Shown piece by piece: positions 1 to 64,000 of a DNA stretch of 64,000 nt (positions within the stretch are counted from its first letter, which is position 1; each line of letters starts with the position of its first letter). The notes under the pieces were generated by a model that saw only the letters and a list, made by a program, of their open reading frames with translations, was not told the origin of the DNA and made no database searches. Position numbers and translations under genes: made by a program. The DNA comes from Terracidiphilus sp. (GTDB taxonomy: Bacteria; Acidobacteriota; Terriglobia; Terriglobales; Acidobacteriaceae), in assembly GCA_049518955.1 (NCBI GenBank), contig JBEKRG010000003.1, positions 1,443-65,442 on the forward strand, given 5' to 3'.

Positions 1-1227
1 AGTTCCAAAAATCACTCCTACCAGCGTTGCAGCGGTGAGGGCAATAAGCACCGACAGCCACGAGATCGGAAAGTCGTAGCCGCTGAAGACGCGGATGGAA
101 AATGGAATCGCGAGGCCCACGAGGCTGCCCACAATACCTCCGGTAATCGAGATGAGTACAGCTTCGGTGAGAAACTGAAGCTTGATCTCGCGGTAGGTGG
201 CGCCAAGCGCCTTTCGGATGCCGATCTCGCGAATGCGCGAACGGACATTGGCCAGCATGATGTTCATAATGCCCACGCCGCCAACGGCCAGTGTAACTGC
301 CGCTACCATGACCAGCACGGCCGTAAGAGCGTCGGCGATCTTTGCCGCCGTCACCAGTAGTTCGCTGAGCGTCTGTGCCTTATAGATCGAATTCGCGCGA
401 TGCCGGGGGCTGGAACTGATTACTTGCACAATCTCTCTCGCGGCCTCGGGCACTTCGTTCATGCTCTGCATGGAAAAGTAGATCTGATTCACATTCTCGG
501 TTCCCGTAAAGTAGCGCGCCACCGAATAGGGGACGAGCACGGTCTCGTCCTGGATCTCCGATTGCCCGAAGTCGGTCACGCTCTCTTTGAAGACTCCGAT
601 GATGGTGAAGGGAATGCCTAGAACCTGAAAGGTCTGGTCGATGGCCAGGTCATCGCCGCCATATTGTTCCTTGGCGAATTGCTGCGTCACCACCGCGCAA
701 TGGCAGTGAGTCGTGTCGTCCGTTTCATCGAAAAACCGGCCCTCGGTGACAATCAGATTGCGGATTTGCGGGTATTCCGGAGAGACGCCCAATACGAGCG
801 TGTCTCTCTGGATTCCGCCAGGAAAGCTGAGGCGGTTGTGCATCGTTAACACCGGCGAGGAATACATCACGCCTGGCACCTGCTGGTCTACGGCCTTCTC
901 GTCCTCGCGGGTCAGGAAGTCGTTGTAGCGCACCCGCTCCCCAGGCGTGGCGCCTCCGCCCGCGTACTCCACCTCTACGGTGTTGGTGCCGATCTTCTGG
1001 ATTAGCTCCTGGACGTATTGCTTGCCCGTCAATCCAATGGTCACCACCAGAATCACCGATGCCGTGCCAATCACCATACCTAGCGCGGTCAGAGCGAAGC
1101 GCGTTTTGCTGGCGCGAAAACTGTCTCCGGCCAGCTTCAAGATCTCGCTCATGAGCATGGTTCGGCGTGCGCTCACCAGAGTTTCCTGAAAAGTGTCCTC
1201 GCGCTCATGCTGGACGATCGGATTCAT
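1..1227 (-). CDS. ABC transporter permease, MacB/FtsX family (3' end runs off the window)
   Basis: Manual translation; absent from the ORF track because no stop lies inside the window. ATG at 1227 with an AGGAG SD: MNPIVQHEREDTFQETLVSARRTMLMSEILKLAGDSFRASKTRFALTALGMVIGTASVILVVTIG...GGVGIMNIMLANVRSRIREIGIRKALGATYREIKLQFLTEA, the MacB-type permease signature. Confidence 0.93.
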   Translation of the reverse strand, partial: MNPIVQHEREDTFQETLVSARRTMLMSEILKLAGDSFRASKTRFALTALGMVIGTASVILVVTIGLTGKQYVQELIQKIGTNTVEVEYAGGGATPGERVRYNDFLTREDEKAVDQQVPGVMYSSPVLTMHNRLSFPGGIQRDTLVLGVSPEYPQIRNLIVTEGRFFDETDDTTHCHCAVVTQQFAKEQYGGDDLAIDQTFQVLGIPFTIIGVFKESVTDFGQSEIQDETVLVPYSVARYFTGTENVNQIYFSMQSMNEVPEAAREIVQVISSSPRHRANSIYKAQTLSELLVTAAKIADALTAVLVMVAAVTLAVGGVGIMNIMLANVRSRIREIGIRKALGATYREIKLQFLTEAVLISITGGIVGSLVGLAIPFSIRVFSGYDFPISWLSVLIALTAATLVGVIFGT

Positions 1228-1374
1228 CGCTCTCCTGGTTAGACTCTCCCTGGTCCCTTGCGGGTTCCGGAATTTCGCAGCAAATCAAGGTTGAAAACCG
1301 GACTGTTGTTGCTCCCTGTCTCATAGCTTACGCGCAGGTCCTCTGGCAGGAAACTCTCCTCGGGAAACCATCTG

Positions 1375-2166
1375 TCACCTCTCGTTTAATCTGCGCCAAA
1401 GCGCGGCGAGAGCCTCAACGGGCACTGCCTCGGCTCGGGCCAGTGGATCGATTCCTGCGGCTGCCAGAGCGCCGGTTACTGCTCCCGGCGCCACTCCGGC
1501 AGCGCGTAGGTTGTTGGCCAGCGTCTTCCGCTTCTGTGCAAAAATCTGGCGCAGAAATCGGAAAAATTCGATTTCTGCAACGCCCAACTCAGCGAATCGC
1601 GGGGCGAACCGCCACCGAAAGACCGTGGAATGGACCTTTGGCGGCGGCGAAAAGGCCGACGGCGGCAGCGTGAAGAGCAGCTCCACCGGCCCGTACATCT
1701 GCATCGTCGCCGAAAGCAGGCCATAATCGCGCGTCCCCGGCGTGGCAGTCACTCGCTCGGCCACTTCGCGCTGCACCATCAGCACGGCAACGTCAATGGC
1801 AGCGTGGCTTGCCGCCAGCTTCAAAAGGATCGGTGAAGTAATCGCGTACGGCAGATTTCCCGCCACGCGCAGCTGCGATCCAGCCCTAGCTGCTTCGGCG
1901 GCAAAGTTGAATCGCAGCACGTCGTCCTCGACGACCTTTACCCGCGCCGGATCGAATTGCTCCCGAAGACCTGCTGCAAGCTCACGATCCAGCTCCACGG
2001 CCACAACGTGCCCGGCTTTTGAGGCCAAGGCTCCGGTAATCGCGCCCCTGCCGGGACCAATCTCAACGATTGTGCGGTCGGCAATCTCTCCCAATGCTGC
2101 CGCAATCCTTTGCGCTGCCTGTATGTCTACGAGAAAGTTCTGCCCGAGCTTTGGTTTTGCACGCAT
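1375..2166 (-). CDS. rsmA: 16S rRNA m6(2)A dimethyltransferase KsgA/RsmA
   Basis: MRAKPKLGQNFL, EIGPGRG, VELD and GNLPYAIT motifs. The upstream part of the 549-aa track ORF is antisense to tatD, so the start is trimmed to ATG 2166. Confidence 0.95.
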   Translation of the reverse strand: MRAKPKLGQNFLVDIQAAQRIAAALGEIADRTIVEIGPGRGAITGALASKAGHVVAVELDRELAAGLREQFDPARVKVVEDDVLRFNFAAEAARAGSQLRVAGNLPYAITSPILLKLAASHAAIDVAVLMVQREVAERVTATPGTRDYGLLSATMQMYGPVELLFTLPPSAFSPPPKVHSTVFRWRFAPRFAELGVAEIEFFRFLRQIFAQKRKTLANNLRAAGVAPGAVTGALAAAGIDPLARAEAVPVEALAALWRRLNER

Positions 2167-2295
2167 CTGCTGCTCCGATGGTAGACGAGCCGCCCACTTG
2201 CGACTGCGGGTCCGCACCCTTTCCGCCTGCCGCTTCTGCTGCACTAAACTGATCCTTGCTGACCCGAATTTCCCCATGCAACCCATGAGGCGCCA

Positions 2296-3135
2296 TTGCT
2301 GATCGACTCTCACGCCCACCTGGACAGCCCGCGCTACGCGGACGATCGTGAGGCCATGCTTCTCCGTGCACGGGCTGCAGGCGTCGGTGTCGTCCTCTCC
2401 ATCGGCATTGGCGAGGGGCCGGTCGAAATGCATCAGGCGCTCGACATTTGCCGCGAGTTCAACGCGCAGCGACAAAACGGCGCCAAACTTCCAAGGCTTT
2501 ACGCCAGCGCAGGAATCTATCCCCATAACACCCCCGAAGCCGACGCTGGCGCCCTGGCCAAACTCGATTCCCTCCTGGCCGAGCCGGAAGTGATCGCCTG
2601 CGGCGAAATCGGACTCGACTACTATCACGAAGGTGCTCCGCGCGACGAGCAGCGGAATGGTCTCATCCGCCAACTTGAGATCGCCGAAGCGCGCAAGCGG
2701 CCCATCCTGATCCATTGCCGCGGAACGAACGAGTCCACCGACGCATGGGACGATCTTTTCCAGGTTTTGGAGAAACATTGGCGGCCAACTGGACTTGGCG
2801 GAATCATGCACTGCTTTGGCGGTGGCTGGGACCAGGCTCGCAGCTCGCTGGACCTTGGCTTCCTGGTTTCGTTTGCCGGCAATCTCACCTATCCCAAGGC
2901 GCAGCCGCTTCGCGATGTTGCCGCCCGCATGCCTCTCGACAGCATCCTCGTGGAAACGGACGCCCCGTGGCTCGCACCCGCACCCCGTCGCGGCCAGCGC
3001 AATGAGCCCGCGCTTGTCGTGCAAACGGCTCAGGTCCTGGCCGGTCTACTCAACGCCAAGCCCAATGAAATCGCCGCCGCGACCACCACAAACTTCTTCC
3101 GGCTGTTTCATCTTCAGCCGGACGTGGGAAACTGA
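2296..3135 (+). CDS. tatD: TatD-family metal-dependent hydrolase/DNase
   Basis: DSHAH, GEIGLDY, IHCR, MHCF and ETDAP motifs; TTG start preceded by GAGG. Confidence 0.93.
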   Translation: MLIDSHAHLDSPRYADDREAMLLRARAAGVGVVLSIGIGEGPVEMHQALDICREFNAQRQNGAKLPRLYASAGIYPHNTPEADAGALAKLDSLLAEPEVIACGEIGLDYYHEGAPRDEQRNGLIRQLEIAEARKRPILIHCRGTNESTDAWDDLFQVLEKHWRPTGLGGIMHCFGGGWDQARSSLDLGFLVSFAGNLTYPKAQPLRDVAARMPLDSILVETDAPWLAPAPRRGQRNEPALVVQTAQVLAGLLNAKPNEIAAATTTNFFRLFHLQPDVGN

Positions 3136-3186
3136 TAGAGGCATAGTCGGCGGCAATTCGCCGGGCATTTTGAGGACGAGACAGCC

Positions 3187-3687
3187 ATGGCACAAGAAAA
3201 TTCATTCGACGTCGTGAGCAAGATCGATATGCAGGAGGCGCGCAACGCCATCGACCAGGCGATGAAGGAGATTCGCCAGCGTTTCGACTTGAAGGACACC
3301 CACTCCGAGGTCAACCTCGAAGGCCAGGACACAATCCAATTGGCTTCAAGCAACGAGTACAAGCTGGAGGCGGTCAAGGACATTCTCTGCCAAAAGCTGG
3401 TCAAACGCGGCGTCTCGCTCAAGAACCTGACCTACGGCAAGATTGAGCCCGCGACAGGCCAGAGCGTCCGGCAGAAGATCAGCCTTCAGCAAGGGATCCC
3501 CGTGGAAAAAGCAAAAGAGATCGTGCGCCTTGTAAAAGATTCGAAAAAGAAGGCGCAAGCCAGCATCCAGGGCGATACCGTAAGAATCTCCAGTAAGGAC
3601 CGGGACGAATTGCAGGCCATCATTGCCCTGCTGCGCGCTAAGGACCTCGGCTTGGAATTGCAGTTCACGAACTATCGCACCAACTGA
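3187..3687 (+). CDS. yajQ: YajQ family cyclic-di-GMP/nucleotide-binding protein
   Basis: N-terminal SFDVVSKID, QASIQGDTVRISSKDRDELQ, C-terminal LQFTNYR. Confidence 0.95.
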   Translation: MAQENSFDVVSKIDMQEARNAIDQAMKEIRQRFDLKDTHSEVNLEGQDTIQLASSNEYKLEAVKDILCQKLVKRGVSLKNLTYGKIEPATGQSVRQKISLQQGIPVEKAKEIVRLVKDSKKKAQASIQGDTVRISSKDRDELQAIIALLRAKDLGLELQFTNYRTN

Positions 3688-3797
3688 CCGGGTCGCTTTC
3701 TGTCCCCGTCTCAAGAGTTCGCCGCAGCGTGTAGAAGCGAGTCGCTGGGCAAAACAAATCGCCATTTCCCCTGTCGATGCATTAAAATCGGAGCACT

Positions 3798-4787
3798 TTG
3801 AGCACATCCTCCATAGTCTCGGCGCGGGAGGTCTTTGAGCTGCTGAGGGAGGACCTCGTCGCAGTGGAGCAGGAACTCGGCCGCGACGCCGCGTCCAGCG
3901 TCAGCACCATCACCGAGATTGCTGAGTATCTTCGTGAAGGCGGAGGCAAGCGCATCCGGCCCTCGCTCCTGCTGCTGGCCGCTCATCAACTGGATTACTT
4001 TGGCCATAGCGCCATCCGCCTTGGCGCGGTTGTCGAGATGGTGCATACGGCCACCCTTGTCCACGATGACATCATTGACGGTGCCGACACGCGCCGCGGC
4101 CGCCCTTCAGCCAATACCACTTGGGGCAATGAGAAGTGCGTTCTGGCCGGCGACTGGCTCTACATGCAGGCCTTCAAAGTGGCGCTCGAAGAGCGCAACC
4201 TGCGCGTGCTCGACCTGCTCATCAACCTCACGCAGCAGATGGTCGAGGGCGAGCTCCTTCAGATTCAGAAGCTTGGCAAGATGGTCTCTGAAGCGGAGTA
4301 CTACGACCTGATCTTCCGCAAGACCGCCTGCCTGTTCTCAGTCTCCATGCGCCTCGGAGCGGTCCTGGCCGGCGCCACCGAGGCCGAGGAATCTAGCCTG
4401 GGCTCCTTTGGCCGCGCCGTCGGCCTCGCCTTCCAGATTGTCGACGACGTCCTTGACCTTACGGCCACCGAGGAGGTTCTTGGCAAGCCCGTGGCAAGCG
4501 ACCTGCGCGAAGGCAAGGCCACTCTGGCCGTCGTCCACGCCGCCGATCACGGTACCGCCTCCGACCGCAAAGCCATCCGGCGCGTCCTGGACGACCGCAG
4601 CTTTGAGAATGTCAGCCGCCAGCAAATCCGTGAAATTCTGGTGCGCAACGGTTCGGTCGAATACGCAATGGCCGCTGCCGACCGCTATGCCGAGCAGTCG
4701 CGTCAGGCTCTTGCCCCGCTCGCCGACAGCGACTTCAAGCGTGCTCTTCTCTGGGTGCCCGATTTTGTGGTGGCGCGGGAGAAGTAA
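3798..4787 (+). CDS. ispB: Long-chain trans-polyprenyl diphosphate synthase (IspB/HepT-like)
   Basis: GGKRIRP, FARM LVHDDIID and SARM FQIVDDVLD. Ala five residues before the FARM is consistent with a long-chain product. Confidence 0.9.
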   Translation: MSTSSIVSAREVFELLREDLVAVEQELGRDAASSVSTITEIAEYLREGGGKRIRPSLLLLAAHQLDYFGHSAIRLGAVVEMVHTATLVHDDIIDGADTRRGRPSANTTWGNEKCVLAGDWLYMQAFKVALEERNLRVLDLLINLTQQMVEGELLQIQKLGKMVSEAEYYDLIFRKTACLFSVSMRLGAVLAGATEAEESSLGSFGRAVGLAFQIVDDVLDLTATEEVLGKPVASDLREGKATLAVVHAADHGTASDRKAIRRVLDDRSFENVSRQQIREILVRNGSVEYAMAAADRYAEQSRQALAPLADSDFKRALLWVPDFVVAREK

Positions 4788-5471
4788 ATGCCGCGCAAAC
4801 CCATCAGAGAACCGTTGTGGACCTCGGTCGACCGCTATTTTGGCGATCTGCTCGCTCCCTCCGACGACAAGCTCGAAGCCGCCGTCAAGGCCAACCGCAA
4901 GGCTCGCCTGCCCGCCATCGATGTTTCTCCGCTCCAGGGCAAGTTTCTCCAGGTGCTCGTTCAGATAACGCAAGCAAAGCGCGTTCTGGAGATCGGCACG
5001 CTCGGCGGCTACTCCACAATCTGGATGGCCCGCGCATTGCCCAAAGGCGGGCGTATTATCTCGCTCGAATTCAGCGCCCGGCACGCTGAAGTGGCTCGCG
5101 CCAACATTCACTCAGCCGGCCTGCTCAGCCGCGTTGAGATTCGCGTCGGGCCCGCCCTCGAATGCCTTCCCAGGCTGAAAGCCTCCGGCGCCGGTCCCTT
5201 CGACCTGATCTTCATTGACGCCGACAAGGAGAACAACCCGCACTATCTTCGATGGGCGCTCAAACTCTCGCATCGCGGAACAGTCATCGTGATCGATAAC
5301 GTCGTTCGCCACGGCAGTGTCATCGAGGCCAAAAGCTCCGAGCCCGACGTTGTCGGCACGCGCCGCTGCCTCGAGATGATGGCGCGTGAGCCGCGCCTGA
5401 GCGCCGTTGCTCTGCAAACCGTAGGCGTCAAGGGCCTCGACGGCTTCGCGATGGCAGTCGTGCTGCGCTGA
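4788..5471 (+). CDS. Class I SAM-dependent O-methyltransferase (caffeoyl-CoA OMT-like)
   Basis: LEIGTLGGYS, FDLIFIDADKENNPHY, IDNVVR; starts immediately after the synthase stop. Confidence 0.9.
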   Translation: MPRKPIREPLWTSVDRYFGDLLAPSDDKLEAAVKANRKARLPAIDVSPLQGKFLQVLVQITQAKRVLEIGTLGGYSTIWMARALPKGGRIISLEFSARHAEVARANIHSAGLLSRVEIRVGPALECLPRLKASGAGPFDLIFIDADKENNPHYLRWALKLSHRGTVIVIDNVVRHGSVIEAKSSEPDVVGTRRCLEMMAREPRLSAVALQTVGVKGLDGFAMAVVLR

Positions 5472-5477
5472 GCTGCT

Positions 5478-5888
5478 TTACGCGTCCTGCACAATCGTTC
5501 CCTGGTGGTAAACGATCTTCCAGCCGTCCGCAGTTTGCTGCCAAATCGTTGCCCTTCGCGTCAGTCGCTGCTTGTCCTGCAGCAGCGTATAGATGAGCAA
5601 ATAGGTCTCCGGACCCAGCCTGCGGCAATAGAAGTCTCTCGCCTCCCAGACGTCTTCATGTGGCTCGGAGAATCGCCGCTCCAGTTCATCCAGCACGGAT
5701 TCGCGGGAGTATCTCCGTCCGCTGGCGCCGGTCTCCCAGAAATCCCCCGCGGTCATTCGCTCAAAATCCGCCCGCGAAGCTCCGAACTCGGGGTGGTGAA
5801 AGATCGGTTCGCGTGCAGAGAGCTCGGCAAGCACCTCCTGCAACTCCGGCGCAGTGGCGAGACTGGGTTCCTTGAAGTTGGGTTCCAT
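5478..5888 (-). CDS. DUF4440/NTF2-like (SnoaL-fold) protein
   Basis: REPIFHHPE, FWETGASGRRYSRE and RRATIW...WKIVYHQGT pattern; start trimmed to ATG 5888. Confidence 0.75.
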   Translation of the reverse strand: MEPNFKEPSLATAPELQEVLAELSAREPIFHHPEFGASRADFERMTAGDFWETGASGRRYSRESVLDELERRFSEPHEDVWEARDFYCRRLGPETYLLIYTLLQDKQRLTRRATIWQQTADGWKIVYHQGTIVQDA

Positions 5889-5993
5889 GGCCAATAGCAT
5901 AGATGCTCGCTCGCCGGAAACCCGCCCAGGGCCGGGAAAAATGCCTCGAAAGCCTCGGCAATCCTGCCCATGCGGCGTAGAATTCTGTCCAAC

Positions 5994-6485
5994 ATGAATC
6001 AGCGAATCGAGAAAATACGCCAGCTCCTCAACGAGCTTGAGTCGGAGCCCGGAACGCAATCCGCGGGCGATCGCGATTTCTCCGCTTCGGAACTACCGCT
6101 CATCATTCAGCAAATCGTCGACGACTTGCAGCCGCAGCTCTCTCCTTACGACGCCGCGTTCTACTGGTTTCTCTTCCGCCACTCCATCGCCAAAGATAGC
6201 GATCCTCATCTTCGCGTAAGCACGCGGCAGTTGCAGACGGCCGTCGTCAAATCTTCTTACTCGCAGCTCGACGACAACCCGGTCTCGCTGGGCAAGGTGC
6301 AGGACACCTTGCGCGCCCTCGAAACCATTGGCGCCATTCGCAAGGAAGGCGAACCCAATCGCGACGGCACGCTCTACCGCGTCATGATCCCTGATGAGAT
6401 TGAAGCTTGCCGGAATTTCCGCATGGAGCGCTTGGCCGATAACCAGCAACTGAAATTCCCGTCGTCGGGAATCGAGATCGGATGA
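5994..6485 (+). CDS. Hypothetical protein with probable winged-helix domain, possibly C-terminally truncated
   Basis: ORF from ATG 5994. YDAAFYWFLFRH...VSTRQL...KVQDTLRALETIGAIRKEG...GTLYRVMIP reads as helix-turn-helix plus wing. Confidence 0.65.
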   Translation: MNQRIEKIRQLLNELESEPGTQSAGDRDFSASELPLIIQQIVDDLQPQLSPYDAAFYWFLFRHSIAKDSDPHLRVSTRQLQTAVVKSSYSQLDDNPVSLGKVQDTLRALETIGAIRKEGEPNRDGTLYRVMIPDEIEACRNFRMERLADNQQLKFPSSGIEIG

Positions 6486-6525
6486 TCTTCAAAAGGATCT
6501 TGCAATCTGAATTTCGCAGCGCAAT

Positions 6526-6957
6526 TTAGATTGCGCCCTCTTTCATCAGCGTCCTTAAAGCTGCCTCATACTTCTCGGGCAGAGATTTCCGCTGCAATTG
6601 GTCGTCGCAAACCACATGTACCGTCTCGCCTTCGGCCAGGAGCGCATGCTCTTCGCCTTCGCGGGCTTTGCGCAGGATGCGGTATGAGAACTTGAGAACC
6701 GTGCCGCGCAACATCGCAGGCCGCGTCTCAATCAGGATTTCGTCGTCATAGCGTGCCGGCGATTTATAGCGGCAGGAAACGTCGATCACCGGTAGAATGC
6801 ATCCGTGATCGGTCTCCAGGCGGCTATAGGCAAGCCCGATTGACCGCAGAAGCTCGACGCGGCCAAGCTCAAACCAGACCAGGTAGTTGGCATAATAAAC
6901 AATGCCCATCTGGTCGGTCTCGGCGTACCGTACCCGCACCTGCGTCGTTACTGGCAT
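6526..6957 (-). CDS. Acyl-CoA thioesterase, YbgC/FadM family
   Basis: VRVRYAETDQMGIVYYANYLVWFELGR hot-dog-fold signature; start trimmed to ATG 6957. Confidence 0.92.
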   Translation of the reverse strand: MPVTTQVRVRYAETDQMGIVYYANYLVWFELGRVELLRSIGLAYSRLETDHGCILPVIDVSCRYKSPARYDDEILIETRPAMLRGTVLKFSYRILRKAREGEEHALLAEGETVHVVCDDQLQRKSLPEKYEAALRTLMKEGAI

Positions 6958-7057
6958 ATCGTTGTGTCCCGTAGACCGTGAATCGCTAAGATGACCTGCA
7001 ATCGGCCAACGTGGCACGTCGCCGTTCACGGTTCACGATACTCACTGTTCAGAGCCT

Positions 7058-8437
7058 TCACGGCTTGACGTGCATGAATACTTGCAGCTTGCTCACGTCG
7101 TTGAAGATGGTGAAGGCGATGAACGCCATGATCACCACAAAGGCTGCCGTATAGATTCGCTCTTTGATGACCAGACTGATGTCATGGCGCAGCACGCTCT
7201 CAATCAGAAGCAGCAGGATCATCCCTCCATCGAGGATGGGGAAGGGAAACAGATTGAGCATTCCCAGTTGCAGGCTGATCTCCGCAGCCAAACCGAATTT
7301 TGGGTACCAGCCGTCCATTTGGGCTGCTTCGCCGGCCGCCTTGGCAATTCCCACCGGGCCCATCATCTGTGTGACCGACAGCCGGTGCGTAAACAGCCGG
7401 TCCAGCACCTCGCCCACAAGCAGAGCATTATCCCTGAAGAATCCCAGTGACTTGCCAGCCGCCGAAACCAGCGACAAAGGCTCATCGCGGATGGGAGTCG
7501 GCGTCGTTGAAAAGCCCAGCATATATCTCGTGTCGAGCTTCTCGGGCGTGGCCACAATCTGGAGTGTTGCGCCATTGCGCAGCACGGTCAGCGTCATTGG
7601 CTTGCCCTTCCCCGCCTGCATGTAAGCCAGCAAGGTATTTACAGAGTGGAACGCATTCCCGTCAACCGCCTCGATGGCATCGCCGTTTTGAAGCCCCGCC
7701 TGCGCGGCTGGCATGCCAGGTTGCACCTCCGCTACCGCAATGGGACCGGGCAGGAACTGCGGCGATATGCCCATATCGCTCAGCTCAAAGCTGTCGCTCT
7801 TGGCGCTGGATGGCACAAACAGGCTCATCAAGATCGTCTTTCCGCCACGATCCACCGCAACTGGCACCGTCTGATTTGCATTCAACCGGGCATGGTCGTA
7901 AACGCCTTCCCAGTCGGGATTCTTGACGTTGTCGAAGCTCACAATCAGGTCGCCGGTCTCAAGCCCCGCCGTCGCCGCGTCCGAGCCAGGAGTAACCCAC
8001 TCCACCGTGGTCGTCTTCACGGTGACTGACGGAACTTCGTTGATGAAGGCGAAGTAAAACCACATCAGCCCGAGCGTCAGCAGAAAGTTGAAGAAGGGAC
8101 CGGCAAGCCCGATCAGCATCCGTTGCCAGCGGGGGCGGGCTGTGAATGCCCTGGGGTCGTTTGCCGCCCCATCGCCATCCATTTCTGAAGGACTGCCGGT
8201 GAGCCCGGACTCGGTCTCTCCGGTCATCTTCACAAAGCCACCGAGAGGCAGTAGGCAGACCTTGTAGTCCGTCTCACCGATCTTGAAGCCGAACAGGCGC
8301 GGTCCAAAGCCGAAAGAGAACGCCTCGACGCGCACATTGCAGAGCTTGGCGACGACGAAGTGCCCCAACTCGTGCACGACCACCATCACGCCGATCAGGA
8401 CGATAAATGCTGCGGCAGAAACCAGAAAATTATGCAT
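7058..8437 (-). CDS. rseP: Site-2 intramembrane metalloprotease RseP with two PDZ domains
   Basis: HELGH zinc motif, NLFPFPILDGG, two PDZ-like segments; follows dxr. Confidence 0.95.
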   Translation of the reverse strand: MHNFLVSAAAFIVLIGVMVVVHELGHFVVAKLCNVRVEAFSFGFGPRLFGFKIGETDYKVCLLPLGGFVKMTGETESGLTGSPSEMDGDGAANDPRAFTARPRWQRMLIGLAGPFFNFLLTLGLMWFYFAFINEVPSVTVKTTTVEWVTPGSDAATAGLETGDLIVSFDNVKNPDWEGVYDHARLNANQTVPVAVDRGGKTILMSLFVPSSAKSDSFELSDMGISPQFLPGPIAVAEVQPGMPAAQAGLQNGDAIEAVDGNAFHSVNTLLAYMQAGKGKPMTLTVLRNGATLQIVATPEKLDTRYMLGFSTTPTPIRDEPLSLVSAAGKSLGFFRDNALLVGEVLDRLFTHRLSVTQMMGPVGIAKAAGEAAQMDGWYPKFGLAAEISLQLGMLNLFPFPILDGGMILLLLIESVLRHDISLVIKERIYTAAFVVIMAFIAFTIFNDVSKLQVFMHVKP

Positions 8438-8488
8438 GGTTGTGCGGTTAGTTCCTTCGGCAAAGCACGGCCTGCCGGCTTCGGCTCA

Positions 8489-9649
8489 TTAAGCTGACGC
8501 AAGCAACGCTCGGGCCCGTTCTCGAGCCTCCTGGTCGGCTGCGAGCACCTCCGCGATTGTGGCGGGGTGGGCCTCCGGGGTTGCTGCGAGTACTTTTTCA
8601 ATTGTACCCGGGATGCCGGTAAAGGGAACACGTCGTTCGAGGAAGGCTCCAACGGCCACTTCGTCGGCAGCGTTCAGGGCTATGCAATGCGCGCCACCTT
8701 TTTCGGCCGCCTCAAACGCCAGCCTCAGGCAAGGGAACCGCTCGAAATCCGGCTCCTCAAAATCGAGGTGCCTTAGCGCTGCCAGGTCGAAGGTGAGTGT
8801 GGATTTAGGCCGTTCCGGCCATGCCAGCGCATACAGGATGGGCAGCCGCATATCGGTCACTGAAATCTGCGCCAGGATCGACCCGTCCACATACTCCACC
8901 ATCGAGTGCACCGTCGATTGGGGATGGATGGTCACCCGCACCTGGGGGGGCGTCACGTCGAACAGCCTGCAAGCCTCGATGACCTCGAGGCCTTTATTGA
9001 GCATCGTCGCCGAGTCGATCGTGATGCGCCGGCCCATCACCCACGTTGGATGCTTCAGTGCCTGCTCGGGCGTGATGCTCGCGAATTGCTCCAGCGGAAG
9101 CTGGCGGAACGGCCCTCCAGACGCAGTCAGCCAGATCGTCTTCACCTCGTCGTGCGCGCCAACTCGCAGGCATTGGTGGACTGCGTTGTGCTCGCTGTCG
9201 ATGGGCAGGATGGGCACCTTGCGCTCGCGCGCAGCCGCGGTCAGGATCTCCCCGGCGGCCACCATGCACTCTTTGTTGGCCAGGCCCACTGGTTTTCCCG
9301 CCAGGATGGCGGCGTGCGTTGCTTCGAGCCCGGCCACGCCAACAATAGCCGACACCACAAAGTCGGCTTCGGGCAGAGTCGAGCAGGCAATCGTGCCCGC
9401 GGTCCCGTGAACCACCTCGACCCCGCTCACGCCCGCTTGGCGCAGACGCGCAGCCAACACGCCTGCCAGCTCGGCAGTGCCGAGCGACACCATGCGCGGC
9501 CTCCAGCGCACAACCTGCGCAAATGACTCATCTACGTTGCGGCCCGCAGCCAGAGCGGCCACTTGGTAGCGCTCTGGAAACTGCTCAACGATGGAGAGGG
9601 TGCTCTGCCCGATGGAGCCCGTGGAACCGAGAATGGCGAGTCGCTTCAA
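8489..9649 (-). CDS. dxr: 1-deoxy-D-xylulose 5-phosphate reductoisomerase
   Basis: LGSTGSIG, LANKE, PIDSEH, HPTWVMGRRITIDSATMLNKGLE. Confidence 0.98.
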   Translation of the reverse strand: MKRLAILGSTGSIGQSTLSIVEQFPERYQVAALAAGRNVDESFAQVVRWRPRMVSLGTAELAGVLAARLRQAGVSGVEVVHGTAGTIACSTLPEADFVVSAIVGVAGLEATHAAILAGKPVGLANKECMVAAGEILTAAARERKVPILPIDSEHNAVHQCLRVGAHDEVKTIWLTASGGPFRQLPLEQFASITPEQALKHPTWVMGRRITIDSATMLNKGLEVIEACRLFDVTPPQVRVTIHPQSTVHSMVEYVDGSILAQISVTDMRLPILYALAWPERPKSTLTFDLAALRHLDFEEPDFERFPCLRLAFEAAEKGGAHCIALNAADEVAVGAFLERRVPFTGIPGTIEKVLAATPEAHPATIAEVLAADQEARERARALLASA

Positions 9650-9665
9650 GGTGATTGCAGTTATT

Positions 9666-10535
9666 TTAGAACCTCTGGTGAATCACCTGCGCGTACCACA
9701 GCACCGGGCCGGCGAGAAGGAGTGCGTCAATGCGGTCCAGCATCCCTCCGTGCCCCGGCAGCAGGGTGCCTGAATCTTTTACGCCAGCCGATCGTTTCAG
9801 TGCCGACTCTGCCAGATCGCCTACCTGTCCAGCCACGTTGATGATTGCGGCCAGTCCCACCCAATACCACATCTCATCGGGATACGCGAGGACGGTGGAG
9901 GGAAATGCGCGCTCCAGCCAGGAAACAATTGCCGAGTTCGATGATTCCTGCATCATCGTCGCCAGGCTTACAAGAACGGCGGCAACAACTACACTGCCGG
10001 CCACTGATGCGATGGCTCCTTCCCAGGTCTTGCCCGGGCTCAGCGACGGTGCCATCTTGTGGTGTCCCCACGCGCGCCCTGCGTAGTAAGCCGCCGTGTC
10101 CCCCACCCACACCACGCAAAGCAGGAACACCACCAGAGAGGGACCGTTGGCCTGTTCGCGCAGCGAAGGCAGAGCGATCAGGGTAAGACCGGTGTAAAGC
10201 AGGCAAAAGATCGACGCCGACGCATCGGCAATGGTTTCCGCTACCGGCTTGAAGAAGGTGCAATAGACCAGCAGGCCAAGGCCCAGAATTCCAAACAGCG
10301 CCGGCGTCAGGTCGGGCCACTCAAAGTTCACCGCGAACAGCGCCAGCAGCGCCACCATGGTGGCAATGCGCGGCGGGTTCGCACCGCAGCGCCGACTCAA
10401 GACCATGTATTCCCACCCGGCCAGCGCCGCAACCGCCGCCACGGCCAGCGAGAACAGCCATTGCCATCGCGGACCGAGAAACACCAGAACAAGAACAATC
10501 GGAATCAGAACGAGAGCGGTGATAATGCGTTTCAT
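9666..10535 (-). CDS. cdsA: Phosphatidate cytidylyltransferase
   Basis: SPGKTWEG and GDLAESALKRSAGVKDSGTLLPGHGGMLDRID; multiple TM segments; uppS-cdsA-dxr-rseP order. Confidence 0.95.
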   Translation of the reverse strand: MKRIITALVLIPIVLVLVFLGPRWQWLFSLAVAAVAALAGWEYMVLSRRCGANPPRIATMVALLALFAVNFEWPDLTPALFGILGLGLLVYCTFFKPVAETIADASASIFCLLYTGLTLIALPSLREQANGPSLVVFLLCVVWVGDTAAYYAGRAWGHHKMAPSLSPGKTWEGAIASVAGSVVVAAVLVSLATMMQESSNSAIVSWLERAFPSTVLAYPDEMWYWVGLAAIINVAGQVGDLAESALKRSAGVKDSGTLLPGHGGMLDRIDALLLAGPVLWYAQVIHQRF

Positions 10536-10659
10536 TCAGCGTTGAGAATACACCGGCGGGGCGGAAAGCCCCGGTTACTGAAGATTTCCGGGCAGGATTG
10601 CGCCACCGCTTGGGATTCTGATTTGTGCGGAACAAGAGATCTGAAATGCCAAAGGGCGG

Positions 10660-11514
10660 TTAGCTTACCGCGATCCGGATCTGGTCGGGATTCTCTTCCA
10701 CCTCGCCACCATCTTCGCCGATCCCGCCATAGCGGCGTTCGCGGCGCTGGAAGTCAGCGATGGCCTCCAGCAGGTGGATTCCCCTGAAGTCAGGCCAGTA
10801 GCGCTCGGTGACGAAGATCTCGGTATAAGCGATCTGCCAAAGCAGGAAGTTCGAGATCCGTTGCTCGCCTGAGGTGCGGATGAGCAGATCGGGATCCGGC
10901 ATGTGCGCCGTGTAGAGATGGCGGTGAATGTCTTCTTCCGTGACACGATCCGGGCTAAGATGCTTGTCTTTCAGCTCGGCCATCAGCCCGCGGAAGGCAT
11001 CCAAAAGCTCCGATCGTCCGCCGTAATTCAGGGCCAGCGTCAGCGTGGTGCCTGTGTTGCCAGCCGTCTCCTCCTCCACCCAGCGAATCTTGTCCTGGAC
11101 GTCAGGCGCCAACTCATCTGTCCGCCCAATGGACCGGAAGCGAACGTTGTTGATTCCCATCCGCTCGACGTTGCTTTCCAGGTAGGTCTTCAGCAGGCGC
11201 ATCAGGAAGCTGACTTCGGCGCGAGGCCGTCGCAGATTGTTTTCGAGAGAAAACGCATAGAGTGTCAGCCACGGCAAGCCGATGCGGGAAGCTGTTTCCG
11301 TCACCAGTTGCACCGATTTTGCACCTTGCTGATGTCCCACAAAGCGCTTGAGCGAGCGCCGGCCGGCCCACCGGCCATTGCCATCCATGATGATGGCCAC
11401 GTGCCGCGGCAACTGCTCCGGCTTCAGCGTCGCATAGACAGCGCGCTCTTCCGGGCTCAGTTCATCGATACGTAATGGGGGAATTGGAGGCAAGGAATCG
11501 ACTGAAGATCGCAT
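10660..11514 (-). CDS. uppS: Undecaprenyl diphosphate synthase (cis-prenyltransferase)
   Basis: HVAIIMDGNGRW, DPDLLIRTSGEQRISNFLLWQIAY, ERRYGG. Confidence 0.96.
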   Translation of the reverse strand: MRSSVDSLPPIPPLRIDELSPEERAVYATLKPEQLPRHVAIIMDGNGRWAGRRSLKRFVGHQQGAKSVQLVTETASRIGLPWLTLYAFSLENNLRRPRAEVSFLMRLLKTYLESNVERMGINNVRFRSIGRTDELAPDVQDKIRWVEEETAGNTGTTLTLALNYGGRSELLDAFRGLMAELKDKHLSPDRVTEEDIHRHLYTAHMPDPDLLIRTSGEQRISNFLLWQIAYTEIFVTERYWPDFRGIHLLEAIADFQRRERRYGGIGEDGGEVEENPDQIRIAVS

Positions 11515-11738
11515 TTGCGCTTTCCACGCGGAGGCCCGGACTGCATCCCGAAGTGGCGCCTACGGAGTTCGCGCACGGTGGGTTAGATGCCGCTGACTGC
11601 GTGAGCGAAATTCCCGTCGGCATGCGAGACGCCTGTGGCCGAATCCGGGAGTCACACCATCGACCGTAAAGCATTTTAGGGAATTCTGCAACGGAGCGTT
11701 TTGGCGTACTAAGCACGGGCACACCAAAACAATCGAGA

Positions 11739-11767
11739 CTCCCGCCGAAAAGGGGCTCGGGCGGGAG
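11739..11767 (-). terminator. Possible hairpin terminator downstream of the XRE regulator
   Basis: CTCCCGCC (11739-11746) and GGCGGGAG (11760-11767) form an inverted repeat; only a weak T-run follows on the minus strand. Confidence 0.3.
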
Positions 11768-11858
11768 ATTCCGAAGATGCGGCAAGCCATGCGTCGCCCA
11801 GGCCATGAGCCGCGCGCGAGCTTTCGAGCGAGACGGGGAGGCCTGCCTGGCTTCTGCT

Positions 11859-12395
11859 CTACGCCGTGCGGCGGCGGCCAGTTGACGCGTCTCTCACTGC
11901 GCCGAAGAACAGCGTCCGGTGCAGCGAATCCAGATGCGGCAACAACTCGGCAACTTCGGCCAGGAACGGGTCGCTCAGAATCGAAGTGACTTCTTCGTCG
12001 CGGCGGCTCCGCTCATCCCGGACCAGTTGGCGTATCTCGACGCCCAGAGCCGTAGCCAGCCGTTCTAGCGATCCCAGCGTGGGAATCGCCTTGCCGTTCT
12101 CGATTTTCGAGATGTAGGTGCGCGGTACCTGCATCCTCCCTGCCAATTGCCGCTGGCTCAGATGGCGCGCCCTGCGCAATTCGCGCACTTGCGCAGCCAC
12201 CTGCATGCCGGCGCCGCCACTTACTGGCACGGGCTGGCTTGTCACCAGCCGTGGGGCCAGATAGACGGGCTCCTCGATGTCAAGGGGCCTGTGGCATTTT
12301 CGGCAAAGGGAGTTGCTGGTCCTATACTGCATCAGCCTGCAGTATTCACACCGCACCACTTCGCGTGATTCCACGCTAACGATTGAAGTTGCCAT
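11859..12395 (-). CDS. XRE/Cro-family HTH regulator with N-terminal zinc ribbon
   Basis: CEYC-x12-CRKC followed by LSQRQLAGRMQVPRTYISKIENGKAIPTLGSLERLA. Confidence 0.88.
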   Translation of the reverse strand: MATSIVSVESREVVRCEYCRLMQYRTSNSLCRKCHRPLDIEEPVYLAPRLVTSQPVPVSGGAGMQVAAQVRELRRARHLSQRQLAGRMQVPRTYISKIENGKAIPTLGSLERLATALGVEIRQLVRDERSRRDEEVTSILSDPFLAEVAELLPHLDSLHRTLFFGAVRDASTGRRRTA

Positions 12396-12461
12396 TTAGG
12401 GATGCGCGGAGTGCCAGAGCGTGGGACTCCAGATGCATCGCTGCACCTTGATTGGTGCTAC

Positions 12462-12495
12462 TTTCTACGAATGAACCATAATTGTCAAGTAGAAA
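12462..12495 (-). promoter_or_regulatory. Sigma70-like -35 (TTGACA) flanked by a TTTCTAC/GTAGAAA inverted repeat
   Basis: TTTCTAC 12462-12468 and GTAGAAA 12489-12495; minus-strand TTGACA at 12483-12488 points toward the XRE gene. Confidence 0.45.
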
Positions 12496-12579
12496 TTCAG
12501 GGTCAAACCGACAAAAGCAGGATGAGACTCCCAAGAAACCCCACAAATCGCGAACCACATTGATCAACAGGAGATCTAA

Positions 12580-13182
12580 ATGACAGCCAACTCGAGCTTT
12601 AGCCGACAGTGCGCTTGGCAGCTTCTTAACGATTGGACCCAAAGCGAAAGTTTGCGCAAGCACGCGTTGGCCGTAGAAGCCTGCGTCGTCGCGTACGGTG
12701 AGCAGGAGGCGGGTCGGATAGCGCTCGAGGGCGACGCGCGCACCGCTCTGGTCGAGCTCTACTCGACCACCGCTCTTCTCCACGACTTCGACTATGAGCG
12801 CCATCCCACGCCCGAAGAGCACCCCTTCGTTGGTGTCCGCGAACTGGAGCGCCTGGGCTGGCCGGAGGAACTTCGCATCGCCATCCTTGGCCACGCGCTC
12901 TACTCCGGCGTGCCGCGCACCACTCACCTCGCCAAAGTCCTCTTTGCCTGCGATGAGCTGGCCGGCTTTCTGACCGCCTGCGCCTTGGTCAAGCCGACTA
13001 AATCCATCGCAGACGTCGAAGTCACGAGCGTGAAAAAAAAGATGAAAGACAAGGCCTTCGCCCGCGGCGTCCACCGCGAGGACATCGTGCAAGGCGCAGC
13101 CGAACTCGGCGTCGACCTCGACACCCACATTGCGTTCTGCGTCGAGGCGATGAAAAAGCGGGCCAGCGAACTGGGGCTGTGA
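12580..13182 (+). CDS. HD/HDIG-domain metal-dependent phosphohydrolase
   Basis: RKHALAVE, LLHDFDYE, DELAGF, KKKMKDKAFARGV; AGGAG SD. Confidence 0.9.
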   Translation: MTANSSFSRQCAWQLLNDWTQSESLRKHALAVEACVVAYGEQEAGRIALEGDARTALVELYSTTALLHDFDYERHPTPEEHPFVGVRELERLGWPEELRIAILGHALYSGVPRTTHLAKVLFACDELAGFLTACALVKPTKSIADVEVTSVKKKMKDKAFARGVHREDIVQGAAELGVDLDTHIAFCVEAMKKRASELGL

Positions 13183-13306
13183 GCTCAGAGCAGTTTCATA
13201 AATGGATTCGACCCAACTTGGCCCTGTCTCAGCGTGCCAGTGGAAGCTCGAGCCCAAACCTGACTCAAAAGGGGCTAACAGCTGATGGCGAATGGCTAAA
13301 GCTGCT

Positions 13307-13699
13307 TTATCTCCGCCACTCACCGCTCTCGACCCGCGGCAGATCGCGCGACTCCCGATTGTACCGATAAAACCAGCACTCCACCGTCCGGCCCGTCTTC
13401 AACTCCACAGCTTGCCGCTCGCGAATGTACTCGCTCGTCTCCGGCGCATTCGGATCGAAGCCCTCGTAAAGGTCGAGTCGTTCGAGTACGCTTTCATCCT
13501 GCGGCATCTCCATCACCGTCCCGAAAATCCTGCCCTCTGCTGTTGGATCGGCGATGGCGCCGGGATAGCCGCCAAGATCGTAGAGCAACCCGCGTACAGA
13601 TCCCTCACCCACAGGCCGCAGCTTCGCTGCCAGGCGCGCAATCTTCGTCGGCGCAAGACCCGGCTGTAGCGTCCCGTACGCAAAAATGAATTGGCTCAT
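13307..13699 (-). CDS. Gamma-glutamylcyclotransferase (AIG2-like)
   Basis: FAYGTL, LYDLGGYPG, LDLYEG. Confidence 0.88.
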   Translation of the reverse strand: MSQFIFAYGTLQPGLAPTKIARLAAKLRPVGEGSVRGLLYDLGGYPGAIADPTAEGRIFGTVMEMPQDESVLERLDLYEGFDPNAPETSEYIRERQAVELKTGRTVECWFYRYNRESRDLPRVESGEWRR

Positions 13700-13745
13700 A
13701 TTCGCGCTATTCTATTAGGCGATCCCCGCTCAGGAGGTCCCCCGC

Positions 13746-14531
13746 ATGAAACTCCCCATTGCCACCGCAGCCGTTGTCTGCGCTGTTGTACTCTCTACGT
13801 TCACCCACGCGCAGGACGTGATCACGCTCGATCATTGCTCCGGTGCGACGTTGCCGGTCACGTTTCAGGTTGACTGTACCCACGTGGCCGACCCGCAAAC
13901 CAAAGAGATGTGCTGGCCGTTTGCGGAGAACCAGGCGTGCAAGGTGTTTCAAGCGTATCGCAAGATTACAGGGATCCACCTTGAGCAATACTGCCCCACA
14001 TTCACCTATAAGCTTTACGACAAAGACCAGTGGCCGCAGGAGCCCGGCGATGCCGGCGGATTCGCGCGCCGTTGCGGCGCCGACCTGACAATGGACGGGA
14101 TCATTCAATCGAGCATTGGGCCTTATGATGTACATGAGATATTGCACGTATACCAGGACAACGTGCTCGGCGCCCTGCCCGACGGACACATTCTGTTTGG
14201 TCCCGCCATGGCCGAAGCGCAGCGGCTGATCGGCGACGGCAAGAGCTATTGGAACACGATGGGTCGGATGAAGGCGGAACTGGCTCGCACGACGGACGCG
14301 CAGTATGCAGGCCTTGAGCCGGATCGCCAGTGCGTGAAGGCTGAGTTTTATATCGAAGACAGCCTCTACTCGAAGAGCGTAAACAACGTAGAGCTGTTCT
14401 ATTCGAACATCGAGCGCGGCGGCGCCAAAGACATGGCGAGTCGTCTGGCACGCTTCAATCGCATGTTCGATGCCGTTTCAGGAGGAACAGCGAGACAGTA
14501 TCTGCTCGCGCATGGCTGCGCGCCGTTCTAA
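13746..14531 (+). CDS. Secreted hypothetical protein with HExxH motif (possible zinc metalloprotein)
   Basis: Signal peptide ending AHA/AQ, GGAGG SD, HEILH at 14133-14147, 8 Cys in the mature part. Confidence 0.7.
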   Translation: MKLPIATAAVVCAVVLSTFTHAQDVITLDHCSGATLPVTFQVDCTHVADPQTKEMCWPFAENQACKVFQAYRKITGIHLEQYCPTFTYKLYDKDQWPQEPGDAGGFARRCGADLTMDGIIQSSIGPYDVHEILHVYQDNVLGALPDGHILFGPAMAEAQRLIGDGKSYWNTMGRMKAELARTTDAQYAGLEPDRQCVKAEFYIEDSLYSKSVNNVELFYSNIERGGAKDMASRLARFNRMFDAVSGGTARQYLLAHGCAPF

Positions 14532-14558
14532 ACGCTCGCGAAACTCGAGAGTCTCGCG

Positions 14559-15548
14559 TTACGCCAGCGGGTTCTTCGACCGCAATTCCGCCACAATCTC
14601 CTTCGCCGCCGCCCGCGCCTCCACTTCCTTGTCCGGCGGAAAGCTTATCGCTCCCACGCGCGCGTGCCCGCCCCCACCGTAGCGTTCGCAAATCTGCGCC
14701 AGGTTCACCATCTTTGCGGGGTCCATTTTCGTCCACGGATTCGATCCTACGGCTACCTTCGTCCGGAAGCTCGACTTCGATAGCCCAATCGAGTAGATCG
14801 CTTTCGGATACAGATAGTACGGGATGAACTTGTTGAATCCTTCCAGAGGGTGGTCGGTGATGTCGAAGAAGATGGTTCCGTCGCGCTCTTCCGCGCGGCT
14901 CCGAATCAGCTCCAGTGCCTCTTCATGGCGTTTCATCAGTGGCGGAAGAAGCGGCTCAACAAACGGCTGTTTCAGAATCTCCGCCAACGGTATCTTTGTC
15001 AGCAGTGGAATCAGCCGCGGAATGAAACCCGGATCCTCCGTCGCCTCGATGATGAGGGTGAGCTTCATCGCTGGCGCAGCCATCTCCACGGCCGCTTCCG
15101 GGCTCTCGTACTTGGCGCCATCCACGATGTCCGCCCAATGAATCAGCTCCGCCACGGGCGCCGTATCGAATCCATAGCGCGTCTTGGCGATGTGCGCCAG
15201 AAAGCTTGTACACGACGTGTAGTTAGGATCGAAGAACTTCCGCGCGGCGCAACTCGGGTCGCGCTGGCACGCCAGAAAGTTTTCGTGATCCTCCTGCGTC
15301 AGGAATGCCGATTGGTGGTGATCGAACCACCACGCGATGCGCGGCGAAGCAGAGTATTTGAAGTCCACGATGGCGTTTTCGTCGCCGGTGAACTCGCTCT
15401 CATCAAACAGCGCTCCAGCCCGGTGGACCAGCCCGTGATACTCGTAGCTCGCGTCCCGGGTTAAGCACTCTTGATGAAAGCGCGTAAACAGCGAGGCCGA
15501 GCAAGCTCCGTCAAAGCACTTGTCGTGATAAAAGACGCGAACCTGCAT
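14559..15548 (-). CDS. DHH/DHHA1-family phosphoesterase
   Basis: HDKCFDG, VDF, FDHH, GGGHARVG; start trimmed to ATG 15548 with GGAGG SD. Confidence 0.88.
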   Translation of the reverse strand: MQVRVFYHDKCFDGACSASLFTRFHQECLTRDASYEYHGLVHRAGALFDESEFTGDENAIVDFKYSASPRIAWWFDHHQSAFLTQEDHENFLACQRDPSCAARKFFDPNYTSCTSFLAHIAKTRYGFDTAPVAELIHWADIVDGAKYESPEAAVEMAAPAMKLTLIIEATEDPGFIPRLIPLLTKIPLAEILKQPFVEPLLPPLMKRHEEALELIRSRAEERDGTIFFDITDHPLEGFNKFIPYYLYPKAIYSIGLSKSSFRTKVAVGSNPWTKMDPAKMVNLAQICERYGGGGHARVGAISFPPDKEVEARAAAKEIVAELRSKNPLA

Positions 15549-15745
15549 CACCGGGGGAGTCCTCCTCGAGCCGTCGCCTAAAAAAGCGGAACTGTTCAGC
15601 ATCAAGGCCGGGGCCGATTGTGTCAAGCTGAGCCAGATCACTCTGCCCACATTCCGACCCTAACGTGATCGCCGTCTGCCTCGTCGTAGTCCGCGTCACA
15701 AGCGGCAAACTCGGCCATCGTTTACCCTCATGAGAGTCTTCCTGC

Positions 15746-17326
15746 ATGACCACGGCAGCCGCTCAAGCTCGTTACCCGCTCACCCAGGGCGTTAACCCGT
15801 GGCTAGTCACTGTTTCGGTCATGCTTCCCACCTTCATGGAGGTGCTTGACACCGCGATCGCCTCGGTGGCCCTGCCCTACATCGCCGGCTCGCTGTCCGC
15901 CTCCAACTCCGAGGCCACATGGGTGCTTACCAGCTACCTGGTTGCAAACGCGGTCATTCTGCCCGCCTCGAATTGGTTTGCGCGGCGCTTCGGCCGCAAG
16001 CGCTTTCTGCTCACCTGCGTCATCCTCTTCACCATCGCATCGTTCTTCTGCGGGGCGGCCCCGTCGCTGGCCGTCATACTGTTGGCCCGCGTCCTCCAGG
16101 GCGCAGGCGGCGGTGCTCTCCAGCCCTTGTCGCAATCCATTCTGCTCGAAAGCTTCTCACTTAGGGACCGCTCCAAAGCCATGGCCGCGTACGGGCTTGG
16201 AATCGTTTGTGCTCCTGTCCTCGGCCCCACTCTGGGCGGCTGGCTCACCGACACGTTTAGCTGGCGCTACGCCTTCTATATCAACATTCCCGTCGGCATC
16301 CTTGCCGTCATCATGATCAGCCGCTTCGTCCACGACCCGCCTTACATCAAGAACGCCAAGGTGGGCGCCTTCGACAACATCGGCTTTGGTCTGTTGATCG
16401 TCTGGACCGGCTGCTTGCAGATCGTCCTCGACAAAGGTCAGGAGGACGATTGGTTCGGCGCCATATGGGTGCGCTGGGCGGTGGCGGCGCTCATCATCGC
16501 GCTTCTCTTGTGGATCTGGCACTCTTGGGTCCATCCCAAAGGCCTTGTCGATCTGCACATCCTCAAGAACCCCAACTTCCGAACCGGCTGCCTGATGATT
16601 GCCATGCTCGGCATGTGCATCTACATCACCATTGCCATCCTGCCGCTCTACTATCAGGAGATTCTGGGCTACACCGCATTCACCGCGGGCCTCGTCGTCT
16701 TTCCCCGCGGCGTCGGCTCCTTCATCGGCTCACCCATCATCGGCATTCTCGGTTCGCGCATCGACAACCGCAAGCTACTCTGCGCCGGGTTCCTCGGTTT
16801 CGCCGTCTGCGCTTTCATCTTTGGCGAGGTCAACCTCGACATCGGCCCCTACACGCTGCTCTTTCCCATCACACTCACTGGTTTTGCGCTCAGCTTCGTC
16901 TTCGTGCCCCTGGCCACTTTGTCCACCCGCACCATCTCGAGGAACGAGATGGGTAACGCCACCGGCCTCTTCAACATGCTGCGCAACATCGGCGGGTCAA
17001 TTGGAATTGCGATGGCTACCACGGCGATCATTCGCCGCGCCGCGTTGCATCAGACCGAACTGGGCGCGAACCTCTCTCCCAGCTCAGCCGTTCTGCAGCA
17101 GAAGTCCGCCATCATCGCCACGTACCTCGGCCATCGCATCGGCCCGGCAAACGCGCGCCCCGGCTCCTACGGCCTGATTTACGGCCTGATGCAGCAGCAG
17201 GCCGCACAGCTTGCCTATGTCGATGTCTTTCGCTGGACCGCCGTGCTGGCACTCATCTGCGCCGCTTGCGCCTGGCTCTTCACAAAGCCGCCTGCGCACA
17301 CCGAAGCGCCGCCGGGTGCGCACTGA
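15746..17326 (+). CDS. DHA2 (EmrB/QacA-family) MFS efflux transporter
   Basis: FMEVLDTAIASVALP, WVLTSYLVAN, QIVLDKGQEDDWF, RNIGGSIGIA; about 14 TM segments. Confidence 0.93.
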   Translation: MTTAAAQARYPLTQGVNPWLVTVSVMLPTFMEVLDTAIASVALPYIAGSLSASNSEATWVLTSYLVANAVILPASNWFARRFGRKRFLLTCVILFTIASFFCGAAPSLAVILLARVLQGAGGGALQPLSQSILLESFSLRDRSKAMAAYGLGIVCAPVLGPTLGGWLTDTFSWRYAFYINIPVGILAVIMISRFVHDPPYIKNAKVGAFDNIGFGLLIVWTGCLQIVLDKGQEDDWFGAIWVRWAVAALIIALLLWIWHSWVHPKGLVDLHILKNPNFRTGCLMIAMLGMCIYITIAILPLYYQEILGYTAFTAGLVVFPRGVGSFIGSPIIGILGSRIDNRKLLCAGFLGFAVCAFIFGEVNLDIGPYTLLFPITLTGFALSFVFVPLATLSTRTISRNEMGNATGLFNMLRNIGGSIGIAMATTAIIRRAALHQTELGANLSPSSAVLQQKSAIIATYLGHRIGPANARPGSYGLIYGLMQQQAAQLAYVDVFRWTAVLALICAACAWLFTKPPAHTEAPPGAH

Positions 17327-17329
17327 GAG

Positions 17330-17947
17330 CTACCCCGCCAGCGCCACAAACTTTTTCAGGCCTTCGTCGTACTCCTCAATCTGCCCCGTCAGGATGTCGT
17401 AGTACCACCCGTGCACCGTCAGCCTGCCCTCCGCCATTGCGCGCTTTACGGGCATCTGCGCCTGCAGGTTCTTCAGTTGCGCCACTACATTGCCCCGGAT
17501 CAGCGACGCCAGTTCGGCGCTCTCGCCGTCGGCGGGATTCAGCGGTTGTTGGTACGCGAACGCCGCCTCCACATGCTCCAGCCAACGCCTCGCCTTTGGC
17601 AGGTTCTCCAGGCTCTTCCGGTCCAGCGTCGCTTTTAGCGCCCCGCAGTCCGAGTGCCCGCACACGATGATGTGCCGCACCTTCAGCACCTCCACCGCGT
17701 ATTCGATCGTGGCCGTCACGCCGTCTACGTCGTGGCTCGTCACTGGCACCACGTTGCCAATGCTGCGCGAGATAAACAGATCCCCCGGCTCCGTCCCCAG
17801 GATCAGATCGGGCAGCACGCGCGAATCCGCGCAGGTGATGAAAAGCCACTCCGGCGTCTGTCCTTCCGCTAGCAAATGGAAGTGGCTCTTTCTTGCCGGA
17901 AACACCTCGGCGAGAAATCTCTTATGTCCCTGAATTAGCTTTTGCAT
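17330..17947 (-). CDS. Beta-class carbonic anhydrase
   Basis: Zinc ligands in CADSRV and HSDCG; IEYAVEVL. Confidence 0.94.
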   Translation of the reverse strand: MQKLIQGHKRFLAEVFPARKSHFHLLAEGQTPEWLFITCADSRVLPDLILGTEPGDLFISRSIGNVVPVTSHDVDGVTATIEYAVEVLKVRHIIVCGHSDCGALKATLDRKSLENLPKARRWLEHVEAAFAYQQPLNPADGESAELASLIRGNVVAQLKNLQAQMPVKRAMAEGRLTVHGWYYDILTGQIEEYDEGLKKFVALAG

Positions 17948-18099
17948 TCTTGCTCAACGGCTCCATTCTCGCCCTGACAAAACTCATCCGCACTTGGAAT
18001 TACGGGTCGATCGTCTCTGCCAGCCTATCGTATGCGCGCCGGCCTCATTGCTCTGTCGGGCCCCCGGCGATCTATTCTGAACGAGAGGAAACGCCTCCC

Positions 18100-19548
18100 A
18101 TGCATCGTCTCCAAAGGTCTTCAATCCTCGCAATCCTGTCGATTCTGCTTCTGGGTTCCTGGGTACTTCGCGCGTCGGCTCAGGCTCCCAACCAAACTCC
18201 GAACCAGACCGTCATCAACCTCTCGCCCGATCTCCGCAGCCGCATCGATCGCATCGCCGCGCAGGTGCTCGAGGCCACCGGCGTGCCCTCGGCCTCCATC
18301 GCCGTCGTCCAGCACGGCAAGCTCGTCTACACCCACGCCTATGGATTTGCGCGCCTAGCCTCGGGCTCCGATCCCGCCGTCCCCGCCACGCCCTATATGC
18401 GTTACTCCATCGGCTCCATCTCCAAGCAATTCACTGCCGCCGCCATCCTCATGCTTCAGGAACAGGGCAAGCTCAACCTCGACGATCCCGTCGGCAGATT
18501 TGTCCCCGCTCTTACCCGCGGCAACGACGTCACCATCCGCCAGGTTCTCTCCCACACCTCCGGCTACCAGGACTACTGGCCCGAGGACTACGTCATGACT
18601 CCCATGCTCCAACCCGAAACCGCGCAGCAGATCCTCGACACCTGGGCCAAAAAACCGCTCGACTTCGATCCCGGGACTCAGTGGCAATACTCGAACACCA
18701 ACTATGTCATCGCCGGCCGTATCGTCGAGATCGTCTCCGGCAAGCCGCTCTTTCAATTCCTCACTGAGCGCATCTTCCGCCCGCTCGGGATGACTTCCGT
18801 CTGGAACTCCGACGCGAGCCAGCTCATGCCTCCCGATGCCACGGCCTACTATCGCCATGCTTTGGGTCCACTTCGCCCCGCACCCAAAGAAGGCGCAGGG
18901 TGGATGTTCGCGGCCGGCGAACTCGCTATGACAGCCCACGACCTCGCCCTGTGGGACGAAAGCCTCATCGCGCAATCGATCCTTAAACCCGAGAGCTACA
19001 AAGAAATGTTCACTGAGGTCAAGCTGAAAAATGGCAAAGGCACCGAATACGGCCTCGGTGTCGACGTTCGTGACCGCGATGGCCATCGCGCAATCGAGCA
19101 CTCCGGCGAAGTCTCCGGCTTCGTCTCCGACAACGAAGTCCTCATCGATGACAGCGCGGCCGTGGCCGTCCTCACCAACCAGGACGCCGTCGGCGCTGCT
19201 GGCACCATCGCAAAACTCGCCGCTCCGCTCGCCGCCGGCTATCCGCTCAGTGCTCCCGAACAGCAAGCCCTCGATATCTATCGCGGCTTGCAACAGGGCC
19301 GTATCGACCGCTCTCTCCTCGCGCCCAACCTCAGTGACTACTTCACGCCCCAGGCAATCTCAGACTTTCAGTCCAGCCTCGCGCCCCTCGGCGATCCGTT
19401 AAGCCTGCGCCAGACCAATGAAGAACTTCGCGGCGGCATGACCTTCCGCGTCTTCGACATCACCTATCCCGGCCGCCGTCTTCGCCTCACCACCTACACC
19501 TATCCCGATGGAAAGCTCGAACAGTACCTGATCGCGCCAACAGAGTGA
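18100..19548 (+). CDS. Secreted serine hydrolase, beta-lactamase/AmpC-like family
   Basis: SISK (SxxK), YSN (YxN), HSG; signal peptide from ATG 18100. Confidence 0.9.
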   Translation: MHRLQRSSILAILSILLLGSWVLRASAQAPNQTPNQTVINLSPDLRSRIDRIAAQVLEATGVPSASIAVVQHGKLVYTHAYGFARLASGSDPAVPATPYMRYSIGSISKQFTAAAILMLQEQGKLNLDDPVGRFVPALTRGNDVTIRQVLSHTSGYQDYWPEDYVMTPMLQPETAQQILDTWAKKPLDFDPGTQWQYSNTNYVIAGRIVEIVSGKPLFQFLTERIFRPLGMTSVWNSDASQLMPPDATAYYRHALGPLRPAPKEGAGWMFAAGELAMTAHDLALWDESLIAQSILKPESYKEMFTEVKLKNGKGTEYGLGVDVRDRDGHRAIEHSGEVSGFVSDNEVLIDDSAAVAVLTNQDAVGAAGTIAKLAAPLAAGYPLSAPEQQALDIYRGLQQGRIDRSLLAPNLSDYFTPQAISDFQSSLAPLGDPLSLRQTNEELRGGMTFRVFDITYPGRRLRLTTYTYPDGKLEQYLIAPTE

Positions 19549-20414
19549 CAATAGGAGCGGAGAGACGCATGCCCCGCGTCAAATTACCGGCCCCTGAGTC
19601 ACTGGCCGTCGACAAGCACGCCCCAAGCCGCGCGCATCGCACGTACTTTACATTTGCGATCACCTGCATCAGCCAGTACATGATTCTCCGCGACCGCGTT
19701 TTCGGACTCTCAAAAAAAGGTCGTCTGCCGGTTGGCATCCACGAGCGCGCATTGCGCCACTCCATCGCAAGCGCGTCCAGCCAGCTTGATGCAGTGTTTG
19801 TGGAGCCGGTCTCTCTTCCCGCGCATGCGGCGGTCCTGCTCTGCCACGGCATAGGCGAAACCGTCGAGCAATGGTTCGGCGTGCAGCAGTTGCTCGCCGC
19901 AAATGGCGTTGCATCATTGGTTTTTGATTACTCGGGATACGGCAAGAGCACCGGGCGTCCTGACTGGGATCAGTTTGAACTGGATACGGTGGCAGCGTTT
20001 GCCTCATTGCGCGCCCTCGCTCCGGATCTGCCCGCCTCTGTGTTGGGCTTCTCGCTCGGCAGCGGCGTGGCGACGGCCACGATCAACAGTCTCGACGCTC
20101 ATCGCCTCATTCTGTGCCAGGCCTTTCCATCGTTTCGCCGAGCTGCGACAGCAGCGTGGATTCCCAAGGGGCTCATTCGGCTGGTGCCGCCCATTTGGCA
20201 CGCGCAACAGCCGCTCGCCGATTGCCGCCTTCCTGTCCTCATTGTGCACGGCGAAAAAGACCGGCTATTTCCCCCTGAGATGGCGTCGGAGCTGGCCGCG
20301 TTTTGCTCTCCGGCCGCGAAAGTTCTCCTGATCCCTGGGACGTCGCACAATCAACCGTTCCGCCGGCCGCACCTCAACTATTGGGGACCCATCATCTCTT
20401 GGCTTGGCAAATAG
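19545..20414 (+). CDS. Alpha/beta-fold hydrolase
   Basis: GFSLG nucleophile elbow, HGEKD, SHN; DYSGYGKS. Start is 19545 (GTG, 4-nt overlap with the previous stop) or 19569. Confidence 0.85.
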   Translation: MTIGAERRMPRVKLPAPESLAVDKHAPSRAHRTYFTFAITCISQYMILRDRVFGLSKKGRLPVGIHERALRHSIASASSQLDAVFVEPVSLPAHAAVLLCHGIGETVEQWFGVQQLLAANGVASLVFDYSGYGKSTGRPDWDQFELDTVAAFASLRALAPDLPASVLGFSLGSGVATATINSLDAHRLILCQAFPSFRRAATAAWIPKGLIRLVPPIWHAQQPLADCRLPVLIVHGEKDRLFPPEMASELAAFCSPAAKVLLIPGTSHNQPFRRPHLNYWGPIISWLGK

Positions 20415-20478
20415 TCGGGCGTTTACTTCAACATGACTGCGGCAAAGGTGGGCAAGGTGAGGTTCCCGCTGCCGCGCG

Positions 20479-20625
20479 CTATGACCCGCCCCGCTCTGGC
20501 TGCGACTCGTCATAGCGATCCCGATTCGCATAATCCTCGTCCAGCCGATCCTTCCTGTTTTCGCGTTCTTCCAGCTCCCGGCGCTTTCGCTGCTCTTCGC
20601 GCTCCTCGCGTCCGTCAGCCATCAT
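20479..20625 (-). CDS. Small highly charged hypothetical protein (48 aa), not in the ORF track
   Basis: MMADGREEREEQRKRRELEERENRKDRLDEDYANRDRYDESQPERGGS with a GGAGG SD just upstream; fills the intergenic gap before ffh. Confidence 0.6.
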   Translation of the reverse strand: MMADGREEREEQRKRRELEERENRKDRLDEDYANRDRYDESQPERGGS

Positions 20626-20760
20626 CGAGTCCTCCACTTCAGTCTAGTTACGTCGGACAAATCGTGCGCAGCGCGGCCCGCCTCGTGCGCTGATCTAAGC
20701 AATGCACTCAACCAAAAGCCCGCCGCACGAAGTGCCTTCCGGTAAACTTGAGTCTGACCC

Positions 20761-22149
20761 ATGTTTGAGAACCTAACCGATAAACTTCAGCGCGTCTTCA
20801 AAAACCTTCGCGGCCAGGGCACGCTCACTGAAGAGAACATCACCGAAGCTCTGCGCGAGATTCGCGTCGCCTTGCTTGAGGCCGACGTCAACCTCAGGGT
20901 CGTCACCGACCTTCTTGAGCAAATCCGCCAGAAGGCCGTCGGCACTGAAGTCCTCACCGCGCTCTCGCCCTCCGAGCAGGTGATCAAAATCGTCCGCGAC
21001 GAGCTGGTAGCCCTCCTTGGCCGCGACACCGCTCGCTTCAACTTCGCTTCCAAGCCGCCGACGGTCATTCTCATGGTCGGATTGCAAGGTTCCGGCAAAA
21101 CGACGACTTCCGGCAAGCTCGCCGCCTGGCTCAAAAAGGGTGGTCACCGTCCCATGCTCGTCTCGGTCGACGTTTACCGCCCCGCCGCGCGCGAGCAGCT
21201 CAAAATCGTCGCCAAACAAGTCGACTCGCGCCTCTATGAAGGTGACCTGAAGGGAGAACCCGCCGGCACTGCACTCGTTGAGCGCCTTGCCAAAGAAGCC
21301 CGCCGCGAAGCTGTCATCATGGGCTGCGACACGCTCATCGTCGACACCGCCGGCCGCCTCCACATCGACCAGGATCTGATGGCCGAGATGGAGAGCCTCA
21401 AGAAGCTGCTCTCGCCGCAGGAGATCCTCTTCATTGCCGACGCTATGACCGGGCAGGACGCCGTCAACTCCGCGCAGGATTTTCACTCCCGCCTCTCGCT
21501 CACCGGAGTCGTCCTCACCAAGATGGACGGCGATGCCCGCGGCGGCGCGGCGCTCTCCATCCGCCATGTCACCGGGCAGCCCATCAAATTCATAGGCGTC
21601 GGCGAAAAGCCCGACGCCTTCGAGCCTTTCCATCCTGATCGCATCGTCGGACGCATCCTTGGAATGGGCGACATGCTCTCGCTCATCGAGAAGGCCGAAT
21701 CCACTCTCGACCGCAAGAAGTCCCAGGAACTGGCCAAGAAAGCGCTCCTTGGCGACGGCTTCTCGCTCGAAGACTTCCGCGACCAGCTCCAGCAGATCAA
21801 GAAGCTCGGGTCCATGGAGTCGATTTTGAAGATGCTTCCCTCGGTCGGCCCCTTCGCGGGCATGCAACAGGCCGCTGGCCAGATTGACGAGAAGCAATTC
21901 GTCCGCCTCGAAGCCATCATCAACTCCATGACACCCAAGGAGCGCCGCAATCACGACATCATTTCCGGCACGCGCCGCAAGCGCATCGCAGCCGGCTCGG
22001 GCACCAGCGTGCAGGAGGTCAACCAGCTCCTCCGCCAGTACGCGCAGATGGCCAAGATGTTCAAGCAGGTGGGCAAGGGCGGCCTCGCCAAATCGATGAT
22101 GCGCGGCGGCCTCAGTGGCATGGGCGCCAAGCAGCGCTTCGGGCGGTAG
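20761..22149 (+). CDS. ffh: Signal recognition particle protein Ffh
   Basis: GLQGSGKTTT, DTAGR, TKMDGDARGGAALS, Met-rich M domain. Confidence 0.98.
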   Translation: MFENLTDKLQRVFKNLRGQGTLTEENITEALREIRVALLEADVNLRVVTDLLEQIRQKAVGTEVLTALSPSEQVIKIVRDELVALLGRDTARFNFASKPPTVILMVGLQGSGKTTTSGKLAAWLKKGGHRPMLVSVDVYRPAAREQLKIVAKQVDSRLYEGDLKGEPAGTALVERLAKEARREAVIMGCDTLIVDTAGRLHIDQDLMAEMESLKKLLSPQEILFIADAMTGQDAVNSAQDFHSRLSLTGVVLTKMDGDARGGAALSIRHVTGQPIKFIGVGEKPDAFEPFHPDRIVGRILGMGDMLSLIEKAESTLDRKKSQELAKKALLGDGFSLEDFRDQLQQIKKLGSMESILKMLPSVGPFAGMQQAAGQIDEKQFVRLEAIINSMTPKERRNHDIISGTRRKRIAAGSGTSVQEVNQLLRQYAQMAKMFKQVGKGGLAKSMMRGGLSGMGAKQRFGR

Positions 22150-22223
22150 GTCCGTCCGACGGCAAGCACCCGCTTTCTTAAATCACGCGCAGGCATCCGA
22201 TCCTGCGTTAACCTGAGACTTCC

Positions 22224-22880
22224 ATGACCGTCCTCCAGGACCAGCTCGACGAGATCACCGCCAACACGCGCAACCTCGTCCAGCCTGAGCGCATGGCCGT
22301 GAGCGAGCGCGCTGTCTCCGAGCTCTTCGCCTCCGGCATCGAGGAACGGATCCTCCCCGTCGGCGCTATCGCCCCCGAATTCACCCTGCCTGACGCCTCT
22401 GGCCGCCCCGTCCGCTCGGCTGACCTGCTCGCCCTGGGGCCTCTCGTCCTAAATTTCTTCCGCGGCCGCTGGTGTGCCTACTGCGTCACGGAGCTCGAGG
22501 CCTGGCGCGACATCTATCCAACCCTCCGCGAAGCCGGTGCGCTTCTCGCCGCCATCGGCCCTCAGACCGCCCGCCAAAGCGATTTCATGGTCGGCCAGCA
22601 CGGCCTGCCCTTTCCTGTCCTCACCGACCCCGGCTGCGCCCTTGCGGAGCAGTTCGGCCTTGCCTACACCATCCCCGAATACCACCGCGCTCACTTCCGC
22701 TCCATCCTCGTCAACATACCCTTTGTCAACGGCGACCAGACCTGGCGCCTGATCCTGCCCGCCACCTACGTCCTGGGCCGAGACCGCCGCGTCCTCTACG
22801 CCCGGGCCTACGCCGACTTCCGCGTCCGCCCTGAGCCGGAAGAAGTGATGGCCGCAGCTCTAGCTGCCGTCAAGCTCTAA
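22224..22880 (+). CDS. Peroxiredoxin-like AhpC/TSA family redoxin
   Basis: APEFTLPDASG, FFRGRWCAYCVTEL (CxxC), PATYV. Confidence 0.85.
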   Translation: MTVLQDQLDEITANTRNLVQPERMAVSERAVSELFASGIEERILPVGAIAPEFTLPDASGRPVRSADLLALGPLVLNFFRGRWCAYCVTELEAWRDIYPTLREAGALLAAIGPQTARQSDFMVGQHGLPFPVLTDPGCALAEQFGLAYTIPEYHRAHFRSILVNIPFVNGDQTWRLILPATYVLGRDRRVLYARAYADFRVRPEPEEVMAAALAAVKL

Positions 22881-22962
22881 CACGCCGTTCCACCCATGGC
22901 CCGTTCCAAAACCAGGAAAAACCCAAAGTTGCATCCCAACTGAGGAAAATCGCATCATATAA

Positions 22963-23008
22963 GTTGACAACATTACACTCAATCTGAGATTCTATCCCGT
23001 CAGATTGA
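22963..23008 (+). promoter_or_regulatory. dnaK promoter with TTGACA -35, a HAIR-like element and a 9-bp inverted repeat
   Basis: GTTGACA-N7-ACTCAAT (22963-22983) resembles HAIR CTTGAGT-N7-ACTCAAG; TCAATCTGA (22979-22987) and TCAGATTGA (23000-23008) form a perfect IR. Confidence 0.55.
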
Positions 23009-23030
23009 CCTCAAAGGCAGGAACCCAAAC

Positions 23031-24953
23031 ATGGCTAAAATGATTGGAATCGATCTCGGTACCACCAACTCGTGCGTCGCCGTCATGGAAGGCGGCGAGC
23101 CAAAAGTCATTCCGAATGAAGAGGGTGCGCGCACTACCCCCTCAATTGTCGCCTTCACCAAAAGCGGCGAGCGCCTCGTTGGCCAGGTCGCTAAGCGCCA
23201 GGCCATCACCAACCCTGAGAACACTATCTTTTCCATCAAGCGCTTCATGGGCCGCCGCTACAACGAAGTGACCGACGAGATGAAGATGGTCCCTTTCAAA
23301 GTGGTCCAGCAGGGCGACCACGTCGGAGTCATCGCTCAGGGCAAGGAGTACACTCCGCCCGAAATCTCCGCCATGATCCTGCAGAAGCTCAAAAAGAGCG
23401 CCGAAGCTTACCTTGGCGAGACCATCAGTGAGGCCGTGATCACTGTTCCGGCCTATTTCAACGACGCGCAACGCCAGGCCACCAAGGACGCGGGCAGAAT
23501 TGCCGGCCTCGACGTCAAGCGCATCGTCAACGAGCCCACCGCGGCCGCTCTGGCCTACGGCCTCGACAAAAAGAAGGACGAGACCATCGCCGTCTACGAC
23601 TTTGGCGGCGGCACATTCGATATCTCCATCCTCGAAGTCGGCGAGGGCGTCATTGAGGTCAAGTCGACCAATGGCGACACCCACCTTGGCGGCGACAACC
23701 TCGATCAGCGCATCGTCGAGTGGCTTATTGCCGAGTTCAAGACCGAGCATGGCCTCGACCTCACCTCAAAGGGCAACGAGATGGCCCTGCAGCGCCTGAA
23801 GGACGCGGCGGAAAAGGCCAAGATCGAGCTCTCGACCACCGTCGAAACCGAAATCAACTTGCCCTTTATCACTGCTGACGCCTCCGGCCCCAAGCACCTG
23901 GTCCGCAAGCTAACACGCGCCAAGCTGGAGCAGTTGGTCGAGGATCTCATCGAGCGCTCGGTCGAGCCATGCAAGAAGGCCTTGTCCGATGCCGGCATCA
24001 CCACCAGCCAGATCAACGAAGTCGTTCTCGTCGGCGGACAGACCCGCATGCCGCGCATCCAGGAGCTGGTCAAGAAGCTCTTCGGTAAGGAGCCACATCG
24101 CGGCGTCAATCCCGATGAGGTGGTTGCGATCGGCGCTGCCGTGCAGGCAGGCGTGCTCACCGGCGACGTCAAGGATCTTCTGCTTCTCGACGTCACTCCG
24201 CTCACCTTGTCCATTGAGACTCTGGGCGGCGTGGCTACGCCGATGATCCCGCGCAATACGACCATCCCGACCAAGAAGACGGAGACCTTCTCAACGGCGG
24301 CCGATTCGCAGACCGAAGTCGAAGTCCACGTGCTGCAGGGCGAGCGGCCCATGGCGGCGCAGAACCGCACGCTGGGCAAATTCAAGCTCGGCGGCATCAT
24401 GCCCGCGCCGCGCGGCATTCCGCAAATCGAGGTCACCTTCGACATCGATGCCAACGGCATTCTCAACGTGACCGCGAAAGACAACGCGACCGGCAAGGAC
24501 ACGCGCATCACCATCACCTCGAGCTCAGGGCTTTCGAAAGAAGAAATCGAGAAGATGGCCAAGGAAGCCGAAGCGCATGCGTCTGAAGATAAAGAGCAGC
24601 GCGAATCGATCGAGGCTCGCAACGCCCTCGACGGCCTCGTTTACAACATCGAGAAGATGCTCAAGGACGCGGGCGAAAAAGTGCAGGCGGCCGACAAAAC
24701 CGAAGTCGAAGCGGCACTTGCCGACGCCAAAAAGACGCTCGAAGGCTCGCCGGCAACTTCTGAACTTCGCTCTGCGCACGAGAAGCTCACTCTCGCCAGC
24801 CACAAACTGGCCGAGGCCATGTATAAAGCCACCTCTGCGCAATCTCAATCCGGGCCTACGGACGCGGGAGCTGCCGGGCCAACTGCCGGCGACGCCAAGA
24901 AGGAAGGCGAAGTCATCGACGCCGAGTACGTCGACGTCGACGACAAAAAGTAA
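23031..24953 (+). CDS. dnaK: Chaperone DnaK (Hsp70)
   Basis: [43 protein letters not shown] tail. Confidence 0.99.
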
Positions 24954-24998
24954 GCACTGGCCGTCCAGCAACGCCGCTGTTCGGGCGGAAAAACTTCG

Positions 24999-25027
24999 GG
25001 GGTGGGCGATCGCACGTCGTCCACCCC
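24999..25027 (+). terminator. Stem-loop after dnaK (attenuating terminator or mRNA stabiliser)
   Basis: 11-bp stem GGGGTGGGCGA/TCGTCCACCCC (one G-U), 7-nt loop, followed by TCCTTCTTAT. Confidence 0.5.
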
Positions 25028-25172
25028 TCCTTCTTATGATGGAAGAGGGAATCAGGAGTTTTGAGTGGGGCCGATTGGACTTCGCCGAAAAACACCCTGA
25101 GCCCGCTGGGAAATGGCATGCAACGTAACGCACCACGCCGACGTGAAGCGCACTTGAGATAAGAAAATATCC

Positions 25173-26366
25173 ATGGCCACAACCGCCAACAAAGACTATT
25201 ACGCAACGCTCGGCGTCAAGAAGACAGCCACGCCGGAGGAGATTCGCAAGGCCTTCCGCAAAGCCGCACGCAAGTATCACCCCGACGTCAATCCCAACGA
25301 CAAGCGCGCCGAAGAAAAGTTCAAGGAGATCTCCGAGGCCAACGACGTGCTCTCGGACGAGAAGAAGCGCAAGATCTACGACCAGGTCGGCTTCTACTCT
25401 GACCAGATCGATCCCGCCCAGGCCGAGGCCTACGCTCGCCAGCAACGCTCGGGCGGCCAGCAACAGCCTCCTATTGATTTCGGCGGCTTCGACTTCTCCG
25501 GATTCCAGGGCGACATGGGCGCACAGGGAGGCACCGGCTCATTCGGCGGTTCGGGCAGCTTCAAAGACATTTTTTCCGGCATCTTCGGTGGCGCGCAGCA
25601 GCACCGGCAGCCGCGCGGACCGCAGCCCGGCACTGACCTCGAGTACCAGGCCACAGTCGACTTCTGGACCGCCATCCGCAGTGGCCAGGCGCGTATCCAG
25701 ATCAACCGCCAGGAAACCTGTCCTGCCTGTCATGGCCAAGCCCACGTCGGGGGCAACGCGGAGTGTCCCGAGTGCCACGGCACGGGTCAGGTCACGCAGA
25801 TGGGCGGCCGCATGAAGTTCAACATCACCTGCCCGCGTTGCAATGGCACCGGCCACATCTCGCACGACTGTCCTACTTGCCACGGCGAGGGCACCGTCAA
25901 CCGTACCGAAACCGTCGAATTCCGCATCAAGGCTGGCACGCGTGACGGCCAGCGCATCCGCCTGCAAGGCAAAGGCAACGCCGGCGTTAACGGCGGTCCT
26001 GCAGGGGATCTCTTCCTCATCGTTCGCACAGGCACGAATCCAGTCTTCACGCGCGTGGGCGACGACATTCAGATCACCGTCCCCATCACCGTGGCCGAAG
26101 CAGCTCTTGGCGCCAAGGTCGAAGTCCCCACGATCGATGGCCGCGCACAACTAAAGATTCCGCCCGGTACGCAGAGCGGGCAAAAGCTGCGCATGAGGGA
26201 GCGCGGTGTGGAGAGCGCCTCGCATCCCGGCCAGCGTGGCGATGAAATCGTCACCGTTGAGGTTGCTGTGCCACACCTGAATGACGAGCGCAGCCGCGAG
26301 ATTATGCGCGAGCTCGCCCGCCTCAACCCCGACGATCCGCGCAAAACGCTGTTCGAAAAGTTGTAA
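25173..26366 (+). CDS. dnaJ: Co-chaperone DnaJ (J domain, G/F region, zinc finger)
   Basis: HPD motif, G/F-rich linker, four CxxCxGxG-type repeats, C-terminal domain. Confidence 0.95.
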
Positions 26367-26428
26367 GATTCACGCGGAAGCAATCATGGGCCGTAGATGG
26401 ATTGGCTAGGCTGATTGGAGAAAATACG

Positions 26429-26836
26429 ATGGCCACAAAACGCAAATCCAAAGGCGCCTATATGATCTCGGCCGTAGCCGAGATGTACGAAATCCATCCT
26501 CAGACTCTGCGCCTCTACGAGCGCGAAGGCTTGCTCAAGCCCTCGCGCACCGAAGGCAACACGCGTCTCTACACTGATGAAGATCTCGAACGGCTTGAGT
26601 TCATCCTCAACCTCGCTCGCGACCTCGGAGTCAATATCGCGGGTATCGCTATCATCCTGCAGATGCGCGAGCGCATGGAAGAGATGAACCGCCAGATGCA
26701 AGGCTTCGTCGAATACGTGCGCAGTGAGATGCTTGCCCGTTTCCAGCAGGCCGCAACCGGCTCAGCCGCGGCCATTGTTCCCATCCGCAAGCCCGTGGCT
26801 TCGCCTGCACGCCCGGCGGCGACACGCAAACCGTAG
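26429..26836 (+). CDS. hspR: Heat-shock repressor HspR (MerR family)
   Basis: YMISAVAEMYEIHPQTLRLYEREGLLKPSRTEGNTRLY...GVNIAGI; directly after dnaJ; ATG 26429 with GGAG SD. Confidence 0.88.
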   Translation: MATKRKSKGAYMISAVAEMYEIHPQTLRLYEREGLLKPSRTEGNTRLYTDEDLERLEFILNLARDLGVNIAGIAIILQMRERMEEMNRQMQGFVEYVRSEMLARFQQAATGSAAAIVPIRKPVASPARPAATRKP

Positions 26837-26848
26837 CGGGTCTGCTTT

Positions 26849-28039
26849 CTACTCAGTTAATTTGCGCAGCCGCCCCTCGGGCAGCAACTCGTACGGGTCG
26901 CCTCGATAGCGCAGCCGTCTGCTGGCCAGGTAGCTCCTCACCCAGAACATGAATCCCATCAGGTCGCGCAGCGGATAGAGCCATGCCTTGTGCACCGCCA
27001 CGCGGTCGCGCACTACCAGGCTGCTTACCACGAGGCACAAGAGCACCCGGTCCAGGATCGTGAACGCCAGCAGTCCCGCTCCCCACGCCCAGTGCCCGGC
27101 CAGCGTTAGCCCAATCCAGGCCAGCAATCCAAAGGGAACCGCATAGGTCAGCACCTCGCCCAAGTGACCAATCGGGCGCGAAAAGCGCGTGCTCGTCGCC
27201 CATCCCTGCTGGTGCGCAATGCTGCTCTTGAACGCGGCGTTCAGCACGTGGTGCTCGACAATATAGTGCGACAAAACAACGATCTCGCCGGCCGCCGCCG
27301 TCCAATTCCCCAACACAAAGTCGTCGGCGTAATACTGTGCCACCTTCTCGTAGCCGCCGATTTTTGCAACGGTGCTCTGGCGCATCACCATAGAGGGCCC
27401 CAGCGCGAATTTCATCCCCTCCAGCATGTTCGCCACCAGCACTCCCGAGGTCATTTCCACGCTCATGCCCATCGCCTCCAGTTGCGCCCACAATCCGTGC
27501 CGGGTGCAGCCGCGATAGAGGCTGGTGACCATGCCCACCTGCGGATCGCGCATCGGCTGCACTACCGCGCGCAGGTAATCCGGCATCACGCGCACATCGC
27601 TGTCCGCCGTCACCAGGATCTGATGCTGCGCTTCGCGGCGCATGATCTCCAGCGAAAATGTCCGCGCATTCGGCCACGGCGGTTCGCCACAGGTCAGAGT
27701 GCGCGCCTTCACGTGCGGATACCGCGCCATCACCCGCCGCGCTGCGGCAAGGCCCAGGTCGCTCTCCTGCCGCGCGCAGAACAGAATTTCGAACTCCGAG
27801 TAATCTTGCTCGAAAAAGCTGGCCAGGTTCTGTTCCAGGTCGGGCTCGTCGCCGTGCACAGGCTTCAGCACGCTTACCGGCGGCAGGAATGTCGCCCCGT
27901 GCAAATCGCCCCCATCGCCCGTGCCGCGCCGGAAGCGCATCACTCCCGCAAAAACAATCAAGCTATAGATTGTCGAGGTGACGACACCGAAAACACCGAG
28001 CACAATCAGGCCGGCGACAGCAATAGCACTGAAGCTCAT
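26849..28039 (-). CDS. hpnI: HpnI/ceramide-glucosyltransferase-family glycosyltransferase
   Basis: N-terminal TM, PPVSVLKPVHG, DSD, ADDFVLG, C-terminal TMs. Confidence 0.8.
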   Translation of the reverse strand: MSFSAIAVAGLIVLGVFGVVTSTIYSLIVFAGVMRFRRGTGDGGDLHGATFLPPVSVLKPVHGDEPDLEQNLASFFEQDYSEFEILFCARQESDLGLAAARRVMARYPHVKARTLTCGEPPWPNARTFSLEIMRREAQHQILVTADSDVRVMPDYLRAVVQPMRDPQVGMVTSLYRGCTRHGLWAQLEAMGMSVEMTSGVLVANMLEGMKFALGPSMVMRQSTVAKIGGYEKVAQYYADDFVLGNWTAAAGEIVVLSHYIVEHHVLNAAFKSSIAHQQGWATSTRFSRPIGHLGEVLTYAVPFGLLAWIGLTLAGHWAWGAGLLAFTILDRVLLCLVVSSLVVRDRVAVHKAWLYPLRDLMGFMFWVRSYLASRRLRYRGDPYELLPEGRLRKLTE

Positions 28040-28052
28040 GGTCGAAAGATTC

Positions 28053-30050
28053 TCACTTCACCGGCCGGTCCGTCCACAGTGTCTTGTCGGCCAGCGTCTG
28101 CACCTCATACAAGCGCCCGGCCAACACGTTCTCCACGTTCTCCCGGTCCGGATCTTCGGCAAATATCCATTTGCGTTCGCCTGTTCCCCAGATCGCTGCT
28201 AATTTCGCGGGACTCAGATAAATATCGGGTGCATCGGGATAGCACGACCCCCACAGCAGCGTCGTTCCCTCGCCGTTCCGCCCGCACCGTGGGAGTACCA
28301 GCATCGCCGGCCTTCCCCGGAAAAAGTCGTTCGTGTAAAAGACCACGGATGACCCAGACGATTGCTCGCCGTAAATGATCAGGATGTCATTTGAGGTGCC
28401 GTCGCTCATGATGGTGTCGGCCATCGGTTTTGAGCTCAACATCGGCTCAAACCGCGCAAACGCAATGTGCGCGGCCACAAAGAACGCCGTCATGGTCAGC
28501 GCCACGCTCACGGTGGATGCGAGGTGTTTCTTTTTCATCCGCAGCAACCAGCCCGGCATCGGTCCAATCAGCAGGGTGATTGCCGCCAATCCCGCCGGCA
28601 ACCGGAGCGCCGCAAACGACTCGCCCGTCAAATCGAACAGGTGCGACATCGACAGCGTATAGTCGCCCACGCCGCGGTGCGCCAGCACTGTTCCAATGTC
28701 CGCCACGTAAGGCAAATTGCGTGAGGTCCACAATCCCCACGCCAGCGTCGCCGCAGCCGCCACGCCGATCGCCGCAAACGCCGCCTGCGCGCCGGTTAAC
28801 CATGATGTGGGCAGCGTCGGCCGTCCGCCTTTCACGCCATCGTTCTCTTCTACATCTGCGATGACGCCCGCGATCAACATCACCAGCGGCGGCCATACCA
28901 TGAACGTGTAGTATTCCTGATTCGTCGAAATCGAGAAAAATATCAGCACCCACGCCGAGTACAAGCTCAGCAGCCAGATCGTCCTGGTGCGGAACTTGAT
29001 CCGCCGCACGTAGCTGCCCACATCCTCGCGCATGGCGTGGTCGAGATAAAAATCCACGGTGTCGCCGGCATCGTGCCGCAGATGTTTCAGCCATGTGCGC
29101 CGCGTCTTCCAAGCCATTGCCGCCAACGCGCCAAGAAAAAGACTCCAGGGAAAAATCCAGATCAGTTCGCCCAGCCAGTACCAAAGCGCCGGCATTTTGT
29201 TGTAGTCGTGCGGATAGCGCAGGTTGAAGAATCGAAGCACATGCTCGTTGATGAAGTATTGATAAAAAAACCCGTGGACATTCCCGATCGTGGGATGATT
29301 TCCCGAGGGGTGCCCCTGATCGTGATTGATGATGCCGCAAGCAATATGCCACGGCGCGGCGATTGCCAGAAACAAAAGGAATCCCGACACCGGCTTCAGC
29401 GCCTTCCACCGCCGCCACTGCCCGGTTAGGAGCAAATACGGAATTGCCGCGCCGCCGAAAAATACCGGCGCAATCAAACCCTTCGTAAGCAGCGCCAGTG
29501 CCACTCCCGCCCACGCCCAATACATCATCGCGGGCCGATTATCTTCCAGGCTCACGATCAGCGCGTACAAGGCAATCAGCAGAAACAGCGCGAGGATTGC
29601 CTCGGGAATGATGAAACGGGTAAACAAAAAAGCGCCCACCGATGTCAGCACGCCCAGCCCGGCGTAGAACCCCGCTCGTTCACCCCAGGCCCGCCGCCCC
29701 CACAGCCACGCCAGCCACGTCAGCCCCAGCATCGCCAGCGCATTGGGCAAATGCGTGGCAAAGGTGTTCTCGCCGAACACCTTGTACATTCCCGCTACCA
29801 CCCAGTAGGGCAGGGGCGGCTTTTCAATGTAACGGATACCGTTGGTTTTCGCGGTGATCAGATCGCCGCTCTCGGCCATGTGCTGCGCCGCTTGCGCGTG
29901 CGAAGCATCCACGTCGTCCAGCAGCGGGGGAGAGAACAACGAGGCAAAGTAAATCGCGGCCCAGAGGACAGCAAAGACCAGCCACACCGTGCGCGTGGAG
30001 AGAGCGGCCTGCGGGCGATCGATTGTCCTTGTCGAATTCATCATTGTCAT
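28053..30050 (-). CDS. ArnT/PMT-like (GT-C) polytopic membrane glycosyltransferase
   Basis: LLDDVD, YIEKPPLPYW, LTKGLI, many TM segments; start trimmed to ATG 30050. Confidence 0.85.
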   Translation of the reverse strand: MTMMNSTRTIDRPQAALSTRTVWLVFAVLWAAIYFASLFSPPLLDDVDASHAQAAQHMAESGDLITAKTNGIRYIEKPPLPYWVVAGMYKVFGENTFATHLPNALAMLGLTWLAWLWGRRAWGERAGFYAGLGVLTSVGAFLFTRFIIPEAILALFLLIALYALIVSLEDNRPAMMYWAWAGVALALLTKGLIAPVFFGGAAIPYLLLTGQWRRWKALKPVSGFLLFLAIAAPWHIACGIINHDQGHPSGNHPTIGNVHGFFYQYFINEHVLRFFNLRYPHDYNKMPALWYWLGELIWIFPWSLFLGALAAMAWKTRRTWLKHLRHDAGDTVDFYLDHAMREDVGSYVRRIKFRTRTIWLLSLYSAWVLIFFSISTNQEYYTFMVWPPLVMLIAGVIADVEENDGVKGGRPTLPTSWLTGAQAAFAAIGVAAAATLAWGLWTSRNLPYVADIGTVLAHRGVGDYTLSMSHLFDLTGESFAALRLPAGLAAITLLIGPMPGWLLRMKKKHLASTVSVALTMTAFFVAAHIAFARFEPMLSSKPMADTIMSDGTSNDILIIYGEQSSGSSVVFYTNDFFRGRPAMLVLPRCGRNGEGTTLLWGSCYPDAPDIYLSPAKLAAIWGTGERKWIFAEDPDRENVENVLAGRLYEVQTLADKTLWTDRPVK

Positions 30051-30347
30051 CTTGGTCTCGCGGGTTGCGTCAGCCGTCCTTTGCCGCGCGCCAAATTGAG
30101 AGCGCCGCAATCCGGCTGTGACGAGAAGAAGGGCTTCAGCTCGTGGGATAACCACCCATGTTCTCTGAAACCCGATGCCAATTCCGTCGTATCCATACCA
30201 GAATAACAGCCGCGTTTCTCGGGCGTTTCACAGTGCAAGGCGCGCGAGCGCTCAGGCGCGGCGATTTACGCGCCCGTGCTGCTTAAGTGAACCGGATCTC
30301 GCATCTTTTGGTTGTGAATGCGGAGTCGTGCAGGAGCTTACGCCGCG

Positions 30348-32348
30348 TCACGCCGCCGAGGTCGAGTAACTGGAAACTTCTCTCGTTTTGGTGAATGGGA
30401 TGGAACTTGTCCCCGGAACACTCAGTTTCCCGGCGCGAAGCAGCAATCGGCAATCGGCTTCGGGGATTGCGGGGCTGTACAGGAATCCCTGTACCTCCTC
30501 GCAGTTCTGCTTCCTGAAGTAGTTAAGTTGCTCCGACGTTTCCACGCCCTCGGCCACGCAGGCAAGGCCAAGATCGCGACCCAAATTGATGATGCTTCGC
30601 ACCACCGCCTCCGCAGTCGGCTCCGACGCGATGTCGCGCAGGAACGAGCGGTCGATCTTAATGCGGTTGATCGGGAACCTTCTCAAATAGGACAAGGACG
30701 ACCATCCGGTGCCAAAATCGTCGAGTGAAAGGCTCACTCCTAGCCGTTTCAGCGTTCGCATGATCTTGATCGTCGTCTCCGAGTCATCGAGCATTAGCGA
30801 TTCCGTCAGCTCCAGCTCCAACCACTTCGGATCCAGGCCGGATTCGGACAGCGCCCGCGTTACGCTGCTTGCAATATTGCTCCGGTAGAACTGCGTCGAC
30901 GAGAGATTCACCATCATGCGGATCGGTGGGAGCCCTGCCTTCTGCCACGCGGCGTTTTGCAGGCACGCGGTTCTCAGCACCCAATTCCCCACGTCGGCCA
31001 TCAATCCTAGTTCTTCTAACTGCGGAACAAATTGGTTGGGGAAAATCATCCCTTGCTCCGGATGGCGCCAGCGCAGCAATGCTTCCACGCCAGTAATGCC
31101 GCCTGTATCCGTCGCCACGAGCGGTTGGTAGTACAGCACAAACTCGTCTCGCGCCAGGGCGTGCTGCAGATCGAACTCGAGCTTTTGCCGGCGCCGCGTC
31201 GCGTCCGTAAGTTCGGCCGTGAAGAAGGAGTAGATGCCGCGCCCGCTGTTCTTCGCCTCGTACATCGCGGTATCCGCGGCCTGCAGCAAGTCCCGCGGGC
31301 TCTCTCCATCGGAAGGATATTCGCAAACGCCGATGCTGGCGCCTATTTGAATCCCATGCCCTTCGATTCCAAACGACGCGCTCAATGTGCTCAGCACCTT
31401 GCTCGCCACCTGCTCAATATCCTCGTGCTTTTCCACCATCGGCAGGCCGATCACAAATTCGTCTCCACCGAGTCGCGCCACGATATCGCTTTCGCGCAGG
31501 CAATTTCTCAATCGCACGGCTACAGCCTCAAGCAGACGATCGCCGATATGATGACCGAATGAATCGTTCACGCTCTTGAAGCGGTCCAAATCCAGCATTA
31601 GGACAGCGACCCGTTTCCCATTCCGGCCCGCCAAGGCGATTGCATGGGCCAACAAATCCTCGAGAAGCGACCGATTCGGCAGTCCTGTCAACGCATCGTG
31701 AAGCGCCATGTAGCGAATGCGCAACTCCGCCTGCTTCCGGTCGGTGATATCCCTCGAAATCCCCATCGTGCCCACGATCCGGCCGCGCCGGTCCCTTAGA
31801 GGCACCTTTGTCGACAACACCCACGATTCATGCCCGTCCGGCCAGGTCTCCTTCTCTTCCATCCCCGTAATTCCGTGGCCCGTTTCAATAATTCTCCGTT
31901 CGTCCTCGAGGGCACGGCCGGCATGCTCTGGCGTAAACATGTCTGAATCCGCCTTTGCCGTGGCCTCCGTGGGATCGCTAAGTCCAAAACTGTTGGCCAG
32001 GGCCCGGTTGACGCGCAGAAAGTGGCTGTTGCGGTCCTTGAAATAGACGTGGTCAGGGATGTGTTCGAGAAATGCATTCAGAAAGTCGCGGTCTGTGCTG
32101 TATTCCCGGTCCGCCAGCTCGCGCAGAATCAACAGACCGGCCACCAGAGCCAACAGAAACACGGTGAGTCCGATCGCTGCAACTCCCGGACGGGACAAGA
32201 GGGATACGCGTGCCGCCGGTGCGTGCGCCGTCGTCGAGGCGATCAGCACAACAGTGATCATGCACCCCAGCAGCATCGCCGCAAGAGCAATCACCACTCC
32301 CGGAATCGCAGGGAATCGCCGGAAAAACTTCATCGAGGCCCGTTTCAC
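30348..32348 (-). CDS. Membrane-anchored PAS-GGDEF-EAL diguanylate cyclase/phosphodiesterase
   Basis: Two TMs, PAS/PAC, RESD I-site before GGDEF, EAL, DDFGTG, EGVET. Confidence 0.95.
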   Translation of the reverse strand: MKRASMKFFRRFPAIPGVVIALAAMLLGCMITVVLIASTTAHAPAARVSLLSRPGVAAIGLTVFLLALVAGLLILRELADREYSTDRDFLNAFLEHIPDHVYFKDRNSHFLRVNRALANSFGLSDPTEATAKADSDMFTPEHAGRALEDERRIIETGHGITGMEEKETWPDGHESWVLSTKVPLRDRRGRIVGTMGISRDITDRKQAELRIRYMALHDALTGLPNRSLLEDLLAHAIALAGRNGKRVAVLMLDLDRFKSVNDSFGHHIGDRLLEAVAVRLRNCLRESDIVARLGGDEFVIGLPMVEKHEDIEQVASKVLSTLSASFGIEGHGIQIGASIGVCEYPSDGESPRDLLQAADTAMYEAKNSGRGIYSFFTAELTDATRRRQKLEFDLQHALARDEFVLYYQPLVATDTGGITGVEALLRWRHPEQGMIFPNQFVPQLEELGLMADVGNWVLRTACLQNAAWQKAGLPPIRMMVNLSSTQFYRSNIASSVTRALSESGLDPKWLELELTESLMLDDSETTIKIMRTLKRLGVSLSLDDFGTGWSSLSYLRRFPINRIKIDRSFLRDIASEPTAEAVVRSIINLGRDLGLACVAEGVETSEQLNYFRKQNCEEVQGFLYSPAIPEADCRLLLRAGKLSVPGTSSIPFTKTREVSSYSTSAA

Positions 32349-32580
32349 AAAGATTTGGTTCTAATGCCAAACTAAGCCAGGCGCAACCGCGAATTCCATA
32401 CCTAAATCGATTTTCTAATTACAACTATCCGGTAGGGTGGGTGTTACCTTCGTCACGTTCAAGCCCGTCCCGCACCCAACTCGCCGTGCGCATTGCCCGC
32501 TCGGCGTGCCTCATTCCGGTCCAGCTGCTGCCAAGTCGTACAGAATGTTCACATCCTGAGTTTTTTCGCCAGGCTTTAAC

Positions 32581-33279
32581 ATGCACCAAGGGAGAACTCT
32601 TTTGGCGGTTTGGAAGGCCTTTCTCATCTCGTTCAGCGTGCTCCTGCCGCTGATCAACCCGCTCGGCTCCGCGCTGGTCTTTCTCGGCCTCGTCGGTGAC
32701 GCGCCGCCCAAGCTTCTCCGCTCGCTTGCGCGCCGCATAGCCATCAACAACATCATCTTCCTCGGGGTTTTTGAGGTAACGGGCGCGGCCATCCTCAATT
32801 TCTTCGGAATCTCTCTGCCCATCGTCCAATTTTCCGGCGGCATCGTCGTCGCCGCCATGGGTTGGGCAGTGCTTAACGAGCGCAGCGCCGGCGTAGTCAC
32901 ACGCAAAAAGCAGGAGGAGACTGGAACAGGCGCCGAACCTGACACCAGTCATCTCGAAGAGGGCGTCTTCTACCCCTTCACCTTTCCCATCACCTCAGGG
33001 CCGGGCACGCTCGTCGCATTGCTCACCGTCACCGCACACATCCATGACAAAGTTCTCACCCATAACCTTCTTGCGCACCTGGGCGTATTTCTTTCCGTGG
33101 TTGTCCTCAGCGTTCTGGTCTATTTCTGCTATGCCAACGCCCCCAGGATCACCAAGAAGATCCCGCCCTCCACGGCCCACGGAATCCTCCGCGTCATCGC
33201 ATTCATTCTGCTCTGCATCGGCATCCAGATCGCCTGGAACGGCCTCTCCGCCCTCATCGCCACCATCATTAAGCCATGA
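32581..33279 (+). CDS. marC: MarC-family integral membrane protein
   Basis: LINPLGS, FPITSGPG, RVIAFILLCIGIQ. Confidence 0.88.
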   Translation: MHQGRTLLAVWKAFLISFSVLLPLINPLGSALVFLGLVGDAPPKLLRSLARRIAINNIIFLGVFEVTGAAILNFFGISLPIVQFSGGIVVAAMGWAVLNERSAGVVTRKKQEETGTGAEPDTSHLEEGVFYPFTFPITSGPGTLVALLTVTAHIHDKVLTHNLLAHLGVFLSVVVLSVLVYFCYANAPRITKKIPPSTAHGILRVIAFILLCIGIQIAWNGLSALIATIIKP

Positions 33280-33356
33280 TGTCGGACTCTGCGAGTTAAG
33301 TTCCAGCAGGCCAAAATCGAACACCGCACTGCGGGCTCCATTGCGACAGCGGAAAA

Positions 33357-33698
33357 CTACAATAGGTCCTTGGCCGCCAACCGGCGCTCCTCAACTTCCC
33401 GATACCTCTTCTGGATGGCCACCGAGTTCGCGCCTACAACCAGCGTACCGATCGCGCCAGGCAGCAGCAGGCCATACCACACACCCCACGGCTGCCCTTG
33501 AGCCAGCGCCACGAATCCCACGATCAGGAGCGCCACTGCTACCGCCGACAGCATGAACCACGCCCTGACGATAAAGTTTCTGGCCCGGCCGCGAGGCACA
33601 AGCCAAACCACAAGTCCCGCCGCCAATCCCGCGGCCAGCCCATAGGCTGTGCCCGGGATCCACGCATACTGATTCGGATTAAACCATGGCTCAATCAT
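33357..33698 (-). CDS. Small three-TM membrane protein
   Basis: Hydrophobic ORF starting 4 nt after the DUF2089 stop, so probably co-transcribed. Confidence 0.7.
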   Translation of the reverse strand: MIEPWFNPNQYAWIPGTAYGLAAGLAAGLVVWLVPRGRARNFIVRAWFMLSAVAVALLIVGFVALAQGQPWGVWYGLLLPGAIGTLVVGANSVAIQKRYREVEERRLAAKDLL

Positions 33699-33702
33699 TG
33701 CT

Positions 33703-34008
33703 TCACTTCATCCCTTCTTCCGCCGCCGCGCGATGAGCCTTCCAAAGCTCTCGCGCTAACGCAGCTGATAACTTCCCATCGGCAACCAGCACTTGCAATT
33801 TGCGTTGGAACGAATCCGCCGCTTTCGGATCCTCAACCGCCTTCACCTTCGCGATGAGCCGGTCGAGCCGGGCACGCAGCGTTGGATAAGACACCTCGTA
33901 CTCATCGCACAGCGCTTTCAACGATCCGGAACTAAGGACAAATCGCTTCAGAAACTGCTGGTCTTCTTCGTCAAGCACCTCCAGCCATGGCGGCATCGCA
34001 TCCTTCAT
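33703..34008 (-). CDS. DUF2089-family HTH protein
   Basis: WLEVLDEEDQQFLKRFVLSSGSLKALCDEYEVSYPTLRARLDRLI; ATG 34008. Confidence 0.85.
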   Translation of the reverse strand: MKDAMPPWLEVLDEEDQQFLKRFVLSSGSLKALCDEYEVSYPTLRARLDRLIAKVKAVEDPKAADSFQRKLQVLVADGKLSAALARELWKAHRAAAEEGMK

Positions 34009-34014
34009 AAAATC

Positions 34015-34047
34015 AATATGCACCTGAACTTTATTAAAGTCAATAAA
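34015..34047 (-). promoter_or_regulatory. Sigma70-type promoter of the DUF2089 operon with overlapping inverted repeat
   Basis: Minus strand TTGACT (34043-34038), 17 nt, CATATT (34020-34015), 6 nt, ATG; TTTATT-N6-AATAAA at 34030-34047. Confidence 0.55.
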
Positions 34048-34271
34048 ATTTATCTTGTACTAAACAAAATTCAAGCTGGCGGACCTGCGTCAGGATTATT
34101 TGTCCCTGATCGAAATGCGACAATTTTTCGTTGCGCCGCAGAAGTCAAGAGCCGGCCAGCGGGGATTGCCGTTCTTGCCCCCTGTGGAACTCGCGTCACT
34201 CCGCGCACACCGCCTTCGTGTATCTTGGCGATGGGTCGATTCCTTCGCTTCGGAGCGCATCCAAAAAAATC

Positions 34272-35867
34272 ATGCCCACCTTCGCCGCCATCGACATCGG
34301 TTCCAACTCCTGCAGGCTCAAGATCGCCCGCGTCCACGCGCATCGGCTCAAAACGCTCGCCGAAGACCGCGAAGTCACCCGCCTAGGCGGCAGCGTCTTT
34401 GACACCGGCCTCATCTCTCCCGAGGCCATGGCGGCCACGCTGCGCGCGCTCAAGCGCTTTCAGCGCGCCGTCCAGGCGCGCGGCGTCGACCGCATTCGCG
34501 TGGTGGCCACCGCGGCCATGCGCGACGCGCGCAACTCCGCCGCTTTTCAGGCTTGGGTTAAGGCCGAGACCGGCTGGAACATGGAGATCATCTCCGGCCT
34601 CGAAGAAGGCCGCCTGATTCACCTCGGCGTTACCGGCGCCGAGCCGGGAGCCGGTGGTCGAGTGCTCCTGCTCGACCTCGGCGGCGGCAGCTGCGAAGTC
34701 ACGCTCTCTGAGCACAAGCACATCAAGGAGACGGTCAGCCTGCCGCTCGGCGCAGTGCGTCTAACCGAGCAATTTCTCTCCGACGATCCTGCTCCGCGCG
34801 ATGGACTGGTGCGCATGCGACAGTTGATCGCGCGCGAGCTGCGCCGCGCTCATCGCAGAATTCAGCCGGGCCGCGCGCCGCTGGTCATCGCCACATCCGG
34901 CACGGCCGCCGCGCTCTCCGCCGCCTTCGCTCAGGGAACAAAGAATGGCAAACCCGGCACAAAGAAGGCGGGCAAATCCGTCTCCAAATCCGGTTCCGAC
35001 CGCGCCGAGGATCGCTCGGCCATCCTTGCCGGAATGGTCCCAGCGCGCGCGGTGCGCAAGCTGGCCAGTAAGTTGGCCAAGATGTCGCTTCCTCAGCGCG
35101 AGGCCGTTCCCGGCATCGGTCCGCGCCGCGCTGAAATCATCGTCGCCGGCGCCGAAGTCTACTCCGAGATCCTCGAGAGCTTTGCGTTGAAAGGCTTTCG
35201 CTACTCGCCGCTCGGTTTGCGTGACGGCATTCTGGCGCAGATGCTTGCCGAGCAGGACGCCCGCGCCAAGGCTCATCGCGAGTTCGAGCACGAGCGCTGG
35301 GAGAGCGTCCTATCGACCGCGCGCCGCTACGGCGTCGATCCCCGTCAGGCCGAGCCGGTACGCGCCCACACCGTCCAGCTCTTTCGCGAGCTCAAGTCCA
35401 TGCACGAGCTTCCCCCGGAATACGAAAGCTGGCTGGCCGCTGCCGCGATGCTCCGCGACACCGGAAAGTTCATCAACCACCAGGGCCATCACCGGCACAC
35501 GCAGTACATCATCTCCAGCTCTGAGATTTACGGCTACACGCAACTACAGCGCACATTGGTTTCGGCCATCGCGCGATACCTGGGCAAGAGCCGTCCCCAG
35601 CCCGGCGACCGCGCTCTGCGCAACATTCCCGCCGACGAGCACAAAAACGTCAATCGCGCCGTGGTCCTGCTGCGCCTCGCCATTGCATTGAACCAGGATC
35701 GCGCCTCGGACGTTCTCCGGGTGGGAACACGTGTCTACCCCAAGAGGGTTCATCTCGAGTTGCGGCCGGGGCGCACCGGCGCTGAGCTGGAATTGTGGTC
35801 TTTGCGCAAGGAAGCTGGCTACTTCCGCGAAGTCTTCGGGCGCGAGCTTTTCGTCGCGCTGGCATAA
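34272..35867 (+). CDS. ppx: Ppx/GppA exopolyphosphatase with C-terminal HD-like domain
   Basis: AAIDIGSNS, ATAAMRDA, ISGLEEGRL, DLGGGSCE, GLRDG; start trimmed to ATG 34272. Confidence 0.93.
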   Translation: MPTFAAIDIGSNSCRLKIARVHAHRLKTLAEDREVTRLGGSVFDTGLISPEAMAATLRALKRFQRAVQARGVDRIRVVATAAMRDARNSAAFQAWVKAETGWNMEIISGLEEGRLIHLGVTGAEPGAGGRVLLLDLGGGSCEVTLSEHKHIKETVSLPLGAVRLTEQFLSDDPAPRDGLVRMRQLIARELRRAHRRIQPGRAPLVIATSGTAAALSAAFAQGTKNGKPGTKKAGKSVSKSGSDRAEDRSAILAGMVPARAVRKLASKLAKMSLPQREAVPGIGPRRAEIIVAGAEVYSEILESFALKGFRYSPLGLRDGILAQMLAEQDARAKAHREFEHERWESVLSTARRYGVDPRQAEPVRAHTVQLFRELKSMHELPPEYESWLAAAAMLRDTGKFINHQGHHRHTQYIISSSEIYGYTQLQRTLVSAIARYLGKSRPQPGDRALRNIPADEHKNVNRAVVLLRLAIALNQDRASDVLRVGTRVYPKRVHLELRPGRTGAELELWSLRKEAGYFREVFGRELFVALA

Positions 35868-36346
35868 ACGATCCGCGCCGTCCGTGGATCCAGAAGCCAT
35901 TGCAATCGCGGCGGATGGCGCTCCATGTCGACCCGCGCAATGGATCCTTTGCGCATCCGGATCGATGCGCCTCCGTTGCCGGTGATCAGGCGACCCAGAA
36001 ACTGAAACATGTTTGGGTTGTGCCCCACGGCCAGAACCCCGTCGCGATCGGCGTACTTCGCCAGCATGTTCTGGAAATCTGAGAAACTCGCGTTCATTCC
36101 CAGCCCGGGGCTGATCTCAACCTTTCCCTCAAAGCCCAGCTCTGTACCGACGAGCTGCGCGGTCTGCATGGCACGCTTAAGCGAACTTGAAACGATCGTG
36201 TCGATAGGCGCTTTCAGCGTTCCAAGGACCCGCGCCATGATCATGCACTGCTCCTTGCCTTCCTTCACGAGGCCCCGCTTCAGGTCGAGAACGGGGTTCT
36301 CGCGAATCGTGCCGGCATTCGCATGGCGCATCAGATAAAGGATCAT
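35819..36346 (-). CDS. sixA: Phosphohistidine phosphatase SixA
   Basis: LYLMRHANA (RHG-like), SSSLKRAMQTA, VGHNP. Confidence 0.9.
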   Translation of the reverse strand: MILYLMRHANAGTIRENPVLDLKRGLVKEGKEQCMIMARVLGTLKAPIDTIVSSSLKRAMQTAQLVGTELGFEGKVEISPGLGMNASFSDFQNMLAKYADRDGVLAVGHNPNMFQFLGRLITGNGGASIRMRKGSIARVDMERHPPRLQWLLDPRTARIVYASATKSSRPKTSRK

Positions 36347-36400
36347 GGGGTTGATTCGGTGGGGGTTTTAGCGGCCTTGCCGAACTCCTACATCTTCATT

Positions 36401-36417
36401 TTAACAGATTTGTAACA
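36401..36417 (-). promoter_or_regulatory. PhoB/OmpR-type 11-bp-period direct repeat upstream of sixA
   Basis: Minus strand TGTTAC-AAATC-TGTTAA, similar to the pho-box half-site CTGTCAT. Confidence 0.4.
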
Positions 36418-36579
36418 TTTGATTTTGCGGTGCAATGACACCAATTTGGCTCTGCTATCTCCGCTTGACCATTGGGCTTAGCGCCGAAGAACCCATTTGT
36501 CTTCCTACTCCAGATCGAGCGTATAGCCTTCTGCGTGCATCGGCAACCCAATCCTATCCAACCTGCGTTCAGTTTCGGT

Positions 36580-37413
36580 TTAATGGACAACGTGAAAAGT
36601 GCGCCTCCACCGCGTGTCTGGAAAGAAGCGCACCAGTACGTGACCGATCCATGCGAGCTGGTGACCGAACCCTGTTTGTTCGAGTTGACCCTCTGACGCC
36701 TTGAACGACCAGTAGTTGAACAGCGGACGGCCGATGATGTTGGCGCGCGGAACAAATCCCCAGTAGCGCGAGTCCAGGCTGTTGTGCCGGTTGTCGCCCA
36801 TCATGAAGTACATGCCGGGTGGAACCACGAGGTCGCCGTCCTGGATATAACTTGAGAAGTTCACGGCCCACGACTCTGTTGACCCGGACACCTCGGATGG
36901 GGGTACTGCGGGAAAATCGTCAAGGAACTCGTTGAAGTTGTCCGTCGTCGTCGGCTGCGCAAATCCCACAGGCTGTGCGACACCATTAATAACCACGATG
37001 CCATTGCGCAGATGAATATGATCGCCCGGCACGCCAATCAATCTCTTCACCAGGGGAATGTACTTCGGTGTCCCATCGGCATCAGTCGGATCAATACCAG
37101 GCTGATAAACAGGCTTGATGAACACCACGATATCTCCGCGCCTCGGCTCGCGATACCTTATTAGCGGCATCCACGAAGCGGGCGGTACTAGCGTAATCTG
37201 GTCGACGACCAGGTGATCGCCTACAAGCAGTGTGTTCTCCATCGAACCTGACGGAATGACGTAGTTCTGAGCCAAGAAGGTCAGAATGAACAGGCCCACC
37301 ACCAGCACACTTGAGACGCTGGCCAGTGCCTCGAAAGGAGTCTCTTCTCGATTGATGTTGCTGGAATCGGCGCTCTTCGCCGATTCAGAAGAAATCTTCC
37401 TCGTTCGACTCAT
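36580..37413 (-). CDS. lepB: Signal peptidase I
   Basis: PSGSMENTLLVGDHL (Ser), LVKRLIG (Lys), GDNRHNSLDSRYWG. Confidence 0.95.
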   Translation of the reverse strand: MSRTRKISSESAKSADSSNINREETPFEALASVSSVLVVGLFILTFLAQNYVIPSGSMENTLLVGDHLVVDQITLVPPASWMPLIRYREPRRGDIVVFIKPVYQPGIDPTDADGTPKYIPLVKRLIGVPGDHIHLRNGIVVINGVAQPVGFAQPTTTDNFNEFLDDFPAVPPSEVSGSTESWAVNFSSYIQDGDLVVPPGMYFMMGDNRHNSLDSRYWGFVPRANIIGRPLFNYWSFKASEGQLEQTGFGHQLAWIGHVLVRFFPDTRWRRTFHVVH

Positions 37414-37437
37414 TCAAAGGCTCCTAAGGCCAATTCC

Positions 37438-39636
37438 CTATTGCACGCGTACCGTCGTACTCGCTTCAACGTCGCTCGACGAATTCCCAACCATCACGCG
37501 AACGGGCTCCGCTTCCACGCGGAATCCCGGCAGCTTCTGGTCCCACCATGCCAGCGTCGACGCCTTCAGAGGAATCTCCACCGTCTTAGTTTCGTTGGGC
37601 GCGATGGTCACGCGCTTGAATCCCTCCAACTCTTCCTGAGGCCGCTCCACCTTCGAGCCTAGATGCTTTACATACATTTGCACCACCGCATCGCCCGCGC
37701 GGCTGCCGGTGTTGGTCACGTCCACGCTCACGGTAACCGCACTATCCTTCGGCAAAGTCGGCGAACTCGTCCGCAGATTCGAATACTTGAACGTCGTATA
37801 GCTCAACCCATACCCGAACGGAAACAGCGGCTCGCCTTTGAAGTACATGTACGTGTACCCGTCGCGGATGTTGTAATCCATGCTCGGCGGAAGCTGATCC
37901 ACCGACTTCGGCCACGTTCTCACCAGGTGGCCGCCCGGGTTGTATTCGCCGAACAGCACCTTGGCCAGCGCGGTTCCTTCATCTTGCGAAGAGTGCGCCA
38001 TCGTCAGGATGGCGGGAACGTTCGCCGCGCTCCAGTTGATCGCGAACGGAAAACTCGAAATCAGCAAAACGATCGTCTTCGGATTCTTGATCAAGACCTG
38101 CTTCGCAATCTGCTCCTGAGCCAGATCGATGCTCTCTCGGTCTCGGCCCTCGCGTCCGTCGCTCGGAACGGTACAGGGAAGCGTGATGCCGCCGGCGTTA
38201 CCCGGCGAGTTGTACCACGCATGCGCCTCGTCACCGCAGGTCGGGTCGTTGCCGATCACAACCACCGCCACATCGGATTCGCTCGCTGCCTTCATGGCAT
38301 CGTTCTCGCCGGCCTGTGTGTCATACGCGGCGAAGTTCACTTTCACATCCGGCCCAACCAAATCCTTAATTCCCTGCAAAGGCGTCACCGCATAGGGCGG
38401 TGTCCCTCCGTACCAGTCCCAATGCACCGAATCCGCAAGCGGGCCGATCACGGCGATGGACTTGATCTTGCTCTTGTCGAGCGGCAGAATGTTGTTCTCG
38501 TTCTTCAGCAACACAACAGACTCGAGCGCCAACCGCTTCGAAACATCGCGGTCCTTATCCGTATTCCACGGCTCCGGAGAGTCTTTGATCTTCGAGTAGG
38601 GCACTATCTCCGGCGGGTCCAGCAGTCCGAGCCGGACCGTGACCTGGAACTTTGGCCTTAACAACGCATCGATCTCCGACTCAGTGACCTCGCCATCCTT
38701 TACCGCCGCCTTGGTTTCATCCTTATAGACGTCGAGAAATTGGTTGATCCCAGCCTTCAGGCACGCCACCACCGCCGCCTTCTGGTCTGGAAACAGATGG
38801 CGCGGATCCACCAGCAGCTTCACCGCTCCGCCATCGCTCGAGATCACGTCTACGCCCCACTGATCGCGGACAATGCTCTTCAAAATCGGATTGACGGCCA
38901 TCGCCGTGCCATTCCATGCGTTATACGACGCCATCACCGCTTTCGCGTCGCCTTCCAAAAAGGCCGTGCGGAAGGGTACCGAGTAGTACTCCCAGAACAG
39001 CCGGTCATCGAAGTTCGAAGACGTGCTGTTCCGGCCGTTTTCATTTTCGTTGGCCAGGAAGTGCTTCAGCAGCGCGGCGGCTTGCCAGTACTTCGGATCG
39101 TCGCCCTGCAGTCCCTTCGTGAACGCCACGGCCATCGTCCCATTTAAGAACGGGTCCTCGCCGTACACTTCCTCGCTGCGGCCCCATCGCGGATCGCGCC
39201 CCAGGTCCGATTGCGGTCCCCACAGCATCAGGATCTGCCGGTCGTACTTCGCCGTCTGCGTAATGAATCGCGCCTCGTAGCCTTCCACGCCCGCCGCTTC
39301 TCGCACCAGGTCCGGATCCCATGACGCGCCCATCCCCGGCGGTTGCGGAAACTGCGTCGTGGTGATCGGCTGGCGCGTGCCTCGAGCCTGCCGTTGCACC
39401 ACTCCGTGAATCCCCTCGGAGTTTCCGTAGTTCATCACGCCCAGCCGCGGTACACCCGTATTCGTACCCAGACAGTCAATCTTTTCGTCGATCGTCATTA
39501 GAGAAAGCAGATTGTCGATCCGCTTTTCCGACGGCAACGTTGGATCGTTGAACGGATAGGTTTGTTTCTGGGCCAGCGCCGCGCCACAAGAGCACGTGAA
39601 AAGGCACAACAGAACTGCGAGAGCTTTCTTTTTCAT
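37438..39636 (-). CDS. Secreted GH3 beta-glucosidase/xylosidase with Fn3-like C-terminus
   Basis: Signal peptide, RDPRWGRSEEVYGEDP, KHF, SSDGGA nucleophile, PFGYGLSYT. Confidence 0.95.
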   Translation of the reverse strand: MKKKALAVLLCLFTCSCGAALAQKQTYPFNDPTLPSEKRIDNLLSLMTIDEKIDCLGTNTGVPRLGVMNYGNSEGIHGVVQRQARGTRQPITTTQFPQPPGMGASWDPDLVREAAGVEGYEARFITQTAKYDRQILMLWGPQSDLGRDPRWGRSEEVYGEDPFLNGTMAVAFTKGLQGDDPKYWQAAALLKHFLANENENGRNSTSSNFDDRLFWEYYSVPFRTAFLEGDAKAVMASYNAWNGTAMAVNPILKSIVRDQWGVDVISSDGGAVKLLVDPRHLFPDQKAAVVACLKAGINQFLDVYKDETKAAVKDGEVTESEIDALLRPKFQVTVRLGLLDPPEIVPYSKIKDSPEPWNTDKDRDVSKRLALESVVLLKNENNILPLDKSKIKSIAVIGPLADSVHWDWYGGTPPYAVTPLQGIKDLVGPDVKVNFAAYDTQAGENDAMKAASESDVAVVVIGNDPTCGDEAHAWYNSPGNAGGITLPCTVPSDGREGRDRESIDLAQEQIAKQVLIKNPKTIVLLISSFPFAINWSAANVPAILTMAHSSQDEGTALAKVLFGEYNPGGHLVRTWPKSVDQLPPSMDYNIRDGYTYMYFKGEPLFPFGYGLSYTTFKYSNLRTSSPTLPKDSAVTVSVDVTNTGSRAGDAVVQMYVKHLGSKVERPQEELEGFKRVTIAPNETKTVEIPLKASTLAWWDQKLPGFRVEAEPVRVMVGNSSSDVEASTTVRVQ

Positions 39637-39707
39637 GAGGGGATTCCTTGGGGTTCAATCGTCGAGAAATACGAATTTAAAGTCAGCGCCATTCTACGCC
39701 CCCCAGT

Positions 39708-40409
39708 CTACGTCTTGCTGCGCCACATCTCGCTCGCAAGTGTTCCGCGCAGTCGGGAGCGTTGCCGCGCCAGCGCAAAGCCGGAGTCGCGCAAGGCAGC
39801 GTGATGGTCAGGCAGGCTGCGGATTCTAAGTCCAGTGAGCACACCAAACGCCCGATAGAGCAGCCAGACCAGCGGACCCGCGACGATCCGACCGAACCAT
39901 CCCTCCGGAACTGCAAACTCCGAGATAATCCACACGGCCGAAGGTGTGACTGCGTCGTGCAACCTCGCTGCAAGTCCGTAACACTCTTCCGTTGTAAGGC
40001 AATCGAGAAAGAAATGCGTGACCACCAGATCGTACTGCGTATTCTCAGGCTGCCATTCGCGCACGTCGGCGCAATGAACAGAAACCCGGCCCGCATTCGC
40101 TCCGACACGGAGCATCAAAGTATCGAGCATTGCGGGACTCGCGTCCACCGCATCGATTTGAACCTGAGAATTCATTTGGAGGAACTCCGCAGTAAACCGC
40201 CCATCGCCGTCGCCGAGGACAAGCGCACGCCGGGCCGTCGCAAGCTCAGGCAGAAACGCGTCGCGGCAACGCGCGAGAAGCGGCCCGAAAGTGAAAAGTT
40301 CCATCCAGCGGTAATGCTTCGCCAGACGATCGAAGTTCGGCGTTTTCGGCTTTGCCTTAAATTCCGTGGATTCAGGCCCAATGAATTCCGAATTGGCCGT
40401 CGTATTCAT
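39708..40409 (-). CDS. Class I SAM-dependent methyltransferase
   Basis: VLGDGDG, VDASPAM, YDLVVTHFFLDC; ATGA overlap with the upstream membrane gene. Confidence 0.85.
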   Translation of the reverse strand: MNTTANSEFIGPESTEFKAKPKTPNFDRLAKHYRWMELFTFGPLLARCRDAFLPELATARRALVLGDGDGRFTAEFLQMNSQVQIDAVDASPAMLDTLMLRVGANAGRVSVHCADVREWQPENTQYDLVVTHFFLDCLTTEECYGLAARLHDAVTPSAVWIISEFAVPEGWFGRIVAGPLVWLLYRAFGVLTGLRIRSLPDHHAALRDSGFALARQRSRLRGTLASEMWRSKT

Positions 40410-41410
40410 CGCAGAAAAAGCAGGACAGGTGTCAGCAGGACCAGGTCGGCGCCGGCACGCAGAGCAAGCGGCGTCAAGTGCTTTCGCATCCGGTCAAGCA
40501 GCCCCAGCAGCAGCGCGCTTGCCGTACCCGCCCCGAGCAGCGCGGCCGACCGTGGGTGCGATGCGCTCGCAATCACCGCCAGCAGCAGACCCGCAAATGC
40601 AACCGCAAGAGCTGCGAAGAGATTCGTTCCCTTCCCCATGCGCTCAAGGTGTCGTCGACCCACCCGCTCGAATCGTCCGTGGCCGCCTTCTCCACCAGAT
40701 TCCCACCTGGCGATGCACCAACAATTGAGCCACGCGAGCGCGGCGAAGTAGATAGCAGGAGTCCAGAGCCACAAGCGGGAAGATTCCTGTGCCCCCGGAG
40801 CAAGAAAGCTCGACCATGCAGGCACAATGCAGCCCGCTGTGAACAACACTGCAACCAGCAACTCTTTGCTGACCGGCCTTGGTAGCGAGAGTCGTCTTCG
40901 CCACCGCTGGGGTGCCGCGTGAACGCCCGAAAAGTAAACCAGCGCTGCGGCTCCCAGAACCAAACCTCGCTCGCGCACAAAGGATGCCAGGAATGTCATT
41001 GCCATCACTCCGGCAACGCACCCGCCTGCCGCGGCTAGCGGCGCCAGCAACCTCCGATGCCGCCAATGAAAAAAGTGGCGTTCACGCAGCGCGGACCGAT
41101 TCGACCCCGTCGAGAATTGGAGCCCGGCGCGAGCGTCGAGTACCCTCGCATCGAGAATTCGATCGCAGACATAGGCGCACCAGACCGTCAGCGCTAGAAC
41201 CAGCAATACGCGGCCTGTGAGATGAACCCGGCCAGTCCATGAGAACGCCAGCGACCAGACCACGGCGACGGTGGGAGCATCCAGGCTGGCCAGATGCCAG
41301 AAGGCCACTGGACGCGGAGCATCAGCGAGTCGGCTTGTGTTCGTGCGTCGGTACGCAGTCCAAGCATCAGTCCTGTTCCGAGCCGGCAACTGAGCGAGGG
41401 CAAACGGCAC
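40406..41410 (-). CDS. Polytopic membrane protein, UbiA prenyltransferase-like (start uncertain)
   Basis: FWHLASLDAPTVAVVW, YVCDRILD Asp-rich motif, SKELLVAVLF, about 8 TMs. GTG 41410 chosen because TAAAAT lies 7 nt upstream. Confidence 0.6.
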   Translation of the reverse strand: MPFALAQLPARNRTDAWTAYRRTNTSRLADAPRPVAFWHLASLDAPTVAVVWSLAFSWTGRVHLTGRVLLVLALTVWCAYVCDRILDARVLDARAGLQFSTGSNRSALRERHFFHWRHRRLLAPLAAAGGCVAGVMAMTFLASFVRERGLVLGAAALVYFSGVHAAPQRWRRRLSLPRPVSKELLVAVLFTAGCIVPAWSSFLAPGAQESSRLWLWTPAIYFAALAWLNCWCIARWESGGEGGHGRFERVGRRHLERMGKGTNLFAALAVAFAGLLLAVIASASHPRSAALLGAGTASALLLGLLDRMRKHLTPLALRAGADLVLLTPVLLFLR

Positions 41411-41647
41411 TGCTTCAATTTTAGGAGGGTCGGCAACCCGAGCCTCGTCGAGCAACCCTCGGACCAGCCTTTCGCACCCCAGCCATCCCCCTCGTTCACC
41501 CACTATTCTGCCGGCCAGTTCAGCACTTGGGAAAACAAACGGCAAAGGACCTAAGGTCCTCACGCTCTCGACCCCTTACTAAAGTGAGGGTTAACTAGGT
41601 TTGAATCTTTAGTTTCAACGCTAAGATGTTCCCAGAGGTCTGGTCGT

Positions 41648-43120
41648 ATGATCGAAACCATGAGTCGAGCGGCAATCAGCCGCGACTGGGTTGGGAGTTT
41701 TGCAGCCGGGAGGTTTCCCCTCCTTCAATGGCTTGGCGGCTCTCAAGCGACCGGTGTGTTCCTCAGTGAATGGAGCGAGCATTCGCAAAAAGCCGTCATC
41801 AAACTAATCCCCGAAGATGATCAGGATGCCGCCGCTCGCGCCGCCGCATGGGAAACTGCAGCCAGACTTTCCCATCCGAATCTCATGAAGGTCTATACAC
41901 ACGGCCGCTGCGAAATTGAAGGCGTTCCCTGCATCTACGTCGTCACAGAATATGCCGACGAAGTTCTCGCCGAGATTCTCCGCGAGCGTCCGCTCTCGCC
42001 GGACGAGACTCGCGACATGCTCGGCCCGGCCCTTGCCGCGCTCACTTATTTGCACGCCAAGGGTCTCGTCCACGGCCGTCTCAACCCCTCGAACATCATG
42101 GCAGTCGGCGACAATCTCAAGCTCACCACCTATGGCGTTTGTCCCGTCGGCGCAGCCGTTATATCCAGGCCGACGAGAACCGTCTGCGATGCGCCGGAGA
42201 CCGAAAACGGGTTGATTGTACCTGCCTCGGATATTTGGTCTCTCGGCGCCACTCTTGTTGAAGTCCTTACCAAGTACCCGCCGGATTGGAATCGCGCCAA
42301 AGCCGCCGACCCAACCGTGCCCCAGTCGATGCCCGAGCCTTTCGCTTCCTTCGCGCGGAGGTGCCTGCGCTCCGATCCTGCCCGTCGCATCACCATAAGT
42401 GAAATCACCGCGCGTCTTGAGCCGGCAAAATTATCTCCGGACCCGGTAGCGAAGCCGGCCAAAACTCCGCCTGCGAAACGCCGCATCTCGCTGTGGTTTG
42501 CCCTCACGGCGGTTTTGCTCACTGCGGTGGGAATCTGGCTCTCGCATCGCGAGCCGAATGCGCCCTCCCAGCAAGCTCAAACCGCGCCAACTGCAACGCC
42601 GACTCCATCCCCCACACCGACCCAAGTGCAATCCAACCCGCCTACGACGTCAGAGGAAGCTCCGGCTCCATCCCAGTCAACTGCGCCGGACTCAAATTCT
42701 CCTCCGCCTCAGCTTCAAAAACCTGTAACGGCATCTGCACCTGTCCCGGGCGCCGCACCGTCGCAACAGACACCGACGCAGCCTCAACCCCAACCTCAAG
42801 CCGAACAGACTGCCGCGCCCACCGCGACAACCATAAACCCGGCGATCGTGAACCAGATTCTCCCTGACATTGTGCCCAGCGCGATGAAGACCATCAACGG
42901 AACCCTCAGGGTGTCGGTCCAATTAACGGTCGGCGCAGACGGCAGCGTCACCGGCGCTACGCTCCAATCGACGGGTCCGAGCAAGTATTTTGCCGGTAAA
43001 TCGCTCGAGGCTGCCCGCCACTGGAAGTTCAGGCCTGAGTCGGCGCCCAGCAACTGGACTTTGGAATTTCAATACAGGCAGATTGGAATCCACGTCGTCG
43101 CGGAGCAAACCGCGCTCTAG
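41648..43120 (+). CDS. Ser/Thr kinase-like (pseudokinase) domain, TM, Pro/Thr-rich linker, TonB C-terminal-like domain
   Basis: KAVIKL, HGRLNPSN, SDIWSLG, CLRSDPARR; TM ISLWFALTAVLLTAVGIWL; VSVQLTVGADGSV...YFAGKSLEAARHWKF. Confidence 0.8.
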   Translation: MIETMSRAAISRDWVGSFAAGRFPLLQWLGGSQATGVFLSEWSEHSQKAVIKLIPEDDQDAAARAAAWETAARLSHPNLMKVYTHGRCEIEGVPCIYVVTEYADEVLAEILRERPLSPDETRDMLGPALAALTYLHAKGLVHGRLNPSNIMAVGDNLKLTTYGVCPVGAAVISRPTRTVCDAPETENGLIVPASDIWSLGATLVEVLTKYPPDWNRAKAADPTVPQSMPEPFASFARRCLRSDPARRITISEITARLEPAKLSPDPVAKPAKTPPAKRRISLWFALTAVLLTAVGIWLSHREPNAPSQQAQTAPTATPTPSPTPTQVQSNPPTTSEEAPAPSQSTAPDSNSPPPQLQKPVTASAPVPGAAPSQQTPTQPQPQPQAEQTAAPTATTINPAIVNQILPDIVPSAMKTINGTLRVSVQLTVGADGSVTGATLQSTGPSKYFAGKSLEAARHWKFRPESAPSNWTLEFQYRQIGIHVVAEQTAL

Positions 43121-43135
43121 AGCCTGTTATCAATT

Positions 43136-45283
43136 TCAGTCAGCCGCTGTCTCAGCCTTCGCCGCGGATTTCGCGCGAGGCTTGGTGTCCGTCGCGGGAA
43201 TCGCGTCTAAATCCGTCTTTCCTTCTGCCAGTTGCATCAGGAATATCTGCGCCGAGAAGGGCTGGGCGTCCTTCAACAGCTTGCTGGCTCGCACGTAGAT
43301 GCCGTCGGACTGCTGGATCCGCGCTTTTACGGTATCGGCCATGTAGGCCGGCAGAATTTCCCCGTGGATGCGCGCCAGCACCGCTGGATCGCGGACCGGG
43401 AACACCACCTCGCAGCGCTCGAACAAATTGCGCGGCATCCAATCGGCCGAGCCGATGTAGATTTCGTCGCTGCCGCCGTTCGCAAAGTGATAGATGCGTG
43501 AGTGCTCCAGGAATCGGCCGACGATCGACCGCACGCGGATCCGTTCCGACAGGCCTTTAACGCCCGGCCGCAGAATTGACAGCCCGCGAATAATCAGATC
43601 GATCTCCACGCCGGCTTGCGATGCCTGGTAGAGCGCCTGGATAATCGAGGGCTCGAGCAACGCGTTCATCTTGGCCACAATGTGCGCTGGCCGCCCCGCC
43701 TGCGCGTGCTCCTGTTCGCGTCGGATGAGTCGCAGGAAACTTTCCGCCATTGTCAGAGGCGCCACCAGCAGCGGGCTATAGTCGTCCACCTCGGCGTGAG
43801 CGGTCAGGTAGTTGAACACCATGTGCACACGCTCGCCAATCTGCGGGTCACTGGTCAACAGGCTCAAGTCGGTGTAGAAACGCGCGGTATCGGGGTTGTA
43901 ATTGCCCGTGCCCAGGTGGCAGTAACGGCGTGTCGCGCCGTCCTCGTCGTGGCGCACCAGCATCGCCAGCTTGCAGTGCGTCTTCAGGCCTACTACACCG
44001 TGAAAGACTTGCACGCCCGCGTCTTCCATGCTGCGTGCCCAGCGTATGTTCGAGGCCTCGTCGAAACGCGCCATCAGCTCCACCACTACCGTGGCTTCCT
44101 TGCTCGCGCCAGCCTCAGTCAGCGCCTGGAACATCGGCGAATCGTGGCTGGTGCGGTAGAGCGTCTGCTTCATCGTCACCACGGCAGGGTCCTGCGCGCC
44201 CTGCTGGATGAAGTCAACGATCGGATCGTAAGAATCGTAGGGATGATGCAGCAAAATATCGCGATGCCGCAGCTCGTCGAAGAGTCCGGTTGACTTGCGG
44301 CTCAACAGCAGCGCCTTTGGCGTGAACGGCTGAAACTTCAGGTCGGGCCGCTGCACATCGCCGTAAAAGAACATCAGGCGCGACAGATTAACTGGACCTT
44401 CGCAGCGAAACACCTGGTCCTCTTCCAGCTCGAAGTTCACGCGCAGCCGCTCGACGATCTCTGAATCGGCGTCGCTTTCGATCTCCAGCCGCACCGCATC
44501 GCCCTTGCGTCGGTTGTGCAGTTCCACGCGGATGGTTTCGAGAAGTGATCGCGCTTCTTCCTCTTCGAAGTAGAGGTTCGAGTTGCGCGTCACGCGGAAC
44601 GCCGCGGATGCCAGGACTTCGTACCCGCGGTACATGCCGCCAAGATGCTGTTCGATCAGGTCCTGCAACAGCAGATAGTCGTAGTGGTCATGGTCCCCGG
44701 GCAGGCGGACAAAACGTGCCAGGGCGCGCGGCACCGTCACCACTCCCAGCACTTGCGGCCCGGAGCTGCGCCGTTTTGCGCGTAGCAGCAGCGCCAGGCA
44801 TAGCGCCTTGTTCAGCACGCGGGGAAACGGGTGCGCAGGGTCGATCGAAATCGGCGTCAGCAACGGATCGACTTCGCGTTGGAAGTATCCGCGCGCAAAT
44901 TCCCGTGCGTGCTCGCTGAGCTCGTCCCAGGCGAGCAGACGGATCTTCTGCTTGCGCAACTCCGGCAAGAGCTGCTTGTTCCAGCAGTGGTATTGCGCGG
45001 CCACAAAGCTGTGAATCTCGGTGGTGAGAACTTCAAGCGACTGTTCGGGCCGCAGGCCGTCGTAGCCCGGCTCGCGGTAGCCGTCTTCGATGCGCTGCAT
45101 CAAGCCGGCCTGCCGAACTTCGACGTATTCGTCGAGATTCGACCCTGTAATGGCCAGGAACTTCACGCGCTCCAGCAACGGGTTGGCCGCGTCTTCCGCC
45201 TCCTCCAGGACACGCCGATTGAACTGCATCCAGGAGTGGTCCCGCCCGTTGAAAAGCTTGATTTTTGGTGTACTTCTGGCCAT
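43136..45283 (-). CDS. ppk1: Polyphosphate kinase 1
   Basis: FNRRVLEEA, HPFP, LLHHPYDSY, ARFDE, KTHCK, HLGTGNYN, GRFLEHSR, SADWMPRN. Confidence 0.97.
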   Translation of the reverse strand: MARSTPKIKLFNGRDHSWMQFNRRVLEEAEDAANPLLERVKFLAITGSNLDEYVEVRQAGLMQRIEDGYREPGYDGLRPEQSLEVLTTEIHSFVAAQYHCWNKQLLPELRKQKIRLLAWDELSEHAREFARGYFQREVDPLLTPISIDPAHPFPRVLNKALCLALLLRAKRRSSGPQVLGVVTVPRALARFVRLPGDHDHYDYLLLQDLIEQHLGGMYRGYEVLASAAFRVTRNSNLYFEEEEARSLLETIRVELHNRRKGDAVRLEIESDADSEIVERLRVNFELEEDQVFRCEGPVNLSRLMFFYGDVQRPDLKFQPFTPKALLLSRKSTGLFDELRHRDILLHHPYDSYDPIVDFIQQGAQDPAVVTMKQTLYRTSHDSPMFQALTEAGASKEATVVVELMARFDEASNIRWARSMEDAGVQVFHGVVGLKTHCKLAMLVRHDEDGATRRYCHLGTGNYNPDTARFYTDLSLLTSDPQIGERVHMVFNYLTAHAEVDDYSPLLVAPLTMAESFLRLIRREQEHAQAGRPAHIVAKMNALLEPSIIQALYQASQAGVEIDLIIRGLSILRPGVKGLSERIRVRSIVGRFLEHSRIYHFANGGSDEIYIGSADWMPRNLFERCEVVFPVRDPAVLARIHGEILPAYMADTVKARIQQSDGIYVRASKLLKDAQPFSAQIFLMQLAEGKTDLDAIPATDTKPRAKSAAKAETAAD

Positions 45284-45597
45284 TTTCCGGTCCGATTTGC
45301 CGTGTCCTGAAGTCTACCGCGTTTCACCGCGCGACGTCAGTCGAGCCCCGCCTCCTGCGCATGGGGACTCTTTCCGATGTTCCATCTTGAGTCGCGCGAA
45401 GGCATAGCTCAACCTGAGGTCCACGAGCCCCACAAAGCCATCCATACAGGACGCAACCCCTCGGCGTCGTTAAACAGAGAAGAAAAGCACTGGGAGTGCC
45501 GGAAACGGGCGACCGCCAAGGCCCCTCATCGATCCCTTCCAACCACTGCTTGATTAAAATGGTCTGACCGCCTTGGTCCGTCCGTCGAGGCTAGCTC

Positions 45598-47291
45598 ATG
45601 AATCCCGTCAATCGCCGCACCGTCTTGAGTTCCGCCGGATCCGCAGTAGTCGCCGCCGCTGCGGGTCGCCACCTGTCTGCTCTGGCCGGCCTGCTCACGC
45701 CGCAGGAAGTCGCGGCGAATTCAACTCCCGTCGCCAAGACGCGCTACGGCCTCATCGGCGGCACTCTCGAAGACGGCATCAAAGTTTTCCGCAGCGTCCC
45801 TTACGGCGCAAACACTGCTCCCGTCCGTTTTCAGGCGCCCTTACCTCCCACTCCCTGGACCGGCGTCAAAGCTTGCGAGGCCTTCACCACGCGCGCTCCG
45901 CAACTCACAGTACTGCGCGGCCTCGAAGCGATCGGCTCCGCGCCGAGTCTTGGTTCGGCGGGATCCGCCATCGCCGGCGCTCCGTCGCGAGTCGCCCCAG
46001 AAAGCGGCGTGCAAAGCGAGGATTGCCTCCATCTCAACGTCTTCACTCCTGCGTTGCGCGATCATCGCAAGCGCCCGGTGCTCGTCTACTTTCACGGCGG
46101 CGCGTACAACAATGGCTCCGTCAACAGCGCGCTCTATGACGGCAAGCGTTTATGCCATCGCGGCGACGTTGTCGTCGTCACCGTCAACCACCGCCTCAAT
46201 GCCTTCGGTTTTCTCTATCTCGGCGCCATCGATCCCAAACAATTTCCCGACTCCGGCAATGTCGGTATGCTCGACCTCGTGCTCGCCCTCAAGTGGGTCC
46301 GCGAAAACATCACCGAGTTTGGCGGCGACGCGTCTCGCGTCTTGATTTTTGGACAATCCGGTGGCGGTGCAAAGTGCGCGACGCTCATGGCCATGCCTTC
46401 CGCGCACGGCCTTTTCCATCGCGTCATGACCATGAGCGGCCAGCAGGTCAAAGGCGCGTCGATCAGCATCGCCTCCAGGCGCACCGAGCTGATCCTCGGC
46501 AAACTCGCCATCACTCCGGCCAATCTTGCCGACCTAAAAACCATGTCGTGGGAGAAGATCAGGCCGCTGCCGCGGCAATCAGCTCCGACTGGCTCCCCGT
46601 CGTAGATGGCGTCGTCCTTTCGCGCGATCCGTTTACCCCCGATGCGCCGCCGCTCTCTGCCGCAGTGCCCATGATTCTCGGCAACACGCACGACGAAACA
46701 GCCGTCCCCGTTCGCGGCACGCTCACCTGGGACGATGCGCCCGCGGCGCTTCGCAACGGAGTCGCCATTTATCTTGGGCCCTACTCCGCTGAAGAAGTCA
46801 TCGCCAAATACCGCACCATCTATCCCGATAGATCGCCGATCGATGTCGTGATCGCGGCCGCTACGGCCTTCCGCGCGTGGCCCGGCCAGGTGCTTGAGGC
46901 CGATCGCCGCGTCGCCGATCCCGTCAGCCAGCCTCACACCTGGGTCTATCAAATGAACTGGCATCGCGACGCTCCTGGCGCGCGTGCCGTCCACACCATC
47001 GACATTCCCTTCATGTTCGACAATCTTTCTGCTGCACCCGGCCAGATCGGCTCTTCGCCTGAAGACCTCGCCGCCGCACAGCCCCTCGCTGACATCATGT
47101 CTGGAATGTTGATTCACTACGCCGCCACCGGCAATCCCAATCATCCCGGTCTTCCGCTATGGCCGGACTACGACCTCAATGCGCGCAACACGATGATCTG
47201 GGACCGCTCGCCCCACATTGAACAAGACCCGCGCGGCCAGGAGCGCCGCTACGCCGCCGCGTCGCCCTACCGCCAGCCGGGAACATATTGA
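45598..47291 (+). pseudogene. Tat-type type-B carboxylesterase split by a 1-nt frameshift at about 46560 (pseudogene or sequencing error)
   Basis: Frame 1 (45598-46605) has NRRTVL, SEDCLHLN and GQSGGG. Frame 2 (from 46560) continues QAAAAAISSDWLPVVDG...DETA...VHTIDIPF to the stop at 47291. Adding one C (AAG ATC CAG) gives a single 564-aa ORF. Confidence 0.8.
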
Positions 47292-47481
47292 ACCCGGCTG
47301 GCCACGTCGCTCGCAGTAGATCCGTCCCAACTCACCCGCGAGCACGCCACCTAAAGCCCGCATTCGATACACTAGATTTAAGAACCGCGCTGGCCTTCAG
47401 CCGCATCCATTTGTTGTAGGATGGCCATTTTCAGGCGCACACATCCGCCGCTCTGAAGCCCGTTGCCGAGCAAGGTCCAAA

Positions 47482-48918
47482 TTGCCAAAGAAATCCATCA
47501 AAACCCTAATCCGTTTCTGTGCCGCGGCCGTTTTGGTCGGCGCTTGTCTTTCAGGCCCGGGCGCGATCGCACAGTCGTCGGTCATTCCGCCGCCGACTCT
47601 GCCTTCGCCGCCGACGGCGACGGATTTTCAGGGCAGCGTGAGCAAGGGCAACGCGTCCGCGCAACCCATCGATCTCTCGCTTGACGATGCCATTCAGCGC
47701 GGCTTGCAGACAAATCTGGGAATGATTCTCAGCGCCACGCAAACGGCGGGAGCCCGCGCCGCGCGTTTGAGCCAGTTGCAATCGCTGCTTCCGGGCATCG
47801 ACTTCACCGCCAAGGAAACAGCATCACAAGTCGATCTTCCTGCCGAAGGCCTTCGCATCCCGGGCTTCCCCAAGATCATCGGGCCGTTCGGCTATACCGA
47901 CGTACGCGCCTCGCTCAGTTGGTCCGTGGTCGATCTACAGTCGCTGCACAACTACCTCGCTGCCCGGCACAACTTTGCCGCTGCGCAGTTATCGGCCGAA
48001 GACGCGCGCGATATGGTCATGTTGACCGTTGGCAATGCGTATCTGCTTGTGCTCGCCGACCAGACCAACGTCAGCAGCGTTCAAGCGCAGGTTTCCACTG
48101 CAAAAGTCTCGCTCGATCAGGCCGCAGACAATCACCAGGAAGGAACGGCGCCGCTCCTCGATGAGCTGCGTGCCCGCGTCGATTACCAATCTCTCGAGCA
48201 GCAGTTGATCGCCACGCAGGACTCGCTCGAAAAAGACAAGCTCGCGCTCGCGCGCACCATCGGTCTGCCTCTGGCGCAGAGTTTCAACTTGACCGACACT
48301 GCGCCCTACGCCCCGTTCGATCAGCTCGATGCCGGCGCACTCATCCAGCAGGCAAAGGCAAACCGCAAGGATCTGGCCGCGCTCGTTGAAGAAACTGCGG
48401 CCGCGGCTGACCAGCGCAAAGCAGCCACCGCCGCGCGTTTTCCGGTTGTCGCCGCCGACGCCGACTACGGTGACATCGGCACCACGCTTGCCCACTCGCA
48501 CGGCACTGTGGATGCGACCGCCTCGCTGAGCGTTCCTCTATTTGAGGAATTTGCCCTGCGCGGCCAGACCCAGCAGGCGCAGGCACAACTCGATACAGCG
48601 AAAGCCGAGTTGAGCGACAAAAATGCCCAGGTTGAAGCTGACGTTCGCGATGCGCTTCTTGACATTGCATCGGCACAGCAGCAAGTCGAAGTCGCACGGT
48701 CCAGCGTGGACCTCGCCGGCGAAGCTCTCAAGGAAGCGCAGGAGCGCTACGCCAACGGCGTCAGCGACAACCTCGCGGTTAGCCAGGCGCAGCAATCCGT
48801 CGCCCAGGCTGATAGTCAATATGTGGTCAGCCTCTACCGCGATAATGTTGCCAAGCTCAGCCTGGCCCGCGCGCTCGGAGACGGCCAGAATTACCAGAAG
48901 TATCTAGGAGGGAAGTGA
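47482..48918 (+). CDS. TolC-family outer membrane efflux protein
   Basis: Signal peptide, LSLDDAIQRGL, two OEP repeats, ERYANGVSDNLAV. Confidence 0.9.
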   Translation: MPKKSIKTLIRFCAAAVLVGACLSGPGAIAQSSVIPPPTLPSPPTATDFQGSVSKGNASAQPIDLSLDDAIQRGLQTNLGMILSATQTAGARAARLSQLQSLLPGIDFTAKETASQVDLPAEGLRIPGFPKIIGPFGYTDVRASLSWSVVDLQSLHNYLAARHNFAAAQLSAEDARDMVMLTVGNAYLLVLADQTNVSSVQAQVSTAKVSLDQAADNHQEGTAPLLDELRARVDYQSLEQQLIATQDSLEKDKLALARTIGLPLAQSFNLTDTAPYAPFDQLDAGALIQQAKANRKDLAALVEETAAAADQRKAATAARFPVVAADADYGDIGTTLAHSHGTVDATASLSVPLFEEFALRGQTQQAQAQLDTAKAELSDKNAQVEADVRDALLDIASAQQQVEVARSSVDLAGEALKEAQERYANGVSDNLAVSQAQQSVAQADSQYVVSLYRDNVAKLSLARALGDGQNYQKYLGGK

Positions 48919-50150
48919 ACGTGCCCGACCCAACCCCAACACCTGACCCGAACTCGTCGGCAGCGGAGACTGAGATTGAAGCGCCGCGCTCCCGCCGCAG
49001 GGGCATCATCATTGTCGGCATCGCGGTGGTGGTCGTCGTTGCCCTAGCCATTTGGTGGCACTCCACCTTCAGTGAGGATACTGACGATGCGCAGGTCAAC
49101 GGCCACCTCATCCAGGTCAGCGCCCGCGTTGGCGGCCAGGTCCTCAAGGTCGATGTGGAAGAGAACCAGACCGTGAAGGCTGGCGATCCCATCGTCGAGC
49201 TTGACCCGAGCGACTATCAAGTTGCCGTCGAGAACGCTGAGGCAGCGCTGGCCAGCGCCAAAGCCAATGCCGCCGTTGCTAGCGTCAATGTGCCCATCAC
49301 CACGGTGAATACAGGATCCAATTTGAGCTCGGCAGGCCACGATGTCAGCGGCACGCAGGCAGCAGTGGCGCAGGCTGAGAGGCAACTCGAGGCGGCGCAC
49401 GCCATGGTAGCCCAGGCTGCGGCCAACAACACCAAGGCGCAGTCCGACCTTGAGCGCTACAAACCGCTCGTCGAGAAAGACGTGATCAGCAAGCAGCAAT
49501 TCGACGCCGCTGTTGCCGCCGCCGATGCCGCTAAAGCCGCACTGGCCGACGCGCTCGCCAATGAGCAAGCCGCCGCAGACGGCGTGCGCGTTGCCCACGA
49601 GCGGGAATTGCAGGCACAGGCGCAACTGAAGTATGCCGAGACCGGACCGCAGCAGGTCGCCGCTCAGGATGCGAAAGCCAGGCAGGCCGAGGCCCAGGTC
49701 CAGCAGGCTCAGGCGCAGCTCGATCAGGCCAAACTCAATTTGAGTTACTGCAAGATCGTCGCTCCCGCCGACGGCATCATCACCCGCAAGAGCGTCGAAA
49801 TCGACCAGAATGTCTCCCCCGGCCAGAACCTACTCACCCTGGTCTCGCTTCAGGACATCTGGATCACCGCCAACTTCAAGGAGACGCAGCTCAAGCACAT
49901 GGCGGCTGGCCAGGCGGTCAAAATCCATGTCGACGCCACCGGCAAGGACTATAGCGGCCGCGTCACGCAGATCGGCGGAGCCACCGGCTCGGTCCTTTCG
50001 CTCTTCCCGCCGGAGAACGCTACCGGCAACTACGTCAAAGTCGTCCAGCGTCTTCCCGTGCGTATCGACTTCACCGATCTGGCCCACGAGGACCCGAACC
50101 ACCAACTTCGGCCCGGCCTCTCCGTCGAGCCTAACGTCCGCGTGAAATAG
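48915..50150 (+). CDS. HlyD/EmrA-family membrane fusion protein
   Basis: TDDAQVNGH, long Ala/Gln coiled coil, ANFKETQL, FPPENATGNYVKVVQRLPVRI; GTGA overlap with the TolC-family gene. Confidence 0.93.
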   Translation: MNVPDPTPTPDPNSSAAETEIEAPRSRRRGIIIVGIAVVVVVALAIWWHSTFSEDTDDAQVNGHLIQVSARVGGQVLKVDVEENQTVKAGDPIVELDPSDYQVAVENAEAALASAKANAAVASVNVPITTVNTGSNLSSAGHDVSGTQAAVAQAERQLEAAHAMVAQAAANNTKAQSDLERYKPLVEKDVISKQQFDAAVAAADAAKAALADALANEQAAADGVRVAHERELQAQAQLKYAETGPQQVAAQDAKARQAEAQVQQAQAQLDQAKLNLSYCKIVAPADGIITRKSVEIDQNVSPGQNLLTLVSLQDIWITANFKETQLKHMAAGQAVKIHVDATGKDYSGRVTQIGGATGSVLSLFPPENATGNYVKVVQRLPVRIDFTDLAHEDPNHQLRPGLSVEPNVRVK

Positions 50151-50242
50151 GGCGGGCAAACAAACGGAGGGACCAGGGGCCTTCAGGCCCGGAGATCCCG
50201 CGCGCAGCTTTGCGTCGAGGGCACTGTATAGAATGAACTGCC

Positions 50243-51298
50243 ATGATAGTCTCCGGGCAAAAAACCACAACCCGCCGCCAATTTGTATCTCAATCCGCGC
50301 TTTTGGGCGGCATCTCCCTCGGCCTGAATTCCGTCGCCAGCAACCTGGTCGCCGAAACGGAAACCGCGTTCTCCGCATACCAGCAGCGCCGGCGCGCCGA
50401 TCTCTGGGACCTCCTTGGCGATCTGCCCTGGCAGCATGAACCCAGGCCGCCCAAACTTGTCCGCACTGAAGAGCACGACGGCTACACCCTCGAACGGCTT
50501 GTCCTCGACCTGAATGGGATCGAACCGGTTCCCGCCCTCCTCTTGATTCCCAAGGTGCTGCAGCACCCCGCGCCCGGCGCTCTCTTCATTCACTGGCACG
50601 CAGGAATGTATGACCTGGGTAAGGAACAGCTGCTCAAAGGAACCAGCGTTCAACCCGCCTACGCTCCCGTTTTTGCGGAAATGGGAATCGTCACGCTGGC
50701 CATCGATAGCTGGTGCTTTGGTGAGCGCCAGCACGACACCGACGGCCACCGCGGAGAGGAAGACGCCTTCAAGCTCATGCTCTGGCGCGGCCAGGTGCTC
50801 TGGGGCATGATGATGTTCGACGAGCTCGGGGCCCTCTCTTACCTCGCATCCCGCCCGGAAGTGGATCCGCAAAGGCTCGGCGCGACAGGAATGTCGATGG
50901 GATCCACCAAGACCTGGTGGCTCGCCGCGCTCGATCCCCGCGTCAGATTGGCCATCGATCTTTGTTGCCTCACCGATTTCGATTCGCTCATCGCCGCGCA
51001 CAACCTCAGCGGCCACAGCATTTTCTATTACGTTCCATCGCTGTTGAAGGAATTCGACACCACCGCGATCAACGAGTTGATCGTCCCGCGGCCTCATCTC
51101 AGCGTCAACGGTCGCAAGGATCCTCTCACGCCGCCCGCCGGGGTCGAGAAGATTCGCGATAATCTATTGCCGCTTTACGGTCGGTACGGCCACCAGGAGG
51201 ATTGCCGCATCGAGCTATTCGATTGCACCCACGAAGAAACTCCAGAAATGCGTGGCCTGGTCATCGACTGGATGCGGAGATATCTGGCCGCAGGCTAA
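50243..51298 (+). CDS. Tat-type alpha/beta hydrolase (dienelactone hydrolase/acetyl esterase-like)
   Basis: RRQFV twin-arginine signal, GMSMG nucleophile, GRKD, THE. Confidence 0.85.
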   Translation: MIVSGQKTTTRRQFVSQSALLGGISLGLNSVASNLVAETETAFSAYQQRRRADLWDLLGDLPWQHEPRPPKLVRTEEHDGYTLERLVLDLNGIEPVPALLLIPKVLQHPAPGALFIHWHAGMYDLGKEQLLKGTSVQPAYAPVFAEMGIVTLAIDSWCFGERQHDTDGHRGEEDAFKLMLWRGQVLWGMMMFDELGALSYLASRPEVDPQRLGATGMSMGSTKTWWLAALDPRVRLAIDLCCLTDFDSLIAAHNLSGHSIFYYVPSLLKEFDTTAINELIVPRPHLSVNGRKDPLTPPAGVEKIRDNLLPLYGRYGHQEDCRIELFDCTHEETPEMRGLVIDWMRRYLAAG

Positions 51299-51320
51299 TC
51301 CGATCTTCCCCTTGAGGGCA

Positions 51321-51554
51321 CCGACCCAGCGACCGCAGCGTGATCGACCCCGTCCCTTCCCGCTTTTCCAGTTGGAGGATGGCCGACTCCACGATCCCCA
51401 TCTTTTCCGTCATCTCCTCCATCGGTACGCGCAGCACCTCGTTCGTCGGTTCTTCTTCCCTCGCCGCAAGCGGGTAGGTCGAGAGATCCGCAGTTGTTCT
51501 TCCCGATCTCGACCCCGTCGGGTGTCCTCGGTGAAGAAGTGAAACAAGATTCAT
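51321..51554 (-). pseudogene. Degenerate XRE-type HTH fragment (mobile-mystery-protein-A-like)
   Basis: VPMEEMTEKMGIVESAILQLEKREGTGSITLRSLGR reads as HTH helices 2-4; similarity stops abruptly and the frame runs into the 3' end of the hydrolase gene. Confidence 0.45.
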
Positions 51555-51609
51555 GAAATGAAGCAGTTAAAGAGTGAAAATGCACCGGTTGCAAAAGAGC
51601 AGGTCGCGC

Positions 51610-51704
51610 GTTGATTCCAAAGGAGTTGTTTGGCATAAATGCGGCACAATTAGGTGCATCTTTTCGACAATTCTGAGAATGGTTGGTTGATTCTAAACGA
51701 GTTA
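51610..51704. repeat. Two 19-bp imperfect direct repeats 76 bp apart
   Basis: GTTGATTCCAAAGGAGTTG (51610-51628) and GTTGATTCTAAACGAGTTA (51686-51704), 16/19 identical. Confidence 0.6.
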
Positions 51705-51741
51705 AGTGGCGAAAATTCAGCGAAACATACTAAATATTTTC

Positions 51742-52131
51742 TTATATCTTTTTCTTCTTTTCGGATTTTTCCCGCTTGCGCTCGTGGATGTGGTTCGGAT
51801 TGTGGTAGATAGTGGACAAAGCAATCCGAGCGTCGGCCAGGCAATGCGTGGCTTCATTGTGCGTGACGACGCCCGTCATGGAAGCGTAGTTAATGCAGGC
51901 GATGAAGTCGCAGATGTTCCTGTAGCCGGAAAGCGAAGGCATGGCCTCGAGATAGGCTTTCTTGCCGGCCTTTTCGCAGTCCCGATCCGATGAGTCCTCA
52001 TCTTCAGCTTGCTCGTTATGGGCGCAGTTCCACGCGCTCATACCAATGTCGATGACCTGTTTGCCGGAGTCATTAGAAGGGGTTTGAGGCACGGCTGCGG
52101 TCGTGATTGCGGTAATGGCTTTGTATGCCAT
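51742..52131 (-). CDS. Hypothetical protein (129 aa)
   Basis: AAGGGG SD, helical core AYLEAMPSLSGYRNICDFIAC, Lys-rich tail. Confidence 0.65.
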   Translation of the reverse strand: MAYKAITAITTAAVPQTPSNDSGKQVIDIGMSAWNCAHNEQAEDEDSSDRDCEKAGKKAYLEAMPSLSGYRNICDFIACINYASMTGVVTHNEATHCLADARIALSTIYHNPNHIHERKREKSEKKKKI

Positions 52132-52502
52132 GAAGAATCCCCTTTCATCTTCAAGGCTAGCGATTTCGGCGAATTAATCGGCAAACTTGGGCAGATTTAT
52201 TTGCAGAGCGTAAGGGATGGAGGGGGAAGGGTTTAGTGCATGGGCGAACTCGTTTTGTCGGAGGTTGACTATTGACAGCGGAAATCAGGGGCGGGTCTTA
52301 GTGTGTTCTTTGTGACGATAGAGAACGTCCCGTCTGTCCCCGGGTTCCAATCGTTGCTGATCGCCAGGGCTCCGACTTAAAGGGGAAAAATGCTCGGCCA
52401 AACAGGCTATGCCTTGGCACTTGGCGACAGCGGTTTTCATTGACGGGACCTTGTTTGCACGATTATGCTTCCACCTAAAATTTCTCCCCCGTGGAGGTTC
52501 AC

Positions 52503-53138
52503 ATGTTGCCTCGGGCCTTGGCTGCGGTGTTGGCGCTTGCCTGGTTCACCTGCCGCGCTCAAACACCTGCCAGTCAGACTCGGGCCACCATCCCCTCTGT
52601 TGACGAAGCGATTCATGGCCTGTCGGTCCAGAGGGATAACGCCAAGCAGTATGTTCAGCTCGCGCGCGAGATCAAAGATCCGTCGGCGCGGGAGCAGGCG
52701 TGGCTGCTCTATAGTGAGGCCCGCGCGCAGTACAACGCCTTCATCGACGACATTGCCACTGGGATCGACATCGGGGGCAAGAACGAGAGTGAGGCGATGA
52801 AGCATGCGAACGACGCATACCACGCCGGGGCAACCTTCCAGCAATATGTGGAGACGCAGCGCGCCGCGCAGTCCCAGGACCATATGGGCGCGACGCCGCT
52901 CTCGGTTCTGCTGCCGGTGGGCAAGAGGCTTCTCGACGCCTTCCTTGGAATCACGCTGAAGCCCCCGGCCGCCGACACCAAAAAGCTGAACCTGATCAGC
53001 CGGGTAGAGGGCTACAAGTGGCCCGAGTGGCCCACATCGAATGTTGATCTATCTCCGGATACACCGATAGCGTCCCCAGGGACCGCCGTCCAGCCTACCA
53101 AGCCACCGACGCCAGACTCCGACCATCAGGGCCCATAG
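52503..53138 (+). CDS. Secreted, probably helical, hypothetical protein
   Basis: GGAGGT SD before ATG 52503, signal peptide ending CRA-Q, amphipathic helices, YKWPEW, Pro-rich tail. Confidence 0.7.
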   Translation: MLPRALAAVLALAWFTCRAQTPASQTRATIPSVDEAIHGLSVQRDNAKQYVQLAREIKDPSAREQAWLLYSEARAQYNAFIDDIATGIDIGGKNESEAMKHANDAYHAGATFQQYVETQRAAQSQDHMGATPLSVLLPVGKRLLDAFLGITLKPPAADTKKLNLISRVEGYKWPEWPTSNVDLSPDTPIASPGTAVQPTKPPTPDSDHQGP

Positions 53139-54501
53139 ACACGGCGGGTCCGCGCACCAGTCCCATGCTGCTGATCTGAATGGAGCAGAAGGCGGCGAAG
53201 GGCCGTCCGTCGAGCCGGTTGGACGAGGTGAAGGTGACGCTGGCGATGTAGGGTCCGTGCATGGTGAAGGTGTTTTCGGGGACTGCGCCCTTTTCTGCAG
53301 GGAAGGGCGGGATGTAGCGGATGAGATCCTCTCCGACGGGCTTGTCCTGAGGTATTTCCCGGCCATTCGGGTCGAAGGCGTGCGCCTCCCAGGAGGGATG
53401 GGTGATGCCGTTGCGGCTCTCGGCAAGCAGGCGGACGCGCGAAAAGGCGAACTGCTTGAGCGGCGGCGAGAAGTGCAGCGTGTATGACACGGATTCCACC
53501 TGATTGCAGGTGTCTCCGTCCTGATGGAGGATGATGGCTGCGCCGTTCTCTGAAAATCCCGAATAGACAACGCCTGGCTTCATGAGGCCAATGTGCGTTC
53601 CGGACGTGACGTTGTCGATGGTGATGCCGTATTTGGCGAGGTAGGGTGCGGCCGGGACGTCCTGCTGCCCGGGCTGAGCAATGAAATCCGGCCCGGCGTT
53701 CACGGCCTCGTGAAAGTCAATGTACTGAATGGGACTGTCCGGCGGGATGAGATAGGTGTAAGGGGGAACGGTGCCGAAGGTGACCGGATCGGCTGGGGGA
53801 TCTCCGTTTCTGGCGTCGTCATTGACTGTGCTGAAGATGGCTTCTACGTTCCAGACCTGACCGGCGGCGCCCTGGCGACTCATAGCGGCGAGCAGGTCAG
53901 GGACATAGGTGCTGGTGGCGTGGGCCAGTTCGCCGGAGCGTGTGGAGAAGGCGAGGTATTCGTTCCGGCCCGGTTCGGGCATGGGATAATTACTCGCGCC
54001 GGGGACGGCATCTGCGGAAGAACGGCAAGCGTTCACCACCACGACGGCGGCTTTGGCGTGGCGAGCTTCGAGGCGATCGAGGATGTCGGTCTTGAGCACA
54101 ATGCAGCACGAGCCCATGGAGTCGCCGGTCGCTGCGTCGACGGGTACCAAAAGACCCTCGACGCCGTGGCCGCTGTAGAAAACCCAGACGAGCGCGCCGG
54201 AGGGCACCTCGTCGATGAACCCTTTCAGCGCCTGCCGCATGGCTCCGATGTTCTGGTTGAGCAGCGGCCCTCCACCATAGACGCTAAAACCGAGAACACG
54301 CAGAGTTGAGGCCATTTGCATTGCCTGATCGAGGATGGCGGAGGGCAGCTTCGGCCAGAGACTGGTGTCCTGGTAATCGGCGTTGCCGATGACGATAGCG
54401 TAGCGAGGCTCGGGAGGGGCGGGCGGGGTCCAGGACTGGGCCGTTCCGAGGGGAGCGACCGCAAGCAGGGAGGCGCAGAGCGCCCGGACGCTGGTGTACA
54501 T
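53095..54501 (-). CDS. Secreted caspase-like (peptidase C14) protein with C-terminal beta-rich domain
   Basis: Signal peptide, YAIVIGNADY, FYSGHG (His), VVVVNACR (Cys), AFSTRSGELA. Confidence 0.82.
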   Translation of the reverse strand: MYTSVRALCASLLAVAPLGTAQSWTPPAPPEPRYAIVIGNADYQDTSLWPKLPSAILDQAMQMASTLRVLGFSVYGGGPLLNQNIGAMRQALKGFIDEVPSGALVWVFYSGHGVEGLLVPVDAATGDSMGSCCIVLKTDILDRLEARHAKAAVVVVNACRSSADAVPGASNYPMPEPGRNEYLAFSTRSGELAHATSTYVPDLLAAMSRQGAAGQVWNVEAIFSTVNDDARNGDPPADPVTFGTVPPYTYLIPPDSPIQYIDFHEAVNAGPDFIAQPGQQDVPAAPYLAKYGITIDNVTSGTHIGLMKPGVVYSGFSENGAAIILHQDGDTCNQVESVSYTLHFSPPLKQFAFSRVRLLAESRNGITHPSWEAHAFDPNGREIPQDKPVGEDLIRYIPPFPAEKGAVPENTFTMHGPYIASVTFTSSNRLDGRPFAAFCSIQISSMGLVRGPAVSMGPDGRSLASVAW

Positions 54502-54844
54502 GGCGGATCTCCGGGGACGTGAGTCAAGGTCTGGGCAGCATCTTGCGCCTGGGGCGGAAGATCAGGCAAGGGAAAAATCGCGTCCACGCTCTCGGAACTG
54601 ATAATGGCCCCCAGCGACACCCGTGGGAAAATGATTTCAGCCTGCGGCCCATGCGCTGCGCGGGTTCTCCTGCCGTGCCCTCGTTACAAGGAAATGCGCC
54701 GCGTGGGCGGGCACCCGGTTCCCGACAGAGTCGGCGGACCCCGATAATCTGATTAACTGTGCATCATACTTGCCGAACCGGTCACCGCGCTCATTGCGCA
54801 CCATCCATCGATTGCTACCGGTTAAACTGAACTCCAGCTAAGCC

Positions 54845-55516
54845 ATGAAAGATTCGATCCACGTTTCGAAAGAGAACTACCTCAAGGCCATTCTTGAAGC
54901 CGAGGCCGAAGGCCGCCAGGTGATTCCCGCAATGCTCGCGCATTGGCTTGAAGTCTCCGCGCCCGCCGTCACCATGGCGCTTAAGCGGCTCAAACGCGAT
55001 GGCTGCGTCAAGGTGGGCGATGACGGCATTGTGCGCCTCACAGCGGCTGGCCGCGAGATGGCTTACCACACCGCGCTGCGGCACCATCTAATTGAGCGCA
55101 TGTTGAGCGAGGTCTTCGGCATGGAGTGGCACGAGATTCACGAGGAAGCCGAGCGGCTGGAGCACGCGGTTTCGCCGGCCTTCGAAGCCAAGCTCAAAGA
55201 GAAGCTGGGCGAGGGCGGCGCCTGCCCGCACGGGAACTCCGTTCTTCCACTCAACCCGGCCGAAAGGAAAAAGAGGGGCGAAATGCAGCTCTCCCAGGCC
55301 GCCGCAGGCAAGCGCTACACCGTCATCAGCCTCCAGGAGCGCGATCCCAAGCTGCTCGAGTTTCTGCATGCCGCGGGCGTCGGGCCCGGCAAGAGTCTCC
55401 GCGTTACGAGCCAAAATTACGACCAAACTGTTTTGATTGACCTGCCTACAGGAAGCACCATTCTCGGCCGTCCGGCCGCCGAGGCGGTTTGGTTACGTCC
55501 GGAACGTTCATCGTAA
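54845..55516 (+). CDS. mntR: DtxR/MntR-family metal-dependent repressor with FeoA-like C-terminus
   Basis: ENYLKAI, VSAPAVTMALKRL, RHHLIERML, EAERLEH, CPHG. EAExLEH resembles the SloR/ScaR/TroR Mn-sensing subgroup. Confidence 0.88.
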   Translation: MKDSIHVSKENYLKAILEAEAEGRQVIPAMLAHWLEVSAPAVTMALKRLKRDGCVKVGDDGIVRLTAAGREMAYHTALRHHLIERMLSEVFGMEWHEIHEEAERLEHAVSPAFEAKLKEKLGEGGACPHGNSVLPLNPAERKKRGEMQLSQAAAGKRYTVISLQERDPKLLEFLHAAGVGPGKSLRVTSQNYDQTVLIDLPTGSTILGRPAAEAVWLRPERSS

Positions 55517-55517
55517 T

Positions 55518-55565
55518 TTAATCTAAAAGAAAAGATTAACCATACTTAACAAACTGTGGCATACT
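55518..55565 (+). promoter_or_regulatory. Candidate metalloregulator operator and extended -10 of the NRAMP-like operon
   Basis: TTAATCT-N8-AGATTAA IR (55518-55539), ATTAACCATACTTAA (55535-55549), TG-g-CATACT (55557-55565). Confidence 0.5.
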
Positions 55566-55746
55566 GGAGTTGAGGGGTGCTCGCGGCCTCTCAAGCGAAT
55601 GCCGCACTGTGACGGTTGCGCGCTGCCCGAGTTCTCTCCGGCGGAGCCAATGGAGCATGCACCGCGTTCGCGTTGGTCCGTTCTGCAAATGTTCACGTAA
55701 ACCGAAAAGAATTCCGCACCCAGAGTTGCCGAGGAATGCCAGGCCG

Positions 55747-57126
55747 ATGAATGCCAGCACAAAAATCGGTCCAGACCCTCCCATCGCAGTCGACGAAGTG
55801 GTCGTCACGCATGAGGACATGGATCGCGCTTACGACCGCTCGCGCGTGAGCGCGGCACGACGCTCGCCGGGATTGCGCGCGCACGTGTCGCTCCTTTGGC
55901 TGCTGGTGGGGCCGGGCATCCTTGTCATGCTGGGTGAGAACGACGGCCCGAGCATGCTTTCCTATGCCGCGACGGGCGCGAAGTTCGGCATCGGCTTTTT
56001 CCTTCCATTCGTGGCGCTCACTTTTGTGATGGCGCTGGTGGTTCAGGAGATGACGGTTCGGCTGGGCGCGGCCACTCATCGCGGCCACGCAGAGCTGATC
56101 TTCGAGCGGTTCGGCCCCTTCTGGGGCTGGTTCTCGATGATCGATCTCAGCTTAGGGAACTTTCTCACGCTGGTCACCGAGTTCATTGCTATCCGCGCCG
56201 GGTTCGGCTACTTCGGCGTGCCGCCGTGGGCCGCGGTTCTGGTGGCGCTCGTGGTGCTCTTTTCCGCGCTGCTGAGCCACCGCTACTGGACGTGGGAGCG
56301 CGTGACCCTGGCAGCCGCCGCATGCAACCTGGTCTTCGTGCCCATTGCTCTGATGGCTCACCCGCAATGGGGCGCGATTGGCCACGCAATGCTCACATGG
56401 ACGCCTATGCCTCACGCGAGCCAGGAGACTTTGCTGATCCTGCTCTCCGACATCGGCGCCACCGTCACACCGTGGATGCTTTTCTTCCAGCAGAGCGCCA
56501 CTGTGGACAAGGGCCTGACGACGAAAGACATTCGATTCGGGCGCATCGACACAGTGCTGGGCGCGGGGCTGGCCGCACTGGCTGCGCTCGGCGCAATCAT
56601 CGCCACCGCGCCGCTCTTTGGCCACATTGGGGCGGCCAATTTCGCGGCGGCGCAGTTCGCGCAGGCGCTGGAGCCGATCGTGGGGCACATCGGTTCGTCG
56701 CTGTTTGCGCTGGGGATGATCGAAGCCGGCATTGTTGCGTCGATCACCATTTCCACATCGTCGGCCTACGCATTCGGCGAGGTTGCGCGCCAGCCACACA
56801 GCCTGAATCTCCCGGTGAATCAGGGCAAGTCGTTTTACTTCGTGCTCTGTTTTTGTGCCGCGGCGGCGGCGGCCATCGTTCTGATTCCGAACCTGCCGCT
56901 CACCTTCGTGGTGCTTGTCGTGAATGTGGTTGCAGTTCTCGCCATGCCGCCGGCGCTGGTGTTCCTTTATCTGCTGGTCAACGACCCGCAAATCATGGGC
57001 GACGTGCGCAGCCCGCGGTGGGCTAATGTGCTTGCGGCGGGAGTTGTCGTGTTGCTCACGGCCGCCGGCGTGCTCTTCGGAATCAGCGTCGTCTTCCCGC
57101 GGGCGTTCGCGTGGCTGGGGAGCTAA
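55747..57126 (+). CDS. NRAMP/SLC11-related divalent metal transporter, NRMT (Mg/Mn)-like
   Basis: GPGILVMLGENDGPS, QEMTVRLG, GATVTPWMLFFQQS; about 11 TMs; start trimmed to ATG 55747. Confidence 0.88.
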   Translation: MNASTKIGPDPPIAVDEVVVTHEDMDRAYDRSRVSAARRSPGLRAHVSLLWLLVGPGILVMLGENDGPSMLSYAATGAKFGIGFFLPFVALTFVMALVVQEMTVRLGAATHRGHAELIFERFGPFWGWFSMIDLSLGNFLTLVTEFIAIRAGFGYFGVPPWAAVLVALVVLFSALLSHRYWTWERVTLAAAACNLVFVPIALMAHPQWGAIGHAMLTWTPMPHASQETLLILLSDIGATVTPWMLFFQQSATVDKGLTTKDIRFGRIDTVLGAGLAALAALGAIIATAPLFGHIGAANFAAAQFAQALEPIVGHIGSSLFALGMIEAGIVASITISTSSAYAFGEVARQPHSLNLPVNQGKSFYFVLCFCAAAAAAIVLIPNLPLTFVVLVVNVVAVLAMPPALVFLYLLVNDPQIMGDVRSPRWANVLAAGVVVLLTAAGVLFGISVVFPRAFAWLGS

Positions 57127-57135
57127 GGGGATCGA

Positions 57136-57342
57136 ATGGACGAATCAAAGCACATCACCGAAGAAGAAGTTGGCTGGGTTCTCCAGAACCTTGACCGGGA
57201 TCAGCTCGTCCAGGAGAAATCCGCGCCAGTTCCGCGCCGGCAACTGCGCGGCGGCGAGTTGTTGCTCGTATGGGCTCTGCGCATCTACCTGATCTTTATG
57301 ATGGCCGTCGTCTTGTGGCAGGCGTGGACTGCTGTGCGGTAG
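57136..57342 (+). CDS. Small single-TM protein (68 aa) in the NRAMP operon
   Basis: Starts 9 nt after the transporter stop with a GGGGA SD; C-terminal TM LLLVWALRIYLIFMMAVVLWQAW. Confidence 0.75.
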   Translation: MDESKHITEEEVGWVLQNLDRDQLVQEKSAPVPRRQLRGGELLLVWALRIYLIFMMAVVLWQAWTAVR

Positions 57343-57470
57343 GAGGCCGTAGCTTGAAAACGGCGCGGCTGCTGCTCAACAGCGTTCTCCATGTGGATTG
57401 ATTCGTCTGTCGGTGTGGTGGCGGCTAATTCTCCGAGGGCATCCCCATACTTCCCTGGAGGTTCAAAGCA

Positions 57471-60400
57471 ATGCGCAGAAGAACAAGCCGGTACGCTCTG
57501 GCCTTTTCACTCTTCTTAGCTTTGGTTAATTGCGGCGGGCTCGGCGCTCAAAGCGGGACGTCGAGCGCGATCTCGGGGACGGTGCGCGACATCTCGGGCG
57601 CTACAGTGGCCAACGCCGAGGTGAAGGCGACAGAAGTGGACACCAAGGCCACGCGCGCCGAACTGACCGACCCCGGCGGGCATTATCTTTTTTCCCAAGT
57701 CAATCCCGGCACCTACCAGGTAACGGTGCAAACGAACGGCTTTGCTGTTTCAACTTCTGCACCAACGCCTGTGGGCGTCGGCCGGACCGTCACGTTGAAC
57801 TTCTCGCTCCACGTCCAGACGGATAACCAGACAGTGGAGGTTACCGCGCAGCAGGGCTTGCTGACCCTCGATAATTCGAATACGACCACGACAATTGAAG
57901 CCCAGACCATCAAGAGTCTTCCCAATCCCGGTCAGGACCTGACTTATGTGGCGCAATTCGCGCAAGGCGCTCTGATGAATACGGCGGGATCCTCGAGCGA
58001 TGCGAAAGCCCCGGGCGGATACGGCAATGTCGAGTTTAACGGCCTGCCCGCGACTTCGAACGGCTACATTCTCGACGGCTACGATTCCAACGATCCCTGG
58101 CTCGGCCTGAATATTGGGCTCTCGACCAACCTCGTGATCGGGCTTGACGCCGTCGATCAGTCGACCGTGAACACCAATTCGTTCTCCGTCGATCAGGGCC
58201 GTTATGCCGTAGCCCAGGTCAACTACTTCACCAAATCGGGGACCAATGCGTTCCACGGCGACCTGTACGAGGTCTGGAACGGTTCGCTGTTCAACGCGGA
58301 GGATTATTTTCTCCACGCCAACGACTCGCCGGGGAACATCGCCAAAAAGCCGCGTTCTGTCGTCAATGAGTTCGGAGTGAGCGTGGGCGGGCCGATTCGC
58401 AAAGACAGGCTGTTCTTCTTCGGGCACTATGAGGGCATTCGGATCGCTTTGCCAATCGTGACGCCAACCACCCTGCCGACGCCCGCCTATCAGCAATATG
58501 TGCTCGGACAGCTTGCCACCGGCGGATATGATCCGGTCACAGGAAACAACCTTCAGGCGCAACCTGCGGAGATTCCATTCTATAAAAACATGTTCTCGCT
58601 CCTGCCGCCTCCCGGTGGGTCGCCGGTAGCGATCACAGCCTGCCCGCTGGACCCATCCGGGAACCTGTTGCCCGCTCCAACAAATGGCTCTCTGCTCGAC
58701 GGCAGCGGCTGCGCGTCCCAGCAGCAGCGGTCTCTGAACAACAGCGATAGCGAAAACCTGATCGTGGTGAAGATCGATCACACCATCAATGCCAAAGACA
58801 GCATCTGGTACCGTTTCCAGCAGGATACGGGTTTGCAGGCGGAGTTTACAGACCCCATCAACTCCATCTTTAATTCCTACTCGCCGCAACCGCAGCGCAC
58901 GCTGGTTGTCGGCTACACGCACATTTTCAGCCCAACCCTCGTGAATCAATTCAACCCAGGAGCGGACTGGTACTCGAGCATCTTCGAGCCGAACCACTAC
59001 GCACAGGTCGAGCAAAGGTTTCCCATCATGCTTACCTCGGGCAGCGACAGCGTGCCCTTCACGACCATCGGCGGTCTGAACGATACGTTTGCGCAGGGGC
59101 GCAAGGTGACGCAGTGGCAGATCAACGATAGCCTGACCTGGACGCGCGGTCTGCACACATTACATTTTGGCGTCAATACGCGCCGTGTCGATACCAGCGA
59201 CTACGACCTCGGAGAAGGCATCGTGCCGACCGTCGCTTACAACGACCTGGCGGAGTTCACGTATGGAGCCGCATATACCGCCCAGCAGAACTTCCCGGTC
59301 TCTTTGAAGGATCGGGTGGCCGTCGGCAATCTCGAATTCTATGGGATGGACACCTACAAGCCTTCAGCGAAGACGACCCTGACTTACGGCATGCGCGTCA
59401 CCTGGAACACCAACGTCACCAGCCCGCAGCGGCTCTTTGGCCGCATGGCCGGTTCCTTCCTTGACGCTTCGCATGAAACCAATCAGCCGCTGGATCAGGT
59501 CATCCTGGGCAACGTCCAAAACCTGTTCGCGGCAACGCCGCTGTTCATCTACCAGCCGCGCACGTCGATCGCTTATCAGCTTCTTCCGCATACCGTGGTT
59601 CATGCCGGTTTCGGCGTCTTTAACGACATCATCCCGCAGCAGATCGCCGACAACGGCCTGATCAACGCACCCAACGATCCCTCCTTCACGGGCGGTATCG
59701 GAGGACAGGTGGGCGGCCTGGGAATTGCCCCCGGAGTTGCCGGAAGCGCCGTGGACGCGGCAGCCAGGGCCAATGCGTTGTTCCAGACAACATTCAGCTC
59801 CGGCGGCACGCCCTGCGCGGGCATCCAGCCGGGCGCACCAACCTGTCCGCTGGCCGTCAGCCTGAACACTTTCCCGACCGGAACGCTCAAGACCCCGTAC
59901 TACTACCAATACAGTCTCGGAGTTGAGCAGCAGATCGGCTCGCGCGGCGACCTGCGCGCCGACTACGTAGGCACGCGTGGGCTGCACGAACCGTACCAGG
60001 TGCAGCTGAACGGCTACCAGAACGTTTGCGACGGGTGCTTTGCGCCGTTTCCTTATCGCCAGCCGCTCGATCAGAGGTTTGGGAACGTCACCGAATTCCA
60101 GACCGGCGCCAGCAGCGTCTACAACGGATTGCAGACCGTCTACACGCAGCAATGGGGCGGCTTGACGCTGCGCGCCAACTATTCTTTCAGCCACTGCCTG
60201 GACGAAGTATCGAATGGGGGCCTGCTGGCCTTCTCCACGCAAGGGCTGGAATCGCCGTTGCCCGGAGAATTAAGCCGGCAGTATGCCAGTTGCGACTACG
60301 ACGTGCGGAATAACCTCTCTGCATACGGGTTGTATCAGGTACCGTTTCGCTCCAGTCACTCATTCCTGCGCCAGGTGCTCGGGGGCTGGTCTTTTTCTGA

Positions 60401-61007
60401 GACAGGATTCCTTCACTCCGGCCTTCCCTTCAGCGTGTTGAGCCAGCCATATAGCGCCAATGGCAATGGCGTGCTGCAAGCGTACAACTCAGCGCAGACC
60501 ATCCAGTTCGCTGTGCCGAGTTATGCCAACCGGGTGCCCGGCGTGCCGATCTATCGCAAGACTCTCTATCCCGGCGTCACCATAGATGGAACGAAACAGT
60601 GGCTCAACCCCGACGCGTTCGTCTCGGTGGTCGATCCCACAACCGGCGCCTGTTATACCGGCGTACCGGGCGCGCAAAATGATAATCCAACCATCTGCCA
60701 GTTCGGCGACTCGGGCCGCAACTCGGTGCGCGGACCGCACTTCACCTATTCGGATATGTACATCACGAAGTCCTTTGCGATCCGGGAAGGAATCAGGCTG
60801 CGCATTGACGGACAATTGTTCAATGCATTCAACCACCCCAACTTCGCACTTCCCAGCACAGTGCAGGCCGGCGTACCCGGTTCGGTTCCGGCAAGATTCG
60901 GAACGCTGCAAAGTGTAGTGGCGCCGCCGACCGGGCTGCTCGGCGTGGGCTTGGGAGGGGACAGCTCGCCGCGAATGATCGCGTTTCAGGGACGGATCGA
61001 ATTCTGA
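57471..61007 (+). CDS. TonB-dependent receptor with N-terminal carboxypeptidase-regulatory-like domain (Oar-like, 1178 aa)
   Basis: GGAGGT SD, signal peptide, ISGTVRDISGATV...VNPGTYQVTV, TKSGTNAFHG, LFNAFNHPNF, terminal RIEF. Confidence 0.9.
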   Translation: MRRRTSRYALAFSLFLALVNCGGLGAQSGTSSAISGTVRDISGATVANAEVKATEVDTKATRAELTDPGGHYLFSQVNPGTYQVTVQTNGFAVSTSAPTPVGVGRTVTLNFSLHVQTDNQTVEVTAQQGLLTLDNSNTTTTIEAQTIKSLPNPGQDLTYVAQFAQGALMNTAGSSSDAKAPGGYGNVEFNGLPATSNGYILDGYDSNDPWLGLNIGLSTNLVIGLDAVDQSTVNTNSFSVDQGRYAVAQVNYFTKSGTNAFHGDLYEVWNGSLFNAEDYFLHANDSPGNIAKKPRSVVNEFGVSVGGPIRKDRLFFFGHYEGIRIALPIVTPTTLPTPAYQQYVLGQLATGGYDPVTGNNLQAQPAEIPFYKNMFSLLPPPGGSPVAITACPLDPSGNLLPAPTNGSLLDGSGCASQQQRSLNNSDSENLIVVKIDHTINAKDSIWYRFQQDTGLQAEFTDPINSIFNSYSPQPQRTLVVGYTHIFSPTLVNQFNPGADWYSSIFEPNHYAQVEQRFPIMLTSGSDSVPFTTIGGLNDTFAQGRKVTQWQINDSLTWTRGLHTLHFGVNTRRVDTSDYDLGEGIVPTVAYNDLAEFTYGAAYTAQQNFPVSLKDRVAVGNLEFYGMDTYKPSAKTTLTYGMRVTWNTNVTSPQRLFGRMAGSFLDASHETNQPLDQVILGNVQNLFAATPLFIYQPRTSIAYQLLPHTVVHAGFGVFNDIIPQQIADNGLINAPNDPSFTGGIGGQVGGLGIAPGVAGSAVDAAARANALFQTTFSSGGTPCAGIQPGAPTCPLAVSLNTFPTGTLKTPYYYQYSLGVEQQIGSRGDLRADYVGTRGLHEPYQVQLNGYQNVCDGCFAPFPYRQPLDQRFGNVTEFQTGASSVYNGLQTVYTQQWGGLTLRANYSFSHCLDEVSNGGLLAFSTQGLESPLPGELSRQYASCDYDVRNNLSAYGLYQVPFRSSHSFLRQVLGGWSFSETGFLHSGLPFSVLSQPYSANGNGVLQAYNSAQTIQFAVPSYANRVPGVPIYRKTLYPGVTIDGTKQWLNPDAFVSVVDPTTGACYTGVPGAQNDNPTICQFGDSGRNSVRGPHFTYSDMYITKSFAIREGIRLRIDGQLFNAFNHPNFALPSTVQAGVPGSVPARFGTLQSVVAPPTGLLGVGLGGDSSPRMIAFQGRIEF

Positions 61008-61201
61008 GGATGGCGGCCATGGGGCTTCCAAAAATGCGACTTGCCCCTCGGGAAAGAGTGCCGTTTCGGCGACTTATCCCGCGATGGGTTGCCTCGTGAG
61101 CCATCACACAGAGTAGTTATTGCGGGCCTTTTAGGGCCATGCTCCAATATCAGTACTTCTGTCGGCTCGGTCTCCCAAATCAAAGGACTGGGACCTGCTT
61201 G

Positions 61202-62284
61202 ATGAGCAACGCAATCCAAATCGAGGCTAGTGACACGGCCGTTTCATCCGGCTCACAAGGTCAGGCAGGTGTGGCCGATAGGGTCTATAAGGTTGTAGCT
61301 CCCGCTGGAGGTGCCAGCCATGAGGACCTGTACGGGTTCCGCACGGCCATGGCGCAGCCCGCGGCGGTTGAAGATCCTGAAGCTGCGGCAAATCAGGCCA
61401 AGTCCAAGCGGGCAGTCGCCATCCTTCCGATCCTGTTCATTCTCGTGCTTGGAGCGCTCGCCGCCCTCCTCATCCCCAAACTGACCAAGTCTAAGGCCCC
61501 GGCGCTTTACGTCGACCTTGGAACGCGCCGCTTCGATTCGGCGGGGCTGGGAGCCCGGCTTATAGCTCGCTGGGAAGGAACTACCGCCTACCAGCTTTAC
61601 ATCGATCCTCTTGATCCGCAGCAGACCGCCGGCTTTCAAGCCGTGACGGTGAATCCACCTCACCCGGTTTCAGTGGTCATTCGGCTCCTCGATTCCACAG
61701 GTGCCGTCGCCTGTCAGAAGGAAGTGGTGCTTCCGACTCCTGGCCCGACCGCAGGTTCTTCAGACTCATCCTCTTCGGACGCTCTGGCGCCAATGCAGAC
61801 CACCACCGGAGACACCGTACAGAATAATGCGGGTCCAGACGGACAAATAGCAGAGGTCACCATTACCGGCGGTCTCCCCTGTTCGCTAAAGCAGTATCAT
61901 AGCCTTGCAGCGTGGGAGTTCTTCACCAACTTTCCGTCGCTCGATGAGCAGGACGAGTGGCTGAAACATCACAAGCTCGGCGATGCCGCAAAGAACCGAA
62001 ACGGTCATGGCTCAGGCGGCGGTTTCGGATTCTCAGCCCGCGCCCTTCACTTGCCGGCCGCGATCGACGATGACGACGTGATTGTGGGCGACAACCCATC
62101 GCAGGGAACCATCGATACCCAGGGTGGGCGGGTTTTCTCGCTGGGACTTGCAGGAATGCGGAACCGCACGGCTGAATGGCAGGTGTTTCCCGCCGCCGTT
62201 CATTTTCACTGCGACAAGAACGGCGCCTGTGTCCTGACCCGGGTGAATTCGCGCACGACTCTCCAGGCGCGTTTGGTTAAGTAG
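61202..62284 (+). CDS. Single-pass membrane hypothetical protein
   Basis: TM ILPILFILVLGALAALLIP followed by a large Cys-containing extracytoplasmic region; no recognisable domain. Confidence 0.7.
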   Translation: MSNAIQIEASDTAVSSGSQGQAGVADRVYKVVAPAGGASHEDLYGFRTAMAQPAAVEDPEAAANQAKSKRAVAILPILFILVLGALAALLIPKLTKSKAPALYVDLGTRRFDSAGLGARLIARWEGTTAYQLYIDPLDPQQTAGFQAVTVNPPHPVSVVIRLLDSTGAVACQKEVVLPTPGPTAGSSDSSSSDALAPMQTTTGDTVQNNAGPDGQIAEVTITGGLPCSLKQYHSLAAWEFFTNFPSLDEQDEWLKHHKLGDAAKNRNGHGSGGGFGFSARALHLPAAIDDDDVIVGDNPSQGTIDTQGGRVFSLGLAGMRNRTAEWQVFPAAVHFHCDKNGACVLTRVNSRTTLQARLVK

Positions 62285-62345
62285 CTGGCCACACTTCAAC
62301 CTTGGCGGCCGTTTTCACTTAACTATTTCTAGTACGATGGTTGCG

Positions 62346-64000
62346 ATGCACGTCTTGTCCGCAGCCGAGATGCAGGCCTGCGATCGCGCCACTACGGAGC
62401 GGTTTGGGATTCCATCGATTCAATTAATGCGGGCGGCTTCTTCAGCCGTCGCGGCTTTCGTGCGTGAGCATTTCCCGATTGCACGACGAGTGACGGTCCT
62501 GTGCGGGCGCGGCAACAACGGCGGCGATGGCATGATGGCGGCTCGGCTCCTGGCCGACGCCGGACTCGCAGTGACGACGCTGTTGCTGGGAGCGCCCGAG
62601 CAACTGGCGGGCGACGCTGCCGTTGCGTGGACCGAACTGAACAGTCCGAAGCGCGGAAAAGTCCATATTGTTGCGAACGCCCAGGCCCTGGAACAGCACA
62701 TAAATGCGCTCGATGCGGATCTGATTGTGGACGCCGTACTCGGTACAGGATTCAAACCTCCGCTTAAAGGTTTGGCGCTCGCCGCTCGCGAATGGTTGCA
62801 GCGAAGTCACGCGCCAACTCTCGCTGTCGACTTGCCTTCCGGTTGGCCGGCCGATGAAACAAGCGCAACTGTGGCAGGGCCGGTTTTTCCCGCCGACGCC
62901 GTCATTACGTTCACCGCGCCCAAGTGCGCACATGTCTTTGGGCAATTGACGCGGCGCTGGGATCAACCGGTTGTCGTCGCTCCAATCGGCTCGCCGGATG
63001 AGGCCATCGTTTCAGCGCTCAGGCTGGATTGGGCCGGGTCGTCGCTGTCCTTGCCGCAGGCTCCGCGCCCTGCGGCGTCTAACAAGGGCAACTTCGGTCA
63101 CGTACTCGTAGTCGGCGGTACGTTCGGAACCGCCGGCGGCAAGGCTGGAGCCCCGGCAATGACATCTCTCGCAGCGCTGCGGGTGGGTGCTGGGCTAGTG
63201 ACGGCCGCGGTTCCCGCGCCGGCGCTGCAGGTTGTCTCATCGTTTGCGCCGGAACTTATGACTTGGCCGCTGGCGCCGACGCGAGCCGGCCAGATCTCAG
63301 CGAAGAATCTTGAGAAGAAGCAAATCGCATCATTGATCGCTGGAAAGACCGTACTGGCAATCGGGCCGGGCTTGGGTCAGGGCGCGGAAACGGCCAGATT
63401 CGTTACAGGACTCCTTGGCGCCACAACGATGCCGGCAGTCATCGATGCGGACGCGCTGAATATTCTTGCTGCGAAGCCGGCCCTGCTCAAGCGCCTGGCT
63501 AAAGGACGCTTTGTGGCGTTGACGCCTCATCCCGGCGAGATGGCTCGGCTGGCCGGAATCACCATTGCCGACGTTCGGGCTAACCGGCTCGAGACGGCGC
63601 GCGATTTTGCAAAGCGCATGGGTGTAACACTCGTCCTGAAGGGCGCACGGACACTCATTGCCCATCCCGATGGCCGCGTGGCGATCAACACTTCAGGGAA
63701 TCCGGGAATGGCCAAAGGCGGCAGCGGCGATCTGCTCACCGGGCTCATAGCGGGCCTGTTGGCGCAATATCCTCACAATCACGCGCAAGCCGTGGAGGCA
63801 GCGGTTTACTTGCATGGGCTTGCGGCGGATCTGGCCGTGCATCAAAGCGACGAACATACCTTGCTGGCCACCGATAGCCTGTCACAGCTGGCGCGAGCCT
63901 TTCAATCCCATGCGCACGATTTTGATGCGAATGGTAAAACCGGGTATGTTTGGTTGCAGGGGCATTGCGTCCAGTGGGATAATTGCGCCGCAACAGCCCT
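62346..64000 (+). CDS. nnr: Bifunctional NAD(P)H-hydrate epimerase/dehydratase (YjeF); no stop inside the window
   Basis: Manual translation: LCGRGNNGGDG, DAVLGTG, SNKGNFGHVLVVGG, IGPGLG, DADAL, TPHPGEM, GGSGDLLTG. Confidence 0.93.
   Translation, partial: MHVLSAAEMQACDRATTERFGIPSIQLMRAASSAVAAFVREHFPIARRVTVLCGRGNNGGDGMMAARLLADAGLAVTTLLLGAPEQLAGDAAVAWTELNSPKRGKVHIVANAQALEQHINALDADLIVDAVLGTGFKPPLKGLALAAREWLQRSHAPTLAVDLPSGWPADETSATVAGPVFPADAVITFTAPKCAHVFGQLTRRWDQPVVVAPIGSPDEAIVSALRLDWAGSSLSLPQAPRPAASNKGNFGHVLVVGGTFGTAGGKAGAPAMTSLAALRVGAGLVTAAVPAPALQVVSSFAPELMTWPLAPTRAGQISAKNLEKKQIASLIAGKTVLAIGPGLGQGAETARFVTGLLGATTMPAVIDADALNILAAKPALLKRLAKGRFVALTPHPGEMARLAGITIADVRANRLETARDFAKRMGVTLVLKGARTLIAHPDGRVAINTSGNPGMAKGGSGDLLTGLIAGLLAQYPHNHAQAVEAAVYLHGLAADLAVHQSDEHTLLATDSLSQLARAFQSHAHDFDANGKTGYVWLQGHCVQWDNCAATA

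Follow-up and report, generated by a model that had tools for sequence, protein, structure and literature searches.

Mn-uptake units made of a regulator, an NRAMP and an outer-membrane receptor have so far been described in few bacteria. In Stenotrophomonas maltophilia, mntR and mntH are found with a TBDR-pTFP operon controlled by an MntR box (PMC13217887, 2026). MnoT of Burkholderia thailandensis is a TonB-dependent Mn transporter, described along with TseM, a T6SS effector (Si et al. 2017; PMC9334652), and Bradyrhizobium japonicum possesses an outer-membrane channel, MnoP, co-regulated with mntH (Hohle et al. 2011; PMC9334652). Among the NRAMP relatives, EleNRMT (438 residues, 11 TM) is a Mg2+/Mn2+ transporter (PMC8806188, PMC4072509); the NRMT signature is given there as DxxG/TxxA-T, and the T224A variant of EleNRMT as one in which Mg2+ transport is abolished and Mn2+ transport retained (PMC8806188).

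The locus considered here lies in the window (the whole stretch of DNA analysed, 64,000 nucleotides) and belongs to a soil acidobacterium (Terracidiphilus-like). The ORF coordinates confirmed the four co-oriented genes on the + strand, with gaps of 230, 9 and 128 bp as initially annotated (Table 1). The NRAMP start was placed at the first ATG, 55747, the mechanical ORF beginning at TTG 55570. We consider it probable that these genes form a Mn-uptake transcription unit, in which a regulator would control an NRMT-related NRAMP, a microprotein and a receptor.

Table 1. Features of the locus (positions are those of the window).
Feature	Position	Strand	Basis
DtxR/MntR-family metalloregulator, "reg(i)", 223 aa	54845..55516	+	Pfam PF01325, PF02742, PF04023
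Operator + promoter (putative)	55518..55565	+	Sequence; motif kept in register among relatives
Leader, ~180 nt	55566..55746	+	Comparison with relatives; Rfam search
NRMT-related NRAMP, 459 aa	55747..57126	+	Pfam Nramp; EleNRMT 7qia match
Single-pass membrane microprotein, 68 aa	57136..57342	+	ORF; 77/80 loci
Microprotein-receptor spacer	57343..57470	+	Alignment with mntH-receptor junctions of relatives
TonB-dependent-receptor-like outer-membrane protein, 1178 aa	57471..61007	+	Pfam; orthologue context; tree

Regulator, operator and leader

The regulator carries the Pfam domains Fe_dep_repress, Fe_dep_repr_C and FeoA, arranged as an HTH, a dimerisation/metal domain and a C-terminal FeoA/SH3-like domain, and no other DtxR-family gene was found in the genome. 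In PDB alignments, its motifs KENYLK and EAERLEH (QDYLK and EAEVLEH in Mtb MntR, 5zr4) place Asn at the position of DtxR Met10 and Glu at that of Cys102. The domain architecture and the Glu are common to the Mn-responsive repressors Mtb MntR, DR2539 (8pvt), ScaR and SloR, which repress an NRAMP or Mn importer gene, as is predicted here. In contrast to these proteins, the Met10 position holds Asn instead of Asp and the NCBIfam equivalog scores are far below the cut-offs, the identity being only 30-40%. A second regulator type, adjoining receptor orthologues, has as its best match DR2539 (E=2e-38), the Mn sensor and mntH repressor of Deinococcus. The ligand positions support a Mn-type DtxR/MntR-like protein, in agreement with the first assignment, for which Mn would be the effector and the promoter the site of repression.

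It is rather unlikely, though worth weighing, that the unit serves Fe, or Fe and Mn, with the regulator sensing Fe2+ like IdeR/DtxR, the receptor importing an Fe chelate or Fe2+ and the NRAMP carrying Fe2+. DtxR-family sensors can also respond to Fe2+, and TonB-dependent receptors are classically importers of iron chelates. The regulator matches IdeR (7b1v, E=2.5e-26) as well as Mtb MntR (4.2e-26), and its NCBIfam DtxR and MntR scores are equal. DR2539 is described as a repressor answering to both Mn(II) and Fe(II) (PMC3327659). Against iron, both regulator types present the Glu and Asn that characterise Mn-responsive members, relatives have canonical MntH as the partner importer, and the gene and Pfam survey of the locus found no siderophore, ABC-importer or TonB-ExbBD genes within the unit.

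A putative 14-bp palindrome-like operator, TTAACCATACTTAA, with the layout TTAAC-N4-CTTAA, is located at 55536-55549, where it is overlapped by an AT-rich inverted repeat (TTAATCT/AGATTAA, 55518-55539) and covers a -35-like TTAACC, the -10-like CATACT being at 55560-55565. The same layout is presumably that of the streptococcal PsaR operator. The strict motif TTAAC-N4-[GC]TTAA occurs once in the 4.95-Mb genome, in the NRAMP promoter, and the same genome-wide scan gave no operator for the receptor; such a single-operator regulon is unlike a typical iron regulon. In relatives, the motif is kept in register before NRMT-like genes and before canonical mntH. Downstream, a leader hairpin (55570-55594) is conserved across relatives with compensatory changes, the remaining leader sequence being confined to NRMT-type loci in close relatives, and the Rfam search of the leader returned no family at E<=1, whether M-box, yybP-ykoY or any other.

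The NRAMP transporter and the microprotein

The transporter (Pfam Nramp, 202 bits) has at least 530 relatives, mostly from Terriglobales MAGs. Its best structural relative is EleNRMT (7qia; E=1e-53, residues 47-443 against chain residues 36-432), compared with E values of about 5e-13 for canonical MntH structures (DraNramp 5e-13), which supports its membership in the NRMT branch of the NRAMPs, as was first proposed. The TM6b segment, P-W...F-F-Q-Q, is also closer to EleNRMT than to canonical NRAMPs; since P-W...Q-Q replaces the canonical M-P-H...H in both proteins, transport is probably not proton-coupled. The metal site differs: the signature is D66-x-x-S69 / A238-x-x-T241, then P-W, and DxxS/AxxT is invariant in 8 orthologues, against the DxxG/TxxA-T reported for EleNRMT and CabNRMT. 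Ala238 occupies the position of EleNRMT Thr224, the residue required there for Mg2+ transport.

The initial annotation had seen here a Mg-type NRAMP, and in the receptor an energised route for Mn or Mg in cation-poor acidic habitats. We judge the Mg reading very improbable. The overall similarity to EleNRMT, the TM6b sequence and the presence of related microproteins beside Mg-type paralogues would accord with it. It is opposed by the DxxS/AxxT site and the Ala which, as T224A, abolishes Mg2+ transport in EleNRMT, by the absence of an M-box in the leader, by a DtxR-family regulator with Mn-type ligands and by an NRMT-like gene that replaces and excludes mntH. Moreover, other species of the genus carry distinct Mg-type NRMT paralogues (GTTIAPW) linked to mgtC. 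The comparative evidence supports a metal-uptake module for Mn rather than Mg, with Mn as the presumed substrate of the NRAMP. EleNRMT and CabNRMT (PMC8806188, PMC4072509) also differ in their control, by an M-box instead of the DtxR-family regulator predicted here, and no microprotein partner is mentioned for them in the parts of these studies consulted.

The 68-aa ORF belongs to no Pfam family. It encodes an acidic N-terminus and an RRxL motif followed by a TM helix with L-R-x-Y-L/V-x-x-M, and a Shine-Dalgarno AGGGGA lies inside the gap that separates it from the NRAMP gene. Downstream of NRMT-like genes it is present in 77 of 80 loci, and a related protein of 74-75 aa follows the Mg-type NRMT paralogues; the 1572 database relatives are without Pfam family, and no informative name was found among the relatives listed. 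The microprotein, rightly taken for a real gene from the beginning, is a conserved and previously unannotated partner of NRMT-family genes, and it may form a physical complex with the transporter. MgtS, MgtR and MntS are small enterobacterial membrane proteins which modulate cation transporters. Like them, it is shorter than 80 aa, encoded with a divalent-cation transporter and presumably acting on it; no sequence similarity links it to them and, unlike them, it has a translational link to the transporter gene and is retained in two NRMT subfamilies, so that a stoichiometric subunit would fit better than a conditional regulator.

Replacement of mntH and context of the receptor

In 12 genomes of the same genus, canonical mntH comes after an orthologue of the regulator (79-88% identical), whereas the window's genome and genomes G000 and G036 have no canonical mntH. 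Across 61 genomes the NRMT-like gene and mntH are almost mutually exclusive (NRMT-like gene presence against MntH absence, [[8,1],[3,49]], Fisher p=4.8e-7). The last ~70 bp of the microprotein-receptor spacer are a relic of the mntH 3' end (GGCGGCTAA) together with the old mntH-receptor spacer and its GGAGG: canonical mntH was replaced in situ by the NRMT-like gene. The ancestral locus of the genus would have been regulator - canonical mntH - receptor; in the window's lineage the mntH coding sequence was swapped in place for an NRMT-like + microprotein cassette, common in other Terriglobales, and some sister species later deleted the receptor.

The receptor (Pfam CarboxypepD_reg + OMP_b-brl_4, 460 bits) consists of a signal peptide, the CarboxypepD_reg domain (34-113), a TonB-box-like QTVEVTA (120-126), a weak Plug (136-247; 17 bits for a cut-off of 23.9, so that family membership is incomplete) and a large barrel domain (254-1149) with a C-terminal Phe. 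Sequence and profile searches found no PDB relative, and the AlphaFold model has a mean pLDDT of 35.

Since the genome holds ~45 genes of this very abundant family, a chance receptor neighbour is not negligible (a few per cent). The receptor could thus be an unrelated neighbour, importing glycans or another nutrient as most of its paralogues are taken to do, with its own transcript and linked by history only, which seems to us quite improbable. The 128-bp gap, the lack of an own operator and the absence of the receptor from most species and most mntH loci of the genus would suit such an origin. Likewise, the co-conservation with the NRMT-like NRAMP expected at the outset was not recovered by synteny, the receptor following this type in just 4 of the 89 loci examined and being lost in 3 of 7 loci of the window's subclade. 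The receptor is therefore a dispensable component. Tannase or OprB porin genes, of no evident metal role, follow the receptor in some type B loci (defined below) and may be counted on the same side; OprB-type porins follow both the receptor (G026) and Mg-type NRMT paralogues in related genomes.

The neighbourhood is however conserved from the receptor's side, which argues against chance. Its orthologues, 65-95% identical, adjoin DtxR-family regulator and/or mntH genes, and the association with DtxR-family regulators is constant. In 20 of the 21 copies of the orthogroup, the regulator gene is adjacent or the operon is shared with mntH; the remaining one (G023), on a contig ending ~700 bp upstream, has a copy of the type A operator-promoter region immediately in front of it. 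The link proposed by the initial annotation, with a regulator of the DtxR family and an importer of the NRAMP family, thereby extends to all 21 copies. Type A loci run regulator > mntH (or NRMT) > receptor, the gaps measuring 23-149 bp; in type B loci a divergent regulator is accompanied by tandem TTAGG..CCTAA boxes (TTAGGTTAGCCTAA-like), followed sometimes by receptor > mntH with a gap of 3-13 bp. Three architectures exist in total, the two main ones interleaving in the receptor tree, where well-supported branches force at least three switches, and the gap to mntH is 3-57 bp in most operon-type loci. Given these contexts and switches, we judge the tie to the Mn regulon to be real. Two features of the receptor loci would fit iron, namely the tandem boxes of type B, which we take to resemble the DtxR/IdeR iron box, and a Ferritin_2-like gene after the receptor in L155.

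The 128-bp spacer showed no site resembling a promoter or a terminator, and its fold is no stabler than shuffles (z=+1.0) and lacks a U tract, making co-transcription of receptor and NRAMP plausible. Because of the gap and the missing operator, metal regulation of the receptor would rely on predicted read-through. As a Mn-uptake unit, the locus would work as follows. When Mn2+ is sufficient, the repressor would bind the single operator over the -35 region of the NRAMP promoter, which starts just past the repressor gene's stop codon. When Mn2+ is scarce, this promoter would drive the NRAMP and its membrane partner, and the receptor by read-through. The receptor, presumably TonB-dependent, would carry Mn, free or chelated, over the outer membrane, and the NRAMP, probably joined by the microprotein and probably not coupled to protons, would move Mn2+ across the inner membrane.

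Comparison with known Mn-uptake systems

MnoP reportedly acts as a passive channel and is governed by a regulator of the Fur family, in contrast to the receptor-like outer-membrane protein and the DtxR-family regulator of the present locus. The common points would be a dedicated outer-membrane Mn2+ route, an NRAMP inner-membrane importer and a Mn-responsive regulator. With MnoT, the locus would have in common a TonB-dependent uptake of Mn at the outer membrane under scarcity; MnoT obtains Mn from a secreted Mn-binding protein, whereas the present locus shows neither such a partner nor a T6SS gene.

As predicted here, the Stenotrophomonas module clusters the gene of a Mn-responsive repressor with those of an NRAMP-family importer and a TonB-dependent receptor. 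It is also similar in its promoter operator (there between -35 and -10) and in the accessory, lineage-restricted distribution of the receptor. It differs by the plug CQNC motif and the thioredoxin-fold partner, both absent here (the window's receptor has no cysteine in residues 114-254). Conversely, the receptor here is of the acidobacterial CarboxypepD_reg + OMP_b-brl_4 class and lies in the predicted operon of the importer, the regulator has a C-terminal FeoA/SH3-like domain, and a microprotein accompanies the NRMT-related importer. The initial view of an uncharacterised architecture is partly outdated by MnoT and by the MntR-controlled mntH + TBDR module of Stenotrophomonas (PMC13217887). 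Since Mn-regulated TonB-dependent receptors are already known, the locus represents a variant rather than a new kind of Mn-uptake system.

The locus, its regulator and its operator

The initial annotation had described four co-oriented genes separated by gaps of 230, 9 and 128 bp; all four open reading frames were found and the gaps were identical. The genome (4.95 Mb in 234 contigs, 97% complete) carries roughly 45 genes of the receptor family, so that a chance adjacency of one of them to any gene is not very improbable and conservation must decide. Orthologues come from assemblies named as Terracidiphilus and Acidobacteriaceae MAGs.

Features of the locus in the window, with related operons in other genomes
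Feature	Position	Strand	Remarks
Caspase-domain protein, 468 aa	53095-54501	-	N-terminal signal-like sequence; Peptidase_C14 (Pfam)
reg(i), DtxR/MntR-family regulator, 223 aa	54845-55516	+	Pfam Fe_dep_repress, Fe_dep_repr_C, FeoA
AT-rich inverted repeat TTAATCT/AGATTAA	55518-55539	+	directly 3' of regulator stop codon
Predicted operator TTAACCATACTTAA	55536-55549	+	sequence
-10-like CATACT	55560-55565	+	sequence
NRMT-like NRAMP, 459 aa from first ATG	55747-57126	+	Pfam Nramp; mechanical ORF start TTG 55570
Microprotein, 68 aa	57136-57342	+	no Pfam match
Receptor, 1178 aa	57471-61007	+	Pfam CarboxypepD_reg and OMP_b-brl_4 (460 bits)
381-aa protein	61139-62284	+	one predicted TM segment; no family
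Second-subfamily NRMT operons	L040:7954-10238, L041:7479-10064, L042:6048-9483, L043:7919-11032		same-genus and sister-family genomes

The receptor gene is followed by that of the 381-aa protein and then by the NAD(P)HX repair gene nnr (Pfam). Across the genus the 381-aa gene keeps its place upstream of nnr, with the receptor (or else the microprotein) on its other side, and its product diverges fast (33-88% identity, against 64-91% for nnr). On the other side, the gene for the Peptidase_C14 protein, whose C-terminal half has no match to any family, points away from the regulator gene, and its position is not conserved in relatives.

The regulator, reg(i), is the sole DtxR-family gene found in the genome. 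The DtxR/MntR family being defined by an N-terminal HTH (PF01325) and a metal-binding/dimerisation domain (PF02742) with an optional SH3-like/FeoA domain, reg(i) possesses all three (PF01325, PF02742, PF04023/FeoA) above the Pfam cut-offs. The Mn-responsive subgroup is distinguished by hard ligands (Asp/Glu in Mn sensors) where DtxR has Met10 and Cys102. Aligned to solved structures, reg(i) reads KENYLK and EAERLEH against TEMYLR and EACRWEH in DtxR/IdeR: the Fe-selective Met10 is replaced by Asn, which is neither Met nor Asp, and Cys102 by Glu, the latter in common with Mtb MntR (5zr4, QDYLK and EAEVLEH). This predicted ligand pattern favours Mn, short of proof. The main rival reading is an Fe role or a dual Mn/Fe role for the system; the overall scores of reg(i) are equal for IdeR and MntR, and reg(i) stays below the NCBIfam equivalog cut-offs (108.8 bits for MntR, cut-off 350). 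An involvement of iron appears unlikely to us.

The stretch that carries the operator and promoter is AT-rich, in a genome of 60% G+C. Both elements are kept in register 5' of the transporter gene in relatives, be it NRMT-like or canonical mntH, and in more distant Terriglobales the operator core is a clearer palindrome (TTAACyATAGTTwA). The strict form TTAAC-N4-[GC]TTAA matches only once in the whole genome, at the transporter promoter; since the genome holds one strict operator and one DtxR-family gene, the predicted regulon is a single promoter. Just 3' of the -10 lies a hairpin whose pairing is preserved by compensatory changes across relatives. No M-box, yybP-ykoY or other Rfam family matched at E<=1 in 52000-64000, and the M-box-like fragments previously suggested in the leader are thus unsupported. 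Upstream of the regulator only a half-site, TAATCTGATTAAC, occurs at about 54746; it is not conserved in the relative G036, and autoregulation is not claimed. Another relative, G026, has a strict operator-like match close to its receptor start, which was rejected as a coding coincidence because it lies within the signal-peptide coding sequence (conserved L-T-x-V-N).

Two further intergenic elements were observed. In G036, three tandem units of ~90 bp (TCATGGGAGAACTTACCTCCCTCGAAACAGTG...CATGTCTCAGAAGCGAGACATGGGG...; L032:10636-10900) replace the window's sequence 5' of the regulator, and the next ORFs upstream also differ from those of the window. The regulator-NRMT spacers of many Sulfotelmatobacter-like and Acidobacteriaceae MAGs (e.g. 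loci L075, L087, L092, L093, L105, L119, L120, L123) contain a repeated element starting TGTCATCCTGAGCG(A/G)AG...GAAGGA(T/C)C, resembling intergenic repeats of the REP or MITE kind.

An NRMT-like transporter and a microprotein in the place of mntH

The transporter matches EleNRMT (7qia) at E=1.2e-53, against E=4.7e-13 for the best canonical NRAMP structure, and judged by sequence it is a member of the NRMT branch of SLC11/NRAMP. The substrate-site signatures of TM1/TM6 are DxxN/AxxM in canonical NRAMP, DxxN/AxxT in NRAT and DxxG/TxxA-T in NRMT, according to Ramanadane et al. 2022 (PMC8806188). The protein reads D66-G-P-S69/A238-T-V-T241, invariant in 8 orthologues from two families, and departs from the NRMT signature at two of the four positions; the canonical MntH motifs DPGN (TM1) and MPH (TM6) are absent, the sequence being NDGPS and TPW. 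The same paper states that the T224A variant of EleNRMT keeps Mn2+ transport nearly intact and loses Mg2+ transport (PMC8806188). The equivalent residue here is a natural alanine, Ala238, from which an absence of Mg2+ transport is predicted. TM6b reads P-W-M-L-F-F-Q-Q, as in EleNRMT, and the missing canonical histidines suggest that proton coupling is probably absent.

The gene organization of relatives also points to Mn. Twelve genomes of the genus have an orthologue of reg(i) (79-88% identical) followed by a canonical MntH (DPGN and MPH motifs, ScaDMT 5m95 E=1e-119, Pfam Nramp about 430 bits). A survey of 61 related genomes found MntH, adjoining the regulator, in nearly all species of the genus; it is absent from the genome of the window (G000) and from G036, both with the NRMT-like gene. 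Six of the seven genomes of the neighbouring family that carry an NRMT-like gene are also devoid of MntH. Over the 61 genomes, MntH is absent from 8 and present in 1 of those with an NRMT-like gene, and absent from 3 and present in 49 of those without (Fisher p=4.8e-7). On the left side of the transporter, the promoter and hairpin are common to mntH loci, and NRMT-type loci then add a leader of roughly 170 nt. On the right side, the last ~70 bp before the receptor ATG align with the mntH 3' end, stop codon and mntH-receptor spacer of the relatives, with a relic of the mntH stop codon (GGCGGCTAA vs GGCGGTTGA). Both junctions indicate that the mntH coding sequence was swapped in place for the cassette formed by the NRMT-like gene and the microprotein. 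Such an exchange of importers under one operator constitutes a natural experiment and a clean case for transporter replacement.

The Mg-type NRAMP announced by the initial annotation was consequently not borne out: the site is DxxS/AxxT, Ala238 stands at the Mg2+-critical Thr224 position and the gene took the place of mntH. Similarity to NRMT does not equal a Mg transporter, which matters for NRMT annotation, as a large branch within the Terriglobales has the very residue change by which EleNRMT loses Mg2+ transport, and it stands in for MntH. With one genome per species, the scan for the cassette gave at least 530 NRMT-like relatives. The best 80 of these include 77 from Terriglobales or other Acidobacteriota MAGs and 2 from Verrucomicrobiota bins; among these 80 loci, the microprotein lies downstream in 77, and 60 are preceded by a regulator of the reg(i) type (55-99% identical), co-oriented and within 700 bp in 54.

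The microprotein starts 9 bp past the transporter stop codon, behind AGGGGA. Its N-terminal half is acidic, RRxL forms a basic motif, and a single TM helix has the conserved pattern W-x-L-R-x-Y-V/L-x-x-M. In other species of the genus, a related protein of 74-75 aa with an L-R-x-Y-L-x-x-M helix follows a second NRMT subfamily, which is near the true NRMT signature and EleNRMT (TM1 NDAGA, TM6 GTTIAPW). In these second-subfamily operons, mgtC or the gene of an OprB-family porin comes next; they look like a Mg-related equivalent of the Mn module and again pair an inner-membrane NRAMP with an outer-membrane protein. A profile of both microprotein groups retrieved 1572 proteins, none with a Pfam family, and no informative name was found among the 120 listed. 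Because the family accompanies NRMTs of both presumed specificities, a structural subunit would fit better than a metal-specific regulator. EleNRMT, with 11 TM segments, is active alone in liposomes according to the paper cited (PMC8806188), so a partner of this type is not universally required. This unannotated family of more than 1500 sequences, encoded with NRMT-family genes, may represent a missing subunit, structural and transport studies so far having used the transporter alone.

The receptor and its neighbourhood among relatives

The barrel domain of the receptor (PF25183, OMP_b-brl_4) covers residues 254-1149; the same domain also matches the control genomes of E. coli, Caulobacter and Bacteroides. 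A signal peptide is present and the C-terminal residue is Phe. A match to the Plug domain (PF07715) lies at its expected place (residues 136-247) but scores 17 bits and E=0.009, below the cut-off of 23.9, and an hhalign comparison with E. coli FepA matched 17 columns at the plug-barrel junction motif only, with negligible probability. Sequence and profile searches gave no solved relative in the PDB, and the AlphaFold2 model, built on 41 orthologues, is unusable (mean pLDDT 35) because the alignment is short of diversity. Across the 41 orthologues, the stretch QTVEVTA (residues 120-126) has Q120 and V124 invariant and V122, E123 and A126 nearly so; we take it to resemble the TonB-box consensus. 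Two of the listed orthologues bear the NCBI name 'TonB-dependent receptor'. Given, on the one hand, the clear barrel together with the signal peptide, the TonB-box-like stretch, the plug-barrel junction motif, the final Phe and the NCBI names, and on the other the sub-threshold Plug, the lack of a solved relative and the unusable model, we name the protein TonB-dependent-receptor-like and regard energised transport as putative.

Viewed from the NRAMP side, the receptor follows the microprotein only in the genome of the window and, among the six relatives closest to it, in L064, L065 and L067; in G036, L068 and L069 the 381-aa gene comes directly after the microprotein, and none of the 82 other NRMT-like loci examined has this receptor within 6-8 kb downstream. 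This view suggested an unconserved, lineage-specific insertion, a reading that was reversed by synteny centred on the receptor. In G036 the upstream spacer is kept to about the start codon and the sequence resumes past the receptor end, pointing to a deletion. The orthogroup stands well apart, its members being 65-95% identical and the nearest paralogue of the same genome falling short of E=1e-150.

Among the 21 copies of the orthogroup, two main architectures were found. In type A (G014, G016, G028, G030, G032, G031, L153/L154, L152, G000, L064, L065, L067), reg(i) is followed by mntH, or by NRMT and microprotein, and then by the receptor; the mntH-receptor gap is 149 bp in L152 and 23-57 bp in G014, G016, G028, G030, G032, G031 and L153/L154. 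In type B (G005, G021, G020, G026, G017, G014 contig 2, L155, L156, the regulator gene of L156 being present though not called), a second DtxR-family regulator, reg(ii), is divergent from the receptor, the spacer between the two genes contains two palindromes like TTAGGnnnnnCCTAA, and in G005 and G021 a second mntH follows the receptor after 3-13 bp. reg(ii) is 33-36% identical to reg(i); its closest solved relative is DR2539 (8pvt, E=2e-38), the Deinococcus manganese sensor that represses mntH, followed by Mtb MntR, ScaR and SloR. In a third architecture, that of G023, a copy of the type A operator and promoter immediately precedes the receptor, and another contig carries the regulator and mntH. 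Overall, 20 of the 21 copies either adjoin a DtxR-family regulator gene or share an operon with an NRAMP-family gene; the one other copy is that of G023, where the contig end cuts the context about 700 bp upstream. In a maximum-likelihood tree computed from 16 receptors the two types are intermingled, and at least three architectural changes are required by branches with good support. The repeated occurrence of the receptor beside Mn-type regulators and mntH, in varied order and orientation, argues for a functional tie, and this recurrent neighbourhood is our main argument for a probable membership of the receptor in the Mn regulon. Co-conservation of the receptor with the NRMT type in particular was not supported; its link is to DtxR-regulated NRAMP loci in general.

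The receptor is accessory, being carried by about 14 of the 37 genomes of the genus. The orthologue of L064 (L064:2873-6405) is broken into two frames and that of G016 (L058:7468-11010) into four, which may be pseudogenes or frameshift errors of long-read assembly; considered alongside G036, L068 and L069, from which the gene is cleanly deleted, the split frames suggest that the receptor is often lost. The neighbours of the receptor in type B loci (L063:6433-7866 in G026, L155:8979-9848, L156:8645-13480) encode an OprB porin, a Ferritin_2-like protein and, on one metagenome contig, a P-type ATPase, a CsoR/RcnR-like repressor, a Fur-family protein and a ZIP transporter, this last group forming a wider metal-homeostasis neighbourhood.

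In the window, the 128-bp spacer before the receptor is the 3' flank of the cassette fused to the old mntH-receptor spacer. It contains no promoter-like or terminator-like site, lacks a U tract and folds no better than shuffled sequence. As the operator is single in the genome, Mn control of the receptor would need read-through from the promoter at 55536-55565.

Overall reading and comparison with known systems

The trans-envelope metal-uptake module of the initial annotation stands as the best reading, for Mn, without Mg and without the tie to the NRMT type. We regard a Mn operon as reasonably probable. A broader proposal is more tentative, and it is doubtful that its three claims hold jointly: that the orthogroup is a dedicated TonB-energised Mn importer of a structurally unsolved class combining CarboxypepD_reg and a giant barrel; that the DxxS/AxxT 'NRMT' branch is a proton-uncoupled Mn2+ importer forming a heteromer with a membrane subunit of 66-78 aa; and that MntH has given way to this branch over much of the Terriglobales, perhaps because an importer coupled to protons would be a disadvantage where the external pH is low. 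Few soil bacteria are as abundant as the Acidobacteria, whose genomes each encode dozens of large receptor-like outer-membrane proteins; to our knowledge, a substrate is known for almost none of these. One orthogroup tied to a Mn regulon would offer a concrete and testable substrate assignment.

Routes for Mn across the outer membrane are known, as summarised in PMC9334652, from the MnoP channel of Bradyrhizobium and from MnoT, the TonB-dependent Mn transporter of Burkholderia that is fed by the T6SS effector TseM; a MntR module of Stenotrophomonas was reported in 2026 (PMC13217887). The proposed working of the present system is like these. The Mn-associated TBDR of Stenotrophomonas has a CQNC motif in its plug and an adjacent gene for a thioredoxin-fold pTFP, whereas our receptor has no cysteine in residues 114-254 and no pTFP gene downstream, where the 381-aa gene and nnr are found. 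Outer-membrane Mn uptake is thus already known, and what is different here is the receptor class, with an extra N-terminal domain and no solved relative, the layout, with receptor and importer in one predicted operon, and the importer itself, which is NRMT-related and accompanied by a microprotein.
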